From an uncultured bacterium (GTDB lineage Bacteria; Patescibacteriota; JACMRA01): a DNA stretch of 64,000 nucleotides. A program made the position numbers and the translations under genes. This document shows, piece by piece, positions 1 to 64,000 of the stretch. Each line of letters starts with the position of its first letter. The first letter of the stretch is position 1. Location of the stretch: positions 1,056,001 to 1,120,000 of the forward strand of contig OY969926.1 in NCBI GenBank assembly GCA_963704645.1, written 5' to 3'. A model generated the notes under the pieces. The model was not told where the DNA came from. It saw only the letters and a list, made by a program, of their open reading frames with translations, and did no database searches.

Positions 1-2501
1 ATGCAAGTTGAGTTTAAAGAACCTAAGATACTAGAATTTGCTCCGTTTAAAACTAAACTAATTTCACCATTTGTTGAATCTACTAATTTTAAATTTAGAC
101 TGTTTCCATCAATTCCCGATACTCCATTGTTTTGAGTATTTGGGTCTTGCAGCGAGAATTCCACAACTGGTTTTCGGTTATTAGAAAGTACTGTTTGCCC
201 ATTAATATCCATGTTTTGAGAGTTCAATGAAACTGAAGTAACACTTGGAATTTCCTCTTCTCTGGTAATTTTTAATTGCTTTTCTTGTTGGTTAGAAACG
301 GAATCTGTGGAACGGAATTTAAACAAATTTTCGCCTAAACTAAGGCCGTAATTTTTTTGGAAAAAGTAATCTTGGTTTACTACATTGTTGAACGGCAAAT
401 TTTGATAATTACAGTTACCCGAAGAAATCTGACATTCTTCTAAACTAACATCATCACCAGACATAATCTGCCCAGAAATTGTAAAATTATTTTGGTTAAC
501 AAAAGCATTCTGGCTTGGTAAACTTATATTAATATTGCCAGGTGTATTATCAATAGAAATTACCAAATCTTCATTTTTAGTAATGTTTCCAGCTTTATCT
601 AAGGCATTAATTATAACCGAGTAAGTAGCGTCGGGAAGGTTTTGCAGGTTTTCGTCTTGGCCTTTAAAAATATGGTTAAAAGACTTGTTATTTCCAACAT
701 TAAAAGTTGATTTATCTAAGCCAGCGTTAGAATCAAACAAGCCTAAAGTGGCCGCGACATCTCCCGTCTGTACGTTCTTTAACTGGTAGAAAACTCTATC
801 CAAATTGGCTTCATCAACATCAAATTTAACATTTGTTTCATCTTTTATTCCATCATTATTTATTGGAGAAATTCTTGTAGCTGGTATACTTTGTCCATCT
901 TGAATTAAAGTTTGCCCAGTAATTACAGGAATTGTGGCGTCCATTATAGTACTTTTTGCCGAAGAAAACTGCCCAATATTTGCTCTATCAGGCTGGGATG
1001 CATCAACAGTATCTTTATTTCTGACTACAAAATAATACTTCTTTCCATCCTCCAAATTTCCAAACCCAAAGAAAGCAGAATCTTGATAATTGCCAGTTGC
1101 TCCAGGATCTATTCCGTCAGCACCTGTAGAAGAACAGCGAACAAAATCGGAACTGGTTGGCGTAGCTGAAGTTCCAGCATTAAATGGAGTTAGTGCACTT
1201 GGATCTATTCCGTCCGTTCTGCAAAAATCGTATTTTACAGGATTACTTAAACCACCTACATCACCACCATTTGTAGAGTTTACCAAAAGCTGATCACCCA
1301 CAGAAAATTCTGGTAAAGTAACAATTTCAGCAGGAACAGGCGCCGTTGTGTCTACTTTTAAGTAGGTAGAATTAGAATAACTTATAGCGCCAATATTATC
1401 TACACTTTTAGCATAAACTTTGTAGTAACCATCTTTTATATCTAAAGTTTGGTTGAACTCTGCTGTGCTAGGCCAATAAATATTTTGAGAAATTCCCACT
1501 GGCAAAGAAGCACCAGGCGGAGTAGCGGGTTCTAAAATAATTTCAGAAAGATTGTAGTCTCCCGGAGCCTGATCACCGTCACCGAAATTTGTAAATCTAA
1601 TTTGAACTTTGCAGCCATTATTTTGAACACAGTCTTGTTTTAAATCATCGTTTGGATCTAGTAGATTGTTAGTACGCACAATTCCACCAACATATGGCAG
1701 ACCACCGTGAGCATCGTTTGAACTTAGCAAACTAGAGTCTAAAACTGGAACATTTGGCGGGCTATTTAAAATATAATTAATACTTAAAGAAGTAGCAAAA
1801 CCATTGCAAAAACTGCTTCCACCATCAGGACCCACAATTCTTACTGAGCAAAGCCAAGAACCATTATTTGTAGAACTAGACCTAACAGCAATGCCATAAT
1901 TAGTACCACCTGTATACCAACTTCTTACAGCATTTGTTGCATCCAAACTAAAAGTTCTCACCCCAGAGCCAACGCTGACCGTACCGCCGTCATTAGAAAA
2001 TGAAGGCCTATTAGCCCAAGTTGCAGTAGAAGGATTCCAGTTTGCATCTATTTTGGAAGCATAAAGAGATGGATTAGCCGCGTTAAGAATTGAATGGCTA
2101 TATTGTTTTAAATTAATACTAGCTCCTGTAACAATTGCTCCAGCTGGCAAATTTGGATTATTAAATTTTATTAAAGAAATTGCTTGACCCAAAGAACCAC
2201 TATAGAAAGCATAACCAGCTCCAACATGGTCTCTAAAATACTGTGAACCAGATTGATTACTAACTATCATTACATCGTCTGCAACCGAAACATTGGCAGT
2301 TTGAGCTTTTACTGCAATTGGTTGAACCGACAAACTAACCAAAGCTAAAAGACTAGCAGCAAAAACAGCAAGCGAAATATAAGTATAAAACTTTGTTTTG
2401 TTAACTGCACTTTTGATCAAATTTAAGGTGGAAAACATGCAGATGGATAAATTTCTAAATAAAGCTTCTGGTAATTTCTTAAACGATTTCATAAACTGCA
2501 T
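1..2501 (-). CDS. Large secreted/surface protein with DNRLRE-like and Ig-like (Big) repeats; runs off the window's left edge
   Basis: Not in the ORF track (no stop in window). Manual minus-strand translation from ATG at 2501 (or 2492): signal-like YISLAVFAASLLALVSLSVQPIAVKA, then SLIKFNNPNLPAGAIVTGASINL...WNPSTATWANRP and Ig-like motifs such as DKAGNITK...SIDNTP; frame spot-checked near 600 and near 1. Confidence 0.75.
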   Translation of the reverse strand, partial: MQFMKSFKKLPEALFRNLSICMFSTLNLIKSAVNKTKFYTYISLAVFAASLLALVSLSVQPIAVKAQTANVSVADDVMIVSNQSGSQYFRDHVGAGYAFYSGSLGQAISLIKFNNPNLPAGAIVTGASINLKQYSHSILNAANPSLYASKIDANWNPSTATWANRPSFSNDGGTVSVGSGVRTFSLDATNAVRSWYTGGTNYGIAVRSSSTNNGSWLCSVRIVGPDGGSSFCNGFATSLSINYILNSPPNVPVLDSSLLSSNDAHGGLPYVGGIVRTNNLLDPNDDLKQDCVQNNGCKVQIRFTNFGDGDQAPGDYNLSEIILEPATPPGASLPVGISQNIYWPSTAEFNQTLDIKDGYYKVYAKSVDNIGAISYSNSTYLKVDTTAPVPAEIVTLPEFSVGDQLLVNSTNGGDVGGLSNPVKYDFCRTDGIDPSALTPFNAGTSATPTSSDFVRCSSTGADGIDPGATGNYQDSAFFGFGNLEDGKKYYFVVRNKDTVDASQPDRANIGQFSSAKSTIMDATIPVITGQTLIQDGQSIPATRISPINNDGIKDETNVKFDVDEANLDRVFYQLKNVQTGDVAATLGLFDSNAGLDKSTFNVGNNKSFNHIFKGQDENLQNLPDATYSVIINALDKAGNITKNEDLVISIDNTPGNINISLPSQNAFVNQNNFTISGQIMSGDDVSLEECQISSGNCNYQNLPFNNVVNQDYFFQKNYGLSLGENLFKFRSTDSVSNQQEKQLKITREEEIPSVTSVSLNSQNMDINGQTVLSNNRKPVVEFSLQDPNTQNNGVSGIDGNSLNLKLVDSTNGEISLVLNGANSSILGSLNSTC

Positions 2502-2777
2502 AAATATTTGTAACTAAAATAAATTTGACTGAGGTATGCACAATTACATTATTTAAGCAAATAAAAAGTTAGCAAATTGCACCAAAAAACTATAAAATGT
2601 ATTATAACATTACAATTTAAACATTGCAAATAAATTTATAACTTATTATATTTTAGCTTAACTACACATTATTTTAATTAGAAAGCAACTGTTAAAACAA
2701 ACGATAAATTCTTTTCTAGAAAATATATGCCCAGATTTTAAATTTACAACAACATTAAATTCTTTTAAAATACAAAT

Positions 2778-3188
2778 ATGAATCCAAACGAGTTTTATAC
2801 TCCGCCCAGTGTTGAAATTAACAATTCTGACCCAAATAATTTGGGTAATATACCAAGTTCTGTAAATCAAGTTAGCGGCTTCGAAAAAAAGAATGATTTT
2901 GCCAGAAGTGTTCAAAAAAGCAGAGTGCTAAAAAAATCTACCAAAATGGTAATTAATACCAGAGAACAATTAACTGCATATCTTCGCCAAAGTAACCTAG
3001 ATTTATTAACATCTTCTGTAGAATTTAAAGAAACTGGAGACTTTATTATTAGCAGTTACGTTGTATATAAAGACCATAACAATTTCAAAGAAAATTTAAG
3101 TGTTTTTATTGAAAGATACCCTACCCTAAAACCAGCCGTAGAAGCAATACGTGATATGCTTAAACCTGTGCAGGGGCAGTTTTTGTAA
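2778..3188 (+). CDS. Hypothetical protein
   Basis: 136-aa ORF with normal composition; no motif recognised. Confidence 0.6.
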   Translation: MNPNEFYTPPSVEINNSDPNNLGNIPSSVNQVSGFEKKNDFARSVQKSRVLKKSTKMVINTREQLTAYLRQSNLDLLTSSVEFKETGDFIISSYVVYKDHNNFKENLSVFIERYPTLKPAVEAIRDMLKPVQGQFL

Positions 3189-3360
3189 AAGATTACAAAC
3201 TAAAATATAGATTATTTTTTAAAAGAGTTTTGTAGGTTGAGCCTCATTCTAGTAAATAAACCAACTTAACAGATTTGGTTGAGCTTAAGTCACGTAAATC
3301 ACACGCTCTTAAATTTGGTTATTGAATCATAATTTTTAAAGACTTTCTAAATTCGCCCGA

Positions 3361-3390
3361 TTGACATTTCCCGTAAACAGTCCTGATATT
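3361..3390 (+). promoter_or_regulatory. Putative sigma70 promoter of frr
   Basis: TTGACA at 3361, 17-nt spacer, TGATAT at 3384; ATG at 3399. Confidence 0.45.
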
Positions 3391-3398
3391 AAAGTATT

Positions 3399-3944
3399 AT
3401 GAGCAACTATCAATATTTATCAGCTGAAAAAATTATAGATCATTTAAAGAAAAAGCTTACCTCCATTCGCACAGGAAGAGTAAATTCTACAGTTTTAGAT
3501 CACATTTTAATTCCAGCATATGGTGACAAAATGAACATTCAATCTATTGCCACAATTAACATTCCTGAACCTGGCCAACTTTTAATTACTCCGTTCGACA
3601 AAGGTTTAAACCAAGCCATTGAAAAAGCTATTTTTGACGCTAACATTGGTGCCAGCCCTGTAAATGACGGAGCCGGAATAAGACTAACTTTTCCTCCACT
3701 TACAGAAGAAAGCAGAATGAAAAGAGCTAAGGAAGTTAATTTATACGAGGAAGAAATGAAAATTACGGTAAGGAATGAAAGGCAAGATTTAATTAAGCAT
3801 TTAAAAACCCAAAAAGATGCTGGTGAAATTAGCGAAGACGAACAAAAACGCCAAGAAACAATTATTCAAAAAGAAGTTGATGCAATTAACAAAGAAGTAG
3901 AAGCACTTTGCGAAGAAAAGAAAAAAGATTTAATGAAGGTTTAG
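3399..3944 (+). CDS. frr: Ribosome recycling factor
   Basis: IRTGR, LLITPFDK, P.NDG..IRL.FPPLTEE, VRNER, GEISEDE motifs. Confidence 0.97.
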   Translation: MSNYQYLSAEKIIDHLKKKLTSIRTGRVNSTVLDHILIPAYGDKMNIQSIATINIPEPGQLLITPFDKGLNQAIEKAIFDANIGASPVNDGAGIRLTFPPLTEESRMKRAKEVNLYEEEMKITVRNERQDLIKHLKTQKDAGEISEDEQKRQETIIQKEVDAINKEVEALCEEKKKDLMKV

Positions 3945-3975
3945 AATAGTCTGTTTTAAATAACGACCGAGCTTT

Positions 3976-4011
3976 GAGCCAGTCACCCTGAACTCGTTTC
4001 AGGGTCTAAGT
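3976..4011 (+). repeat. Palindromic intergenic repeat family A (GTCACCCTGAAYTYRTTTCAGGGYCTA), empty copy 1
   Basis: gagccagtcaccctgaactcgtttcagggtctaag; hairpin ACCCTGAA/TTCAGGGT; further copies at 4896, 12052, 25731. Confidence 0.9.
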
Positions 4012-4060
4012 GCTAAAACCAACAAAAGCCTAAGACTCAAGACGAAACAGCCTCAAAACC

Positions 4061-4789
4061 CTACTTATCAAAAAAATTGGCCTGTGTAGCATCTTGGGTT
4101 GGAATAGTCGGGTCAGAAGTATCAGCTATTACTTCTGGTTGAACTGGGAACGGGTTAAACGGTTGTTGTAGAATAGGATTATTTCTAAAGGGGGTATTTC
4201 TTTTAGCTTGAATTGCGTTGTTAATAATTTGCTGAGTTCTCGCCAATTCCTGTTCTTTAGTAAGCACAATTTGCATTGCATTTAAAGGGTTTTTATCTAC
4301 AATTTCCTTCAATGACTGAATTTGTCTTATCTTGTCTTTAGAACCTTGCTGGCTAAAATCGATGAAAGCATTTTTGTCTTTAGCCTTTTGGGTATTAATT
4401 CTATCTGTCCAAGTTTTTAAAATGGCGTTGTAATTTAAAGTTGCCAGTTTATCGTTCAAATCGTCTAAAACAGGGAAGCGCGTATACACCATTGCCTTTG
4501 GCTTAGTGTTATATAATAAAAATTTTAAAACGTAAATTTCACTGTCTCTGCCGTTGAATCTTCCCAAAGCTAAGTAAGCCCCCACCCCAATAACAGGTAA
4601 ACAGGGAATAATTGCATAGAATCCAACTCCTGGCGAGGCTTGATTAACCAAACTAAATATTAATACGGAAGTAAGTGCGGCACCCAAGGCATAACCGAAC
4701 TGCCTAAGGTTCATTCCAAAAATAATTTTATCACCGGAATCTAAAAACTGCGGAATTTGATAAGAAGCCACAACCCTACTATACCCCAC
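4061..4789 (-). CDS. PrgI-family membrane protein
   Basis: YQIPQFLDSGDKIIFGMNLRQF followed by two TM helices and a GR...Y...PK motif. Confidence 0.75.
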   Translation of the reverse strand: MGYSRVVASYQIPQFLDSGDKIIFGMNLRQFGYALGAALTSVLIFSLVNQASPGVGFYAIIPCLPVIGVGAYLALGRFNGRDSEIYVLKFLLYNTKPKAMVYTRFPVLDDLNDKLATLNYNAILKTWTDRINTQKAKDKNAFIDFSQQGSKDKIRQIQSLKEIVDKNPLNAMQIVLTKEQELARTQQIINNAIQAKRNTPFRNNPILQQPFNPFPVQPEVIADTSDPTIPTQDATQANFFDK

Positions 4790-4895
4790 TTTTCACAAAT
4801 TGAAAACCCACCATTTTTTCTTAAACTTTCGAGTTGTTACTGTGAAATAGTAAACATGTCACCCCAAATTTCTAAGCACATCACACCAAGCTATT

Positions 4896-4931
4896 GAGCC
4901 TGTCACCCCTGAATTTATTTCAGGGTCTAAG
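4896..4931 (+). repeat. Palindromic repeat family A, empty copy 2
   Basis: gagcctgtcacccctgaatttatttcagggtctaag. Confidence 0.9.
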
Positions 4932-5027
4932 TATAATAATACACTAACACTATAACTTGCCAGCCACCAAGAAACATGCTTATATGGTTAAGTAAACGGG
5001 TTAAAGCATTTTAGAGGAAAAGAGTTT

Positions 5028-5462
5028 ATGAGAAACATTAATAGAGGAACTTGGATTGCTGGTGGAGTTACATTCGCAATTGTTGCTTTCTTGTTTTGGT
5101 TAACTTGCATTTACGCTCCGTTTTGGAAGACTCCCCCTTCTACACAGGCTGTCATTATTCAAGATCTTACTATTACAAGTAGTATTGCGAAGAAATACTT
5201 AGTAGAAATGGGAAATACCTCAGGTACTGTTGTAATAAGGTTAGACCAACAAACTGGAACTGCATATTTTGGCTGGGGAGATAGTTTTATAAATGAATTG
5301 TCACCGCTTAATTTTGCTTTAGTCGTTCGTTATCAAGGTGCCTTAAAAACAATTCAATTTACAGAGAAGGGCAAACCTTTACCTATATCAATCAATTCAT
5401 TGTTGTTAAAAAATTTAAGCATTAACGATGTGAGCTTATCCTATATCGTTATTTCTAAATAG
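5028..5462 (+). CDS. Hypothetical membrane-anchored protein
   Basis: N-terminal TM helix, SD-like GAGGA upstream, hairpin plus T-run at about 5477-5510. Confidence 0.6.
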   Translation: MRNINRGTWIAGGVTFAIVAFLFWLTCIYAPFWKTPPSTQAVIIQDLTITSSIAKKYLVEMGNTSGTVVIRLDQQTGTAYFGWGDSFINELSPLNFALVVRYQGALKTIQFTEKGKPLPISINSLLLKNLSINDVSLSYIVISK

Positions 5463-5522
5463 TAACTTAAAGCAAATAGATCTTCATGTCGGGGGTCTAT
5501 TTTTATTTTCTAAAAACTCAAC

Positions 5523-6263
5523 CTACCTACCCTTACCCCAAATTAAATAAAACATATTCTTGAATAAATTCACTATTTCTTCGTCTTCAATTTCTATAAC
5601 TTCCTCTTTTGTTGGGTTTAAAATTAACATTTTTTGCTTAGAATATATTCCAAATATGGCTTTCGAGTTGTGAATATTTTCCACTAGTTTAATTTCTCTT
5701 TTTTCGCTTTTATCTGCTTCTTGTATGTTTCTATTAAAACTGTTATTAGAGGAAATTACTTTGGCTTTCACTTTAGTCTGTCTTCGGCTAATCCAATTTT
5801 TGGAGTAATCTTCCCCAAGTAAATTGAACACACCTTTAACATCACCAAAGGTTAGCAAATCTTGATCTACATTTTTTAAAACTCCATCGTAAATTCTTTG
5901 GAAATTCAATCTTCCTTTGTGAACTGTAACTCCAGATTTAGCCCTGCCATTTTTCCACATAAATTCCCAGTCTTCAATGTCTTTATGCAAACTAAACTGG
6001 GTTTTAGCTAAATTGCTTGCTTCAATTTCTAGCAAGTTTAAAATTACAGCTGGTGAAGCTGGCAGCCAACTTAAGCCTTGCTTGGTTACAACTCCTTTTT
6101 TTAACATTTCATTTAAGTTTTGATACAAAGTTTTTCGGCTTATACCAAGTACTAAAGCCAATTTAGAAATATTTTCAGACTTTTTTTCTAGTAAATCAAA
6201 ATATATTTTTACTTCTATTTGGTTTAAACCTAGTTTCTGTAAACTTTCTTGTAGCGAGTTCAT
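5523..6263 (-). CDS. TrmB-family transcriptional regulator
   Basis: LQKLGL..E.KIY..LL winged-HTH N-terminus (SRKTLY..L..M..KG.V) and a TrmB-like C-terminal domain ending F..MF..IW. Confidence 0.85.
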   Translation of the reverse strand: MNSLQESLQKLGLNQIEVKIYFDLLEKKSENISKLALVLGISRKTLYQNLNEMLKKGVVTKQGLSWLPASPAVILNLLEIEASNLAKTQFSLHKDIEDWEFMWKNGRAKSGVTVHKGRLNFQRIYDGVLKNVDQDLLTFGDVKGVFNLLGEDYSKNWISRRQTKVKAKVISSNNSFNRNIQEADKSEKREIKLVENIHNSKAIFGIYSKQKMLILNPTKEEVIEIEDEEIVNLFKNMFYLIWGKGR

Positions 6264-6495
6264 AATAAAAACTTAAGCATATTGTTTCTTAAAAGTAAAC
6301 AGTATTTGATTAATTAAATTCTTATTTGTTTGATAATCTTAATAATTTTGCAGAATAACTTAATTTTAGTAACTTTAATTTAAACAGTAAATTGGTAAAA
6401 ATTATTGTAAATTATTTCTATTAAAATATTCCTGAAAACAAAACTTATGCTTTAGTTTAGGATAAAATTTAGAACTTAGAGAGGTTTGCTTAACA

Positions 6496-6759
6496 ATGCC
6501 AGAAATTTCTGAAGATTTAAAATTGAGAATCTATCATCACATTCTTATTACTATGAAAGCAACTAACCCTAGTGAAGCTGCTTATTGTTTTAAAGTGGTC
6601 TGCCCTGCAAATGGTTTGGGAGAAATTACAGATGACCAGGCAGAAACTTTGGTTGCTGAAATGAATGCCTACTTGGTAAAAGTTGGTAATCCTACTGTTA
6701 TTGCTGAAACTGCAGCTTTGGATATACTATCCAATATATTTGGAGGTGACATATCATGA
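6496..6759 (+). CDS. Hypothetical protein
   Basis: 87-aa ORF with GAGAGG SD; ATGA overlap with the next ORF. Confidence 0.6.
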   Translation: MPEISEDLKLRIYHHILITMKATNPSEAAYCFKVVCPANGLGEITDDQAETLVAEMNAYLVKVGNPTVIAETAALDILSNIFGGDIS

Positions 6760-7166
6760 TTGAAAATATCCAGCCAACGCCAACAGATTTACCTACAAAT
6801 CTAACTGATGAGGAAAAAGCCCATGCTGTTTTTGGCATCATTTCAGAGGAATACGATGGCTCGCTTAGAACTGTCGAAACTTTTGGAATACCTTTTCCAG
6901 AATGTGAATCTAAAACTGCCCTATCAAAGCTTCATTTCCTTGAGCCACTGGCTACAATTTACGATTTAGTTTGTCTTGGCAATTGGGAAGAGCTTGTAAG
7001 CTTTATTCTAGCAAACAAGGTTTACAACTATATTTGTATGGAAATCCGATCAGTTGCTTGGGAAAATAATAGGGTTAAAATTGAACTAGTGGCTAAGATT
7101 GAAATTCTACATTTCACATTACATCCTGGAGACGAAATGTATGATTTACTAAATGAAATCTTTTAG
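6756..7166 (+). CDS. Hypothetical protein
   Basis: 136-aa ORF with GGAGGTG SD, coupled to the upstream ORF. Confidence 0.6.
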   Translation: MIENIQPTPTDLPTNLTDEEKAHAVFGIISEEYDGSLRTVETFGIPFPECESKTALSKLHFLEPLATIYDLVCLGNWEELVSFILANKVYNYICMEIRSVAWENNRVKIELVAKIEILHFTLHPGDEMYDLLNEIF

Positions 7167-7275
7167 ATTCGATTATGTAAAAGTTTAGTACTTAGACTGT
7201 ACTTCAACGCCCTGAAAATATAAATTCTTTAATTTATACAACAGAGCGTTTTTTTTGTTGGTTTAATTTTGAAAG

Positions 7276-7587
7276 TTATTTCATCCAAAAGAGCTTACCT
7301 TCAATTTCAATTTTACTTTTTAATTTTAAATTATCTAAGTTTTCCCATTGCAAAACATCAAACAAATAAGGTATTCTTAATTCATTTAATTCCTGTTTAA
7401 TTTTGAATATATCTAATTTTATATTGGAAAATAGACACAAATCTATATCGGAATATTCTTTAAAATCTCCCCTAGCCCGAGACCCAAAAATTATTAATTT
7501 GGATATTTCTGGTATTCTTTCAAAATAATTTTGAATTACCTCAATTTCCTTATTTTGCAAGCCGAATTTTATATTTTGTGCTGACAT
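7276..7587 (-). CDS. Minimal nucleotidyltransferase (MNT) antitoxin-like protein
   Basis: FGSRARGD...SDIDL motif, 103 aa. Confidence 0.92.
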   Translation of the reverse strand: MSAQNIKFGLQNKEIEVIQNYFERIPEISKLIIFGSRARGDFKEYSDIDLCLFSNIKLDIFKIKQELNELRIPYLFDVLQWENLDNLKLKSKIEIEGKLFWMK

Positions 7588-7981
7588 ATTTTTGCAAAGA
7601 AATTAACTCTGGGTAAAATTGATTATATATTTTGGGGAAAATAGCCTGAATTTCCTGCTCGTCGTAGTTATGACTAGAATAATTTCTAGTGGTTAACATC
7701 TCATCCCAAATATAAAAATCTGATAGAATATTGGCTTTTACTGCCTCCTTAATACTTTCCCTAGGTGTTTTAGTAACAATCTGTTCAAATTCTAAAATAT
7801 CTTTAACCAGCTTCCAAGCCAGCTCAATTGTAAATTCATATCTTTGAAAATAAGCATCACGGGTAATTTCATCTATTTCAGAAATATTTTTTAAGTGAAT
7901 CTCAGAAAGCTTCGCCAAGGCTTTAGAATAGTTACTAAACCTATCTACAATTTTTTCAGAATTAGCTGGAATGTTTGTCAT
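7550..7981 (-). CDS. HEPN (HI0074-family nucleotidyltransferase substrate-binding) protein, partner of MNT
   Basis: DAYFQRYEFTIELAWK, PRESIK and RNYSSHNY (RX4H). Start reassigned to ATG at 7981 because the longer track ORF runs through a repeat. Confidence 0.9.
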   Translation of the reverse strand: MTNIPANSEKIVDRFSNYSKALAKLSEIHLKNISEIDEITRDAYFQRYEFTIELAWKLVKDILEFEQIVTKTPRESIKEAVKANILSDFYIWDEMLTTRNYSSHNYDEQEIQAIFPKIYNQFYPELISLQKYVSTKYKIRLAK

Positions 7982-8057
7982 TATAAAGGTATAATTAGTA
8001 GGAAGGTGATACTTTGTCAAAAGATTAGCAAATTTATAAGTTCCACAAAAAATGTAA

Positions 8058-8111
8058 TAGGAGGTTTGCGGTGAAGGCCTAGAGGGTGACGACGAGGGGT
8101 TCGCCCCTACA
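8058..8111 (-). repeat. GTAG-type REP-like element
   Basis: Reverse strand reads GTAGGGGCGAACCC; the same 14-mer lies at 12202-12215. Confidence 0.65.
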
Positions 8112-8117
8112 CTATCT

Positions 8118-8663
8118 TTGACAACACCACCCTTCTCAACTTTACCCAAATGGATGCCAGATTTTGATGGTCTTTTTGAATTATACTACCCAAAAATATA
8201 TGGGTACTTTTTTCGTAGAGTTTCCAGCAGATCTGACGTTGAAGATTTAACCATGGTAACCCTTACCAATTTCTTTGAAGTTTTAAAGAAGAAAGATCTA
8301 GAAAACCAACAAGGTTATTTGTGGAAAATTGCTCATAATCAATTGGTGAATTTCTATAATTTTAACTCTAAACAGAAAATGATAATTGGCTTTGAAGATA
8401 TTGAAAGTATTGAAAAATATATAAATTTTGATATTGAAGAAAGCCGTTCACCCTATTTTAAAATGAGAATAGAAAGTTTACTTATTTGTTTAGAGAAAAA
8501 TTTAGACACCAAAGATTACCATTTGGTTCAAGCTTCTATTTTTGAAGAAAAAAACTCGGTTGAACTTTCTGCAGAATTTGGACTAAAACCAGAAAACATT
8601 AGGCAAAGACTTTCAAGAATATTTAAAAAGGTTAAAGAAAAATGTAAAAAAATTTGGAATTAA
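8118..8663 (+). CDS. ECF-type RNA polymerase sigma factor (true start likely about 8150-8154)
   Basis: F..LFELYYPKIYGYF.RRV...DVEDL, YLWKIAHN, and region 4 ELSAEFGL..ENIRQRLSR. Confidence 0.9.
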   Translation: MTTPPFSTLPKWMPDFDGLFELYYPKIYGYFFRRVSSRSDVEDLTMVTLTNFFEVLKKKDLENQQGYLWKIAHNQLVNFYNFNSKQKMIIGFEDIESIEKYINFDIEESRSPYFKMRIESLLICLEKNLDTKDYHLVQASIFEEKNSVELSAEFGLKPENIRQRLSRIFKKVKEKCKKIWN

Positions 8664-8683
8664 TTAAGTGCTGAAATTTAAAT

Positions 8684-10375
8684 GTGTCACACTTGTTCCA
8701 AAATATTGTCTATACTTATAAGCCAATAAAAATGCTTCAAAACAATCATCCCAAACCTTTAGAAGAAAACAAGAAAACTTCTAACCAGAACCCTTTTAGT
8801 AAGGAAGAAGTCTTGCAAGACTGGTTAGAAAACGATGTTGATTATTTAAGGTTTAAGAGGGTGGCGATGAAGCAACTAAGGCCAAAGAACAATATATTTA
8901 TGTCCATCCAACAATCTTATTTAAGTTTTGTACACTTAATTACTAAAAATGCCATTGTGGCAACCTTACTAATGCTAATTTCTGCAGGTGCAGTTTCTGC
9001 CTCAGCTTTTGAAGCTTTTGCTCCAGCTGAATACAAACCAAGTACAATTATTCAAAAAACCTTCAACCCTAAGGATTTTGCTGTAAACACAGTTAAAGAA
9101 AAAAACCCTTACACTCCATTAAATTACGACGAAAGTAATAATGTAGCTTTCTTAAGCGAGTGCGATTTAGCTATTAAATACCCTGCTAAATATTCCGATG
9201 GAGAGCCTAGCACGTATTATAGATATTCTAATACTTCAGACCAAGCTGAATCTATCTACATTTCTTCCACCGATCAAAACAAAACAGATTCATATACAGG
9301 TGTAGGAATTACTTGTCTTAAAGACACAACCCTACTTAGCGGCTTAAAATCTGATATAGTAGAAGACGGCCAACCTGCTAGATCTGTTTATGGAAAAGAA
9401 TTAAAAATAGATGGAACCCAATTTATTAAAGACAATCTTGGTTGGTTTATTACTCAGTCAGAGTTAAAAAATGTTAGAATTTACCAGAACACATTTAACA
9501 ATGAGGAATACACAATTTATTTTGAATACAATAATTTATATTATTTAGTTGGCTACCAAACTTCTAATTACACTTTTAATAAATTAGAAACTTCAAGAAA
9601 AGTTAGCGTAGTTAAAGGTTCGGATATTCAAGTTCAATTTATTTCTTTGGTGAATAGCCAAGCCAATAAAACAATTGTGGACGGAACAGGAAAAGTAATT
9701 GACCAAGAAACAATAGCCACCGCTTCAAAAGCAATTATTGTTGAACCAAAAGACAAAGAACTTGTAAAAATGTCTAATGATGTACCATATGTAACGGATG
9801 GTTACGGACAAAATGGAATTTGTGGAGTTTTAGGTGTTACTACTTACAAATACGAGGGCGACCGCCCAGGAGGATATATGCAAATTACAAGTTCTAAATT
9901 AAATTTGGATGATATGCAAAAGAAAAGCTATAACCGTTTTAACGATTTCTTAGACGGAAAAGTTGGTTATAACCCTGATTTTGCAAACGGTATTAATTAT
10001 TTGGAACAGTTCTCTTCATCATGCTCTGGGATTGCGGCCTATACTTCCTTTATTAACGCTCCACAAATTGCTTACCCTAAAACTGACAAAGTAAAAGTGG
10101 TTTACACACTTGCTGGCCAAGCCGAAATAACAGGCCCAGTAGTTTTAGTTTTTGCTTCCAAAGGTGACAACCAAATTTTATTAGAAGATTATATTTCTGA
10201 AATTAAATACCCTCAAATTCCAGCAGCTGTTAAATGTGGCTATAATGTTGAAGATGCAACTAAAAGCAATTTTAACAGGGAATGTTACGAGAATATTTTA
10301 AGAAATGATCCTATGTTAAAAACAATCATGGATCAAGCAGCTAAAGATTTAGTGAAAACTTTTGAGTTAAAATAA
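8684..10375 (+). CDS. Single-pass membrane protein with large extracellular domain, putative anti-sigma factor
   Basis: Directly downstream of the ECF sigma; short cytoplasmic N-terminus, one hydrophobic helix (AIVATLLMLISAGAVSASA), about 450-aa polar C-terminal region. Confidence 0.6.
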   Translation: MSHLFQNIVYTYKPIKMLQNNHPKPLEENKKTSNQNPFSKEEVLQDWLENDVDYLRFKRVAMKQLRPKNNIFMSIQQSYLSFVHLITKNAIVATLLMLISAGAVSASAFEAFAPAEYKPSTIIQKTFNPKDFAVNTVKEKNPYTPLNYDESNNVAFLSECDLAIKYPAKYSDGEPSTYYRYSNTSDQAESIYISSTDQNKTDSYTGVGITCLKDTTLLSGLKSDIVEDGQPARSVYGKELKIDGTQFIKDNLGWFITQSELKNVRIYQNTFNNEEYTIYFEYNNLYYLVGYQTSNYTFNKLETSRKVSVVKGSDIQVQFISLVNSQANKTIVDGTGKVIDQETIATASKAIIVEPKDKELVKMSNDVPYVTDGYGQNGICGVLGVTTYKYEGDRPGGYMQITSSKLNLDDMQKKSYNRFNDFLDGKVGYNPDFANGINYLEQFSSSCSGIAAYTSFINAPQIAYPKTDKVKVVYTLAGQAEITGPVVLVFASKGDNQILLEDYISEIKYPQIPAAVKCGYNVEDATKSNFNRECYENILRNDPMLKTIMDQAAKDLVKTFELK

Positions 10376-10517
10376 TTCAATAGTCTAACCTGAATAGGAG
10401 AATGAAGCCTTCCCCTACAAGCCTCAGAGAAATCTGGGGTTTTGTTTTTGTTATAAAATTGACACTTTTGACTAATAGACGGACAGTGTGTTTGCTGTAA
10501 TTTTGGAAGTATTTTAA

Positions 10518-10868
10518 ATGTATACTTTAATTTTATTGCCAACAGAGACACTGGGCGAAATAAGATTAACTGAATTTCTGACAATTTTAAATATACAGAA
10601 AATTTGTCTGCAAGTATCAACAATTAATAGTTACCATGTTGTAATTACCACCGCCAAAGATGTTAATTTAAGTGGAGATATAATTATTTTTATGTTTGAC
10701 CATCTTTCCGAAAGAGAAAACAAATTGATTGATCAGATTAAAGGCGCTTCGACAGGAGTTTCTATATTTAATGAACTTAACCTACTTTTGTTATCAATTT
10801 CACAAAAAGCAGAGCAGCATTATCGCCAACAGTTAGAATCTGTAATTGCTAAAATAAAGTATGGCTGA
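10518..10868 (+). CDS. Hypothetical protein
   Basis: 116-aa ORF followed by hairpins. Confidence 0.5.
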   Translation: MYTLILLPTETLGEIRLTEFLTILNIQKICLQVSTINSYHVVITTAKDVNLSGDIIIFMFDHLSERENKLIDQIKGASTGVSIFNELNLLLLSISQKAEQHYRQQLESVIAKIKYG

Positions 10869-11025
10869 AAATCTATTTTAACACCCTACCCCCTGTTTAC
10901 GAACAGGGTTTATATTTGGGATGCCTTGTAAATTTAACAAAAGCGGGTAAATTTGCCTGCTTTTTTATTGCAAAAATTGGCTTTGACCAAAGCTTCTTAT
11001 TATACATTAATTAAGTACTAACACT

Positions 11026-12033
11026 ATGAATATTTGGAAAAGTTTTGATAAACCAATTTGGGCTTTGGCTCCTATGGAAGATGTAACCGACACAGTTTTT
11101 AGGCAGGTAATTATGCATTGTGGAAGGCCAGACATAATGTTCACCGAGTTTACAAATTGTGAAGGCATGCAATCTGCTGGTCAAAAAGCTGTAATTCACA
11201 GACTAAGATATTCACAAATAGAACAACCTCTTATAGCCCAAGTTTGGGGTGTTACACCAGCCGATTATTACAAAACTGCCAGTTTAATTAAAGAAATGGG
11301 TTTTGCCGGAATTGATATAAATATGGGTTGCCCTGTAGCCAAAATTATTAAACAAGGTGCTTGTTCAGCTTTAATTAAAAACCCTAAATTAGCTGGTGAA
11401 ATTTTAAAAGCAGTAAGAGAAGCAGTAGGACCAGATTTTGCAGTAAGTGTAAAAACTAGACTAGGATTTTCCAACTTACAAACAGAAGAATGGTTAGGCT
11501 TTTTGCTAACTCAACCAGTAAATGCTATAACCATTCATGCCAGAACTGTGAAGGAGTTATCTCTTTCTAATCCTCATTGGGACGAAGTTGAAAAGGTGGT
11601 TAAACTACGTTCCCACTTGTTTGTAGACACTAAAAAACAACCAGTTTTAATTGGAAATGGAAGTGTACTTTCTTTAGAAGAAGGTGAACAAATTATTAAA
11701 CAAACTGGGCTAGACGGAATTATGTTTGGTCGGGCAATTTTCCAAAACCCTTGGTTGTTCAACCCAAATTACGAACAAATAAATGGTGAAATAATTAACA
11801 TTAAAACATCTGAACAAATCCATATAAAAGATAGATTGGAACTAATGTTGTATCATTTAAATTTATGGGAAAGTACTTGGGGAAATGAAAAAAGTGTCCA
11901 GATTCTTAAAAAATATTTTAAAATTTATATTCACGGTTTCGACGGAGCTTCCCAAATGCGAGCAGAAGTTATGAATTTGAAAGGTTTGGACGAAATTAAA
12001 AAGTGGGTAACGAGCAAGAATTTTGTTCTTTAG
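11026..12033 (+). CDS. tRNA-dihydrouridine synthase (Dus family)
   Basis: LAPMEDVTD, GIDINMGCP, VSVKTRLG, IHART, GNG, DGIMFGR. Confidence 0.95.
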   Translation: MNIWKSFDKPIWALAPMEDVTDTVFRQVIMHCGRPDIMFTEFTNCEGMQSAGQKAVIHRLRYSQIEQPLIAQVWGVTPADYYKTASLIKEMGFAGIDINMGCPVAKIIKQGACSALIKNPKLAGEILKAVREAVGPDFAVSVKTRLGFSNLQTEEWLGFLLTQPVNAITIHARTVKELSLSNPHWDEVEKVVKLRSHLFVDTKKQPVLIGNGSVLSLEEGEQIIKQTGLDGIMFGRAIFQNPWLFNPNYEQINGEIINIKTSEQIHIKDRLELMLYHLNLWESTWGNEKSVQILKKYFKIYIHGFDGASQMRAEVMNLKGLDEIKKWVTSKNFVL

Positions 12034-12051
12034 TAGTTATAGCTGACTTTT

Positions 12052-12086
12052 GAGCCCTGTCACCCTGAACTTGTTTCAGGGCCTAA
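12052..12086 (+). repeat. Palindromic repeat family A, empty copy 3
   Basis: gagccctgtcaccctgaacttgtttcagggcctaa. Confidence 0.9.
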
Positions 12087-12211
12087 TTGGAGAAATACAA
12101 CCAGTGATTCATTTCTCCACATATTAATAATTCGACACATCTTCATGTCATAATGTAGAGACGAGCTCTTGTCCTACAATATACTTTGCTAAAACGACAA
12201 AGGGTTCGCCC

Positions 12212-12991
12212 CTACGATAAAAACTCTTCTTCCTTAAATTCTGTTAAAATTTCATAGCCTTTTTTGGTTACCATTACAGTGTGTTCAAAATGAGCCGCCC
12301 AGCTTCCATCTACAGTTGTTACTGTCCAACCGTCTTCCGTAGTATCATCAAAATTTACTTCCCCGGAACCTAAAGTAAACATTGGCTCAATAGCCACTAC
12401 CTGGTTTTCAAACAATGTAGCACCCTTCCCTTTTCTGCCAGCATTAGAAATATATGGCTCTTCATGTACAGCCTTTCCAACACCATGTCCACCTAAATCT
12501 AGCACATTTCCTAGGCCATATTCTTTAGCCACTGAGTCTACAGCAAAACCAATATCACCAACTTTACAGCCATTTTTTATCGCCTCAATTCCTTTAGATA
12601 ATGCTAATTCTGTTCCTTCAATTAATTTTAAGGCTTTTTCACCTACATCCCCTACAACGTAAGTTTTAGCAGAATCACTGAACATTCCCTTATAAATAAC
12701 CCCCAAATCTAAACTAACTAAAGCTTTTTCTGGAATAAATTTATGAGCGAAAGGAAGGCCGTGCACAACTTCATCGTTTAAGGAAACAATTAAAGAATAT
12801 TTAAAACCCTGATAACCTAAAAAACTAGGAACTCCACCGTGATCACGAATAAAAGTTTCGGCCAAAGTATTTAATTTGCTTGCCTGTACGCCCTCTTTAA
12901 CTTCTTTAGAAAGCATGTTATAGCAAGACATCAAAATTAAACAACTATGTTTTAAATCATCTTTTTCCTGCTTGTTTTGAAGAATAGCCAT
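12212..12991 (-). CDS. map: Methionine aminopeptidase type I
   Basis: SLNDEVVHGLP, SLDLGV...SDSAKT, GHGVG..VHEEP, AIEPM, AAHFEHT. Confidence 0.97.
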   Translation of the reverse strand: MAILQNKQEKDDLKHSCLILMSCYNMLSKEVKEGVQASKLNTLAETFIRDHGGVPSFLGYQGFKYSLIVSLNDEVVHGLPFAHKFIPEKALVSLDLGVIYKGMFSDSAKTYVVGDVGEKALKLIEGTELALSKGIEAIKNGCKVGDIGFAVDSVAKEYGLGNVLDLGGHGVGKAVHEEPYISNAGRKGKGATLFENQVVAIEPMFTLGSGEVNFDDTTEDGWTVTTVDGSWAAHFEHTVMVTKKGYEILTEFKEEEFLS

Positions 12992-13622
12992 AATAATGTT
13001 GTTATATTTAAGGTTTTATTATTGTTTCAAAGTTGGCAAATTTTAAGGAAAGAAAAAATGCAACACAACGTTGCACTTTAAATTATCAGGTTGAAATCAA
13101 GCCCTCAAGAAATTTTTGGGAGTAAATCTCGCAATTAAATTTAACTCTATCAAAAAATTGTTGACTATCTTCCCAACTGTTCTGGGGATCCAAAACAATG
13201 ATAAGTTTTGTAGAATCTGAATCTGAATATTTTTCCTCATTAGGCTTAAAACAAATAATTATATTTGACTCTTCAAGTGCTGTACACTTTTCAAAACGAT
13301 GAGAAGTGTACGGATAGCTTGCTACATTTTTATTTAGCAAAGGATATCACTATTGTGTACCTTGTGGTGCACCTTTTTTGATGCTCTAATTAAGCCAAGC
13401 ATTGCAAGAAAGGCAAAATCAGTATTATCAATTTTCTCTGCGAACACATTTAACTTTGACATTGTTTTTTCCTTATAGTTTTAAACCATCATCTTTTTGT
13501 TTAAAACATAAAAAGTTTTCAATGTAAAGCCTTTGGAAATTATTCACATAAGTCTTCGTTTATTTTTGTATAAAATTTACCAATATAAAAGCAAGGCACA
13601 AAACCCTGCTGATAATTTTTAG

Positions 13623-14021
13623 TTAAGCTTTGCTTGATGGCAGCATCTCTTTCATTGCTGGAACTAAACACTTACTAATTTTAAGTCTTTGGCCTTCAAG
13701 AAGTACTGGGTAACAAAATTTGATAAGACAAACCTTAATTAATTCATCTTCAGAAAATTCTTCAAAAGAAGTTCTTAGCAACCAATTATATTGTTCATCA
13801 TGTCCATCAGCTTCACTACCAAAAAAGAATTCTGCATGTACAGGATACTCTTCTTCCAGAACAGATAAAAGTTGATGGTACGACAACAAAGTATCATCGT
13901 TATCAAATTTTATTAGAACTTCAATTGCACTATTTCCATTGTCTGTAGATAATACTTGAATGATCCAGCACAAATACAAATATATGGCATCAACTTCAAC
14001 CTCAAACGCTTTTTTTATCAT
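13623..14021 (-). CDS. Hypothetical protein
   Basis: 132-aa ORF with AGGAGA SD upstream. Confidence 0.6.
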   Translation of the reverse strand: MIKKAFEVEVDAIYLYLCWIIQVLSTDNGNSAIEVLIKFDNDDTLLSYHQLLSVLEEEYPVHAEFFFGSEADGHDEQYNWLLRTSFEEFSEDELIKVCLIKFCYPVLLEGQRLKISKCLVPAMKEMLPSSKA

Positions 14022-14182
14022 ATAAATCTCCTATTTCCCGCTGTAGTTTTACAAAATTTATTTTTAGAATTGTTGTAAAGAAAAACTAAACAAATTTAAA
14101 ACTGATAATATTTTATTAAAAGGTTATCTTAACAATTTGAGCATCCTCTCCTCAACTCCCAATAAAACTAAAAACCCTATAT

Positions 14183-14575
14183 ATGCCCTCACCTACACTT
14201 TTCACCAAAATAATTAATGGCCAAATTCCCTGTTATAAAATTTATGAGGACGAATACACTTTTGCCTTTTTAGATATTCACCCCACCCAAATTGGCCACA
14301 CCCTAATTGTTCCCAAAGTTGAAATAGATTATTTTGTTGATGTGCCAGAACCATATTATTCAGCTGTATTTCAAACTGCCAAAAAAATTGCCCCTGTATT
14401 AACCAAAGTGACTTGCAAAAATAGAGTTTTACTTACTGTAGAAGGTTTTGATGTTCCCCATTTTCATTTACATTTAATACCAGCCAATTCTAGTTTGGAA
14501 CTTGGGGAAGGAGGGAAGAGTTTGAACCAGGAAGAGTTTTTAGATTTGCAGGGGAAGATTTTGAAACTTCTATAG
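14183..14575 (+). CDS. HIT-family hydrolase
   Basis: LFTKII.G.IP, AFLDI.P...GHTLIVPK, HFHLHLIP histidine triad. Confidence 0.95.
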   Translation: MPSPTLFTKIINGQIPCYKIYEDEYTFAFLDIHPTQIGHTLIVPKVEIDYFVDVPEPYYSAVFQTAKKIAPVLTKVTCKNRVLLTVEGFDVPHFHLHLIPANSSLELGEGGKSLNQEEFLDLQGKILKLL

Positions 14576-14617
14576 ATATTGACTTAATCACAAAATTACT
14601 TAACAAGTTTATAATGG

Positions 14618-15283
14618 TTGATTAATTTCAATCTTAATTTGAAAACAAATGGAGTAAAAAAATTGAGAATTTTAATTGTTGAAGATACCCCACGGCATTC
14701 AAAAGATGCTCATGTTGTAGCAGACCAACTAATTGGTGTTGGGGTTGATTTTGCAACAAATTTAGACCAAGCGCTGGCACTAATTACCAGTAAAGTTTAC
14801 AACGGAGTAATTTCCGATGTTTTCTTTCCTTCTGAAGATGGAGAAGAGGCAACATCGTGGGGCAATGCAGTTACATTAAGTAACGCGCTTACAAACCCTG
14901 AACTTGGTTTTGTGACTTCTCCAGTGCAACATATTTTCATAACAGACCTTGATCATCATGTTGCTGAGATTCGTGATTTTTGTTGGAAAACACCTGTTGA
15001 TATTCATCAAGTAGATGAGCTGAAATACCATTTCTTAACAAGTGGACAGCTAATTGATTACCTCCAAGATAATAGTCCTAAGAAATCATGGACTGTTGCG
15101 TTTCGCTATATTTTGCTAGTGTTGGAATTGCTTCAACTTGAAGACAAAGGCCTATCAATTATTAAAGAGGCAGAGCTCCGTGGCTCTCCCTATGGTGGTA
15201 GCAACCTACGAGATTGTTTGGTTGATAACTCCTCCACTTTTCCTCAACTTGTTTTAAGTGTTTTTGAAAAATACAACGTCTAG
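14618..15283 (+). CDS. Receiver-domain-like protein
   Basis: RILIVED...VISDVFFP resembles the N-terminal half of a REC domain; the remainder is unrecognised. Confidence 0.6.
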   Translation: MINFNLNLKTNGVKKLRILIVEDTPRHSKDAHVVADQLIGVGVDFATNLDQALALITSKVYNGVISDVFFPSEDGEEATSWGNAVTLSNALTNPELGFVTSPVQHIFITDLDHHVAEIRDFCWKTPVDIHQVDELKYHFLTSGQLIDYLQDNSPKKSWTVAFRYILLVLELLQLEDKGLSIIKEAELRGSPYGGSNLRDCLVDNSSTFPQLVLSVFEKYNV

Positions 15284-15321
15284 TATTTGAACTGTTTCGC
15301 TAACTAATTAGTACGCATCCC

Positions 15322-15354
15322 AAGAGTAGTAACTCGCTACTCTTTTTTGTTGGG
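15322..15354 (+). terminator. Intrinsic terminator, near-identical to the one at 16580-16613
   Basis: agagtagtaactcgctactc followed by tttttt. Confidence 0.8.
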
Positions 15355-15361
15355 AAAAAGT

Positions 15362-15519
15362 TTTTACTTACTATGTAAAGTTTTGATGTTCCCCATTTCC
15401 ACCTACATTTAGTACCAGCCAATTCTAGTTCAGAGCTTGGGGAAGGAAGGAAAGGTTTAAGCAAGATGGAATTTGTGGAATTGCAAGAAAAGATTTTGGA
15501 GGAGTTAGAAATTAAATAA
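15362..15519 (+). pseudogene. Diverged duplicate of the 3' end of the HIT gene (copy 2)
   Basis: Encodes FDVPHFHLHLVPANSSSELGEGRKGLSKMEFVELQEKILEELEIK*; aligns to about 14427-14575. Confidence 0.9.
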
Positions 15520-15560
15520 TCTTGAAAAGAAAAAAAGAACCTTGTGGTTCTCTTAAGTTT

Positions 15561-16046
15561 TTAAAACACCCCTTTACTTAAATCACCTTCTTTTATGGCT
15601 TGGATAAACCAATTAATAAACTGAATCAAAACAGAATCATCAGGTTCAAGTTCTTTAAGAACATATTCGACTGAAAGTTCGTCTGCAACATTTCTTGTCA
15701 TGTTAAAATAAACAACTGTTGCAGATACACCTTCTTCCCAAAGAGTGTGGTGCGGGTCCATCGACTCATACATGACAAAAATCAAATTATGTTTTTGCAA
15801 ATATGGCTTGTCAGTTTCAGGAATGTAGTTCCTAATAGGCGCGTAAACTCCTTCAAGTTTGTTGCGGAAAAAATCACTAAGCTTAATGTGTGACGAACTG
15901 GTTGTTATTAACCACAACCCATCAAACCTTACAGCTAAAGTAGATTCAACCCAATGATAGTTGTTAGTTTGCATTAATTTTATCCTAAAAGGTTTATTAT
16001 TTCCAACTTGTCTAGTAAAATCACGTTTTTTTGCTAATGTCAACAA
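15561..16046 (-). CDS. Hypothetical protein (probable start about 15974, MQTNN)
   Basis: ORF lying between HIT remnants 2 and 3. Confidence 0.55.
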   Translation of the reverse strand: MLTLAKKRDFTRQVGNNKPFRIKLMQTNNYHWVESTLAVRFDGLWLITTSSSHIKLSDFFRNKLEGVYAPIRNYIPETDKPYLQKHNLIFVMYESMDPHHTLWEEGVSATVVYFNMTRNVADELSVEYVLKELEPDDSVLIQFINWFIQAIKEGDLSKGVF

Positions 16047-16107
16047 AATGGTTAAGTAATCTACGTAGCTTAATTTGGATATTTTACTTTATTTATATCG
16101 CATAGTA

Positions 16108-16190
16108 AATTCTAGTTCAGAGCTTGGGGAAGGAAGAGTTTAAGCTAGGAAGAATTTTTAGAGTTGCAGGGGAAGATTTTAAGTTATTTA
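16108..16190 (+). pseudogene. Degraded duplicate of the 3' end of the HIT gene (copy 3)
   Basis: aattctagttcagagcttggggaaggaagagtttaagctaggaagaatttttagagttgcaggggaagatttt matches about 14486-14562. Confidence 0.85.
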
Positions 16191-16246
16191 CAAAGTTAAA
16201 CTTTTGTTTTTTAATTAGTTTGTAATCTTTATCGAGTCTAAAAATA

Positions 16247-16543
16247 GTGGATTTTTATAAAATTGTTTATGGAGACTACAGATTAATAGCTGGTGAAAGA
16301 ATCAATTCAACCTACCGATCTATTTATTTTTCCCATGATGTAGATTTATACAAAGAGCTAATGCGATGTTTAAATTCTAAAGAGATTATTTGTTTAGATA
16401 GTTTTCAACATTGCTTAGTTCAAACTCAAACAAATTATGAGCAACCTGAAGAAACAGACAAATGCTATTATGTAAGAGAAAGAAATAACTGCGAAATAAA
16501 TAACTTAACCGAGTTTGTTTTATCCAAATCCAGACCTCAATAA
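16247..16543 (+). CDS. Hypothetical protein
   Basis: 98-aa ORF followed by a terminator. Confidence 0.55.
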   Translation: MDFYKIVYGDYRLIAGERINSTYRSIYFSHDVDLYKELMRCLNSKEIICLDSFQHCLVQTQTNYEQPEETDKCYYVRERNNCEINNLTEFVLSKSRPQ

Positions 16544-16579
16544 TAGTAAAACCTATTAGTGAATGAGCGGCTTAAATTT

Positions 16580-16613
16580 AAGAGTAGTAACCGCACTACT
16601 CTTTTTTGTTGGG
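16580..16613 (+). terminator. Intrinsic terminator
   Basis: agagtagtaaccgcactactc followed by tttttt. Confidence 0.8.
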
Positions 16614-16682
16614 TAAATTTTTAATATAGCAGCTCACGCACCCCTTAGACAAAATACAAAAGTTTTTATTAGTTAAATTACT

Positions 16683-18125
16683 ATGAAACTATACTTTTCT
16701 GGAATTGGTGGTGTTGGGCTTGCACCACTGGCTATGATAGCTAAAGACTGTGGTTTTGAAGTTTTTGGTTCAGATAGAAGCCCTAGTTTGTCTTCAGCTG
16801 AACTAGAAAAGAGAGGAATTGAAATAACTTACGAACAAAGTTTAGAGGAAATACAAGCCGCTTATACCAAACATAACTTTGATTGGTTAGTGGTTACAGC
16901 TGCCCTTCCCCAAAGCCACCCACATATACAGTTTGCCAAAGAAAACAATATTAAAATTTCCAAGCGGGATGAACTGTTAAATGTTATTCTAGCCGAGAAA
17001 AAACTAAAATTAATTGCAGTAGCAGGAACCCATGGTAAAACTACAACTACAGCTATGGTTACTTGGTTGTTTCAACAAAACAATATTCCGGTAAGCTATT
17101 TAATTGGGTCTAATATTTCATTTGGGCCAGCAGGTAAATATGAAGAAGACAGCCGATATTTTGTTTTAGAATGTGACGAATTCGATAAAAACTTTTTACA
17201 TTTTCGCCCAGAAATTAGTGTAATTACCAGCCTAGATTATGATCATCCAGACACTTACCCAACTAAGGAAGAATATCTTGAATGTTTTAATAAATTCTTG
17301 GGTCAAACTAAGGAGGGAATTTGTATTTGGGAAGAAGATTCCAACAAACTAAATTTAGCGGAGGTTAGTGCAAAAGTTTATAGTTTTAATTCCAAGGTTG
17401 TGCCTTACTCGAATTACTTACAGTTGATAAACTTGGCGGGAGAACATAACCGTCGAAATGGATTTTTATCTATTGTGGCCACGCTTTCTGCACTACCAAA
17501 AATTAATGATTCAAACGAGCTGTTGAATCAGCCAAAAATTTCCTTAGAAAAACTTAACGAAAGTCTTTCCAGCTTCCCAGGAACTATTCGTAGATTTGAA
17601 AAAATTAACCATGGTTTGTATTCAGATTACGCCCACCACCCTGTAGAAATTTCAGCTACAATTCAGTTAGCCAAGGAAGTTCAAGCAAAAGGCAAGTTTA
17701 ACCAACTGGTAATTGTGTATCAGCCTCATCAAAATTTACGCCAACACGAAGACTCAATTCAACTAGGCTACAAAGATTGCTTTCACCAAACAGACAAACT
17801 TTACTGGCTACCAACCTATTTAAGCAGAGAGCCTGAAGGAACAGAAATATTACAACCAGCAAGCATAGCCCAAAATTTAGAAGGGTTTAGGTTGGATCCT
17901 TTGAACAATAATAATAATACAAAATTCATAGCCAACAATTACAACGGAGATACTGACAAAATATCAATTAGTAAACCCGAAAGTAATCTCAAATATTTAA
18001 CCGGACAATTTGTACAACTAGATGCAAATTTAAAAAAAATAATTCAAACAGAATTAGATAACAACAATTTGGTTGTGTGTTTTGGGGCTGGTAATATTGA
18101 TGACTTTGTTAGGAGTAGTTTTTAG
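16683..18125 (+). CDS. murC: UDP-N-acetylmuramate--L-alanine ligase
   Basis: GIGGVG, VAGTHGKTTT, ECDEFD, DHPD, DYAHHP.EI, QPH, GAGNI. Confidence 0.93.
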   Translation: MKLYFSGIGGVGLAPLAMIAKDCGFEVFGSDRSPSLSSAELEKRGIEITYEQSLEEIQAAYTKHNFDWLVVTAALPQSHPHIQFAKENNIKISKRDELLNVILAEKKLKLIAVAGTHGKTTTTAMVTWLFQQNNIPVSYLIGSNISFGPAGKYEEDSRYFVLECDEFDKNFLHFRPEISVITSLDYDHPDTYPTKEEYLECFNKFLGQTKEGICIWEEDSNKLNLAEVSAKVYSFNSKVVPYSNYLQLINLAGEHNRRNGFLSIVATLSALPKINDSNELLNQPKISLEKLNESLSSFPGTIRRFEKINHGLYSDYAHHPVEISATIQLAKEVQAKGKFNQLVIVYQPHQNLRQHEDSIQLGYKDCFHQTDKLYWLPTYLSREPEGTEILQPASIAQNLEGFRLDPLNNNNNTKFIANNYNGDTDKISISKPESNLKYLTGQFVQLDANLKKIIQTELDNNNLVVCFGAGNIDDFVRSSF

Positions 18126-18202
18126 GAAGTAGTGCTGGGAATAAGTAGTGTTGTAAAATAATCTTAGGCTCAAAAGCTTAGGCCCTGAAACAAGTTCAGG
18201 GT

Positions 18203-19282
18203 TGTATATGTCAACTTATTCAGTGACAGAATTAAGTTTCTCATAGGGAGTAATATTACCAATACCTTGATGTCTTCTAATATGGTTGAAGTAGCAACAA
18301 TATTCAAATAATTCTTCTTCTAAACTTTCTTTATCTGGGTATACTTGCTCTCTAAGTAATTCTTCCTCTAAACTTCTCCAGAATCTTTCTACTTTACCAT
18401 TGGTTTGTGGCCTGTAGGCTCTAGTGTACTTATGCTTAATGTTGTATTCTAACAGTAATCTTTCAAATGGATGGTTTTGTTTGTTTTCTTCTTTTGTTTC
18501 TTTCCTTCCAAATTCGGGTCCATTGTCTGTTAATATACTTTGAAAATCTATGTTGTAACATCTATTGAATACTGCTAATAATCTTTGAGTATAAAGCATA
18601 ACTGTTAGAGCTTGTAGATTAGGTATTAGTATGGTCATAACTATTCTAGTAAAGTCATCTGTTAAGCTTAGTAGAAAGTATTCATTCTTTTCACCCTCCA
18701 GTATTCCTTTAGCTAGTCTGTGGCAATCCATATGGCCTAATTCTCCTGCTTTATCTTTAATGATTCTTCTTTTGTTAGTTTGAATTACTCTTGGATCTAA
18801 TCTATTCAATCCTTTCTTTAATAGTATATTGTAAATAGTCGTAGGTGAAGGAGTATATTTACCATACTTAGGTAAAAGGAAATCGTGTATCTCATATCTA
18901 CCAAATCCTTGGTTTCTAAGTTCAATAATCTTATTCTGTATGAAAGGAATACTTTTTAAACTACCAAACTTTCTCCCTCTTTTCTTTGGAATTAAACTAC
19001 TATCCATAGAAACTAATTTATACCTATTGTAATATTTGATGAAGTTTTGTCTAGTTATATTATTTGCTTTGTAGAATTCATTTACAAATACATATCTAGG
19101 ATGTTTCCTTGTTTTAATTAATTCATATTCTTGAACTAATTGTTTCATATGTCTAAGGTAATTCTTGGTTAAAGTATTATCGTTTAAACGCATATTATGT
19201 TAGAATATATGTTGTTAAAAATTTAACAGAAATAATCTAAAAGAAGATTTAAATTCTGTCACTGAAATTTATGACATATACA
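18203..19282 (-). mobile_element. IS481-family insertion sequence, copy 1 (1080 bp), inside repeat family A
   Basis: TGT...ACA ends, imperfect IRs of about 31 bp (TGTATATGTCA-N-TTCAGTGACAGAATT), 5-bp duplication AGGGT at 18198-18202 and 19283-19287. Confidence 0.93.
18216..19193 (-). CDS. IS481-family DDE (rve) transposase
   Basis: GELGHMD, DDFTR, ILTDNGPEF, RPQTNGKVERF, FN..RRHQGIG..TP. Confidence 0.93.
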   Translation of the reverse strand: MRLNDNTLTKNYLRHMKQLVQEYELIKTRKHPRYVFVNEFYKANNITRQNFIKYYNRYKLVSMDSSLIPKKRGRKFGSLKSIPFIQNKIIELRNQGFGRYEIHDFLLPKYGKYTPSPTTIYNILLKKGLNRLDPRVIQTNKRRIIKDKAGELGHMDCHRLAKGILEGEKNEYFLLSLTDDFTRIVMTILIPNLQALTVMLYTQRLLAVFNRCYNIDFQSILTDNGPEFGRKETKEENKQNHPFERLLLEYNIKHKYTRAYRPQTNGKVERFWRSLEEELLREQVYPDKESLEEELFEYCCYFNHIRRHQGIGNITPYEKLNSVTE

Positions 19283-19324
19283 AGGGTGACAGTTTAAACA
19301 ATTACCTTAGCTCAATTTTTATCT

Positions 19325-20314
19325 CTAAACTCTAAAACATTGGACCAAAATTGGAGCTTTGTCTTTATTTACTACATAATAGCTTTGAAAAAAACGTTGC
19401 AAAAATTCCTCTGCTAAAGCATTTTCTCTGTTTTCAGTTTCTGTTTCCACTTCGCCAGTACCCGCTAGAATGTAATTTCCTACATTAATTAATTTTCCAC
19501 CTCTAATATTTTGTATAAAAATACTGCCAAGTTCCAAACCTTCAGCGTCTGTTCTTGCTACCAAAGTAACCAAATCTATATCGGTGGGTTGTGGTAAAAT
19601 AATTTTTTGGGTTCCAATTGTGTCTTGCAAAATGTTTAATCTGTCTCGCCACATTGCTGCTAAAGCAAAGTTTCCAGCAACAACTGCATTACCAATTTTT
19701 TGTTGAATAAAATCTTGTACAAGTTCGGTTTTACCCTCTAAAACATTTTGAATTTGCTTAATTTTTTGTGAATAATCTTGAATATTTTCTTTGCCAACAC
19801 ATATTCCATCACACTGTTTTATACCATAATAATTACAAGGCCGCTTCTGAGGAGTACGCTCCTGACAGTAAGGAAAAATTGTTCTTAAAGTTCGCAGAGT
19901 GTTGTAAATGTTGCTTTGTTTTGTATACGGCCCAAAGTACAAACTAGCTGGATCGTATTTTTTTCGAACTAAAAATATTGCTGGAATTACATCGTTGGTA
20001 ATTCGTACATATACATAACTTTTGTCGTCTTTCAGCAAAATATTATACTTCGGCTGAAGATTATGAATTAAATTAGCCTCTAAAATTAAACTTTCTTTCT
20101 CGGAAGCAACCACAGTGTATTCAATTCTATCAATTCGGCTAATCATTAAAGTTAACCTTTGGTTCTTTGGCCTTCCTTCCTGAAAATAGCTTGCAACCCT
20201 ATTCTTCAAGTTTTTGGCTTTACCAATATATAATAATCCACCGTCTTTATCGTAGTACCTATAAACACCAGGTTTTTGCGGTAAATTTTTAATTGTGGAC
20301 TTGAAATCTGACAT
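19325..20314 (-). CDS. uvrC: UvrC N-terminal half (GIY-YIG, Cys-rich, UVR and middle domain)
   Basis: LPQKPGVYRY..LLYIGKAKNLKNRVASYF, PKYNILLKDDKSY, YFGPY; stops after SYY...KAPILV with no RNase H-like or HhH domains. Start taken at MSDFK (20314). Confidence 0.92.
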   Translation of the reverse strand: MSDFKSTIKNLPQKPGVYRYYDKDGGLLYIGKAKNLKNRVASYFQEGRPKNQRLTLMISRIDRIEYTVVASEKESLILEANLIHNLQPKYNILLKDDKSYVYVRITNDVIPAIFLVRKKYDPASLYFGPYTKQSNIYNTLRTLRTIFPYCQERTPQKRPCNYYGIKQCDGICVGKENIQDYSQKIKQIQNVLEGKTELVQDFIQQKIGNAVVAGNFALAAMWRDRLNILQDTIGTQKIILPQPTDIDLVTLVARTDAEGLELGSIFIQNIRGGKLINVGNYILAGTGEVETETENRENALAEEFLQRFFQSYYVVNKDKAPILVQCFRV

Positions 20315-20444
20315 TGAACTTAAACAATAAGTAAATTGTTTTTGGAATTTATACAAGCTTATTTTGAAGTGCAATACCAATGCAAGCACATAAATACTTG
20401 TATTATTTTATTCTATCGCTGAACCTTTACAAAACAAAAATTGC

Positions 20445-20906
20445 ATGATTGTAAATAAAGGCAAAAGCACATTACTGGCGAGAACTAAAATCATGAAAAA
20501 GAAACATCCTTTGTATCGTCTCACTGACCAAGGATTACACCTAGTTGTTTCGACTCTAGTCGAGAGAACAAAGACTGAGTATGGCGGAGTTCTACAAGAT
20601 GCCATAGCAGGAATTCTTTTCGAAGGTGATTCAACAGAAGCTTTCAGTGTTGTGAACGATTTTATAGAGGCAGCAGAAAAGACTAGCATTTCTCTCGAAG
20701 GAATTACTACCTACAACGAGGAGGAATTGGTGAGAACATTGCTCTTTGTAGCAGTTGATGATAAGGATTTCAATGGTGATTTTAGGAAAGCTATTCAAGA
20801 ATGCATAGCGAGGGACTGGACAGAAGAATCTTTAACCGAAGAAGTTAATAGGTTGCTTGAACTTGCTAAAAAACATAATATTTCTATTGAGGGAATATTA
20901 GTTTAG
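20445..20906 (+). CDS. Hypothetical protein
   Basis: Acidic helical ORF; terminator at about 20918-20950 resembles the one at 5477-5510. Confidence 0.6.
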   Translation: MIVNKGKSTLLARTKIMKKKHPLYRLTDQGLHLVVSTLVERTKTEYGGVLQDAIAGILFEGDSTEAFSVVNDFIEAAEKTSISLEGITTYNEEELVRTLLFVAVDDKDFNGDFRKAIQECIARDWTEESLTEEVNRLLELAKKHNISIEGILV

Positions 20907-20981
20907 ATTTTACAGAGTAGATCTTCTTCTGAAGGTCTATTTTTATTTTGAATAATATTTGCTAGCTAATATACGTATTCA

Positions 20982-21944
20982 CTATTCCCGTTCAGAAACA
21001 TATTGAGCCAATTTCAACAAATTCCAAAACAAGCACAAAACTGTTAGCGGGCCAATTCCCCCTGGGCTTGGACACAAAACTACGTTTTCAGATAAATTAT
21101 TTTTATCTACATCACCAATTAGACTTCCTTCTACATCGCTAGTTCCTGCATCAATAACTATAGCATCATCTTTTAACCAGCTAGAATTAATTAGATTTGG
21201 AACGCCTACCCCAGAAATTACAATGTCAGCTTGTTTGGTTAAAGTCTCTGGGTTTTTTGTATCTTTGTTTATAGAAATAATTGTAGCCTCAGTTTTAGCC
21301 AGCCAATTTAAAGTTGGGCTTCCCACCAATTTCCCTTGCCCTACAACAGCCACAGTTTTGCCCTTTAAATTAATTTTATCAGGAATTATCTTTTCATCAA
21401 CAACCAAATTTGTTTTTGAATCAAACTCAGATATTTGGCTTGATTTTGATGTTTCTTCTGTTTTCTGAACTGCAGATTTAGAATTTATGATTTCGTATAA
21501 ACATAGCTGAATGGCCTGTACTGTTGGCCAAAATATATTTTTATTCAACAAATTCGGCCAGTTATTAGATAGTAAATCTACGTCAGAAAAAACTGGAACT
21601 TGTTCAATATATTTTGCAAATTCTTGAGCTAAGGGAAGTTGGAAAATTATTCCTTGGTATGAACTTGATTCTAATTTGGATAACTCTATCACTTTCAATA
21701 AAGACTGTATTTTGAAATGAATATCTTCTTCTTGCCCAGAAAACTTATGTATCACAACTTTCACCCCAAGCTCGGCCCCAAGTTTTTGCTTTAAATTAAC
21801 GTATTTTATAGAACTTAAATTGTCTCCAATTAAAACAATATTTAAAACCAAAGGCAAATATAGCTTATTGTATTCAGCAATTTCTGATATTAAAAAGTTT
21901 TTTAATCTAAGCTTTAAACTAGCGTTACTAAAAATTGTACTCAC
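20982..21944 (-). CDS. folD: Methylenetetrahydrofolate dehydrogenase/cyclohydrolase
   Basis: GIIFQLPL, DVD, VVGQGKLVGSP, VIDAG, GDVD, PGGIGPLT. Confidence 0.92.
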   Translation of the reverse strand: MSTIFSNASLKLRLKNFLISEIAEYNKLYLPLVLNIVLIGDNLSSIKYVNLKQKLGAELGVKVVIHKFSGQEEDIHFKIQSLLKVIELSKLESSSYQGIIFQLPLAQEFAKYIEQVPVFSDVDLLSNNWPNLLNKNIFWPTVQAIQLCLYEIINSKSAVQKTEETSKSSQISEFDSKTNLVVDEKIIPDKINLKGKTVAVVGQGKLVGSPTLNWLAKTEATIISINKDTKNPETLTKQADIVISGVGVPNLINSSWLKDDAIVIDAGTSDVEGSLIGDVDKNNLSENVVLCPSPGGIGPLTVLCLFWNLLKLAQYVSERE

Positions 21945-22025
21945 AATATTCTAATACAAAACCAAACAATATATGGCAAGTATAGGTATTAATTATCAAT
22001 CAGATTAGCGAGGTACCTACTAACA

Positions 22026-22051
22026 TGTCACCCTTGTATATGTCCTAAATT
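22026..22051 (+). mobile_element. Stub of the IS481 left end joined to a repeat-A half-site
   Basis: tgtcaccct|tgtatatgtcctaaatt matches the junction at 41133-41158 with one mismatch; no further IS sequence follows. Confidence 0.8.
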
Positions 22052-22078
22052 ACAAAACTACAACCCGCTATCCCCACC

Positions 22079-22675
22079 CTAGTAAACCACTTTACAAACT
22101 TCTAGCTGAATTCCACTAACCGAATATTTTTCTTTAGTAAAATGAAATGGGCTTGGACTAACCAATTTGTTACAGGCTTCTTTGGTAACTAAAATTTCAC
22201 CTTTTTCTGCAATATCTTCACCTAGCTTGCTGGCCAAATTAATGGCGTCACCAAAAGCGTCTTTACCTTCAATTAGCAAAATATTTCCATAAGAAATGCC
22301 AATACTAACCGCTAAATCTTTAGTATCTTCTGTTAAAGTGTTCATAGCTTGCAAGGCAATATTTATAGAAATTGCTGCTTGAATTGCTTCTTCCACAGTA
22401 TTAAAAACTGCAAACAAATTATCGGCTTCAAACTTTACAACCGAACCTTTAAACCTTTCCACAATAGGTGCCGTAGCTAATTGCATTCGCCTAATCATTC
22501 CTAAAAAATGTGTTAAACCATGCTTTTGGGTTAGAAAAGTAAAACCAGACATATCTAAAGACATCACAGCTTTGTCTTGCCCATATTTTTCCCAAAGTTT
22601 AGCCTCGGCTTGTTTAATATTTTCAGCACCACTGGCTATATTGTATTCATCTATAAGCTTGTAGAAAGATTGCAT
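22079..22675 (-). CDS. Stand-alone class III adenylate/guanylate cyclase
   Basis: LDMSGFT, VKFEADNLFAVF, IGISYG, FGDAINLASKL. Confidence 0.9.
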   Translation of the reverse strand: MQSFYKLIDEYNIASGAENIKQAEAKLWEKYGQDKAVMSLDMSGFTFLTQKHGLTHFLGMIRRMQLATAPIVERFKGSVVKFEADNLFAVFNTVEEAIQAAISINIALQAMNTLTEDTKDLAVSIGISYGNILLIEGKDAFGDAINLASKLGEDIAEKGEILVTKEACNKLVSPSPFHFTKEKYSVSGIQLEVCKVVY

Positions 22676-22802
22676 ATTAGAATTGTTTTTCTGTTTAATA
22701 AGAAGTTTGGTTTAAGGAAATTGTCAAAAGTACGCAAATAATTTTGCTCTAAATTTTAGCAAATAAAAAATAATTTGTTTAAATTGAAAAAGTGTATATA
22801 CT

Positions 22803-23234
22803 ATGTTGTATCTTACACGATACTTTAACCAAATTAAAAAGAGGAAAGTCTTGATAAAATATGTTGTCATTGATGATCAAAGTGTCTATGCAAAACCAAT
22901 AGACCCAGACAATAGTCAAAATCCTATTTTGATAAATCTATGCAGACAAAATTTTGATCTGATCTTTTTTGGGAAAATTGACGAACCAATGGTTAACAGT
23001 TTACACCCATGGAATACTGATGGAGCTGTGATAAAATCTGATGCACCATTTGGAAGAGACCACCTTTCAATTCCATTTGTAAATAAAGTTTACCTAACAG
23101 CAAAAAACGTAGACCAAATTATTCCAGGATCTCCAATTTTATTAAAAATTGATTTTAATCTAAACGGAAAAGAGGATGATGTTTGGGCTTTTGAAGTTAC
23201 AGGCATTATAACCACCGAACTTGGAACATATTAA
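22803..23234 (+). CDS. Hypothetical protein
   Basis: 143-aa ORF followed by a hairpin. Confidence 0.55.
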   Translation: MLYLTRYFNQIKKRKVLIKYVVIDDQSVYAKPIDPDNSQNPILINLCRQNFDLIFFGKIDEPMVNSLHPWNTDGAVIKSDAPFGRDHLSIPFVNKVYLTAKNVDQIIPGSPILLKIDFNLNGKEDDVWAFEVTGIITTELGTY

Positions 23235-23355
23235 ATTCTATCTAACCAACCCACCACATCTAATAAATTGGCGGGTTTAATTTTTTCCCAAAAAAAGTTA
23301 CTCGAATACCAACCTTTGACAACCCACCCACCACAAACTAAAACCAAAATGTAAT

Positions 23356-25635
23356 ATGAGTGTGAAACTTCTAAAATTTGAACATCAGTTGGGTGAAATT
23401 GATTGGTTAGTGGAACAGGTTCAAAAGCAAATTGAAAATGGAGTACTTCCGGCCGAAATTGCAATTATTGCCCCAAAGCATAAATACTTGGAAACCATCA
23501 CCAAATTTTTATTAGAAAAAAACATTCCTGTAAGTTATATTCGTGAAAATTCTGTGCTTGAAGAACCAACTATTGTGGCACTTTTAGACATGGTAAAATT
23601 AACCCATTTTATAATTACCAACCCAGAACAAGCCAATGTTTACTGGCTAAAAGTTTTGTCTAACCCTTGTTGGAATTTGTCTGCTTCAACTATTTCCAAA
23701 TTATCTTTAATTACTTTTTATTCAAGGTTAAGCTGGCAAGAAACTTTAGGCTTAATTGAAATTGGTAGGACAAATATAGCTTCAAATAAATTGGCTAGTG
23801 AAGGTAAAAGGGAGCAGAAAAGTGGCGTCAACAATAATGCTTTAGATTATATTGCAAGTTATACTCTAGAGGGTATTTCAAACGATGATGTCGGTGGCTC
23901 TGCAAACAATATTTTAAGAAATGTTATAGATGATGTTCTAATTGCTAAACCACATTTGCAGCTTACTGAGACCGAGGTGAAACAAGTGTCTTCAATTTCC
24001 AAATTCTTCATCGAAATTTCAAAAACAGCTTTGCAAGAACCAGCCGAGCAAATTTTAAACCGTTTACTTGGTGTTGAAAATGTACAAATTGGAGCAGAAG
24101 AAGAAACCGACGACGAAATAGAATTAGGTTTAATAGAAAATGATAACTTCGATTTTAATTCTACAACACAAAACTTAAACCAGAAAAAAACTCAAACTTT
24201 TGTTTCACCTTTCAAGCAATATTACTTTGATACAGCCAGAAATAATAATGATAAAAACTACTTAATTTTCTTAGCCAATTTACGGGTTTTGGTAGACCAG
24301 CTTCGTAAAATGAATTCGGCTGAACAAATTTTAATTAGTCATTGGCTAGAATCTTTAGCCATTTTAAATGCCAGACAAAAGCCCTTGGTTTCTAAATTAA
24401 GCATAGGAAATTCAAGCCAATCTGTAAATTTAATTACGGCGCATTCTGCTAAAGGTTTAGAGTTTGAAACTGTTTTCTTGGTGCACTGTAATAAAAGTGT
24501 TTGGAGCAGTAAAGGTAAAAATACAATACTTTCTTTGCCGAAAAACCTTAATTTACAATCAGAAGCCGAGAACAGAGATGACCAAATTAGGCTATTTTTC
24601 GTGTCTCTAACAAGAGCAAAACGTAATTTGTTTTTAAGCTATTCCAATTTAAGTTTGCAAGATGAACAATTAGAAAAACTAACCTTCCTTGATGAAAGTA
24701 GCCTTGAAGAAGAGGTAGTTGAAAAAGAAATTTTGCCTTTAAATTTACATTGGTTTAATTTGAAAAGCCAAGAAAACCTGTTAACCTTAACCGAAACGGA
24801 ATTTCTAGCCCCAGAGCTTCAGGGCTACCAATTAAGCGTTACCCATTTAAACAACTTTTTGGACATTGAAAAAGGCGGGCCAAACTATTTTTTGTCTACC
24901 AATTTACTAAGATTTCCTATGGCTAAAAGTGAATCGGCTGTTTTTGGAACTTTAATGCACGAAAGCATGGCCAATTTCTATAAACAATTTGCTTCCACCA
25001 AAACTTTGCCAGATTTTGACTATTTGCTAACTTCCTTTAAAACATTATTGAACAGGCAAAAAATTAGTAAGAACCAAAAAGAAAAAGACTTTAAAAAAGC
25101 CAGCAGGTACTTAAAAGATTATTATGAAAATAGAAAAGATGAGTTCAATTTTAACCACAAAATTGAGTTTGACTTTAAAAACCAAGGCGTTCTTTTAGGC
25201 CAAGCAAAATTGTCTGGTAAAATAGATAAAATGGTTATAAATGAAGAAAATAAAACTATTTCAGTTATAGATTTAAAAACTGGGAAATATATTCCAAAGT
25301 GGGTTGAAAAGGGAACAAGTTACGAAGCCGAAAAGTCTGATAATTACAAAAGACAATTGGTTTTTTACAAACTTTTAGTAGAAAATTCCCGCGAGTTTAA
25401 AGGCAAATACATTGTAGATAGCGGCGCCCTAGACTTTTTAGAATCAGATTTGGACACTGGTTTAGTTCATTGTTTAGAGACTAGTATTTCAAACCACGAG
25501 GCGGAACAATTAGAATTATTAATTCAAAAGATTTGGGCCAGAATTATGAAATTAGACTTTTCTTTACCCAGCCAAAAGTACGACAAAGGCTTAGCAGGAA
25601 AACAACAATTTATTCAAGAATTGCTAGCGGAATAA
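23356..25635 (+). CDS. UvrD/PcrA-like helicase C-terminal half fused to a PD-(D/E)XK nuclease
   Basis: Begins in domain 2A (GEIDWL..EIAII); motif V TAHSAKGLEFETVFL; motif VI RLFFVSLTRAK; LSVTHL..FGT..H..GKIDK..VIDLKTG..QL..Y. No Walker A/B. Confidence 0.92.
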   Translation: MSVKLLKFEHQLGEIDWLVEQVQKQIENGVLPAEIAIIAPKHKYLETITKFLLEKNIPVSYIRENSVLEEPTIVALLDMVKLTHFIITNPEQANVYWLKVLSNPCWNLSASTISKLSLITFYSRLSWQETLGLIEIGRTNIASNKLASEGKREQKSGVNNNALDYIASYTLEGISNDDVGGSANNILRNVIDDVLIAKPHLQLTETEVKQVSSISKFFIEISKTALQEPAEQILNRLLGVENVQIGAEEETDDEIELGLIENDNFDFNSTTQNLNQKKTQTFVSPFKQYYFDTARNNNDKNYLIFLANLRVLVDQLRKMNSAEQILISHWLESLAILNARQKPLVSKLSIGNSSQSVNLITAHSAKGLEFETVFLVHCNKSVWSSKGKNTILSLPKNLNLQSEAENRDDQIRLFFVSLTRAKRNLFLSYSNLSLQDEQLEKLTFLDESSLEEEVVEKEILPLNLHWFNLKSQENLLTLTETEFLAPELQGYQLSVTHLNNFLDIEKGGPNYFLSTNLLRFPMAKSESAVFGTLMHESMANFYKQFASTKTLPDFDYLLTSFKTLLNRQKISKNQKEKDFKKASRYLKDYYENRKDEFNFNHKIEFDFKNQGVLLGQAKLSGKIDKMVINEENKTISVIDLKTGKYIPKWVEKGTSYEAEKSDNYKRQLVFYKLLVENSREFKGKYIVDSGALDFLESDLDTGLVHCLETSISNHEAEQLELLIQKIWARIMKLDFSLPSQKYDKGLAGKQQFIQELLAE

Positions 25636-25730
25636 GCTAAATCATAGGAAAATATCTCGAGTCTCGATGTTAAGTTTTTTTTCAAACATATAGTCATCAT
25701 AGATTTTAACAAAATCACTCCTAAATTCTC

Positions 25731-25766
25731 GAGCCTGTCACCCTGAATTTATTTCAGGGTATAAGT
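25731..25766 (+). repeat. Palindromic repeat family A, empty copy 4
   Basis: gagcctgtcaccctgaatttatttcagggtataag. Confidence 0.9.
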
Positions 25767-25902
25767 GTATAAATATGATAAATTAGTTTCAGGTTTAGTA
25801 TTTTATAAAGAGAATGCAATGGAACAAACCTTGCACACCATAGTTTTTTGTGCTACCAACAATATATACCAATTCGGTACAAATTTACTTTGAGATAAAA
25901 AA

Positions 25903-26307
25903 ATGGATTTACTCAGTATTCCTGACAATACAACTATCAAAGTTGAAGCTAAAATACCGTCCCACACTATTGTGGCAATTAAAACGGACCATTCTGCCCA
26001 AACCTGCGAGATTGATGTTGAAGAACTACCAATTTCTATAGTGCTGATCAATAACCCATATTCTGGTGGAGAGAACGACAAAGTTCAGCGCTCTGGATTA
26101 CTAGAAATTTTTGACATTAGAAGATTCGATATAACATTGGTGCACAATGTCAATTTTATACAGGAAGTTCTAAGTGTCCCGGAGGTGCAAATTATCACTT
26201 CTAATCTTATCGTTTTTAGTGGAATTTTCTGGATGTATGCAGATCCAAGTAATGCGTGGGTATTTCAAATTGAAGTACCAGCAACTATTACAATTGATAA
26301 TTTATAA
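25903..26307 (+). CDS. Hypothetical protein
   Basis: 134-aa ORF followed by a long hairpin and T-run. Confidence 0.55.
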   Translation: MDLLSIPDNTTIKVEAKIPSHTIVAIKTDHSAQTCEIDVEELPISIVLINNPYSGGENDKVQRSGLLEIFDIRRFDITLVHNVNFIQEVLSVPEVQIITSNLIVFSGIFWMYADPSNAWVFQIEVPATITIDNL

Positions 26308-26529
26308 TAAAACTTATAACAACCACCCAAATTACCAAACAACTTCATAAGTTTAAGGTAGGGTGGCTTTTTTATTCCCAAAATTAATTAATGCGAATTT
26401 TTGATATTTCCAAACATACCAACTTCTTTTGACCGAACTTAATTTATTGGTCATAATAAGTAAAATTGCTAAAATAGTATCTTAAATACAACCTAAACAA
26501 AGAACAATAACACATAAATTTAGATTAAC

Positions 26530-27240
26530 ATGGACAGCCAGCTACAGACTTTAATTCAGAATACTCCTCATCTTTCTTTGGGGGATAAGTCTTTTTTGGT
26601 AGAAAAAATACACATGATGTCTCCTTTAGACAAACTAAAGTTAAGACAAAGTATTGAAACTGGCGTAGCCCCAGCTATTTTGCAACAACTACAATTAACC
26701 AGAGCCAAATTCTTCGACCAAGAAATTCCTAAACCCCCAGACGCTATTACCAAAGTAATTAACTCTGTTATTCCACCTAAGCCTAAAAAGGTAATTAGTT
26801 TCAGCGTTTTAAGTCAGCCTAACCTGCTTGGCGGACCAGTTCCACAAGCTGTAACTACAGACAAAGTTGCCGTAATTCAAAATTTATCTCAGTTTAACCA
26901 CCCTGCCCAGCTTTCCCAGCTGCACCCAAACCATGTAACTTTTAGTATTAATGATAACGCCGACCAGCTTATTCAAAATTTTCTAAACCAGCTAGACAGT
27001 GTATTCGAGAAAATTCCTAGTTTAAACGTTAGAAGATGCTATTTCATGAATTACCTGCAGTCGCCTTTATTTAGCAGTTATTTAAACACAGGTTTAACAG
27101 CACTTCGACACCCTGAATTGGAGCCAGCCAAAATTATTTTTAATTTGTTATATCAAATTGATCCAAACTATTTAAACACCAAGCAATTCACTCAAGCGGC
27201 CACGATTTCCAACCATTTAAGAGGTTTGTGCGGAATTTAA
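26530..27240 (+). CDS. Hypothetical protein
   Basis: 236-aa ORF with host-like composition. Confidence 0.7.
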   Translation: MDSQLQTLIQNTPHLSLGDKSFLVEKIHMMSPLDKLKLRQSIETGVAPAILQQLQLTRAKFFDQEIPKPPDAITKVINSVIPPKPKKVISFSVLSQPNLLGGPVPQAVTTDKVAVIQNLSQFNHPAQLSQLHPNHVTFSINDNADQLIQNFLNQLDSVFEKIPSLNVRRCYFMNYLQSPLFSSYLNTGLTALRHPELEPAKIIFNLLYQIDPNYLNTKQFTQAATISNHLRGLCGI

Positions 27241-27392
27241 AAAAAAGATTAAATAATTTAAGTGGCCGTGTTTGCTTGAGCCAATTTTGACAAGCTATTT
27301 AAAAAAATAACAAACTACATTTATCACCTTGCCTACAACTAGATCTTCAATAAAAATTAAAATTAACTAAACAACTAAATTAAATAAACAAT

Positions 27393-28052
27393 ATGTCCGC
27401 CAAAAAAGTACAATCTATTTTAAGCTTAATAGAAATTATTGAAAGCAACCTAAAAACTGCCAGAATTTTACTTACGCAACTAGCAGATGAAAAAGGAATT
27501 TCCACAACAACCGCTTCTACCCGCCCAGTAGCTAAAAGTGTAGATGAAGCCGAGGCTTTAGAAGTTGTAGAAGGTTACTTCGACGGCCAACAAATGATTG
27601 GTGACAACGGCCAAGTTTACATTGTTCCAGCTAACTATGCAAGTAAAACTCAGCTTGTGGTTGGAGATAGATTGAAATGGATTTTAACTCCGGAACGTGA
27701 AATTTATAAACCAATTTTACTTGCTCCAAGAGAAAGAGTTATTGGAACATTTACCGTTGAAGGAGAAGATTTTGTAGTTTTAGTAGATAAATTAGCCAGA
27801 CCTGTTAAAATTTTGAAGGCCAGTGCAACCTACGCAATTAAAAACCTTGGCTTACAAATTGGTGACGAAGTTTCCATTACCATTCCAAAAGAAGCAACGC
27901 CAACATGGGGAGCTTTTGGCAGTGTAGTAAAATCTGGTAGCAAAGATAAGGCAGTACTTGAAACTTCTAATGTTTCACAAGCACCTGCAGAATTAGATAA
28001 TTTAGAAGAATTTAAGCTTAACTCCTCAGACAATTTAAACGACTACTTCTAG
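27393..28052 (+). CDS. Conserved hypothetical protein
   Basis: VEGYFDGQQMIG..G..Y.VPANYASKTQLVVGDRLK motif, which I recall from CPR genomes; function unknown. Confidence 0.75.
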   Translation: MSAKKVQSILSLIEIIESNLKTARILLTQLADEKGISTTTASTRPVAKSVDEAEALEVVEGYFDGQQMIGDNGQVYIVPANYASKTQLVVGDRLKWILTPEREIYKPILLAPRERVIGTFTVEGEDFVVLVDKLARPVKILKASATYAIKNLGLQIGDEVSITIPKEATPTWGAFGSVVKSGSKDKAVLETSNVSQAPAELDNLEEFKLNSSDNLNDYF

Positions 28053-28068
28053 GAATTTCTGAACAGAA

Positions 28069-29604
28069 TTGAAATTTATGAAAACAATTTTCCGTTCATT
28101 AAAAAAAGTTTTAGGCCCAAATTTAACCAATCAAGTAAGGCCATTGGGTCATGGTGTTAAGGGAATATTATCTAACTTTTGGTTTGGAAGTCCAACGCAC
28201 CAATTTACCTTAAGAGAAGTTTTTGGTAAATTAGTTGATTATCCTTTTTTCAACCCTGATATTAAATTAATTGGAATAAATGGAACCAAGGGTAAAACTA
28301 GCACTACAATTTTTACTGCCAAACTTTTAAATGCTGCTGGTATAAAAACCGGTTTTATTTCTACAGCTTTAATATATGACGGCGAAGATGAATTTTTAAA
28401 CCCTTATAAAATGGGTACTATTGATAGCTGGAAAATGAACCAGTTATTAGATAAAATGAGGTATAATAGATGTGATGTGATTGTTTTGGAAATGACTAGT
28501 CAGGGTTTAGAGCAAAACAGACACTGGGGTTTAAACAAATTTGGTACAGCTGTTTTTCTAAATGCTTTCCCAGAACATATTGAAGCCCACGGTAGCTGGG
28601 AAAAATACTTGCAAGCTAAAAGTAAATTATTTTCTCACACTAAAAAAGGAGCTAATATTTTTATTAATGGAGAAACAAAACAAGTTGAAAATTTTAACCA
28701 AATTACTGAAAATGTTAAAACAAGCCTATCCGATTCTTGGAATTTAGAAAAAATTGTAGAAGGCCAAGATTTTGAAATAATAAAAAATGATAACATATAT
28801 TTAAGTATTAAAATTAATGAAGTTATTTACCCAACTAAATTAGTAGCTAATTTTGAAGCTTTAGATTTATTTTTTGCTTGGAAAGTAGCAAGTTTGTATT
28901 CCAAAAATTTATTAGATTCTAAAGTAATTGCTAAAATATTTTCTGAAGTTGGGAATTTACCTGGCAGAATGGAATGGGTTATAAAAAATGGCCAGCAGGT
29001 TTATAAATCTGAAATTAATGAGGACAAGTCGTTAACTTCTAAACAAAAAGTGGATGGAGATCTTAGTGCAGATTCCTATACTGCTACATCAATTGAAAGT
29101 CTGACAAAAAATGGAGAAAAGAGCTTAGAAAATCTATCAATAATTGTAGATTACGCTCATGAGCCGGAAAGTTTAAAGTTAGTTCTAAATACTTTTCTTG
29201 AATGGAAAAAACAAAACAGGTTTGACTATATTATTCACGTTTTATCTTGCGACGGCGTTGGAAGAGATGATTGGAAAAAGCCAATCCTAGGAGATTTAAG
29301 CTATGAAAAAGCAGACTTCACAGTTTTAACAACAGACAATTATGGTGTTGATGATGATCCAAATGCAATAGTTAAACTTCTTTCACAGAATTACGATGTT
29401 AATTTAAATGGTACAAAATTTGTCTCAGACATTAACAGATTTCATGCTTTTAAACTGGCTTTAAATCAAGCTCAAAAAGTAGCATTAACTGGGAAAAAAG
29501 TTCTAGTATTTTCTACAGGTGTTGGAACAGAATTTGGCTTAACCCAACCAACTGGAATACTTGAATGGGATGAAAGACAAAAATGGTTGAAGGCCTATGA
29601 ATAA
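28069..29604 (+). CDS. murE: MurE-type Mur ligase
   Basis: GINGTKGKTST, LEMTSQGLEQNR, PEHIEAHGS, PGRME, VDYAHEP, GRD..K. Confidence 0.85.
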   Translation: MKFMKTIFRSLKKVLGPNLTNQVRPLGHGVKGILSNFWFGSPTHQFTLREVFGKLVDYPFFNPDIKLIGINGTKGKTSTTIFTAKLLNAAGIKTGFISTALIYDGEDEFLNPYKMGTIDSWKMNQLLDKMRYNRCDVIVLEMTSQGLEQNRHWGLNKFGTAVFLNAFPEHIEAHGSWEKYLQAKSKLFSHTKKGANIFINGETKQVENFNQITENVKTSLSDSWNLEKIVEGQDFEIIKNDNIYLSIKINEVIYPTKLVANFEALDLFFAWKVASLYSKNLLDSKVIAKIFSEVGNLPGRMEWVIKNGQQVYKSEINEDKSLTSKQKVDGDLSADSYTATSIESLTKNGEKSLENLSIIVDYAHEPESLKLVLNTFLEWKKQNRFDYIIHVLSCDGVGRDDWKKPILGDLSYEKADFTVLTTDNYGVDDDPNAIVKLLSQNYDVNLNGTKFVSDINRFHAFKLALNQAQKVALTGKKVLVFSTGVGTEFGLTQPTGILEWDERQKWLKAYE

Positions 29605-30961
29605 CTCACCCTGGCTTCATAATTTTGAATACAAAAGAAAAGTAAATTTTCTTAATCACAACCAAGATGTTGATATTTTAATTGTTGGTGGTGGAATTGC
29701 CGGAGTTTCAACAGCTTACTATTTACTGAAAAATACAAACAGTCGGGTTGGTATAATTGATGCTGGTAAAATTGCTCATGGCGCAACAGGGCACAATGCT
29801 GGGCAAATTGTTGGGGTTTTTGAAAGGCCTTTTTCTGACATTGTGAATGAATTTGGTTTAGAACTTTCTTTACAGGCGCAAACAGATATCAATTCTGGCT
29901 GGGAATTGCTAGATGAAATATTTTTTAATGAAGATTTAAAAACAGGCTATGCCAAAGTAAACGGCTACGCCGGTGTTAAAAATTGGGGTCAAGCAGAAAA
30001 CTTTTTACTAAACAAAAAAATTACAGATTCAAACAATTTACATTCTAGCACAGCCTTAATTAGTAAACAATTTGTAGAAAAAAATGGTATTCCCGAACAG
30101 TATTTAAGCATATTTCAGGAAATAGACGAGCAGGAAATATGGAAAATATTAGAAACAAACAACAAAGAATACTTTGCAGCTTTTGGTATTAGAAAAGGTG
30201 TTATGAATAGTGCCCAATTCTGTGAAGAAATGATAACCAAACTTAACTTAGAGTATTCCAACAGATTTACAGTTTGGGAAGACTCTTCAATTAAAGAAAT
30301 TATTTTACAAGAGGATTCAGTTTTATCTATTTCAGAAGCCGCTTTTGTTAATTCTAAAAAACTTATTTTATGCACCAATGGTTTTGAACATATTAAAATA
30401 AGTAACGAAGGAGGAAGAGATGTTTATAAAAAATTTAGGAAAAATGTAAGTGGCCGTATTGGCTATATGGCTGGATATGTTGAAGAAAAACAAAGAGCAC
30501 CTATAGCCACAAGTTACATTGTTTCTTCTTCCATCACCTCCGTATCAACCGCAGATGCCGACCCATATTACTATGTAACAAGAAGAGATTATGAATATTC
30601 AATAAATAAGCACAGCAGTTTGGTTTGCATTGGAGGACCAGAAAAAGCACTCCCAAATTCAGAACATTACCAAAAAGTTTTTAACGTACCAGAAAATTAT
30701 TACAGTGAAATAAGTCAATTTCTTCATAAAAATTTTGCATACGCACCAACTAGAATTGATTATAATTTCAAATGGCACGGACTAATGGGATACACTCAAA
30801 ACGGTATACGCTTAATTGGGCCAGAACCCGAGAACAAAAACCTACTCTACAATTTAGGCTGTAATGGAATTGGTATTTTGCCTTCCATTTACGGTGGTTG
30901 GAAAATTAGTCAATTTATTCTAAACAAGATAAAAACAAAATCCATCTTCGACCCAATATAA
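29597..30961 (+). CDS. FAD-dependent oxidoreductase (DAO/DadA-like)
   Basis: IVGGGIAG, GATGHNAG, W.GLMGYT, GCNGIG. Confidence 0.88.
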   Translation: MNNSPWLHNFEYKRKVNFLNHNQDVDILIVGGGIAGVSTAYYLLKNTNSRVGIIDAGKIAHGATGHNAGQIVGVFERPFSDIVNEFGLELSLQAQTDINSGWELLDEIFFNEDLKTGYAKVNGYAGVKNWGQAENFLLNKKITDSNNLHSSTALISKQFVEKNGIPEQYLSIFQEIDEQEIWKILETNNKEYFAAFGIRKGVMNSAQFCEEMITKLNLEYSNRFTVWEDSSIKEIILQEDSVLSISEAAFVNSKKLILCTNGFEHIKISNEGGRDVYKKFRKNVSGRIGYMAGYVEEKQRAPIATSYIVSSSITSVSTADADPYYYVTRRDYEYSINKHSSLVCIGGPEKALPNSEHYQKVFNVPENYYSEISQFLHKNFAYAPTRIDYNFKWHGLMGYTQNGIRLIGPEPENKNLLYNLGCNGIGILPSIYGGWKISQFILNKIKTKSIFDPI

Positions 30962-30970
30962 AAAATCGTC

Positions 30971-31054
30971 GTAGCGGCGACCCCACGTCGCCAAAATATT
31001 TTTGAATAAGTGAGAGAGATTCCAAAGAAACCAGTAGCGGCGAAGCTTGCGAGC
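30971..31054 (+). repeat. Two GTAG-type REP-like elements
   Basis: gtagcggcgaccccacgtcgcca (30971) and gtagcggcgaagcttgc (31034). Confidence 0.55.
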
Positions 31055-31144
31055 ATACGTGGTAAAAAATGAGGTGCGTCTCTAACAATATGTTTTAAAA
31101 TTAACCAATGTATCGGCAAGCCTATCTAGCCATTTACACTCAAA

Positions 31145-31873
31145 TTAACTTGCTGAAGCCTGAGGTTCCAAATAAAACTTATCCAAACAATTCTTAATAC
31201 TTTGCCTAACTTCTTGTACCGATTCAGATGCGTCAATAGCAAAAATATGGGCCATAGCTTCTAGTTGATAAATAAACAAAATTTTAGCGAAACACTTTTT
31301 ATATAAATTTCTATATCTAGCTACAGTCTTTTCAGCGTCCATATCCTCAGGTCTTTGAAATGGAGTTTGACCTAACTCACATTTTTCTAAAGCAGATTCA
31401 TAACTTGAGAATGGTTCAGTGTTGTTTGGAGCATAAAACCTGGTTTTAACTCTGTTTAAAATATCTTCTAAACTTAAATGCAAATGAAAGATTGTAACAG
31501 ATAAATTATTTTTAGCCAGAAATGATGACAGCCAATAAGCCTCAGTAATTTGCCTTCCAGGACCTTCAATTATTAAACCTTTTCCTTTTCTCACTGCATC
31601 AATAATTTTGTTTTCCACAACATATTTTAAATCTTCAAAATTTACTGGGCCAGTTTGCATTTCGTTTTCAATGCTTTTTGCTTTGGCATAATTTAAATCT
31701 GAACTTCCTTTTGATAAGGTTATTTTAACGAATTCACGTAACTCTGTTCCAAAGTCTAAATGCTCATATTCAGGTAAATATTCTTTCAAAAATTTGGTTT
31801 GCGTACCTTTTCCAGCAGCTGGTGGGCCATATAAAATTATAATCTTAGGAAAACTTGAACGCGTATGTGTCAT
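31145..31873 (-). CDS. adk: Adenylate kinase family protein
   Basis: GPPAAGKGTQ P-loop, G.ELR, IIEGPGR, QRPED; divergent. Confidence 0.8.
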   Translation of the reverse strand: MTHTRSSFPKIIILYGPPAAGKGTQTKFLKEYLPEYEHLDFGTELREFVKITLSKGSSDLNYAKAKSIENEMQTGPVNFEDLKYVVENKIIDAVRKGKGLIIEGPGRQITEAYWLSSFLAKNNLSVTIFHLHLSLEDILNRVKTRFYAPNNTEPFSSYESALEKCELGQTPFQRPEDMDAEKTVARYRNLYKKCFAKILFIYQLEAMAHIFAIDASESVQEVRQSIKNCLDKFYLEPQASAS

Positions 31874-31937
31874 AAGATTATGTTAAACCACCTTTACATT
31901 TATTGCAAACACTTTAAAAATAAGATATAATAGGTTT

Positions 31938-32576
31938 ATGAAATTGCTTTTGAAGAAAATGTTAACATTTATTTTAGCCTTAACCATGCTACTATCTTTT
32001 AGTTTTGGTGGTGGTGTTTCTGTACAAGCCCAAGGCGATGCTGGAAGTGGCCCAAATATAGGGTTTACCGAGTGCAACTTTTCTGGCAAAGATGGAAAGC
32101 AAGGAGCTACCCTAATTCAAAATTGTTTAAGGTCTATTTTTACGTTTGCTTTCGTAATAGCACTGTTTTTAATTGCATTTAGAATTGGTTTTGATGCAGT
32201 GGAAGATTTCAACCCATTCGTAAACGGAAATTCTACTAATGATGCTGTAAAAACTGTATCTGAAGTGGCAATTGGTTTAATTTTAATTGGTGGGCCAGTG
32301 TTGTTTTTGAACACGGTTAATTCTAGTTTGTTAAACTTTAATTTTTTAAACTTAGGCAGCTTAACTTCAAGCAATTCTACAAGTGGAACTCCAGGTAGCC
32401 AATCTAATCAAGGTACAACACAACAATTTAACACAACAGTTACGGATGCAGCACTTAATAACAATGGCAATACTGTTGTAGCTGTAAATATAAGCCAACA
32501 AAATGCTGCAGAATCATTGTGTGCGTTATCACAAAGTAGTTGCGAGTTACTGAAAAAAGGTGGCTCTATTAAATAA
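31938..32576 (+). CDS. Secreted/membrane protein (pilin/TrbC-like topology)
   Basis: Signal peptide followed by two TM helices. Confidence 0.55.
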   Translation: MKLLLKKMLTFILALTMLLSFSFGGGVSVQAQGDAGSGPNIGFTECNFSGKDGKQGATLIQNCLRSIFTFAFVIALFLIAFRIGFDAVEDFNPFVNGNSTNDAVKTVSEVAIGLILIGGPVLFLNTVNSSLLNFNFLNLGSLTSSNSTSGTPGSQSNQGTTQQFNTTVTDAALNNNGNTVVAVNISQQNAAESLCALSQSSCELLKKGGSIK

Positions 32577-32582
32577 ATTCTT

Positions 32583-33194
32583 ATGTTACGCAAAATAAAT
32601 ATTCTAAGTAATCTAAAAAAACTAGCAGTGTTGCCAGTCTTAGTTTTAATACTTTTTAATACTCTTTACATAGTAACCGTTGCTCAAGACAGCAATTCTG
32701 ATATAACACCAGAAAAATATAAAGAAGCTCAAAACACCATTAGTCAGGTGCTTGGTGTTCAGGTATTATGCCAAGAACCATTTTTAAACTTTAAAGCTAC
32801 TCAAGATTGCATAAACTTAGAAATTGGAGGGTTTTTACCAGTTCTAGAAGCTGTAGATGAAGGCTTAAGAAACCAATTAACCCCACTAAGAGATTCTAAT
32901 AAAACATTTTTTGGCCCAATGTATAACCAACAAGAACTTGAAATTTTGCCAATTGAAATTTTGTCTATTCCAAGTCACAAACCTAGCTGCCAGTGGAATT
33001 ACTCTGTTTTACAAACTGTAGGTAAACCTCTTGCCAAACGTTACACAATTGCTTTTGAAAGTTGTGGGCTAGATATTTCATCATACCAATTACTAGAAAT
33101 TAAAAATGGCCAACCTGCCACTAAATTATCTGGTAAAATTGAGACTAGAACTTTATTAATACCGTTAAACCAAACTTTTTACTTAATTGCATAA
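32583..33194 (+). CDS. Hypothetical exported protein
   Basis: N-terminal hydrophobic helix; operonic spacing. Confidence 0.65.
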   Translation: MLRKINILSNLKKLAVLPVLVLILFNTLYIVTVAQDSNSDITPEKYKEAQNTISQVLGVQVLCQEPFLNFKATQDCINLEIGGFLPVLEAVDEGLRNQLTPLRDSNKTFFGPMYNQQELEILPIEILSIPSHKPSCQWNYSVLQTVGKPLAKRYTIAFESCGLDISSYQLLEIKNGQPATKLSGKIETRTLLIPLNQTFYLIA

Positions 33195-33206
33195 TACATT
33201 ACAAAT

Positions 33207-34385
33207 ATGTTTCAGAATTTACAAATAATGTGGCAAGACCCAAATGGCAGGAAGAAAATATTCTTCTTTGTAGGGGTTGGTTTGGGTGTAATTTTGTTAA
33301 TTGCTTTAATAATTAGACTAAACTTTGGTGGAGGTAGCAACACGGCTATTCAAAATGTTAATAGCAATATTACACAACAGATTGGTTACAAACAGGAAGT
33401 AACTACACAAAGTTTTGGAGATAGTCAGGTTCTGGAAAAAATTGATTCATCTAGTGTGTCTTCAGCAAGTGTGGTTTTTTCTGGTTCAAATCAGGCTATT
33501 TATTTGAATGCAGACTTTAAGTTAAGAGTAAAAAATACTGATATTCCAAATTCACCAAGTTTTGCCAACCCAAAAATTATTAATACAGCTGAAGGAGTTA
33601 TTTTAAACGAACCGAACCGAACTACAATTTTACAGCCAAACAATAGTTTTAGAAAGATTGATAATAACTATAGTCTAAATCAATATTTTGTTGTTAGTTC
33701 TGGTAAATTAATTACAAAGTGGGCTTATATATCTTTTGCGAATAATAGCTATACAGTAAAAACGGCCGACGATATTAATTTTAGCAAAGAAATTATAGTA
33801 GCAAACATAACACCTACAATATCAGCTAGAATGGCTGAATTAGTTAATTTTAATCAAAAAATTTATTTAGTTGCTTGGGAAAACATAAACAGACAAGGAA
33901 ACATGGAAGTTTGGCAAATTAAAGAAGCTGGAACACCTGCAATAAAAGTTTTCTCCAAAGCCCAAGTTCAATCTGTAAGCTATGGCTCGGATAGCATGCT
34001 TGTAACAACATTCAGCTTAAAGCCAACTGAATTAACTTTGTATCAAAATACATGGTTAGATTTCAAACTAAATCCAGCTGGCAACCCAACAGATTTGCAA
34101 CTAGATTTTAATTTAAGCCAAGCTAATGTATTTGGTTCACTTCTGGCAGAACGTTGCTATGTAGATTTAGGTGGAAAAGCCTATTGTTTGGTTAAAGAGA
34201 AAAAGGTAACTCAAAATTCTTATGTTAGCAAAGATGTTATTTTGAAAATTGATTTACGTCTGGGTGGTGTTTCTAAAATTCAAGAAAATCTAGCTATTTC
34301 AGCTTCCAACATTTACCTAGATTCCACAGGAGGAATTTACATTGTCTCTCAGGAAGAAAAAATTTTGTATAAGGTAAAGGTTTAA
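33207..34385 (+). CDS. Hypothetical membrane-anchored beta-rich protein
   Basis: N-terminal TM helix and beta-propeller-like composition. Confidence 0.65.
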   Translation: MFQNLQIMWQDPNGRKKIFFFVGVGLGVILLIALIIRLNFGGGSNTAIQNVNSNITQQIGYKQEVTTQSFGDSQVLEKIDSSSVSSASVVFSGSNQAIYLNADFKLRVKNTDIPNSPSFANPKIINTAEGVILNEPNRTTILQPNNSFRKIDNNYSLNQYFVVSSGKLITKWAYISFANNSYTVKTADDINFSKEIIVANITPTISARMAELVNFNQKIYLVAWENINRQGNMEVWQIKEAGTPAIKVFSKAQVQSVSYGSDSMLVTTFSLKPTELTLYQNTWLDFKLNPAGNPTDLQLDFNLSQANVFGSLLAERCYVDLGGKAYCLVKEKKVTQNSYVSKDVILKIDLRLGGVSKIQENLAISASNIYLDSTGGIYIVSQEEKILYKVKV

Positions 34386-34553
34386 TTTAAGGGGAAAGGT
34401 AATTCACGAAAGCTGTTGCAGGGGGATATCAATAATCTCATTTTTAATAAGTGGAATTATAGTAAAAGTGAGGCATCACCCAAGCATGAATTAAAATCCT
34501 ATAGAGTCATTCACTCATCCTGAAGTTGCTTCGGAGTCTAAATTGAGTGTTGC

Positions 34554-34690
34554 GTAGGGGAAACATTTATGCCCCCAGGTACCACGAGGAAGTAAAACAC
34601 ACTAAACCTAAGAGTTTTCCAATTGCAATATTGATAAATTATAGAAATAAACCACAATCCAAAAAGGAGATGGTAAACATCTCCCCTACA
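34554..34690. repeat. Inverted pair of GTAG-type REP-like elements
   Basis: gtaggggaaacatttatgccccc at 34554 and gatggtaaacatctcccctac ending about 34689. Confidence 0.55.
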
Positions 34691-34694
34691 GTGA

Positions 34695-36518
34695 TTAACT
34701 TGTTTTCCCCTTCCACCAAATACCGAAGCCCCAAGTGTAATCATCTACTTGGAAACCTAGGCTTGCAATTTCATTTCTGTATTCATCACTTTTGGCAAAA
34801 TCTTTATCTGTCCTAGCAATTTTCCTTAGATGTCCTAACTCCAAAGCTTTATTGTATTTTAAAAAATCTATGTTTTTCACAGAGAATAAATTAAGCTGCA
34901 AAAAGTTTTCATCGAAGTAAATTAAATTAGCCAGCTCATTTTCATTTAAACTATTATTTTTTGTAATAGAATTAACTTGTTCCAACAAAGTATTCTGGTA
35001 TAACTCTAAGAATTTTGGAGTATCTAAATTGTTAGCTAAAACTGCCATCCACTCAAGGTTTTTTGTTGATAAATTTGGAGATTTAGGAAATGTATCTGCC
35101 TTAGTCTGGCTGTTTTCCCAGAAAGATTTTAACTTTGCAGCTTCTTTTCTTAAATTGAACAGCCTATTTTCCGACTGGGTAAGTTTGTCCCAGGTAAAGT
35201 TCATCTGGTCTTGGTAATTATGTTCTAGTAGTAACAATTTAAAAGCCAAAACATCGTAGTTTTTCTTAGAAAAATCCCATAGAATATAGGAATTACCTAA
35301 ACTTTTACTCATTTTAGCTCCGTCAATTAATAAGTGTTCCCAATGAACCCAGTTTTTAGACAGATGAAAACCTAAAGCTTCAGACTGCAAAATTTCATTT
35401 TTATGATGAATGGGAATATGCTCAATCCCCCCTGTGTGCAAATCTATTTCATAAGAATAATTGGGGTTATCACTCGATTCTAATTGAGATGTCTGAGCTT
35501 GAACTCCACAATTTTCAGCAGAAATTTCTTCAACTTTATGTATGAACAATTTTGAGTTTGAATTGAATCTTTTTTTACCAATAATTTGGCTTATCATAGT
35601 TACACATTCGCCGTGCCAACCAGGGCAACCCCATTTAAAATCTATAGCTATAGGGTAAATTAATTTAAAAATTTCTTTTGATTTTAAGCTGCTAAAAGCG
35701 TATGGAATATTACCTTTTTCAATTTCTTCATTAAAACTATCTGAACCAATTCCAAGTTCCTGGCTAATTTCTACAAAAAGTTTTGAAGCTTCTGGATATT
35801 CGTTAAATCTCCATTTCTGCAAACTGTTTTCGGAAACAAATTTCCACAAAGCCGCATCGTGAGGATGTCTTTTTTGAGTTTGAACAATATCTCTTCCTGT
35901 AAAATTAGAATCTCCCTCACCCTCGGTTTTGGCAAAACTGGTAACAAGTTCAAGCTCGTCATTTTTATTAGAGTTATTCGATGTTAAAACCTGATTAGCT
36001 AAGGTGTCATAATAAATTCCGTCATCAGTAAAATAAGCTTTTTTCTGCTTAACTAATTCTAAAGCTAACAGCATTTGCTCTTCAATGTATTGACTAGCCT
36101 TGGGCATTTTTTCTCCAAAAGGAACTTCAAAGTTCAAACTTTTAGCTTGTAATAAATAATCGTCTAAATAAAATTGCACTATTTCAGCCACACTTTTACC
36201 GTCTCTTTTCGCGCCTTTCTCCATTTTGTCTTCACCTTCGTCTGTATCTTCATTTACCAAGTGACCAACGTCAGTGATATTCACAACCCAATCAACTTTC
36301 CAACCTAAAACTTTAGCTAATTTAGAAAAAGTATCGTTGAACCACAAAGCCCGCATATTACCAATATGTTGGTAGCCATAAATTGTAGGGCCACAAGAAT
36401 ATAGTTTTATATTATCTTTTTCAACTGTAGAATTGGGATCTAAACTAAAACTTTGTTTTTTGTAACTATCAAACAAGGTTATTGGCAAAGGCTGCATAAT
36501 GTATATATTCAAGAACAA
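34695..36518 (-). CDS. cysS: Cysteine--tRNA ligase with insertions (start probably 36497)
   Basis: YSCGPT.Y...HIGN, NITDVGH, ALWK, PGWHGEC, HHKNE, KMSKS. Confidence 0.96.
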   Translation of the reverse strand: MFLNIYIMQPLPITLFDSYKKQSFSLDPNSTVEKDNIKLYSCGPTIYGYQHIGNMRALWFNDTFSKLAKVLGWKVDWVVNITDVGHLVNEDTDEGEDKMEKGAKRDGKSVAEIVQFYLDDYLLQAKSLNFEVPFGEKMPKASQYIEEQMLLALELVKQKKAYFTDDGIYYDTLANQVLTSNNSNKNDELELVTSFAKTEGEGDSNFTGRDIVQTQKRHPHDAALWKFVSENSLQKWRFNEYPEASKLFVEISQELGIGSDSFNEEIEKGNIPYAFSSLKSKEIFKLIYPIAIDFKWGCPGWHGECVTMISQIIGKKRFNSNSKLFIHKVEEISAENCGVQAQTSQLESSDNPNYSYEIDLHTGGIEHIPIHHKNEILQSEALGFHLSKNWVHWEHLLIDGAKMSKSLGNSYILWDFSKKNYDVLAFKLLLLEHNYQDQMNFTWDKLTQSENRLFNLRKEAAKLKSFWENSQTKADTFPKSPNLSTKNLEWMAVLANNLDTPKFLELYQNTLLEQVNSITKNNSLNENELANLIYFDENFLQLNLFSVKNIDFLKYNKALELGHLRKIARTDKDFAKSDEYRNEIASLGFQVDDYTWGFGIWWKGKTS

Positions 36519-36862
36519 ATTAGAAAATTGGGCAAGTAAGTTCTAATGACTGGTACATCTTAGCCCCTCAAAATTTGAGCCACTTCGCTGTAATATAATT
36601 TATGAATTAAAACCACAATTATAGGAATAACAACTAAGTATATCCCAACAAACAAACTTCGTGTGAATTTTGAATGGTGCTTGATTTCTAGAACAATTAT
36701 TCTATGCCTATATTAAGCAATGGAAAGATACGTATTGGTTTGAGGATTACCATTTTGTCAGCAAAATAAAGTATATATTTTAAAGGGAGAATAGTCGTTA
36801 GGGTTTAGACTTGGTCACAATAACCTTTGACATTTCCCCTGCGTATAAGGAACTATTAAATT

Positions 36863-38344
36863 ATGAACAAACTTAGATTAAAAACGTGGCACTACGTCTT
36901 TGCTTTTGTAGCATTGTTTTTTGTGCTTCTAATAGTTTTAGCTTATCAAAATAACCCACTTTTAGGTTGGGGCTGGGAAGGGCAGTTGTATTGGAATTTT
37001 TATACATATATTAGCCAGGGGCAAAAACCTTTTGTTAATTTTTTCATTGAATACCCTCCAATTTCGGTTTATTTTATAACTTTACCAGTATTATTAAGCA
37101 GAACCTTAACACAGCTTGAATACCTAGCAACTTTTGTTTTTATTACTTCTGGCTTGGCTCTATCGGTTCCATTTATTTTAAATTGGGCAGCAAAAAAAGT
37201 TTCACACAAAAATTTAACTGAAAAATCGGATTCAAAAGATTTAAATAGCGGTCAGGTATCTAAAGACGATACACTAAGTTTGAATGAAGAGGAAGATATA
37301 GAAGATAATAATATTTCCAATGAAAATATAGCCGCAAAGAATTATATCTTGGAGGGAAACATAAACTTCTGGAATTCAGCGTATTTGCTTTTACTGCTTC
37401 CAGCTTTTACATTAATTGTAACCAGATATGACATTTTTCCAGCCTGGTTAAGCTTAGTTGCCATTTGTGTCTGGATTGTTAGTTTAAAGAAATCGGGATG
37501 GATTTTGCCAACATTGGTTTATACATTTTTAGCATTAGCAACATTTATAAAACTGTACCCAATATTAATAATTTTAGTTCTAGCTGTGTTAGATTTATGG
37601 AGAAGGAAATGGTGGAATATAGGAATTGCAGTTGTCACTTTTATTGTGGTGTCTATTCCAAGTATATATTTAGCAGTAAATGGGTCGCTAAGATTTCAAG
37701 AATTTGTAAACTACCAAACAGTGTCTAGAGATTTACAAATTGAAAGTGTTTATGCCAGTGCAGCTTTTGGTTTAGAAAAATTAAACTTAGTTGAACCAAG
37801 TAAAGTTATCCTTCAAAATGGATCTTATGAACTTACTAATAATTACGCCAAGAGCATAGCCAAAGTAAATTTCCACATTTTAGCTGTAATTTTTATTGCA
37901 AGTTTTATTGCCATATTATTTAGGTTAAAGCCTTGGGGCGATAGTAGTTTCAAGGTAATTAAGTTTATTACTCCAAGCTACCAACAGCTGGTTAATTTAT
38001 CTGTTTTGGGAAGTCTGTTTGCAGTATCAACTTTTTTATTATGGAACAAGGTTATGTCGCCACAATATCTTGTTTGGGTTGTAATAATGTTACCTTTATT
38101 AAGTTTTGTTCCACTTGAAATGACCTCAAAAGTTAAAATATTTTGGAATTGGTTTATAATACTATTTCTTACTTTTTTAATTTACCCTCTAAATTACAGT
38201 GGTATGTTCAATCGTGAAATTGCCAGCGTTGTAATACTTTTAGCTAGAAATATACTTCTAATTTGGTGGTGGTTTTGGTTATTAAAAACTATGCTTAAAT
38301 TTTCCAAAGCTGATAAAAGTTTAGATCTCCATTTTTATAAATAA
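36863..38344 (+). CDS. GT-C membrane glycosyltransferase (GT87-like)
   Basis: EYPP, RYD, KLYP, QIES, NKV.SPQYL.W motifs; multiple TM helices. Confidence 0.82.
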   Translation: MNKLRLKTWHYVFAFVALFFVLLIVLAYQNNPLLGWGWEGQLYWNFYTYISQGQKPFVNFFIEYPPISVYFITLPVLLSRTLTQLEYLATFVFITSGLALSVPFILNWAAKKVSHKNLTEKSDSKDLNSGQVSKDDTLSLNEEEDIEDNNISNENIAAKNYILEGNINFWNSAYLLLLLPAFTLIVTRYDIFPAWLSLVAICVWIVSLKKSGWILPTLVYTFLALATFIKLYPILIILVLAVLDLWRRKWWNIGIAVVTFIVVSIPSIYLAVNGSLRFQEFVNYQTVSRDLQIESVYASAAFGLEKLNLVEPSKVILQNGSYELTNNYAKSIAKVNFHILAVIFIASFIAILFRLKPWGDSSFKVIKFITPSYQQLVNLSVLGSLFAVSTFLLWNKVMSPQYLVWVVIMLPLLSFVPLEMTSKVKIFWNWFIILFLTFLIYPLNYSGMFNREIASVVILLARNILLIWWWFWLLKTMLKFSKADKSLDLHFYK

Positions 38345-39530
38345 GAATAAGCTGGTTGCTTAAATAATCTAAATAGCCACCTTCTACACTTGTTTCTTTT
38401 CTATTTATATCTACAGGATATTGCTCTATAGTTGAACTTTTATCTAAGTCAATAATTGTAACCATCCCATCTTTTCCTGCAGATAAAATATAATTAGTAT
38501 TAGATATTGGGTTGAAAACAGTAATTGGCATTGTATGCTCTGTTTTTATGGTATTTTTTAAGTTAAGAAAATCTTTATCCCAGACCTGAACTTTATAGGC
38601 TTTGCGATCAATGTTAGATAATTTGCTTAAATTTACAGCAACTTTTTCTTCAACTTCAGTAATAACATAGTTTTGTCCGTTAAAATTATGCATTGAAGAT
38701 ATTTTTTCAGACGAACTTTTGTTAAATATTTCCAAACCTTTCGAATTGTATGAAAGCATATTCAAACTATCTTTAGAAACAAAAATAGCTGCTTCTTCAT
38801 TTTCACCAAAAAATATTGTTTTAGAAGCTGGTAACTTAAAATTACCAATTACGTCACCAGTGCTTGCATTCCAAACCACTGCCTCAGACATATTATTGTC
38901 TCTTTGAAACAAAGCCCAAAGCTGATTGTTTTCTGGCCAATATTTAACTGTAGTTAAAGTTAATTGCTTTAGATTATCTTCTATTTTAAATTCTTCTAAA
39001 GTTACCTTGAAGCTACTTGCACTGTCTTTAATAAATGCTGGAATATTTTGATTAAATTCAACATATTTTAAATTTTCTCCATTCAAAAACCAATAGCTAT
39101 TGTCAGCCAATGTAGATTCTTTAGAAGACTTTATTAAATTCCAAACCTGACTTTCCTGTGGAGTTGAAGAATTGTCAGAGTAGGAATTAATTAAAACTTT
39201 AGTATTATCTAAAGACCTTGTTATAAAAATTTCTGAATTTTGAGAAAGATCAAAAGCCGATTCATTCCTGTTTATATTTATTAACTTTATTTTATTGCTA
39301 TAGTTAGGGGAAACACCATAACCTAAAAGCTCTCCATAATAAGGAAGAAAAGTATTACTTAAATTAACTTTAGAACCGCCAAAACTTGTGTAAACTACCA
39401 ATCCAATAACTAAAAGTGCAACAAGAACAATAGCCTGCAACAATTTATTTAAAAATGCGGAATACTTAGAATGAGTTTGTATCATTTTGTGGATAATTTT
39501 TAATTTGGCATAGTATAATTTAATGCACAA
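38295..39530 (-). CDS. Membrane-anchored WD40-like beta-propeller protein
   Basis: N-terminal TM; VWD, ILSAGKDG.V.IID, VVWNA.TG repeats. Confidence 0.65.
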   Translation of the reverse strand: MCIKLYYAKLKIIHKMIQTHSKYSAFLNKLLQAIVLVALLVIGLVVYTSFGGSKVNLSNTFLPYYGELLGYGVSPNYSNKIKLININRNESAFDLSQNSEIFITRSLDNTKVLINSYSDNSSTPQESQVWNLIKSSKESTLADNSYWFLNGENLKYVEFNQNIPAFIKDSASSFKVTLEEFKIEDNLKQLTLTTVKYWPENNQLWALFQRDNNMSEAVVWNASTGDVIGNFKLPASKTIFFGENEEAAIFVSKDSLNMLSYNSKGLEIFNKSSSEKISSMHNFNGQNYVITEVEEKVAVNLSKLSNIDRKAYKVQVWDKDFLNLKNTIKTEHTMPITVFNPISNTNYILSAGKDGMVTIIDLDKSSTIEQYPVDINRKETSVEGGYLDYLSNQLILIYKNGDLNFYQLWKI

Positions 39531-39600
39531 GATTTGTCATGTTTTAAGTTTTTAAATATACTATGCTCAATACAACTTTGCCCTCAAAAATTTTTAATTT

Positions 39601-40371
39601 ATGACAACAACAGATTCTGCCAAAAAACTTCAAGATTTAAGGGTTTTCCATGTTGGAATAGGGCTTGTTCTATTTCTACAAGGGCTTTTAATTTGGTTAT
39701 TAAGTTCTAATTTTAGTTTGCCAATTACTACATCTTATCTTCAAAAAGATATTGATTTAAGCGTACTTGTTCCTACAGTTCAGCAAGTTGCAAGAATAGA
39801 AGTTGGGAATTTAGTTGTAGTATTCATGCTTATTGCCGGTCTTTCACATTTAATCATTGCTCTGCCTGCTGTGTTTGCCAGATACACCAAATATATAGAA
39901 ATCAACAAAAACCCATTTAGATGGATTGAATATGCTATAACAGCACCTATTATGATAGTTGTTTTGGGGTTGTTAACAGGAATATTTGATTTAACAACAT
40001 TAATTTTACTGGTTGGAAGCACTGCTTCCATGATATTATTTGGAAGTTTAATGGAAAGCATAAATGGAGGTAGAAGAAAGACTAACTGGCTACCTTTCAT
40101 TTATGGGTCTGTTGCGGGAATTCTTCCTTGGTTAATTATTTGGATGTACATTGTGGGAGCTAGAGAAATTAGTTTAATCTCGGCAGCAATTATTTTCGCA
40201 TTTTTTAGTTTAATGTTATTCTTTGCACTTTTCCCAATAAATTTATTTTTGTACTACAAAAAAATTGGCCCATGGAAAAACTATGAATTTACAGAAACTA
40301 TGTTCATAATGCTAAGCCTAGTTAGCAAATCCGCCCTAGCCTGGCAAGTATTTTTGGGTATTTTGGGGTAA
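39601..40371 (+). CDS. Heliorhodopsin
   Basis: Seven TM helices, NPFRWIEY, MILFG..ME, PF..G..AG..PW and the retinal lysine motif LSLVSKSALAWQ. Confidence 0.93.
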   Translation: MTTTDSAKKLQDLRVFHVGIGLVLFLQGLLIWLLSSNFSLPITTSYLQKDIDLSVLVPTVQQVARIEVGNLVVVFMLIAGLSHLIIALPAVFARYTKYIEINKNPFRWIEYAITAPIMIVVLGLLTGIFDLTTLILLVGSTASMILFGSLMESINGGRRKTNWLPFIYGSVAGILPWLIIWMYIVGAREISLISAAIIFAFFSLMLFFALFPINLFLYYKKIGPWKNYEFTETMFIMLSLVSKSALAWQVFLGILG

Positions 40372-40455
40372 GGCTAGAATTAATGTAAATTGCTACATAA
40401 GGAATATATTTAACTTTGACCTATCATATTTTGTATGCTTTTATTAGAAGGCTAA

Positions 40456-40854
40456 TTGCAAATTTATAGGAGAAATATATTGAAAGATCTAACCTATACA
40501 GGAATTCCTCAAGGTAAAAGACTTGAAGTAGAATTGAATTTTCCTCATCAAGAAATAGAGTTTGGAACTGAAACTTTATTTTCTGTAATGCCAAAAACTC
40601 ATAAAATTGTGTTGGATCCAAATTTTTCTTACTTCAACCAAGAAGAAAATCATTGGGGCTTTGATCTCGAAAAACATGAAAATCTATATGAGAACATATT
40701 TTTCTTAGCTTTTTATTTGAAGGCTGAGACTATAAAACCTGGTGATAAGTTTCAACTTCCAAATGTTTCATATTATCCTCGTGGAATTTCAGGTGGGAGA
40801 TGTATACCAATATCTTTAGATGTTGAAATACTTTCCACGTGCCTAATTGACTAG
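40456..40854 (+). CDS. Hypothetical protein
   Basis: 132-aa ORF followed by a terminator at about 40866-40896. Confidence 0.55.
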   Translation: MQIYRRNILKDLTYTGIPQGKRLEVELNFPHQEIEFGTETLFSVMPKTHKIVLDPNFSYFNQEENHWGFDLEKHENLYENIFFLAFYLKAETIKPGDKFQLPNVSYYPRGISGGRCIPISLDVEILSTCLID

Positions 40855-40945
40855 CAACCGTTTAGTTACCCTTCGTGTCTGGAGGGTGATTTTTTATGGC
40901 AAAAATTAAAACCGCTTACGCGGTGATTTTATAAAAGTTTTATGA

Positions 40946-41033
40946 TGGCGGAGACGGGGGGATTCGAACTCCCGATACCTTGCGGTATACTCGCTTTCCA
41001 AGCGAGCGCACTAGGCCACTATGCGACATCTCC
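40946..41033 (-). tRNA. tRNA-Ser (anticodon GGA), CCA encoded
   Basis: Reverse complement GGAGATG...CTCGC-TTGGAAA-GCGAG, long variable arm ATACCGCAAGGTAT, GTTCGAATC, CGTCTCC-GCCA. Confidence 0.96.
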
Positions 41034-41141
41034 AAACCTTTTCAATTGATTTATTTTTGTTGGAATTAGTCAAGGGCTTTATATAAATTGACCAAAGCAC
41101 AGCTTATCCGATACGACCGAAACTTTCGAGACTGTCACCCT

Positions 41142-42221
41142 TGTATATGTCATAAATTTCAGTGACAGAATTTAAATCTTCTTTTAGATTATTTCTGTTA
41201 AATTTTTAACAACATATATTCTAACATAATATGCGTTTAAATGATAATACTTTAACCAAGAATTACCTTAGACATATGAAACAATTAGTTCAAGAATATG
41301 AATTAATTAAAACAAGGAAACATCCTAGATATGTATTTGTAAATGAATTCTACAAAGCAAATAATATAACTAGACAAAACTTCATCAAATATTACAATAG
41401 GTATAAATTAGTTTCTATGGATAGTAGTTTAATTCCAAAGAAAAGAGGGAGAAAGTTTGGTAGTTTAAAAAGTATTCCTTTCATACAGAATAAGATTATT
41501 GAACTTAGAAACCAAGGATTTGGTAGATATGAGATACACGATTTCCTTTTACCTAAGTATGGTAAATATACTCCTTCACCTACGACTATTTACAATATAC
41601 TATTAAAGAAAGGATTGAATAGATTAGATCCAAGAGTAATTCAAACTAACAAAAGAAGAATCATTAAAGATAAAGCAGGAGAATTAGGCCATATGGATTG
41701 CCACAGACTAGCCAAAGGAATACTGGAGGGTGAAAAGAATGAATACTTTCTACTAAGCTTAACAGATGACTTTACTAGAATAGTTATGACCATACTAATA
41801 CCTAATCTGCAAGCTCTAACAGTTATGCTTTATACTCAAAGATTATTAGCAGTATTCAATAGATGTTACAACATAGATTTTCAAAGTATATTAACAGACA
41901 ATGGACCCGAATTTGGAAGGAAAGAAACAAAAGAAGAAAACAAACAAAACCATCCATTTGAAAGATTACTGTTAGAATACAACATTAAGCATAAGTACAC
42001 TAGAGCCTACAGGCCACAAACCAATGGTAAAGTAGAAAGATTCTGGAGAAGTTTAGAGGAAGAATTACTTAGAGAGCAAGTATACCCAGATAAAGAAAGT
42101 TTAGAAGAAGAATTATTTGAATATTGTTGCTACTTCAACCATATTAGAAGACATCAAGGTATTGGTAATATTACTCCCTATGAGAAACTTAATTCTGTCA
42201 CTGAATAAGTTGACATATACA
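41142..42221 (+). mobile_element. IS481-family insertion sequence, copy 2 (1080 bp), inside repeat family A
   Basis: Same ends as copy 1; flanks ACCCT (41137-41141) and ACCCC (42222-42226); at least three synonymous differences from copy 1. Confidence 0.93.
41231..42208 (+). CDS. IS481-family transposase
   Basis: Protein identical to 18216..19193. Confidence 0.93.
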   Translation: MRLNDNTLTKNYLRHMKQLVQEYELIKTRKHPRYVFVNEFYKANNITRQNFIKYYNRYKLVSMDSSLIPKKRGRKFGSLKSIPFIQNKIIELRNQGFGRYEIHDFLLPKYGKYTPSPTTIYNILLKKGLNRLDPRVIQTNKRRIIKDKAGELGHMDCHRLAKGILEGEKNEYFLLSLTDDFTRIVMTILIPNLQALTVMLYTQRLLAVFNRCYNIDFQSILTDNGPEFGRKETKEENKQNHPFERLLLEYNIKHKYTRAYRPQTNGKVERFWRSLEEELLREQVYPDKESLEEELFEYCCYFNHIRRHQGIGNITPYEKLNSVTE

Positions 42222-42329
42222 ACCCCGAATTTATTTCAGGGTCTAAATGGTGAGGTGGCTATCCATGTTACAAAACAAGACAACCCTACTTAAATTGACA
42301 ATCACTATTCCTAAAGACAAATTCATAAT

Positions 42330-52098: not shown

Positions 52099-52341
52099 TT
52101 ATTTTGGTAGTTCCTGCTGGGGCTCCACAGCTTTTGGTAATAATGTATCAAGTGGATCTACATGGGCTGTAAAACCGCTTGGGAAATTAAATGGAGAGTT
52201 TATCAGTAAATTTGCATCAGGTTGATTATTTTTTACCACACTTGTCTGTTGATAAAAATCAGTCACAAGGCCGCTACTAGAATTCTTCAGCATATTTATT
52301 TGCTCCTTAAGTTTAAATCCAGCTTTGTTTAAGCCAAACAC
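52099..52341 (-). CDS. Small hypothetical protein
   Basis: 80-aa ORF after rnhB, followed by a hairpin and T-run. Confidence 0.4.
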   Translation of the reverse strand: MFGLNKAGFKLKEQINMLKNSSSGLVTDFYQQTSVVKNNQPDANLLINSPFNFPSGFTAHVDPLDTLLPKAVEPQQELPK

Positions 52342-52365
52342 TTAATTCCAAACACATTTTTAAAA

Positions 52366-53244
52366 CTAAGGCAAGTATTTCCCTAAAAAACTTCTGCGGT
52401 GAATTGGAGTAAATCCAAATTCTTTTATGGCCGTAATATGTTTAGCCGTTCCATAGCCCATATTGCTTTGTAAATAATATTCTGGATAGTTTTTGGAATA
52501 TTCAATCATAATTTCATCTCTAAATTGTTTAGCTAAATTGGAAGCTAGAGCTATGCTTAAAAATTTATCATCACCAAAGTTTTCTTCAGTAATTTCTAGG
52601 TTGGCATTTTTAAGAATTGATCCTAATTCGTTCGCTGCTAAAATTTTTTGGATGTTCTCCTTTCCAAGTTTTAAGGATAATAAAATGTGTAAATTCTCCT
52701 GTAAAATTAAATTTAAGAGTTCTACTTGATAACTTTCTTGCAACTTCAAAGTTCCGTCTAAAAATAAATGGCTTTTTAAATATTCAGGGTTTATTTCAGA
52801 AAGGAGGAGAAGACCAAAAGCCAGTAAATGCCGAATACAAACTGCAATTCCATATTCATCAATTAAGCTTGAACTGGCTTGCAAAACTATGTTAAACGGT
52901 GATATTTCCCCAACCTTTTCAGCGACTTCTTTTCTAAATTTCGCAGTGGTTTTTTTGCTATCACGCAACTTTTGCCAGAAGGGTTTTTGAGTAAAAAGGG
53001 AGTCCAAGCTTTGCGTTGACTTAGCAAGTTTATCAAGCTCAATCTCGTGGATATTACTCTCAGTTAGAGCAGTAACAGAGTCTAAAGCGATTGATTTCGT
53101 ACTATTACTATTAATATGCCTGTATGTATAAACCCCCACTTCAACTGGAAGTACTACAAGTCCAACGCAAACAGGACCTGCCACTGGGCCTCTACCCACT
53201 TCGTCTACTCCAACCTGCCATTGTTTTAATTCTTGGATTTCCAT
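52366..53244 (-). CDS. rnhB: Ribonuclease HII with insertions
   Basis: GVDEVGRGPVAGPV, LRDSKK, LDG, GD..F.SIALAS.LAK..RD, GYGT, HRRSF. Confidence 0.95.
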   Translation of the reverse strand: MEIQELKQWQVGVDEVGRGPVAGPVCVGLVVLPVEVGVYTYRHINSNSTKSIALDSVTALTESNIHEIELDKLAKSTQSLDSLFTQKPFWQKLRDSKKTTAKFRKEVAEKVGEISPFNIVLQASSSLIDEYGIAVCIRHLLAFGLLLLSEINPEYLKSHLFLDGTLKLQESYQVELLNLILQENLHILLSLKLGKENIQKILAANELGSILKNANLEITEENFGDDKFLSIALASNLAKQFRDEIMIEYSKNYPEYYLQSNMGYGTAKHITAIKEFGFTPIHRRSFLGKYLP

Positions 53245-53289
53245 ATTTAGGATGTTTAAGCTACGTCCAACTCTTTATTAAAAGCCTAA

Positions 53290-54201
53290 CTACGCCCCAC
53301 TCCATTTTAAAGCTACTTGGCTTATTGGAGAAAGTAAATCTGTTTCTTGCACACTTTCCTTACCATTAATTACAGCAACTAATCTTTCTAGTCCCATACC
53401 TGTGTCTATATTTTTAGCTGGCATTGGCACAATATTTATTGGCTCTTTGCTTGAATCCTTTTCACCCTCAAATTGCATAAACACATGATTCCAAATTTCA
53501 ATTATCTGGTTATCTACAAAATCAAACTTTTGGGAATCTGTTAAATTTGGTAAAATTGTTTCCTGAAAATTAATTGGATGCTTATTACTTAAATAGTAAA
53601 TTTCGCTGCATGGCCCACATGGCCCACGATAAGGCAAACCCCACCAATTGTCTTTACCACTCATAGTTCTAACTCGGTAAACATATTTAGTGCCAGGTAA
53701 ATTAGCTGAAACATCATCAAAATTGTATTCTGCACCAACATCGGCTGTAATTCCTACTTTTGCGAATTGCTTAACCCAAGCTTGAATAGCTTCATCATCT
53801 TGCTCAACCGATTCATTTCCTCTGTAAACGGTTACATACAAGCGTTCAGGATCTAGCCCTAGCCAATCTTTGGACGTTAAAAATTCAAAACCCCAAGCTA
53901 TAGATTCTTGCTTAAAATAATCACCTAAAGACCAAGATCCTAACATTTCAAAGAAAGTAAGATGCCTGTTATCTCCTACTTCTTCAATATCATCAGTACG
54001 AACACACTTTTGTGAATTAGCTAGTCGTGTTCCACTTGGATGAGGTTGTCCCATTAAAAACGGAACTAGCGGTTGCATTCCGGCTGTATTGAATAAAACG
54101 GTAGGATCTTCTTTGGGAACAAGTGCAGCTGAAGGCAAAATGGCATGACCTTTACTTGCGAAAAAGTCTATGAATTTCTGACGAATAACTTTGCCTTCCA
54201 T
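53290..54201 (-). CDS. alaS: Alanine--tRNA ligase, catalytic domain only (303 aa)
   Basis: DPTVLFNTAGM, QKCVRT.DIEEVG..RHLTFFEMLG, GPCGPCSEI, EIWN.VFMQ, IDTGMGLERL, then a stop about 28 codons later. Confidence 0.93.
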   Translation of the reverse strand: MEGKVIRQKFIDFFASKGHAILPSAALVPKEDPTVLFNTAGMQPLVPFLMGQPHPSGTRLANSQKCVRTDDIEEVGDNRHLTFFEMLGSWSLGDYFKQESIAWGFEFLTSKDWLGLDPERLYVTVYRGNESVEQDDEAIQAWVKQFAKVGITADVGAEYNFDDVSANLPGTKYVYRVRTMSGKDNWWGLPYRGPCGPCSEIYYLSNKHPINFQETILPNLTDSQKFDFVDNQIIEIWNHVFMQFEGEKDSSKEPINIVPMPAKNIDTGMGLERLVAVINGKESVQETDLLSPISQVALKWSGA

Positions 54202-54219
54202 ATTTACGGTTTTGAGTAA

Positions 54220-55299
54220 TTAAAACTGACTAATAATTTTTACTGTGGTGGTTGTTAATTCAGGATCTGGTTTTCCACCCATAGCAGGATCTGAACCTTC
54301 GGCTATTATTGGGTTAACTTTTTCAACAATTTGATCTAAAATGCTAAGACTGGAATCGTCTACTGTGCCAAAAACAGTGTAATCAGCTGGTAATACAGTT
54401 TTATCTAAAGTAATAAAGTATTGACTTGTTGCAGAATTTGGAGCAGAAGTTTTAGCCATTAAAATTAAACCTTTTCTGTAAGTAATTTGTCCTGTAGTAG
54501 AATTGAAATCAGAGTACAAACTAGGGGCACGAAGTTCCGGAGTGTTAGTTAAAACTTGAGCATTTCCTTCAGTTTTGTATTGAGGAGATTTTCCATCTTT
54601 CCAAATCTCATCTGGAACCTGATTGCCGCTAGCAGTTTCGCCGCCTGTTCCATCCTCCTTAGGATCACCACCTTGTAAAACCTTGAAATTATCTACTTCT
54701 ACAATTCTGTGTGGTCTATTTCCATCATAAAACTTACGACTAGTTAAACGTACAAAGTTTTCTACTGTTGCAGGTGCATATTCTTTCTTTAAAGTTAGGT
54801 TGATTGTTCCAAAATCTTTCACATCCATAGCAATTTTCCACTCTGAGGTTGAGTCAATTTTTAAGACTGAATTTTCCTGTTCAATTTGTTTAGCTTTTGC
54901 CTCTGCAGTTTCTTTGGCTTTTGTTTCATTTTCTTTCCTAATTCTAGCTGCAATTGCTTCGTCAGTGTTGTTTAAAACGTGAGGAATATATATAAAGCTA
55001 ACACTTAAAATTATAGCAATAAAAACAACCCCAATTAATACTGAAATGGCCTTATTTTGTAGGTTTTCATCTTTTAATAATTCTGCATATTTATAGTTTT
55101 TGTCCTTAGCAGATTCCATTTTTTCAGCTTCCATAGTTACTACTTTTTGTTCCATTTTAACTGGTTGTGTGGTAACTTTTTTTGTAGGTTTTGCTGAAAT
55201 TTCAGATGTTTTTAATTCAGGTTTAGTAGTTTTAGCCGAAGTGTTTTTGCTACCAGAAGTTTTTTTAGTAGTTTTAGAAGTTTTATTATTAGAAGCCAT
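54220..55299 (-). CDS. Membrane-anchored cyclophilin-type peptidyl-prolyl isomerase
   Basis: APATVENF, FYDG...HRIV, QGGDP..GTGG, SATSQYFI, YTVFG; one TM helix. Confidence 0.92.
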   Translation of the reverse strand: MASNNKTSKTTKKTSGSKNTSAKTTKPELKTSEISAKPTKKVTTQPVKMEQKVVTMEAEKMESAKDKNYKYAELLKDENLQNKAISVLIGVVFIAIILSVSFIYIPHVLNNTDEAIAARIRKENETKAKETAEAKAKQIEQENSVLKIDSTSEWKIAMDVKDFGTINLTLKKEYAPATVENFVRLTSRKFYDGNRPHRIVEVDNFKVLQGGDPKEDGTGGETASGNQVPDEIWKDGKSPQYKTEGNAQVLTNTPELRAPSLYSDFNSTTGQITYRKGLILMAKTSAPNSATSQYFITLDKTVLPADYTVFGTVDDSSLSILDQIVEKVNPIIAEGSDPAMGGKPDPELTTTTVKIISQF

Positions 55300-55589
55300 A
55301 TTTTGACAAAAGTATTGTTTAGTTGGTATACTACATCAGACAGATTCAGCCAAGTTAGTCAAGTATTTAATCTTGAAACGCATCACCGTAGAGTGTTTTG
55401 GCCCAACTCAGTTTAAAATTTTTTCCAAGCCGAATAAGGCCTTGCATGTTGTGCACCCAAAACATTACGATATATAGAACCAATCTATTCAAATATCTTA
55501 AATAATGTTACATCAAATTAACTCTTCAGAACTTCTGTTGATGCCGTTTACTAGGTAGTAAAATACCAAACCAAAACCACTCTATATTC

Positions 55590-57753
55590 ATGTCCAAATT
55601 TACAATAGCCCAAGCTTTAGCTTCTAATAAAGTACCAGAAAATACAGACGAACCAAGAAAAAAGAAATCTTCGGCCGATAGAAAAAGGCTTACTATCGGT
55701 TCAGCTAAAGTTACCAAAATTAAAGTTCCAAAAATTACTAAAATTTTTAAAGCTAAGGAAGTTGTTAAAACTGAAGAAGAACTAGCAGAAGAAGCAAAAA
55801 AAGTTCCGGTAAAACTAACCAGAGCAGCCTTAGCCAGAAAGGCCAACCCTAAAGAACTTGTTACCAGAAAAGGTATACTTGGATTGAACCTTGTTTCAAC
55901 TGCCGACACCAACCGTTTAGCAGCCTTGGAAGACGATTCTATTGAGCAACGTGGAGGCAGAAGATACCGTGTAACAGACGATGGTGTAAAAATTAAAATG
56001 AAGAAAGTTACTAAGCGTAGAATTAGTAAAAGTTCTGGTAAAGTTTTAAAGAAATTCATTGAAAACGATGCTTCTTTATACCCAGAATTTCAAAGACAGC
56101 CTTTAGATTGGCAGGCCAATGTTGTAGATACAATTAAGCAAGCTATTACCAGAGGTTTTGTTACCGAAGACGAGCTGTTATTCATGTTACCAAGGCCAGA
56201 AGAAAATATTAGACTTTTGGAAGACTTGTACGATTTAGCCGAAGACAGTGGGGCCGGAATTAAACTAGATAATACTTTAGATAGTTTGTGGGACACTCTA
56301 GAAAACGAGGATGAAATGAAACGCCGTGAAATGGAATTGGCTGAAAAGCTTTCAGGTTCCTTGGCAGGAGATGTTGGTGGTGACGAACTAAAAGATGATT
56401 CTGTTCAAAACTATATTAGAGATGTTTCAAGGTACCCTGTGCTAACTAAAGAGCAGGAAGTGGAATTAGCCAAAAGAATTGAGCAAGGCGACCAAAGCGC
56501 CAAACGTGAATTAACTTATGCCAACCTTAAATTAGTTGTTCATAATGCCAAAAAATACATGGGCAGAAACCTTGCCTTTCTAGATTTAATTCAAGAAGGA
56601 AACATGGGTTTGTTCCGTGCTGTAGAAAAATTTGATTGGAGACGTGGCTATAAGTTTTCTACTTACGCCAGTTACTGGATTGACCAAAGTATTAGAAGGG
56701 CACTTAGCCGACCAAAGCAGACCAGTGCGTTTGCCTGTTCACGTTGAAGAAAAACTTAACCGTTTCAAAAAAGAAAAGCGTGCTTTAATTGACGAACTGG
56801 GAAGAGAACCAACCGACGACGAGTTGGCAGAAAAGCTAGAACTAGATATGGACACCATCTTCTACTTCAGAAGAATTAGCCAAGACACAGTTTCTATAGA
56901 TACAATGATTGGTTTTTCTGATGACAGTGATACTTTAATGGTGGAAATGATTGAGGACGAAAACACAGCTCCGCCAATTGAAGTAGCCAGTAACAGAATT
57001 TTACGTGGTCATGTAATGAAAATTATTGATGACGTTTTAGAACCTCGTGAAAAGAAAGTAATTTTATTAAGATTTGGTTTAGATGGAACTAATGTTTCCC
57101 ACACTTTAGAAGAAATTGGAGAAGTTTTTCATGTTACCCGTGAACGTGTTCGCCAAATTGAAGAAGTAGCTTTAAACAAAATTAGGCAACACAATGAAAG
57201 TTTTAAATTAGTAGATTTCTTGGAAGGTGTTCACCCACAAACCTTTAATAATGAAGAGGTTAAAGCTGTGGATGTAGACAAAGAAATTCAAATTGGAAAG
57301 AAAATTCCTTTAGAAGTTTTAGTAGAGCAAATTGTACACCAAATTGTAAGCCAAGAGTCAGCTTTGTTCTTTATTAAAGGCGAAATGGGAAGCGGCAAAA
57401 CCAGAGCAGTACAGGACATTTGTAAGAAACTAGGAACAGAAGTAGAAGCAACGTCCCCTACTTTTGCCCTACTTCAAAAGTACCAATTGGCAACATCAAG
57501 CGCTGCCAAACAAAACGCCCAAATGGAAAATGTAGCCCATTTAGATTTACACAGGTTAAAAACTATAACCAAGGAAGACGAAGGTTGGATTGAAGAAGAA
57601 ATGGTAAACACCCAACAAGTTGTATTTGTTGAATGGCCAGAAAAACTTCTAAAAAACCAAGGTTTTATTCAATTCATAGGAAGAAAGTTCTACATAATTG
57701 AAGCCAAAATAGGCAAAAAAGGCGACCACTACTTCAGAATCAGAGAAGATTAG
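55590..57753 (+). CDS. rpoD: Primary sigma factor RpoD with one extra base near 56700-56706, C-terminally fused to a TsaE-like ATPase
   Basis: First ORF: [43 protein letters not shown]. Second ORF resumes [12 protein letters not shown]...[17 protein letters not shown], then [24 protein letters not shown]. Confidence 0.9.
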
Positions 57754-57898
57754 TAGCGGAGACCACCGTGTCTCCATTTATACAAAAACAAAAACGTAGG
57801 AGAGGGATTTATCCTCCCTCATTGGGGAAACAAGGAACGATTGAATTCATGTTGGTATTGATATATAACGTTTTGTAGAGGAGGGCTCCTGCCCTCCA
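57753..57898 (+). repeat. Cluster of GTAG-type REP-like hairpins
   Basis: gtagcggagaccaccgtgtctcc (57753), gtaggagagggatttatcctccctc (57796), gtagaggagggctcctgccctcc (57875). Confidence 0.65.
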
Positions 57899-57946
57899 TT
57901 GTTGTTTTGTATGAACATGTAGCATCTCAATTTATGCAAAAACGTA

Positions 57947-58865
57947 GGGGAAAGTACCCCTATTTAGGGGTCAAGCCGAAGGCTTGGGGGTAGTTTTAAA
58001 TTAATACAAGCATCTATTCCCCTCTTGAAGGGTGGCAACTTCCAAGGGTTCCCGAAAATTTTAATTTTTGGGATGAAGTTGTCGGGGTGGATTCTTAAAG
58101 AATGCAGCTTCAGGAGTAACTATAAAATTTACAAAACAAACCTCCCTCAAAATTAATAAAAATAATGAGGGAGAGGTGCTTTACTACCACTTGTTTAGCC
58201 AGTCTTTGACTATGTGAATGATAGCTCTTCCGCCATCTCTAACCAACGGATGATTTGCTGTGTTGAAAATTAAAGTTGCACCGCTGGTGTACTTTTGAAT
58301 TTTTTTAGGGGTCAATTTAGTCCTTTTGAACTTGTTAATTTTAGACATAATATAAATGTAAAATAGCCCTAACCTATAGAAAACAGAAAAATAAAACTTT
58401 ATTTTGTCTAGTATTACATATAACAAACTAGACATTAGCACTTTTTATTTAAGTAAAGTTTTTATAATTAAATGTTCACTTTATCTTGTATTAAAAGGCT
58501 TTGTGGGTATTTGGTAAGTAGTATTATTTGACAACAGGAAATTTTTGTTTTAGTATGAATTTAGTATCTTACCTCTAAATGAATGTGCTCTATTTCTTAG
58601 GGCTTGTTTTAGTATTTAAATAATTTATGATGTGGTCAAGCAAAATTTACGCTCTTATCTCTGAGTTTGTCTATTTAGTTTTACTTTATCTAAATTTATT
58701 AAATTCTCCACTAGATGTAGTGAACTAGAAATTTAACTACATCTAGTATTATATAAATATTTTAATAATAAATGTAGTAGTATATTTAGATTTTTGGATT
58801 GTATACTTAAACGCAAAACTACCCCCAAGCCTTCGGCTTGACCCCTAAATAGGGGTACTTTCCCC
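57947..58865. repeat. Perfect 51-bp inverted repeat pair enclosing 817 bp
   Basis: 57947-57997 is the exact reverse complement of 58815-58865. Confidence 0.92.
58184..58348 (-). CDS. Small basic protein (54 aa)
   Basis: MSKINKFKRTK...RAIIHIVKDWLNKW, followed by a hairpin and T-run at about 58130-58176. Confidence 0.5.
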   Translation of the reverse strand: MSKINKFKRTKLTPKKIQKYTSGATLIFNTANHPLVRDGGRAIIHIVKDWLNKW

Positions 58866-58922
58866 AACACAGGAGGATAAATCCTTCCCCTACAAAAAAT
58901 TCACTTGAATTACATCTCAACT

Positions 58923-59002
58923 TTGACACAAAAATAAAAAATGTTTAATATTATAGTACATTTTCCCATTGGGACGACCTCTTTTTAGAGGGTTATTTTT
59001 TT
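58923..59002 (+). ncRNA. Putative promoter plus small RNA, unit 1, convergent with toxin 1
   Basis: TTGACA-17-TAATAT, hairpins TCCC/GGGA and CCTCT/AGAGG, then a T-run. Confidence 0.55.
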
Positions 59003-59403
59003 ACTAGAAATTCTATAAATTTATTTTGAATATTCTGAAATTCGTTTACACCCACTTTAGAAGTTGAATATTGTAATCTTTTAGCATCGAAAGATCTGAT
59101 CTGGCTAAAAACTAAGTAGCTGCAAGACCCTCTAATTTCTAATTTATAAAACCAGCTTCCAACTTTTTCTTTAGAAGTTAAAGGAATGCCAATAAAACTT
59201 TCTTTATTAAGCTTTTTTAGTATAAACACAGGTCTTAAAAATAGCTTTTCCGAATAGTTTGAATTATTTTTTCCATTTATTTCTCGACCAATATTTTGAC
59301 CAAACACACAATACCAAATTTCTCTTTCTTCAAACAAAGGCCGAAGACTATTTTGCTGTATTTTAAATTTTAATTTAATCCAAGTTAGAAATTCTTCCCA
59401 CAT
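58993..59403 (-). CDS. PemK/MazF-family toxin-like endoribonuclease 1
   Basis: EREIW...GQNIGREINGK...RPVFILKK...GIPLTS...SQIRSFD.KRL. Confidence 0.88.
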   Translation of the reverse strand: MWEEFLTWIKLKFKIQQNSLRPLFEEREIWYCVFGQNIGREINGKNNSNYSEKLFLRPVFILKKLNKESFIGIPLTSKEKVGSWFYKLEIRGSCSYLVFSQIRSFDAKRLQYSTSKVGVNEFQNIQNKFIEFLVKK

Positions 59404-59530
59404 TAAATAATTCCTACAAAAGTTTTAAAGTTAGTCTAAAAAAGTTTGGTCAAAAGTTGGACTAATTGAGTTTAAAAAGATAAACGTGCAATTATTAAAA
59501 ATTAGTTTCCACAAGTCTTATGCTGAAACT

Positions 59531-59617
59531 TTGACACAAAAATAAAAACCCATTAACATTAGTAAATAAATTGGGATTACCCATGTACCTCTGGAAACAG
59601 AGGTTAATTTATTATTT
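59531..59617 (+). ncRNA. Putative promoter plus small RNA, unit 2, convergent with toxin 2
   Basis: TTGACA-17-TAACAT; TGGG-ATTA-CCCA; ACCTCTG-GAAA-CAGAGGT; ATAAATT/AATTTAT closing stem. Confidence 0.6.
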
Positions 59618-60004
59618 AAATATAACTTCAATGACATATTTTTTTATTTGATTTAATTCTGCTGTGGAAAGCTGAGCAATTTTCTTTCTAAACCGTTTAG
59701 AATCTAACGCTCTTATTTGCGAAACTAAAGCTGAATAGTATTGACCGCCGTAGCTAATTTTAAAATAGTATTTATTTTCTTTTAGCTTTGAGCTGATAGG
59801 AATAGCTAAGCAAAACCTACTATTAAATTTTTTTACTACGACAATTGGCCTTACAAAATTAAGACCTTTTCCATTTTCCTCATCTCCCAAGTTTTTACCC
59901 AAATTAACCCACCAAATTTCACCTTCATTATAAAAATAAGGTCTGAAGTTGTTTTCTTCAATTTTAAATTTTAATTTAATCCAAGTTAGAAATTCTTCCC
60001 ACAT
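59612..60004 (-). CDS. PemK/MazF-family toxin-like endoribonuclease 2
   Basis: GEIWW.NLG.NLG.EENGKG..F.RP.VVVKK...AIPISS...SQIRALD.KRF. Confidence 0.88.
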   Translation of the reverse strand: MWEEFLTWIKLKFKIEENNFRPYFYNEGEIWWVNLGKNLGDEENGKGLNFVRPIVVVKKFNSRFCLAIPISSKLKENKYYFKISYGGQYYSALVSQIRALDSKRFRKKIAQLSTAELNQIKKYVIEVIFK

Positions 60005-60095
60005 TAAATAATTCCTACAAAAGTTTTAAAGTTAGTCTAAAAAAGTTTGGTTCATAGTTGGACGAATTTGAGGGCAAAAGACTTACCTTACAACT

Positions 60096-60177
60096 TTGAC
60101 ACAAAAATAAAAACTATTTATTGTTCATAGAACAAATTTGCAACAGCCACGTACCCCTTATTTGGGGTTAATTTATT
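60096..60177 (+). ncRNA. Putative promoter plus small RNA, unit 3 (orphan)
   Basis: TTGACA-17-TATTGT; TTGC-AACA-GCCA; ACCCC-TTATTT-GGGGT; TAATTTATT. Confidence 0.55.
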
Positions 60178-60193
60178 GGCTTAAAATTTAACT

Positions 60194-60277
60194 TTGACGC
60201 ACTAGTAAAAATTATTCAGTATTGAACAAATTGGGATTACCCACAGCACCTCTAATAATAGAGGTATAATTTTGTTC
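60194..60277 (+). ncRNA. Putative promoter plus small RNA, unit 4 (orphan)
   Basis: TTGACG-17-CAGTAT; TGGG-ATTA-CCCA; ACCTCTA-ATAA-TAGAGGT; GAACAAATT/AATTTTGTTC closing stem. Confidence 0.55.
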
Positions 60278-60303
60278 TAATTTAGAACTAGCTAATCTCC
60301 CTT

Positions 60304-62295
60304 TTACTTATCATCCCAAATGTAAACACCATTAAATTTAGTCATTTCTATGGCTGACATATTTTTAATTCTTTCTAATAAAAGTTTACTTACACTATCA
60401 TCAGGTAGATTTGCAAAGATTTTGGAGGCTTCTGTGTATTTACCTTCTGAATAAAGTTTGTATCCCAATGAAAACTGTTGGACCAAATCTGTGTTGGACT
60501 GAGTTGGTTGCAAGAGTTCGTATATTGCAACACCTGCTTGTTTACCTTTAACTTGGACCAAATCTATCTGACGGTACAACCCGCCTTCAAAGCTTCCAAA
60601 AAAATGAGAATCTTGGGATAAATCTAAACCAGCAATTTCCAAAACTGCTTTAGAAACCAAAATTTCTATTCCGTACTTTTTAGTTAAACCTTCAAGCCTG
60701 GAAGCCAGGTTTACATTGTCACCCAAAACTGTGTATTCAAAACGCTTCTTTCCACCAATATTTCCTACAATTACATTGCCTGAATTTAGTCCAATGCCAA
60801 TTTTTAAGTCTTTAAATTCAGGGTGTTGTGCATTAAATTGCTGTAAAGATGTTTGCATTAAAAGAGTAGTTTGCATTGCTAACAGTGCATGTTTTGGGTT
60901 ATCAAGTGGAGCATTCCACAAAGCCATTATGCAATCACCTATGTATTTATCGATTGTTCCTTGCTGATTCAAAATTACTTCCCCTGCACTATCCAGATAC
61001 AAATTTGTGAGATGAACTAACTCTTCTGGAGACATAGTTTCTGCTAGAGATGTAAAACCACGAATATCGCTAAACAAAATAGTAACTGTTTTTTTGCTGC
61101 CACCAAGCTTAAGCTGGTCGGGATTTTTTAATACTTCTGCTAACAATGCCGGGCTTAGATATTGGCTAAAGGTTTCTGAAATGAATTTATTTTGTTTCCC
61201 TTTAGTGGCACTTTCAAAAGCCAAAAAACCCCCGAAACCTCCTATTAAACCGAAGCTGGAAGATAAAAATAGCCAAATATACCCCAATCCAAACAATACA
61301 GCTCCAAAAATGTTTATTACAATTAGGCATAAAAACTGGTTTATCAAAACGTTTTGCATTTTAGGCCATTTAAACCATAAACCAATTAGAACAGAATAGA
61401 TTAATGTGAAAATTAAATAATTCAACCATGGGTTAATTTGCTGCCTGTTTATATTTTCCAGTAAAGAGTTTACAACGTTGGCATGAATTTCCACCCCCGC
61501 AATTTGTTGGCCAAAAACACTTGTAAAATTATCATTCAAATTATTTTTCAAATCTTTGCTGGTTGAACCAATTAAAACAATTTTTCCTTCCAAATTAGCT
61601 TTATCTATGGAATTATTATACAAGTCGGAAAAGCTGTAGGTTTCAAATTGATTTTTTGCATATTCAAAATTATAATTTTGTTGAAAGCTTTGCTGCCTAA
61701 CTTTCACTTGAGCTTGGCTGCAATTGGAAGGGGTTTTATCTAAAACTGAGTTTTTAAATAAGGCAAAAGCAAAACTTGAATAACATTCACCCGAAACCTG
61801 CTTTGTTAAAGTTGCAGTTCTAATTTTACCATCTGTATCAGGGCTAAAATCAATTAAAGCGCTGGTTATATTTGATTTATTTTGAGGAACTAAAGGGCTT
61901 TCTAAAATTTTGTTATTATCGCTTTTAGCACCAAAAACAATTGGCATTTCAGAGTTATTTAAATACGCACTAAGCTGATCATCGCCCTGCCTGCTTTCTA
62001 AAAACAAAATGTCCAATCCTACAGCTCTGGGCTTAGCTTCTTCTAAGTTAGAAAGTGCTTTTGCAAAAATATCTCTGTTCCAAGGCCAAGCTCCAATTTG
62101 CTGTAAACTTTTATCGTCTATACCTATAATTACCACGTCTTTTCTAGCAGATATTACACCCTGCAACTGGTCAGTAATTGTTTGATTAGCTGAAGCCAAA
62201 GGAGGGGTTAAAGCCAATAACCAACCCAAAATTATTCCTAAGGGAATGTATAAATAATAGATAAAATTAGAATTAAGTTTAATAGCTTTGAACAT
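60304..62295 (-). CDS. CHASE2-domain adenylate cyclase
   Basis: IIGIDDKSL..IGAWPW.R, GVEIHA; three TM helices; FSDIRGFT, DKYIGDCIMA, YTVLGDNVNLASRLE. Confidence 0.95.
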   Translation of the reverse strand: MFKAIKLNSNFIYYLYIPLGIILGWLLALTPPLASANQTITDQLQGVISARKDVVIIGIDDKSLQQIGAWPWNRDIFAKALSNLEEAKPRAVGLDILFLESRQGDDQLSAYLNNSEMPIVFGAKSDNNKILESPLVPQNKSNITSALIDFSPDTDGKIRTATLTKQVSGECYSSFAFALFKNSVLDKTPSNCSQAQVKVRQQSFQQNYNFEYAKNQFETYSFSDLYNNSIDKANLEGKIVLIGSTSKDLKNNLNDNFTSVFGQQIAGVEIHANVVNSLLENINRQQINPWLNYLIFTLIYSVLIGLWFKWPKMQNVLINQFLCLIVINIFGAVLFGLGYIWLFLSSSFGLIGGFGGFLAFESATKGKQNKFISETFSQYLSPALLAEVLKNPDQLKLGGSKKTVTILFSDIRGFTSLAETMSPEELVHLTNLYLDSAGEVILNQQGTIDKYIGDCIMALWNAPLDNPKHALLAMQTTLLMQTSLQQFNAQHPEFKDLKIGIGLNSGNVIVGNIGGKKRFEYTVLGDNVNLASRLEGLTKKYGIEILVSKAVLEIAGLDLSQDSHFFGSFEGGLYRQIDLVQVKGKQAGVAIYELLQPTQSNTDLVQQFSLGYKLYSEGKYTEASKIFANLPDDSVSKLLLERIKNMSAIEMTKFNGVYIWDDK

Positions 62296-62367
62296 TAATT
62301 GTGAATTTAAATTTGTTTTTGAAATGAATTAGCGGTTTAACAGCAAAATATTTTAGTCTTATTTACT

Positions 62368-63981
62368 TTAACACACTGTTCCATACTGAACTGAGATTGT
62401 AATAGTAACAGGAACACTAGCCAGTCCATTGTTATCCACGGCGGTTAGTTCTATTACATAGTTTGTATTGCTTCCACAGGTTCCTGGTGTAGTTAATTTC
62501 TTGGTTACGGAATTTCCCTTAGCAAATTCAACTCCATTAATTTTCCAAATCAAATTGTTGGTGCCTAAGTTGCCATCCTCAGGGTCTGTTCCTAGTCCGT
62601 TAAAAGTAACTGTAGCATAAGGGTCGCCTACTGCGTTAGTGGAGAATGGATAGCTGGCAGCAAAAATACTTCCGTTGCTTGGAGTACTAATAGTAGCCAC
62701 GGGGGATTGGTTTATGGGTTTAAGTGGAGCAGGAGTATTGGGTGTAATGTTTACAATTGTTTTAGGAACAGTTGGGTTTGCTTTCACCAAAATGGGCTGT
62801 TCTATTTTAAAAGAAATACTTCCAGCTACTTTATAACTTCCATCCCTAGCCTCAACTGCCAAATTATAGTCTCCAGCTTCTAGGTTTTCTAATAAAACAG
62901 TTTCTCCAACTGGTTTGTCTAGATTGTTCAATTTCCAGTTTATATTGGCAGATGGAAAAGGGCCTTTTCTGCATGGATTATAAGTAATTGCTTTTGCAGA
63001 AACGGAAGATTTGTTAGGTAGAGTTTTACCAGTACTACCACTTTGTATTTCTAGTGTAGCTCCTACGGCGCCGTCTCTATTTTTTTCTTCCAACAAAGTT
63101 AAGCAGTTTTCTTTTAAAGTGGGTAATTTGTTTTCACTATCAATTGTAGCTAAATCTGTAGATTCTTTGAATTTTAATATATCCGAAAGACTGAGTCTTT
63201 TTTTCCATAAATTATCTATAAAGCTATTTCTTGAATACCACCTACCCTGCTCAGACACTGGCCTTAAATTACCTTTTCTTACAATTCCACCAGCTTCTTT
63301 GGAACCAACTTCCACAAAATTACTTGGGGACAGTTCTGTTGTACTGTTGTCTAGTTTGGAAGTTACATCAACCTTACTCTCAATCAAATAAATTCCTGAA
63401 AGCTCTTCTGGTTTTTCAGAAAGTTCTACTCCAAAAATTGTTCCACGAACTGTAGCCAAAGTGGTTGACGTTTCTACTATATATTTGCCACTGCTAACTT
63501 TTTCTACTCTGTGCCAAGTTGAACCAATTAGCTGATTAAATTTACTTCCAGAATCTGTAATTTCTACTTTTATCTCTGTTTCTTTATCTAAGGAAATTAA
63601 TGAATTATCCGGCATTAAAACATGTGCCAAAGAATTTAGTCCAGTTTTTATAGTACTTCCAGAAGGAACTTGAACTTCTTCCGCATCAATATTACTATAA
63701 GTTTGATCATCTCTAACTTTAAAACTTGCTTCACCTTTTTCTTTAATTACGGTTATTAGCTGGCTTGTTTTTTCTATAGAGTTAGTGTTTTTTGGCCAGA
63801 AAGCCCAAATTAAAAACACAATGCTAAGCAATAATAATATAGCAATAATAATTTGATTAAATCTTTTTTGCCACCATTTTTGAGATTTGGATTTTAGTTC
63901 TGCAGAATTTGGATCAGACAAATTTATATCTGAATTTTCATAGGGGTTTGAGTTTTCAGAAGATTGAGTCTCAGCTTTCAT
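62368..63981 (-). CDS. FecR-domain membrane protein with C-terminal Ig/PKD-like domains
   Basis: TM helix, IKTG..S.A....D.S.I.L...TE, ATVRGT.F.V, DPEDG, LTAVDNNG. Confidence 0.85.
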   Translation of the reverse strand: MKAETQSSENSNPYENSDINLSDPNSAELKSKSQKWWQKRFNQIIIAILLLLSIVFLIWAFWPKNTNSIEKTSQLITVIKEKGEASFKVRDDQTYSNIDAEEVQVPSGSTIKTGLNSLAHVLMPDNSLISLDKETEIKVEITDSGSKFNQLIGSTWHRVEKVSSGKYIVETSTTLATVRGTIFGVELSEKPEELSGIYLIESKVDVTSKLDNSTTELSPSNFVEVGSKEAGGIVRKGNLRPVSEQGRWYSRNSFIDNLWKKRLSLSDILKFKESTDLATIDSENKLPTLKENCLTLLEEKNRDGAVGATLEIQSGSTGKTLPNKSSVSAKAITYNPCRKGPFPSANINWKLNNLDKPVGETVLLENLEAGDYNLAVEARDGSYKVAGSISFKIEQPILVKANPTVPKTIVNITPNTPAPLKPINQSPVATISTPSNGSIFAASYPFSTNAVGDPYATVTFNGLGTDPEDGNLGTNNLIWKINGVEFAKGNSVTKKLTTPGTCGSNTNYVIELTAVDNNGLASVPVTITISVQYGTVC

Positions 63982-64000
63982 AGTATGGATGTAATTTATG

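Follow-up and report, generated by a model that had tools for sequence, protein, structure and literature searches.

According to the available part of one account, alanyl-tRNA synthetase (AlaRS) stands alone among the synthetases in retaining a prototype architecture across all of biology, Nanoarchaeum excepted (PMC10036535). The available text on Nanoarchaeum equitans describes AlaRS genes that are unlinked and far apart and whose products, alpha and beta, together charge tRNA in a G3:U70-specific manner; the alpha subunit corresponds to approximately residues 1 to 368 of the Escherichia coli enzyme and contains the catalytic domain and the first recognition subdomain (PMC11392972). That AlaRS can be reduced to modules is also apparent, in the accessible portions of these papers, from the mini-AlaRS of Tupanvirus (PMC10036535) and from the E. 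coli N-terminal fragments 368N and 442N, residues up to approximately 442 being enough for charging (PMC11392972). Two other types of protein have a bearing on the locus described here, namely, short single-chain AlaRS enzymes of the NF002436/PRK01584 type, which have approximately 600 aa and no C-Ala domain, and the free-standing AlaX-S and AlaX-M proteins. Synthetase functions are likewise shared between separately encoded subunits in the LeuRS of Aquifex aeolicus (alpha and beta), the crenarchaeal ThrRS (ThrRS-cat and ThrRS-ed) and the bacterial GlyRS (alpha2beta2), although these are other enzymes, each built from subunits of two kinds. We know of no natural synthetase in three pieces.

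Three alaS pieces in one genome

A 64,000-nucleotide stretch of a Patescibacteria genome (the window; G000:C1:1056001-1120000) contains an alaS open reading frame (ORF) on the minus strand at window positions 53290 to 54201 (genome coordinates 1109290 to 1110201). This ORF, termed piece 1 (alpha), encodes 303 aa and consists of the AlaRS catalytic (aminoacylation) domain alone, a class II core with motifs 2 and 3. Only profile positions 2 to 257 of 552 were matched in Pfam tRNA-synt_2c (PF01411; E = 7.8e-74) and only positions 2 to 243 of 847 in TIGR00344 alaS (267.6 bits; cut-off, 457.05), while an HMM derived from intact relatives was covered from position 1 to 253 of 592. The TIGR00344 equivalog cut-off of 457.05 was reached by no piece, the top piece scoring 265.7 to 267.6 bits, and the top NCBIfam model for piece 1 was that of the short-form AlaRS, NF002436 (287.3 bits; cut-off, 529). 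The archaeal-type model TIGR03683 gave 60.8 bits, versus 267.6 for the bacterial TIGR00344. Motif 3 (DTGMGLERL) occupies residues 266 to 274, and the ORF ends 29 residues further on. The ATG of the downstream RNase HII gene (rnhB; 52366 to 53244, minus strand) lies 45 nt past the piece 1 stop codon, indicating that the ORF does not continue. A gene whose product is an N-terminally extended peptidyl-prolyl isomerase of the cyclophilin type (54220 to 55299, minus strand) is located 18 nt upstream of piece 1 and is probably co-transcribed with it; the same isomerase neighbour (cluster c3) adjoins the catalytic piece in genomes G001, G005, G008 and G013 and is one gene away in G017. Promoter and terminator scans near all three pieces produced counts no higher than those for shuffled sequence (14 versus 13.8; 8 versus 11.5). 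A search of sequencing runs for this organism gave one DNA run containing 0.21 of the sampled words and no RNA run.

The genome (G000) is a single contig of 1,272,640 bases with a completeness estimate of 87%. The whole contig was searched in six frames with PF01411 and TIGR00344 and by tblastn with three intact relatives. Exactly three AlaRS-like places were detected by these searches. Piece 2 (G000:C1:545104-545460, minus strand) encodes 118 aa and represents the first, helical half of the domain for tRNA recognition (PF01411 positions 274 to 371); it begins with a TTG codon just ahead of the ADHIR helix, and an in-frame ATG six codons further on would give an alternative protein of 112 aa. 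Piece 3 (G000:C1:542438-543106, minus strand) encodes 222 aa, of which the first ∼60 residues are the second half of the tRNA-recognition domain (PF01411 positions 381 to 454), followed by an AlaX-S-type zinc editing core (tRNA_SAD, E = 7.7e-13) containing both the HxxxH and the CxxxH editing motifs. The tRNA-recognition domain is, in other words, present but divided between piece 2 and the N terminus of piece 3. Pieces 2 and 3 are separated by two ORFs unrelated to AlaRS, one membrane-like of 284 aa and the other of 346 aa, which share their strand; neither of these ORFs matched a Pfam family. The distance from piece 1 to pieces 2 and 3 is ∼564 kb, or 44% of the contig. When placed on a 599-aa single-chain relative, the three pieces covered residues 1 to 256, 282 to 388 and 388 to 595 with no part lacking or duplicated, and their summed length is 643 aa. 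A C-Ala (DHHA1-like) domain was not detected in the genome, there being no match past TIGR00344 position 694 of 847, and this domain is missing also from the intact single-chain relatives of the phylum. Upstream of piece 2, TIGR00344 matched weakly over a further stretch (positions 237 to 272, running across a TAA), but this sequence reads as low in complexity and was not taken to be a remnant of the catalytic domain. Exact start codons and other details that depend on this single genome should be treated with caution, given a frame break in rpoD that is private to it (see below).

The initial annotation of the window had described an alaS ORF reduced to its catalytic domain with no frameshifted continuation, and both points stand, the rest of AlaRS being present only at 542 to 545 kb of the contig, outside the window; the spacing to rnhB, given there as 46 bp, is 45 nt by our measurement. 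A complete alaS elsewhere, which it had named as counting against its reading, was not found anywhere in the single-contig genome by the six-frame profile searches or tblastn. Its expectation of a second subunit was borne out with one correction: the missing portion does lie elsewhere and does start just before the ADH.R helix but is encoded by two genes rather than one. The HxxxH editing motif, proposed as a target for such a search, is present in piece 3.

The arrangement resembles that of N. equitans, as the latter is presented in the available text (PMC11392972), in that an essential AlaRS is produced from unlinked genes on a small chromosome. For genomes with three pieces only, the likeness extends to the second break, which has the Asn-bearing helical subdomain upstream and an LYD-type motif downstream. 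The alignment of piece 2 to the E. coli structure 3hxu reaches chain residue 374, with 8 further residues before piece 2 ends, as compared to a break at approximately residue 368 in the accessible description of N. equitans. The N. equitans enzyme, however, is archaeal-type and in two pieces, whereas that of G000 is bacterial-type and in three; furthermore, the alpha subunit described for N. equitans holds the first recognition subdomain as well, while piece 1 is the catalytic domain alone. The term Nanoarchaeum-like, applied by the initial annotation to the split, thus fits the second break but not the break at the window ORF, which falls between the catalytic domain and the domain for tRNA recognition. 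Judged from the sequences, the resemblance to the Nanoarchaeum break is convergent and of independent origin, because the pieces are bacterial-type and nested among Patescibacteria enzymes.

The short single-chain enzymes of the NF002436/PRK01584 type have the same domain content as the three pieces, as do 12 intact relatives of 599 to 643 aa, but these enzymes are one polypeptide, whereas each of the G000 pieces falls under the model cut-off. AlaX-S and AlaX-M have the HxxxH and CxxxH zinc site in common with piece 3, and their structures can be overlaid on its editing core; they are without the second tRNA-recognition subdomain of AlaRS, which is present at the N terminus of piece 3. Unlike the situation with the Tupanvirus mini-AlaRS or the E. 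coli fragments, two domains are separate proteins in G000. In the literature searched, split AlaRS was described for Nanoarchaeota only, as far as the available text of these papers extends (PMC11392972, PMC10036535, PMC6349945). Nothing on a split AlaRS in bacteria or Patescibacteria was found in that literature; subscription journals and supplements lay outside its reach, and an earlier report is possible. The first break, which leaves the catalytic domain by itself, is without precedent in the same literature.

Distribution and history of the two breaks

The GTDB order is here equivalent to the whole class and comprises 27 species genomes. An intact alaS was missing in 26 of these. A survey with TIGR00344 was performed on 31 genomes from the family, the sister family and other families of the phylum (11 genomes). 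A separate catalytic frame of ∼300 to 350 aa was detected in 17 of the 18 other family genomes and in the lone sister-family genome. The family exception was G006, which has a single alaS frame of 647 aa. Single frames of 603 to 1,000 aa were present in all 11 genomes from other families. As a separate observation from this survey, G012 was an exception in the length of its catalytic frame.

The positions of the breaks were mapped with a 592-position HMM derived from 12 intact enzymes, every ORF being scored in 19 split genomes for which the pieces were fetched. The first break fell between HMM positions 253 to 262 and 264 to 275 in all 19 genomes. As the stop occupies the same position in 19 independently assembled split genomes, it is neither a chance event nor an assembly artefact. 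The remainder of the enzyme was a single ORF of 327 to 350 aa in 11 genomes (two-piece forms). The other eight (G000, G001, G003, G007, G009, G010, G012 and G014) were three-piece forms with a second break between HMM positions 374 to 378 and 382 to 383. When all 27 species genomes of the class were searched with piece 2, the matching region was located in a frame of 110 to 189 aa in 10 genomes, in a frame of 329 to 366 aa in 15 and in the 647-aa frame of G006; the frame in the last genome, of 229 aa, was clipped by a contig end.

Public data contained at least 120 protein clusters similar to piece 1, and the best 120 were all of 293 to 350 aa (59 to 100% identity). Some of the catalytic-only public proteins are located on contigs of more than 100 kb, and both named entries among the 120 best matches carry the NCBI name "alanine--tRNA ligase-related protein." Matches to piece 1 in GTDB genomes at ≥58% identity had frames of 303 to 328 aa, while those checked at ≤46% identity were mostly single frames of ∼600 to 630 aa. 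Piece 2 had three matches at E ≤ 1e-30 among representative proteins (334, 120 and 339 aa); its other representative matches were mostly metagenomic fragments, whose lengths were not used to count free-standing forms.

A maximum-likelihood tree was constructed from the concatenated pieces of the 19 split enzymes and the 12 intact enzymes. All 19 split enzymes formed one clade (SH-aLRT, 100), with the 12 intact enzymes on the other side, and this clade was sister to the single-chain AlaRS enzymes of Patescibacteria. The first break required one change on this tree and would have had a single origin at the base of the class. The intact enzyme of G006 clustered with enzymes of other families, yet this genome has the derived split uvrC of the class (see below), which suggests that its intact alaS was acquired later in place of a split form rather than kept from the ancestor.

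The break that divides the tRNA-recognition domain, the second one, appears to have arisen within the class, with its stages still visible. At least three changes were needed on well-supported branches of the tree; a single clade for the eight three-piece rows was not rejected by an AU test (p = 0.055), the group having been named after inspection of the tree. The three-piece forms have a common N-terminal motif on piece 3. In G037, pieces 2 and 3 are neighbouring genes with a gap of 44 nt, do not share a frame and have stops between them; they are closer to the pieces of G009, G014 and G000 than to the fused form of the genus-mate G002. Two genus-specific genes separate pieces 2 and 3 in G000 and G001, and in the other six fetched three-piece genomes the pieces are on different contigs.

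Evidence of function and a proposed heterotrimeric enzyme

Purifying selection was examined by comparison of G000 with its genus-mate G001. Piece 1 had a dN/dS of 0.084 and piece 3 one of 0.096, both values being rough, as dS was near saturation (1.3 to 1.7); for piece 2, dN was 0.163 and dS was saturated. While the values are rough, the direction of these sequence comparisons is clear, pointing to purifying selection on the pieces. No internal stops were present in the pieces. R68, D266, G268, G270, E272 and R273 of piece 1 were invariant in an alignment of 40 sequences, as were the four zinc-binding residues of the piece 3 editing site (H80, H84, C187 and H191) in 33 sequences. AlphaFold models were of high confidence, with pLDDT values of 94.3 for piece 2 and 90.4 for piece 3, values which are no proof of folding alone as the alignments include fused homologues. 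Both models superposed on the matching parts of solved AlaRS, the top solved structures being AlaRS for piece 2 (TMq of 0.77 to 9jdn and 3hxu) and AlaRS or AlaX for piece 3, and the editing core of piece 3 superposed on the AlaX-S structures 1v7o, 1v4p and 1wnu (TMt of 0.80 to 0.82).

The G3:U70 pair of tRNA-Ala, flagged for checking in the initial annotation, is present in both tRNA-Ala genes of the genome (GGC and UGC), each of which also has A73. The residues reading U70 and G3 in solved AlaRS are, in the available text, Asn359 and Asp450 in A. fulgidus and N303 and D400 in E. coli (PMC11392972). The equivalents in G000 are Gly35 of piece 2 and the Gln of an LYQ motif in piece 3. The reader Asn is Gly in most split genomes and is retained in 11 of the 12 intact relatives. 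Gln replaces the reader Asp throughout the 19 split genomes, at a position that is variable already within the phylum. As the canonical readers are replaced, recognition of G3:U70 may work differently in these enzymes, to the extent that this can be gauged from aligned residues.

We consider it very probable that the gene has been broken twice and that its three separately translated proteins re-associate non-covalently into one AlaRS. Piece 1 would activate alanine as alanyl-adenylate and transfer it to the tRNA, pieces 2 and 3 would grip the acceptor stem, and the C-terminal part of piece 3 would hydrolyse mischarged tRNA-Ala. Docking domains have not been added to the pieces, as the end of piece 1 and the starts of pieces 2 and 3 are within ∼5 to 15 residues of homologous AlaRS sequence. 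Assembly would occur via the native inter-domain surfaces, and the resulting 1:1:1 complex would charge both of the tRNA-Ala species with G3:U70. This stoichiometry is the simplest expectation because C-Ala, the usual dimerisation module, is missing. A fuller proposal, to which we assign an even chance, is that the class uses an obligate heterotrimeric AlaRS, the first natural three-subunit form, in which the catalytic domain is apart from all tRNA-recognition elements, the second break was made independently at the Nanoarchaeota boundary and G3:U70 is read without the canonical Asn and Asp.

Several alternatives to re-association were considered. The pieces could function as trans-acting modules with no stable single enzyme, the catalytic piece having only loosely associated helpers: piece 3 would serve mainly for AlaX-like editing in trans and piece 2 as a small tRNA-binding adaptor. 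The superposition of the piece 3 editing core on free-standing AlaX-S (TMt of 0.80 to 0.82) is consistent with such a role, as are the lack of linkage or a common operon for the piece genes and the presence of free AlaX-like ORFs of 231 to 251 aa in related genomes (G001 C31, G009 C39, G014 C2 and G023 C34). The available text on N. equitans also reports a G3:U70-independent activity for AlaRS-alpha alone (PMC11392972). A free editing factor, however, does not account for the first ∼60 residues of piece 3, which are the second tRNA-recognition subdomain (PF01411 positions 381 to 454); the equivalent subdomain of E. coli AlaRS, residues 369 to 442, is required for charging, and the 368-residue E. 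coli fragment is unable to charge tRNA, as stated in the accessible part of the same paper (PMC11392972), while piece 1 is shorter still. Moreover, the breaks are in linkers between subdomains that are packed together in solved AlaRS. Independent modules are, hence, an improbable explanation, though the least so of the three alternatives.

The probability is far lower that a single AlaRS chain is restored by trans-splicing of mRNA, a split intein or ribosomal bypass, an explanation for which nothing positive was found and which was raised only since essential split genes are sometimes rejoined in these ways. Across the 14,892 bases surrounding the three pieces, no Rfam family, introns included, was detected at E ≤ 1, and the ∼5 to 15 residues beyond homologous sequence at the ends leave no room for intein halves. 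The pieces are 564 kb apart in G000 and on different contigs in relatives, and the adjacent pieces of G037 do not share a frame and are separated by stops. We regard as similarly remote an explanation in which the pieces result from gene decay or faulty assembly, with a host or an undetected gene providing for alanylation. Patescibacteria are often host-dependent, the completeness estimate is 87% and the rpoD frame break is private to this genome, all of which count towards decay or artefact. Set against these are the identical break points in 19 independently assembled genomes, the absence of internal stops, the dN/dS values of ∼0.1, the invariance of the active-site and zinc residues and the six-frame search of a genome recovered as one contig.

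Other split genes and implications

The initial annotation had linked the alaS split to splits in uvrC and a helicase and suggested lineage-wide gene fission in a bacterium. Both genes are indeed split, each into two genes. The GIY-YIG half of uvrC is at window positions 19325 to 20389 and the endonuclease half at 48251 to 49270, 28 kb apart in G000. The UvrD/AddA-like helicase-nuclease is divided into an N-terminal helicase domain (window positions 44236 to 45588) and a part with UvrD_C and PD-(D/E)XK (23356 to 25635). The lineage-wide character of fission is upheld across the species genomes of the class, with alaS split in 26 of 27 and no single uvrC frame covering the model in 23 of 27. 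The uvrC gene was intact in G005, G031, G008 and G013; as these four genomes include the earliest split-AlaRS branches, the uvrC break was later than the first alaS break. In contrast to the alaS and uvrC splits, the rpoD frame break at approximately window positions 56630 to 56750 is private to G000, rpoD being in one frame in 26 of 26 relatives; an erroneous indel or a mutation of recent date is a likelier cause than genuine fission.

A second, independent split AlaRS, this one bacterial, spread across a class and with a new break point and a three-piece form, has both practical and biological consequences. AlaRS (COG0013) is in use as a universal single-copy marker for a diversity census, according to the available text of one paper (PMC11740963). 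As the pieces, of ∼300, 115 and 220 aa, are under full-length model cut-offs, this lineage can be mis-scored for completeness or diversity. The pieces are also a possible natural model for engineered split synthetases, as far as these are presented in the available part of PMC9974479. The class provides a natural system in which to ask by what means the modules for catalysis, tRNA recognition and editing come together and how G3:U70 is read without the usual Asn and Asp. Intermediates of gene fission are preserved in the related genomes in fused, adjacent, interrupted and dispersed states. If the heterotrimer reading is true, the lineage would constitute a natural series of enzymes in one, two and three pieces that records the stepwise dismantling of an essential multidomain enzyme.

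Division of uvrC and apparent division of a helicase-nuclease

The source genome (G000) carries uvrC as two genes, both on the minus strand of the window and 28 kb apart. The N-terminal gene, with the GIY-YIG domain, lies at 19325-20389 (354 amino acids [aa]), and the C-terminal gene, encoding the RNase H-like endonuclease, lies at 48251-49270 (339 aa). No single frame covered the uvrC model in 23 of the 27 species genomes of the class, an intact gene being present only in G005, G031, G008, and G013. A UvrD/AddA-like helicase-nuclease also appears to be divided in G000, into one gene on each strand. The minus-strand gene, at 44236-45588, is a 450-aa ORF with the UvrD helicase N-terminal domain only, and the plus-strand gene, at 23356-25635, is a 759-aa ORF with UvrD_C and a PD-(D/E)XK nuclease.

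The frame break in rpoD

On the plus strand of the window, rpoD is spread over an upstream frame at 55590-56747 and a downstream frame at 56632-57753, with the frame change falling between sigma regions 2 and 3. This break, which may be an assembly indel, was private to G000, rpoD being one open frame of 591 to 812 aa in all 26 relatives. The downstream frame runs on into a TsaE domain, which points to a possible RpoD-TsaE fusion protein in the class.

AlaRS genes in the class and in other lineages

Two minus-strand ORFs separate AlaRS pieces 2 and 3 of G000, jointly spanning G000:C1:543175-545081. Within the fetched stretch L004, these are a 346-aa ORF (5176-6216) and a membrane-like 284-aa ORF (6228-7082). 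Neither matched a Pfam family, and homologues of both were detected only in the genus-mate G001, at the same position between the AlaRS pieces. The catalytic gene of another compared genome, G012, is a 974-aa open frame (L033:2986-5910, plus strand) with guanylate kinase, Ham1-like, and serine-hydrolase domains in frame between AlaRS HMM positions 130 and 149. Such an arrangement reflects either a highly unusual insertion or an assembly error.

In other lineages, the AlaRS frames of the fetched stretches L102 and L083 (match from 1501 onward), of 475 and 449 aa, respectively, end after the tRNA-recognition domain and may be further examples of truncated or differently split AlaRS.

G006 was the sole class member with a single-chain AlaRS (L022:195-2126, minus strand; 643 aa). 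As this enzyme clustered in the tree with those of other families, yet G006 shares the split uvrC common to the class, these results suggest that the split AlaRS was replaced in G006 by a transferred intact gene.

Follow-up and report, generated by a model that had tools for sequence, protein, structure and literature searches.

MazF/PemK toxins that lack a neighbouring protein antitoxin are accompanied by a conserved two-hairpin RNA, a candidate antitoxin

Two toxin genes and four RNA units

Near the end of the window, that is, the whole 64,000-nt stretch of DNA analysed here, two genes on the minus strand encode toxins of the PemK/MazF family: toxin 1 (58993..59403, 136 aa) and toxin 2 (59612..60004, 130 aa). 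Both lie above the curated cut-off of the Pfam profile PF02452 (PemK_toxin, 23.1 bits), toxin 2 with 57.5 bits (E 1.8e-15) and toxin 1 with 26.4 bits (E 8e-6). PemK is the sole Pfam family that they match, with no match to ToxN/AbiQ, CptN or TenpN; no PADLOC defence model and no specific NCBIfam family matches them either. The two toxins are 40% identical. The first ~48 nt of the toxin 1 ORF and its ~50-nt leader (59355..59450, minus strand) are 100% identical to the toxin 2 counterpart (about 59956-60051), and outside this 5' stretch the genes are 50-65% identical.

The predicted structure of toxin 2 (pLDDT 95.7) adopts the SH3-like barrel fold of MazF/Kid, and its top Foldseek matches are the MazF proteins of S. 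aureus, B. subtilis (4MDX), M. tuberculosis and E. coli, at a target-normalised TM of 0.68-0.79. The MazF/PemK fold that a sequence-only reading had assigned to these ORFs is thereby upheld by both profile and predicted structure. At the level of the alignment, the family-invariant R52-P53 and the SS(K) motif correspond, in B. subtilis MazF, to the Arg-Pro motif and the Thr region, respectively; from MazF structures, we take the aligned Arg and Ser/Thr to be the catalytic residues. Toxin 2 begins with an N-terminal helix that canonical MazF does not have, and across the subfamily this helix carries an invariant W8 and a near-invariant K12, with a GKG insertion before the Arg.

MazF/PemK proteins are textbook type II toxins with protein antidotes, and canonical MazEF/PemIK systems require an adjacent, co-transcribed gene for a protein antitoxin (MazE/PemI, AbrB or RHH type). 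The toxins described here share with these systems the fold, the Arg-Pro and Ser/Thr motifs and a C-terminal helix, but differ from them in the N-terminal helix with W8 and K12 and the GKG insertion, and the antitoxin gene is absent beside them. Specifically, no antitoxin-sized ORF is common to the upstream regions of the two window toxins, no MazE-like ORF was found at any of the 75 loci inspected, and of 10 small upstream ORFs 0 could be assigned to an antitoxin family. The absence of an adjacent antitoxin ORF, as first noted for the window, holds at both of its toxins and at the 75 loci; upstream genes vary between loci, and no other neighbour is conserved.

On the plus strand, the window carries four units of one design, in which a -35 box (TTGACA or TTGACG) is followed by a 17-nt spacer, a -10-like hexamer (TAATAT, TAACAT, TATTGT and CAGTAT in units 1-4) and two hairpins, with boxes and stems as originally described. 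The 9-mer AACTTTGAC starts at 58919, 59527, 60092 and 60190. Unit 1, the partner of toxin 1, has its promoter at 58923..58951 (-35 TTGACA at 58923-58928, -10 TAATAT at 58946-58951; 10/12 consensus matches), and its RNA is predicted to span 58958..59002, with a 5' end at ACAUUU, hairpin 1 at 58964-58974 and hairpin 2 at 58978-58991. Its U-tail overlaps the stop codon and the last Lys codons of toxin 1. With this variant 5' motif and a 3-nt loop, unit 1 is missed by the covariance model R2 described below, whose E-values are rough. Unit 2, the partner of toxin 2, combines a promoter at 59531..59559 (TTGACA, 17-nt spacer, TAACAT) with a predicted RNA at 59566..59617 (R2 47.8 bits, E 5.5e-10) that consists of a 5' AUAAAU (59566-59571), hairpin 1 (59572-59583), hairpin 2 with a GAAA loop (59587-59604) and a U-rich tail that crosses the toxin 2 stop codon (59612-59614). 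That units 1 and 2 end on the toxin stop codons, as the sequence-only reading had it, is borne out by these coordinates.

The remaining two units overlap no toxin gene. Unit 3 (60096..60175 with promoter TTGACA, 17-nt spacer, TATTGT; R2 24.4 bits, E 0.0019 at 60132-60175) lies upstream of toxin 2 in divergent orientation and has a weakened hairpin 1, and unit 4 (60194..60272 with promoter TTGACG, 17-nt spacer, CAGTAT; R2 45.5 bits, E 2.4e-9 at 60226-60272) has its -10 box 3 nt nearer to the motif than usual. What is distinctive in the window is the clustering and common design of the units, not the 9-mer itself: AACTTTGAC has 37 matches with at most one mismatch against 31.6 expected, with six exact matches in the window, and this extension of the -35 box, once read as part of the design, turned out to be confined to recent copies of this genome. 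Four of the six terminator-like sites in 58300-60700 are the units' large hairpins, compared with 1.1 expected from shuffles. Counted overall, promoter-like sites in the region are not in excess, at 12 against 10.0 expected, and single-sequence folding does not distinguish the strands (z -1.6 to -3.3 on the plus strand, -1.8 to -3.5 on the minus strand).

On the toxin strand, the window units show no T-run behind the hairpin 2 complement, which implies that the toxin mRNA should continue through the RNA gene. Beyond unit 1, a terminator-like hairpin on the toxin (minus) strand at 58825..58841, itself a member of a dispersed repeat, may terminate the toxin 1 mRNA; in that case, this mRNA would cover the whole complement of unit 1. 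Integron attC sites were considered as an identity for the units and ruled out, since each unit has two short independent hairpins and a promoter, not one long imperfect hairpin. A tRNA search (Aragorn) returned a single tRNA-Ser, distant from the units.

A conserved RNA family with its own promoter

No family in Rfam 15 matches the units. MAFFT alignments misplaced the stems, and the covariance model was seeded with four consistently aligned sequences (R1) and iterated to R2. In the R2 alignment, which is fitted to the model and contains related sequences of the kind that inflate shuffle tests, 94.6% of cells pair compared with 61.5% in shuffles, double changes number 227 compared with 59, and all 14 pairs show compensatory change; the values for slid controls are 41-54%. 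The hairpins keep their pairing and not their sequence, hairpin 1 being semi-conserved, and the earlier observation of stems that vary in sequence while still pairing is matched by strong covariation in both. The strand is indicated by two further features: G-U/U-G pairs outnumber A-C/C-A pairs by 30 to 6 on the RNA (antisense) strand, and among the 30 four-nt loops in hairpin 2, GNRA or UNCG loops number 26 when read on that strand and 0 on the other.

The 5' end of the RNA carries a conserved hexamer, ACAAAU (A50, C47, A58, A53, A51 and U54 of about 58), that is fully unpaired in 45 of 61 folds. The three-way junction once proposed for this RNA can form in AT-rich units of this genome but fails as a family feature, its closing helix being present in 2 of 61 members. 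R2 does not capture the entire family. It misses two further units of this genome, u7 and u9, which reach 10.2 and 21.5 bits with filters off, as well as the archaeal variants, those with a long hairpin 1, and the RNAs of Campylobacter and Helicobacter, for which the design was assessed by eye.

In 63 of 81 units, a sigma-70 match of at least 9/12 lies where a promoter of the RNA should be, compared with 1.3% in the background, which agrees with the initial view that the RNA is a separate transcription unit on the opposite strand. The commonest gap between -10 box and motif is 6 nt (43/68), which would place +1 on the A of ACAAAU. In the five archaeal loci, a TATA-like box lies 27-29 nt upstream in every case. 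At the other end of the RNA, hairpin 2 stops 2-13 nt from the toxin stop codon in 33 of 48 loci and the ORF is overlapped by 16-32 nt in 8. Alphaproteobacterial RNAs have no clear U-tail and may therefore extend into the toxin ORF as longer antisense RNAs. Covarying stems and a reverse promoter, which the sequence-only reading had proposed to test for among homologues with a covariance model, are both present.

Linkage of toxin and RNA across genomes

In the 1.27 Mb genome from which the window derives, all seven toxin paralogs are faced by an opposite-strand unit that ends at the toxin stop codon; two of the seven are the window toxins, and the five others, located elsewhere, each have a unit of the same design. 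The intact paralogs are all paired (5/5), and four units occur without an intact toxin: u3 and u4 (units 3 and 4 of the window) have none, u5 faces a 3' fragment and u9 a frameshifted copy. In this genome, an intact toxin is thus always found with the RNA while the RNA persists beside broken toxins, which is the signature of an antitoxin.

A profile search retrieved 1,902 cluster representatives at E<=1e-10, and 559 genomic loci were confirmed, the best 80 of which were analysed as foreign loci. R2 finds the RNA at the expected place, antisense to the toxin, in 66 of these best 80 of 559: default filters give 46 of them, switching the filters off adds 17 at E<=1, and the last 3 have E 2.1-2.3; with filters off, off-target matches occur from E about 0.03 upward, so weak R2 matches count solely by position. 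Across 459,497 nt searched on both strands, R2 gives 61 matches at E<=1, every one of them antisense to a toxin (61/61). Loci with the RNA carry the labels Patescibacteria, Rickettsiales/Alphaproteobacteria, Gammaproteobacteria and DPANN archaea. The link between RNA and toxin seen in the window therefore extends well past it, as the design recurs beside homologues in other phyla and in archaea.

Among 41 related genomes, the toxin is found in 16, the RNA in 10 and both in 9, and the one genome with RNA and no toxin has a weak match. Thirteen of the 20 RNA matches in these relatives directly abut a toxin match on the opposite strand in convergent orientation. Half of the relatives' toxins that initially had no RNA match (10/20) gained one of E<=0.005 at the expected place once filters were off.

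Candidate mechanism and alternatives

From these comparisons, a large MazF/PemK subfamily appears to use a small structured RNA in place of a protein antidote. It is very probable that the RNA is the antitoxin by one mode or another. The preferred reading, with a probability of roughly 0.5, is that each unit encodes a ~45-60-nt RNA antitoxin for the neighbouring endoribonuclease and forms with it a two-gene module, in which the RNA would replace MazE and act in a type III-like mode; whether direct binding of the toxin protein would be the main mode is an evenly balanced question.

In this mechanism, a strong promoter of its own would set the 5' end of the RNA on the conserved single-stranded ACAAAU. 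The MazF dimer would then bind the ACA-containing 5' tail as a pseudo-substrate that it cuts slowly or not at all, with additional affinity coming from the hairpins and the subfamily-specific N-terminal helix. At convergent loci, a duplex of the RNA with the 3' end of the toxin mRNA would be a likely second layer of repression, because the toxin mRNA must read through the RNA gene where the genes converge. A bolder version is somewhat less probable than the module as such: a new class of RNA antitoxin in which pppACAAAU would sit in the groove of the MazF dimer as a product or pseudo-substrate mimic, clamped by hairpins and helix. Such a self-sufficient module, needing no host RNase or chaperone, would explain a transfer across the two domains, with Patescibacteria, Rickettsiales and Campylobacterota on the bacterial side and DPANN on the archaeal side, that took no more than a change of promoter.

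Direct binding is favoured by the conserved single-stranded motif, by RNA copies that overlap no toxin gene and by two loci in which the RNA lies upstream and divergent. The preserved MazF fold of the toxin, with its aligned Arg and Ser/Thr motifs and the extra N-terminal helix, also speaks for this mode. Non-overlapping copies are units 3 and 4 of the window and those of L066, L080 and L047, to which second copies in L033 and L030 and three in tandem in L096 can be added. L031 and L072 (2/80 loci, among the best 80 of 559, with one shared lineage label) have an upstream, divergent RNA as their sole copy. In L031, the predicted pairing of RNA and toxin mRNA, at -31.7 kcal/mol, is no stronger than that of shuffles (-33.5 +/- 3.6), whereas a convergent control gives -98; in L072, complementarity to the toxin terminator region beats 199 of 200 shuffles. 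These two loci could also be remnants that are protected in trans by other copies, and ACAAAU might be constrained on the toxin strand instead, as AUUUGU after the hairpin.

The strongest alternative, judged less likely, is a type I-like mode alone, in which the RNA is a cis antisense RNA directed against the 3' end of a toxin mRNA that reads through the RNA gene; the duplex would lead to degradation or blocked expression, the toxin protein would never be bound, and the hairpins would be there for termination and to stabilise the RNA. In B. subtilis, the type I pairs txpA/RatA and bsrG/SR4 work through an overlap at the 3' end. Convergent overlap or abutment is likewise the rule in the present loci, and its great majority suggests that the overlap itself matters; moreover, the toxin mRNA should cross the RNA gene, with no T-run after the hairpin 2 complement, and the full duplex would be very stable (-98 kcal/mol). 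Passages of PMC10470494 and PMC7826846 also describe CjrA, an antisense sRNA of C. jejuni 81-176 pVir, as a type I antitoxin. However, cis-antisense pairing needs neither a conserved single-stranded 5' sequence nor a semi-conserved hairpin 1, and it does not account for copies without an overlapping toxin or for the two loci with only an upstream, divergent RNA. Nor is complementarity to the toxin's ribosome-binding region conserved, with TTTGT in the 90 nt upstream of the toxin at 21 of 75 loci, and pairing of the 5' ACAAA with that region in trans was rejected for this reason. Finally, crossing between bacteria and archaea with domain-specific promoters would be easier for an RNA that requires no host RNase or chaperone, and part of PMC5367252 puts forward a lower mobility for antisense type I systems than for those that rely on direct binding.

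Less probable again is a real, toxin-linked transcript that is not an antitoxin and instead serves the toxin as a preferred substrate, tunes its activity as a cofactor or acts as a decoy sensor through which it is set free upon phage infection or stress, with the neutraliser encoded elsewhere. What the sequences establish is linkage and structure, no PADLOC defence model matches the toxins, and the solitary MazF-mx of M. xanthus is, according to part of PMC4803016, neutralised by the unlinked MrpC, all of which leaves room for this view. Against it stand the asymmetry in this genome, where intact toxins always have the RNA and decayed toxins keep it, the lack of any other conserved neighbour while upstream genes vary by locus, and the precedent of CjrA as presented in those passages of PMC10470494 and PMC7826846. 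The idea that the hairpins are mere 3'-UTR or terminator structures, perhaps bidirectional, beside promoter boxes that arose by chance in AT-rich DNA, draws on the near-equal folds of both strands, the unenriched promoter-like sites and the A-rich 5' and U-rich 3' flanks of the window units, but is hardly credible given promoters placed correctly in 63 of 81 units (background 1.3%) at a fixed 6-nt gap, archaeal TATA boxes at a fixed distance in 5/5 loci, GNRA/UNCG loops and G-U pairs confined to the antisense strand, and units that have no toxin gene upstream or are themselves upstream and divergent.

If the RNA is indeed the antitoxin, many PemK genes that now count as "orphan" in small genomes (Patescibacteria, Rickettsiales, DPANN archaea) would become complete two-part modules, forming a rare toxin-RNA pair common to bacteria and archaea, and a conserved RNA family absent from Rfam would be added. 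Binding of the toxin protein by the RNA, if true, would furthermore link the worlds of MazF and ToxN and provide a missing link between type II MazEF and type III ToxIN. Natural variants, such as the upstream-divergent and orphan copies, already separate the binding mode from the antisense mode, and an RNase of ~130 aa with an RNA inhibitor of ~50 nt is a compact candidate switch.

Relation to known systems

The likely experimental precedent is cjrA/cjpT, which Shen et al. 2016 (Mol Microbiol 101:909) reportedly located on the C. jejuni 81-176 plasmid pVir. pVir is annotated with a single TA gene, a PemK/MazF-family ORF that lacks a neighbouring antitoxin, and we infer from this that CjpT is that ORF. 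It aligns with the present subfamily over its full length, the N-terminal helix included (hhalign probability 99.85%, E 7e-31), and the strand opposite its 3' flank carries a -10 box as well as GC-rich hairpins that end 6 nt from the stop codon. In passages of PMC10470494 and PMC7826846, CjrA is an antisense small RNA acting as the antitoxin of a protein toxin, as proposed for the units here, and the arrangement, which the sequence-only reading did not recognise as described, is thus probably not new. The pVir RNA differs in having three hairpins instead of two, no ACAAAU and no R2 match, its design being similar by eye; a Nitratiruptor plasmid carries the canonical form. The literature search found no description of a conserved two-hairpin family, of its covariation or of a spread across Patescibacteria-, Rickettsiales- and DPANN-labelled genomes.

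With the type III systems ToxIN, CptIN and TenpIN, the candidate module shares the combination of an endoribonuclease with a small structured RNA and no protein antitoxin, as well as extra or tandem RNA copies, as seen in L033, in window units 3 and 4 and in L096, where each tandem copy has promoter-like boxes. However, type III toxins are of the ToxN/AbiQ, CptN or TenpN families, whereas both sequence and fold mark the present toxin as a true MazF, and the type III RNA is an array of direct repeats that lies upstream of the toxin, is co-transcribed with it and is cut by it, whereas the RNA here is a single unit with its own promoter, usually convergent and downstream, that folds into two simple hairpins. 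The proposed pseudo-substrate binding would resemble the way in which ToxN relates to ToxI (see PMC8860590 and PMC3401426).

The cis-encoded RNA on the opposite strand, with 3' ends that converge, is the likeness to type I systems, and full 3' complementarity is possible in most loci if the toxin mRNA reads through, but is absent in L031. Other features of the RNA set it apart from that type, namely a motif and structure conserved across phyla and domains and the presence of non-overlapping and divergent copies. Type I toxins are usually small hydrophobic membrane proteins, with SymE and RalR as exceptions, and the 130-aa soluble RNase fold found here differs from that norm. In part of PMC1891008, SymE/SymR provides an example of a type I toxin that is not a membrane peptide.

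The Rfam pemK motif, RF02913, is likewise named for neighbouring pemK genes. It was rejected as the identity of the units, which do not reach its gathering score of 34.8 bits; the model has no match at E<=10 in the window region and none at E<=1 in 12 diverse loci, and the main text of PMC5737381 does not mention the motif. Its three weak matches in the genome studied here all lie away from the units.

Toxin genes and RNA units

Comparison across genomes shows a putative dedicated and conserved structured RNA gene that is tied, physically and phyletically, to a subfamily of MazF-fold toxins without a protein antitoxin. The window carries four RNA units of one design on the plus strand (58919-60280), and the sequence-only reading had described these and the orphan PemK ORFs accurately. 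Each consists of a -35 box (TTGACA in three units, TTGACG in one), a 17-nt spacer, a -10 box (TAATAT, TAACAT, TATTGT and CAGTAT in units 1-4), a small hairpin of 3-4 bp, a larger hairpin of 5-7 bp and a U-rich tail. A consensus scan called three of the four promoters at 10/12 matches and all four large hairpins as plus-strand terminator-like sites, of which 58300-60700 holds six versus 1.1 expected from shuffles. Not significant alone are the 9-mer AACTTTGAC (37 matches with at most one mismatch versus 31.6 expected) and the promoter-like sites of the region (12 versus 10.0), and single-sequence folding energies of the units are similar on both strands, giving no strand signal.

Toxin 1 (58993-59403, minus strand, 136 aa) and toxin 2 (59612-60004, minus strand, 130 aa) share 40% protein identity, and both match Pfam PemK_toxin above its curated cut-off (E 8e-6 and 1.8e-15). 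Units 1 and 2 reach the stop codons of these two genes, with U-tails complementary to the stop codon and last codons. Units 3 and 4 are divergent from toxin 2, on its upstream side, and neither overlaps an ORF of the PemK kind. The DNA upstream of toxins 1 and 2 holds no antitoxin-sized ORF common to both. The first ~48 nt of the two ORFs and a leader of ~50 nt are 100% identical (59355-59450; about 59956-60051), and outside this block the genes are 50-65% identical, which suggests gene conversion or a constrained 5' element; a similar leader precedes the pseudogene p6 (at L004).

In the single contig of this genome (1,272,640 bp, 33% G+C), tblastn found five further toxin paralogs: p3, p4 and p5 are intact, p6 has stops and a frameshift, and p7 is a 3' fragment. 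All five face an opposite-strand TTGACA-17-TAnnnT promoter and, after it, two hairpins that stop at the toxin 3' end. Beside these paralogs, too, the stems vary in sequence yet keep pairing, as noted earlier for the window (small hairpins CGAC/GTCG, CACC/GGTG, GGCC/GGTC, TGCC/GGTA; large hairpins CCTCCCA/TGGGAGG, CTCCTC/GAGGAG, CCCCC/GGGGG, CCTCTC/GAGAGG). Every intact toxin of the genome has a unit (5/5) and four units (u3, u4, u5, u9) lack an intact toxin, an asymmetry expected of an antitoxin, which can outlive its toxin but not the reverse.

The toxin family and its RNA in other genomes

The protein is a true MazF, without MazE. Its family profile matches solved MazF/EndoA proteins of B. 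subtilis (4MDX, 1NE8), S. aureus and E. coli (E down to 2e-6), with which an invariant Arg-Pro and a Ser/Thr motif align, both of which have a catalytic role in MazF. An AlphaFold model of toxin 2 (81 sequences, pLDDT 95.7) placed MazF structures on top in Foldseek (target-normalised TM 0.68-0.79 among the top matches), and an N-terminal helix (residues 2-17, with W8 invariant and K12 near-invariant) is specific to the subfamily. NCBIfam returned a weak MazF match only and PADLOC no match for the toxins. Where the upstream DNA is long enough (75 loci), the same-strand ORFs preceding the toxin are unrelated genes of widely varying size, and none of the ten of antitoxin size matches an antitoxin family (one is BolA), which bears out the earlier remark that a neighbouring protein antitoxin is missing. 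Many Patescibacteria loci (L008, L053, L064, L073, L080, L083 and others) have an extended -10 box (TGnTAnnnT) 6-7 nt ahead of the toxin ATG and lack a Shine-Dalgarno sequence; their predicted toxin mRNAs look leaderless. At archaeal loci, similarly, a TATA-like box precedes the ATG by roughly 25-35 nt.

Of 1.84 billion cluster representatives the toxin profile matches 3,304 at E<=1e-3 (1,902 at E<=1e-10, 343 at E<=1e-30), and one-genome-per-species contigs hold 559 stretches encoding a toxin relative. The best 80 of these 559, analysed here, are labelled by record title as Patescibacteria/CPR (39), Alphaproteobacteria, Rickettsiales or Proteobacteria (16), Gammaproteobacteria (6), DPANN archaea (5), Bdellovibrionales (1) and Bacteroidetes (1), with 12 unlabelled. 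Read by eye, the reverse complement of the 170 nt past the stop codon has the same design in most of them. A covariance model (R1) seeded from four consistently aligned sequences (A7) gave 43 matches across all loci and was rebuilt as R2, which, over both strands of 459,497 nt, has 61 matches at E<=1, every one of them opposite the toxin strand. R2 matches at the expected place at 46 of the 80 foreign loci with default filters; with filters off, where unrelated matches begin at E ~0.03, it adds 17 loci at E<=1 and three at E 2.1-2.3, these weak matches being counted only because they lie at the predicted spot and strand. The check proposed by the sequence-only reading, a covariance model on the downstream DNA of homologues, thereby came out positive at 66 of the best 80 loci. 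The other 14 comprise four with a long hairpin 1 (L022, L023, L025, L048), four archaeal variants, two other variants seen by eye (L061, L063), two with the RNA upstream of the toxin (L031, L072) and two at which no RNA was seen (L026, L050). Two weak R2 matches in the window's own genome, away from any toxin paralog (G000:C1:517443-517474 and 980328-980380, both minus strand; E 0.23 and 0.97), may be chance or decayed units.

Across 41 genomes, the window's own and 40 relatives, the RNA model matches ten and the toxin profile 16, with both in nine and one weak RNA match in a toxin-free genome. The 17 genomes searched outside the family, one from its order and 16 from its phylum (17 other families; completeness 87-100%), had neither. 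Thirteen of the 20 RNA matches in relatives directly abut a toxin match in convergent orientation, and of 20 toxin genes there that initially had no RNA match, ten gained one at E<=0.005, in the expected place and strand, when 341 nt around their 3' ends were searched with filters off.

At L076:1949-3452 three toxin-RNA modules stand in tandem, the third toxin being weakly similar. The RNA also accompanies three relatives on viral contigs; one such contig has three tandem copies downstream of a single toxin relative (L096:930-1130, minus strand), with UAUAUU/UAUUU in place of the 5' motif ACAAAU.

Structure and strand of the RNA

In an alignment of 61 sequences (57 distinct rows), which is fitted to the model and whose related sequences inflate shuffle tests, standard pairs fill 94.6% of cells versus 61.5% in column shuffles, 227 versus 59 cells are changed on both sides, compensatory change occurs in 14 of 14 pairs, and sliding the 3' partner by 1-3 columns leaves pairing at 41-54%. 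Independent of those caveats are the G-U excess, the loop types and the promoter placement. On the antisense strand G-U/U-G outnumber A-C/C-A by 30 to 6, the four-nt loops of hairpin 2 (n=30) include 25 GNRA and one UNCG (none on the other strand), and hairpin 1 has nine GNRA/UNCG-type loops (again versus none). The predicted reverse promoter sought among homologues is present in 63 of 81 units, as a sigma-70 match of at least 9/12 whose -10 box stands 3-9 nt ahead of the model start, against 1.3% at random positions; the gap to the model start is 6 nt in 43 of 68, and the -35 box is a perfect TTGACA in 37. All five archaeal loci have a TATA-like hexamer 27 nt (once 29) before ACAAAU, and these fixed distances predict a transcript start at or next to the A of ACAAAU in both domains. 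By these signals the RNA is structured and predicted to be transcribed from the strand opposite the toxin.

Of about 58 sequences per column, ACAAAU is kept as A50, C47, A58, A53, A51 and U54, and 45 of 61 minimum-energy folds leave the hexamer unpaired. The AAATT/AATTT closing helix, from which a three-way junction had been proposed, forms in only 2 of the 61; the junction is therefore not general, and is a local feature of AT-rich units of this genome. In 33 of 48 cases, 2-13 nt separate the 3' base of hairpin 2 from the final base of the toxin stop codon; in eight the hairpin overlaps the toxin ORF by 16-32 nt, in five it is 17-26 nt away, and two are second tandem copies.

Mode of action

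We infer that the RNA is the antitoxin of this toxin subfamily. As its main mode we favour, at a probability of about one half, a type III-like one in which the RNA would bind the toxin protein directly, with antisense pairing as an added or alternative layer. A type I-like mode by antisense alone, in which the RNA would pair with the toxin mRNA, seems less likely. Toxin and RNA genes do converge in nearly all loci, and on the toxin strand no T-run comes after the complement of hairpin 2, so the toxin mRNA should cross the RNA gene and a duplex of ~50 bp would be unavoidable (-98 kcal/mol for a convergent control duplex). From Patescibacteria to archaea, the sequence of the single-stranded 5' ACAAAU is conserved, as is that of much of hairpin 1, a constraint that antisense pairing in cis would not require; ACA is the triplet classically recognised by MazF. 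RNA copies without an overlapping toxin gene are also common (window units u3 and u4; the upstream-divergent L066, L080 and L047; the second copies at L033 and L030), and at L031 and L072 the sole copy faces away from the toxin gene, 42 and 84 nt upstream of its ATG. Pairing between RNA and toxin mRNA is no better than shuffles at L031, but beats 199 of 200 at L072, via a stem-to-stem match with the canonical terminator that this toxin gene has of its own. No conserved complementarity was found between the RNA and the toxin ribosome-binding region, and the module carries bacterial or archaeal promoters, which is easier if no host factor is needed. It is this combination of conserved sequence, non-overlapping and divergent copies, missing complementarity and two-domain promoters that favours binding.

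Relation to known systems

By comparative criteria the feature is real, non-random and functional, and it would best be filed as a putative RNA-antitoxin module of a MazF subfamily. A literature search found no paper that describes, for these lineages, a conserved structured RNA as the partner of a MazF-family toxin, and the Rfam pemK motif (RF02913) does not match the units. By tblastn, 16 toxin relatives lie on plasmids, all of Campylobacterota, one being pVir of Campylobacter jejuni 81-176. Passages in two papers (PMC10470494, PMC7826846, citing Shen et al. 2016) describe CjrA as the antisense sRNA antitoxin of a type I system on pVir. A PemK/MazF-family ORF is the only TA gene annotated on this plasmid, and we infer that it is CjpT. 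This ORF matches the subfamily profile over its full length, and the strand opposite its 3' flank carries a -10 box and hairpins. Its RNA is divergent, with three hairpins and no R2 match. A Nitratiruptor plasmid has the canonical form, AUAAAU and two hairpins behind TGnTATAAT. RNA antitoxins are a known kind, and cjrA/cjpT is probably one of them; new in the present variant are the conserved RNA architecture, its spread over two domains and, possibly, how it acts.

Other features of the window

At 58528-58610 (plus strand) a TTGACA-17-TAGTAT promoter precedes a terminator-like hairpin (58587-58603), without the two-hairpin design or an adjoining toxin, and may represent an unrelated small RNA. 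By blastn, the GC-rich double hairpin (CCAAGCCTTCGGCTTG, ACCCCTAAATAGGGGT) on both strands at 58815-58865, and again at 57947-57997, is a dispersed, REP-like repeat that recurs around the genome in over 20 copies, partial or full; the copy at 58815-58865 ends in a minus-strand terminator-like site (58841-58825). Unit 4 adjoins a gene (60304-62295, minus strand) for a fusion protein that combines a CHASE2 sensor with an adenylate/guanylate cyclase domain (PF05226, PF00211). An RpoD-like sigma factor at 55590-57753 (plus strand) is split into overlapping ORFs in different frames (55590-56747 and 56632-57753), with the break near 56700 within conserved region-2 sequence. This split may reflect a frameshift or an assembly error, or may be programmed, and the second ORF runs on into a P-loop-like domain (GxxGxGKT).
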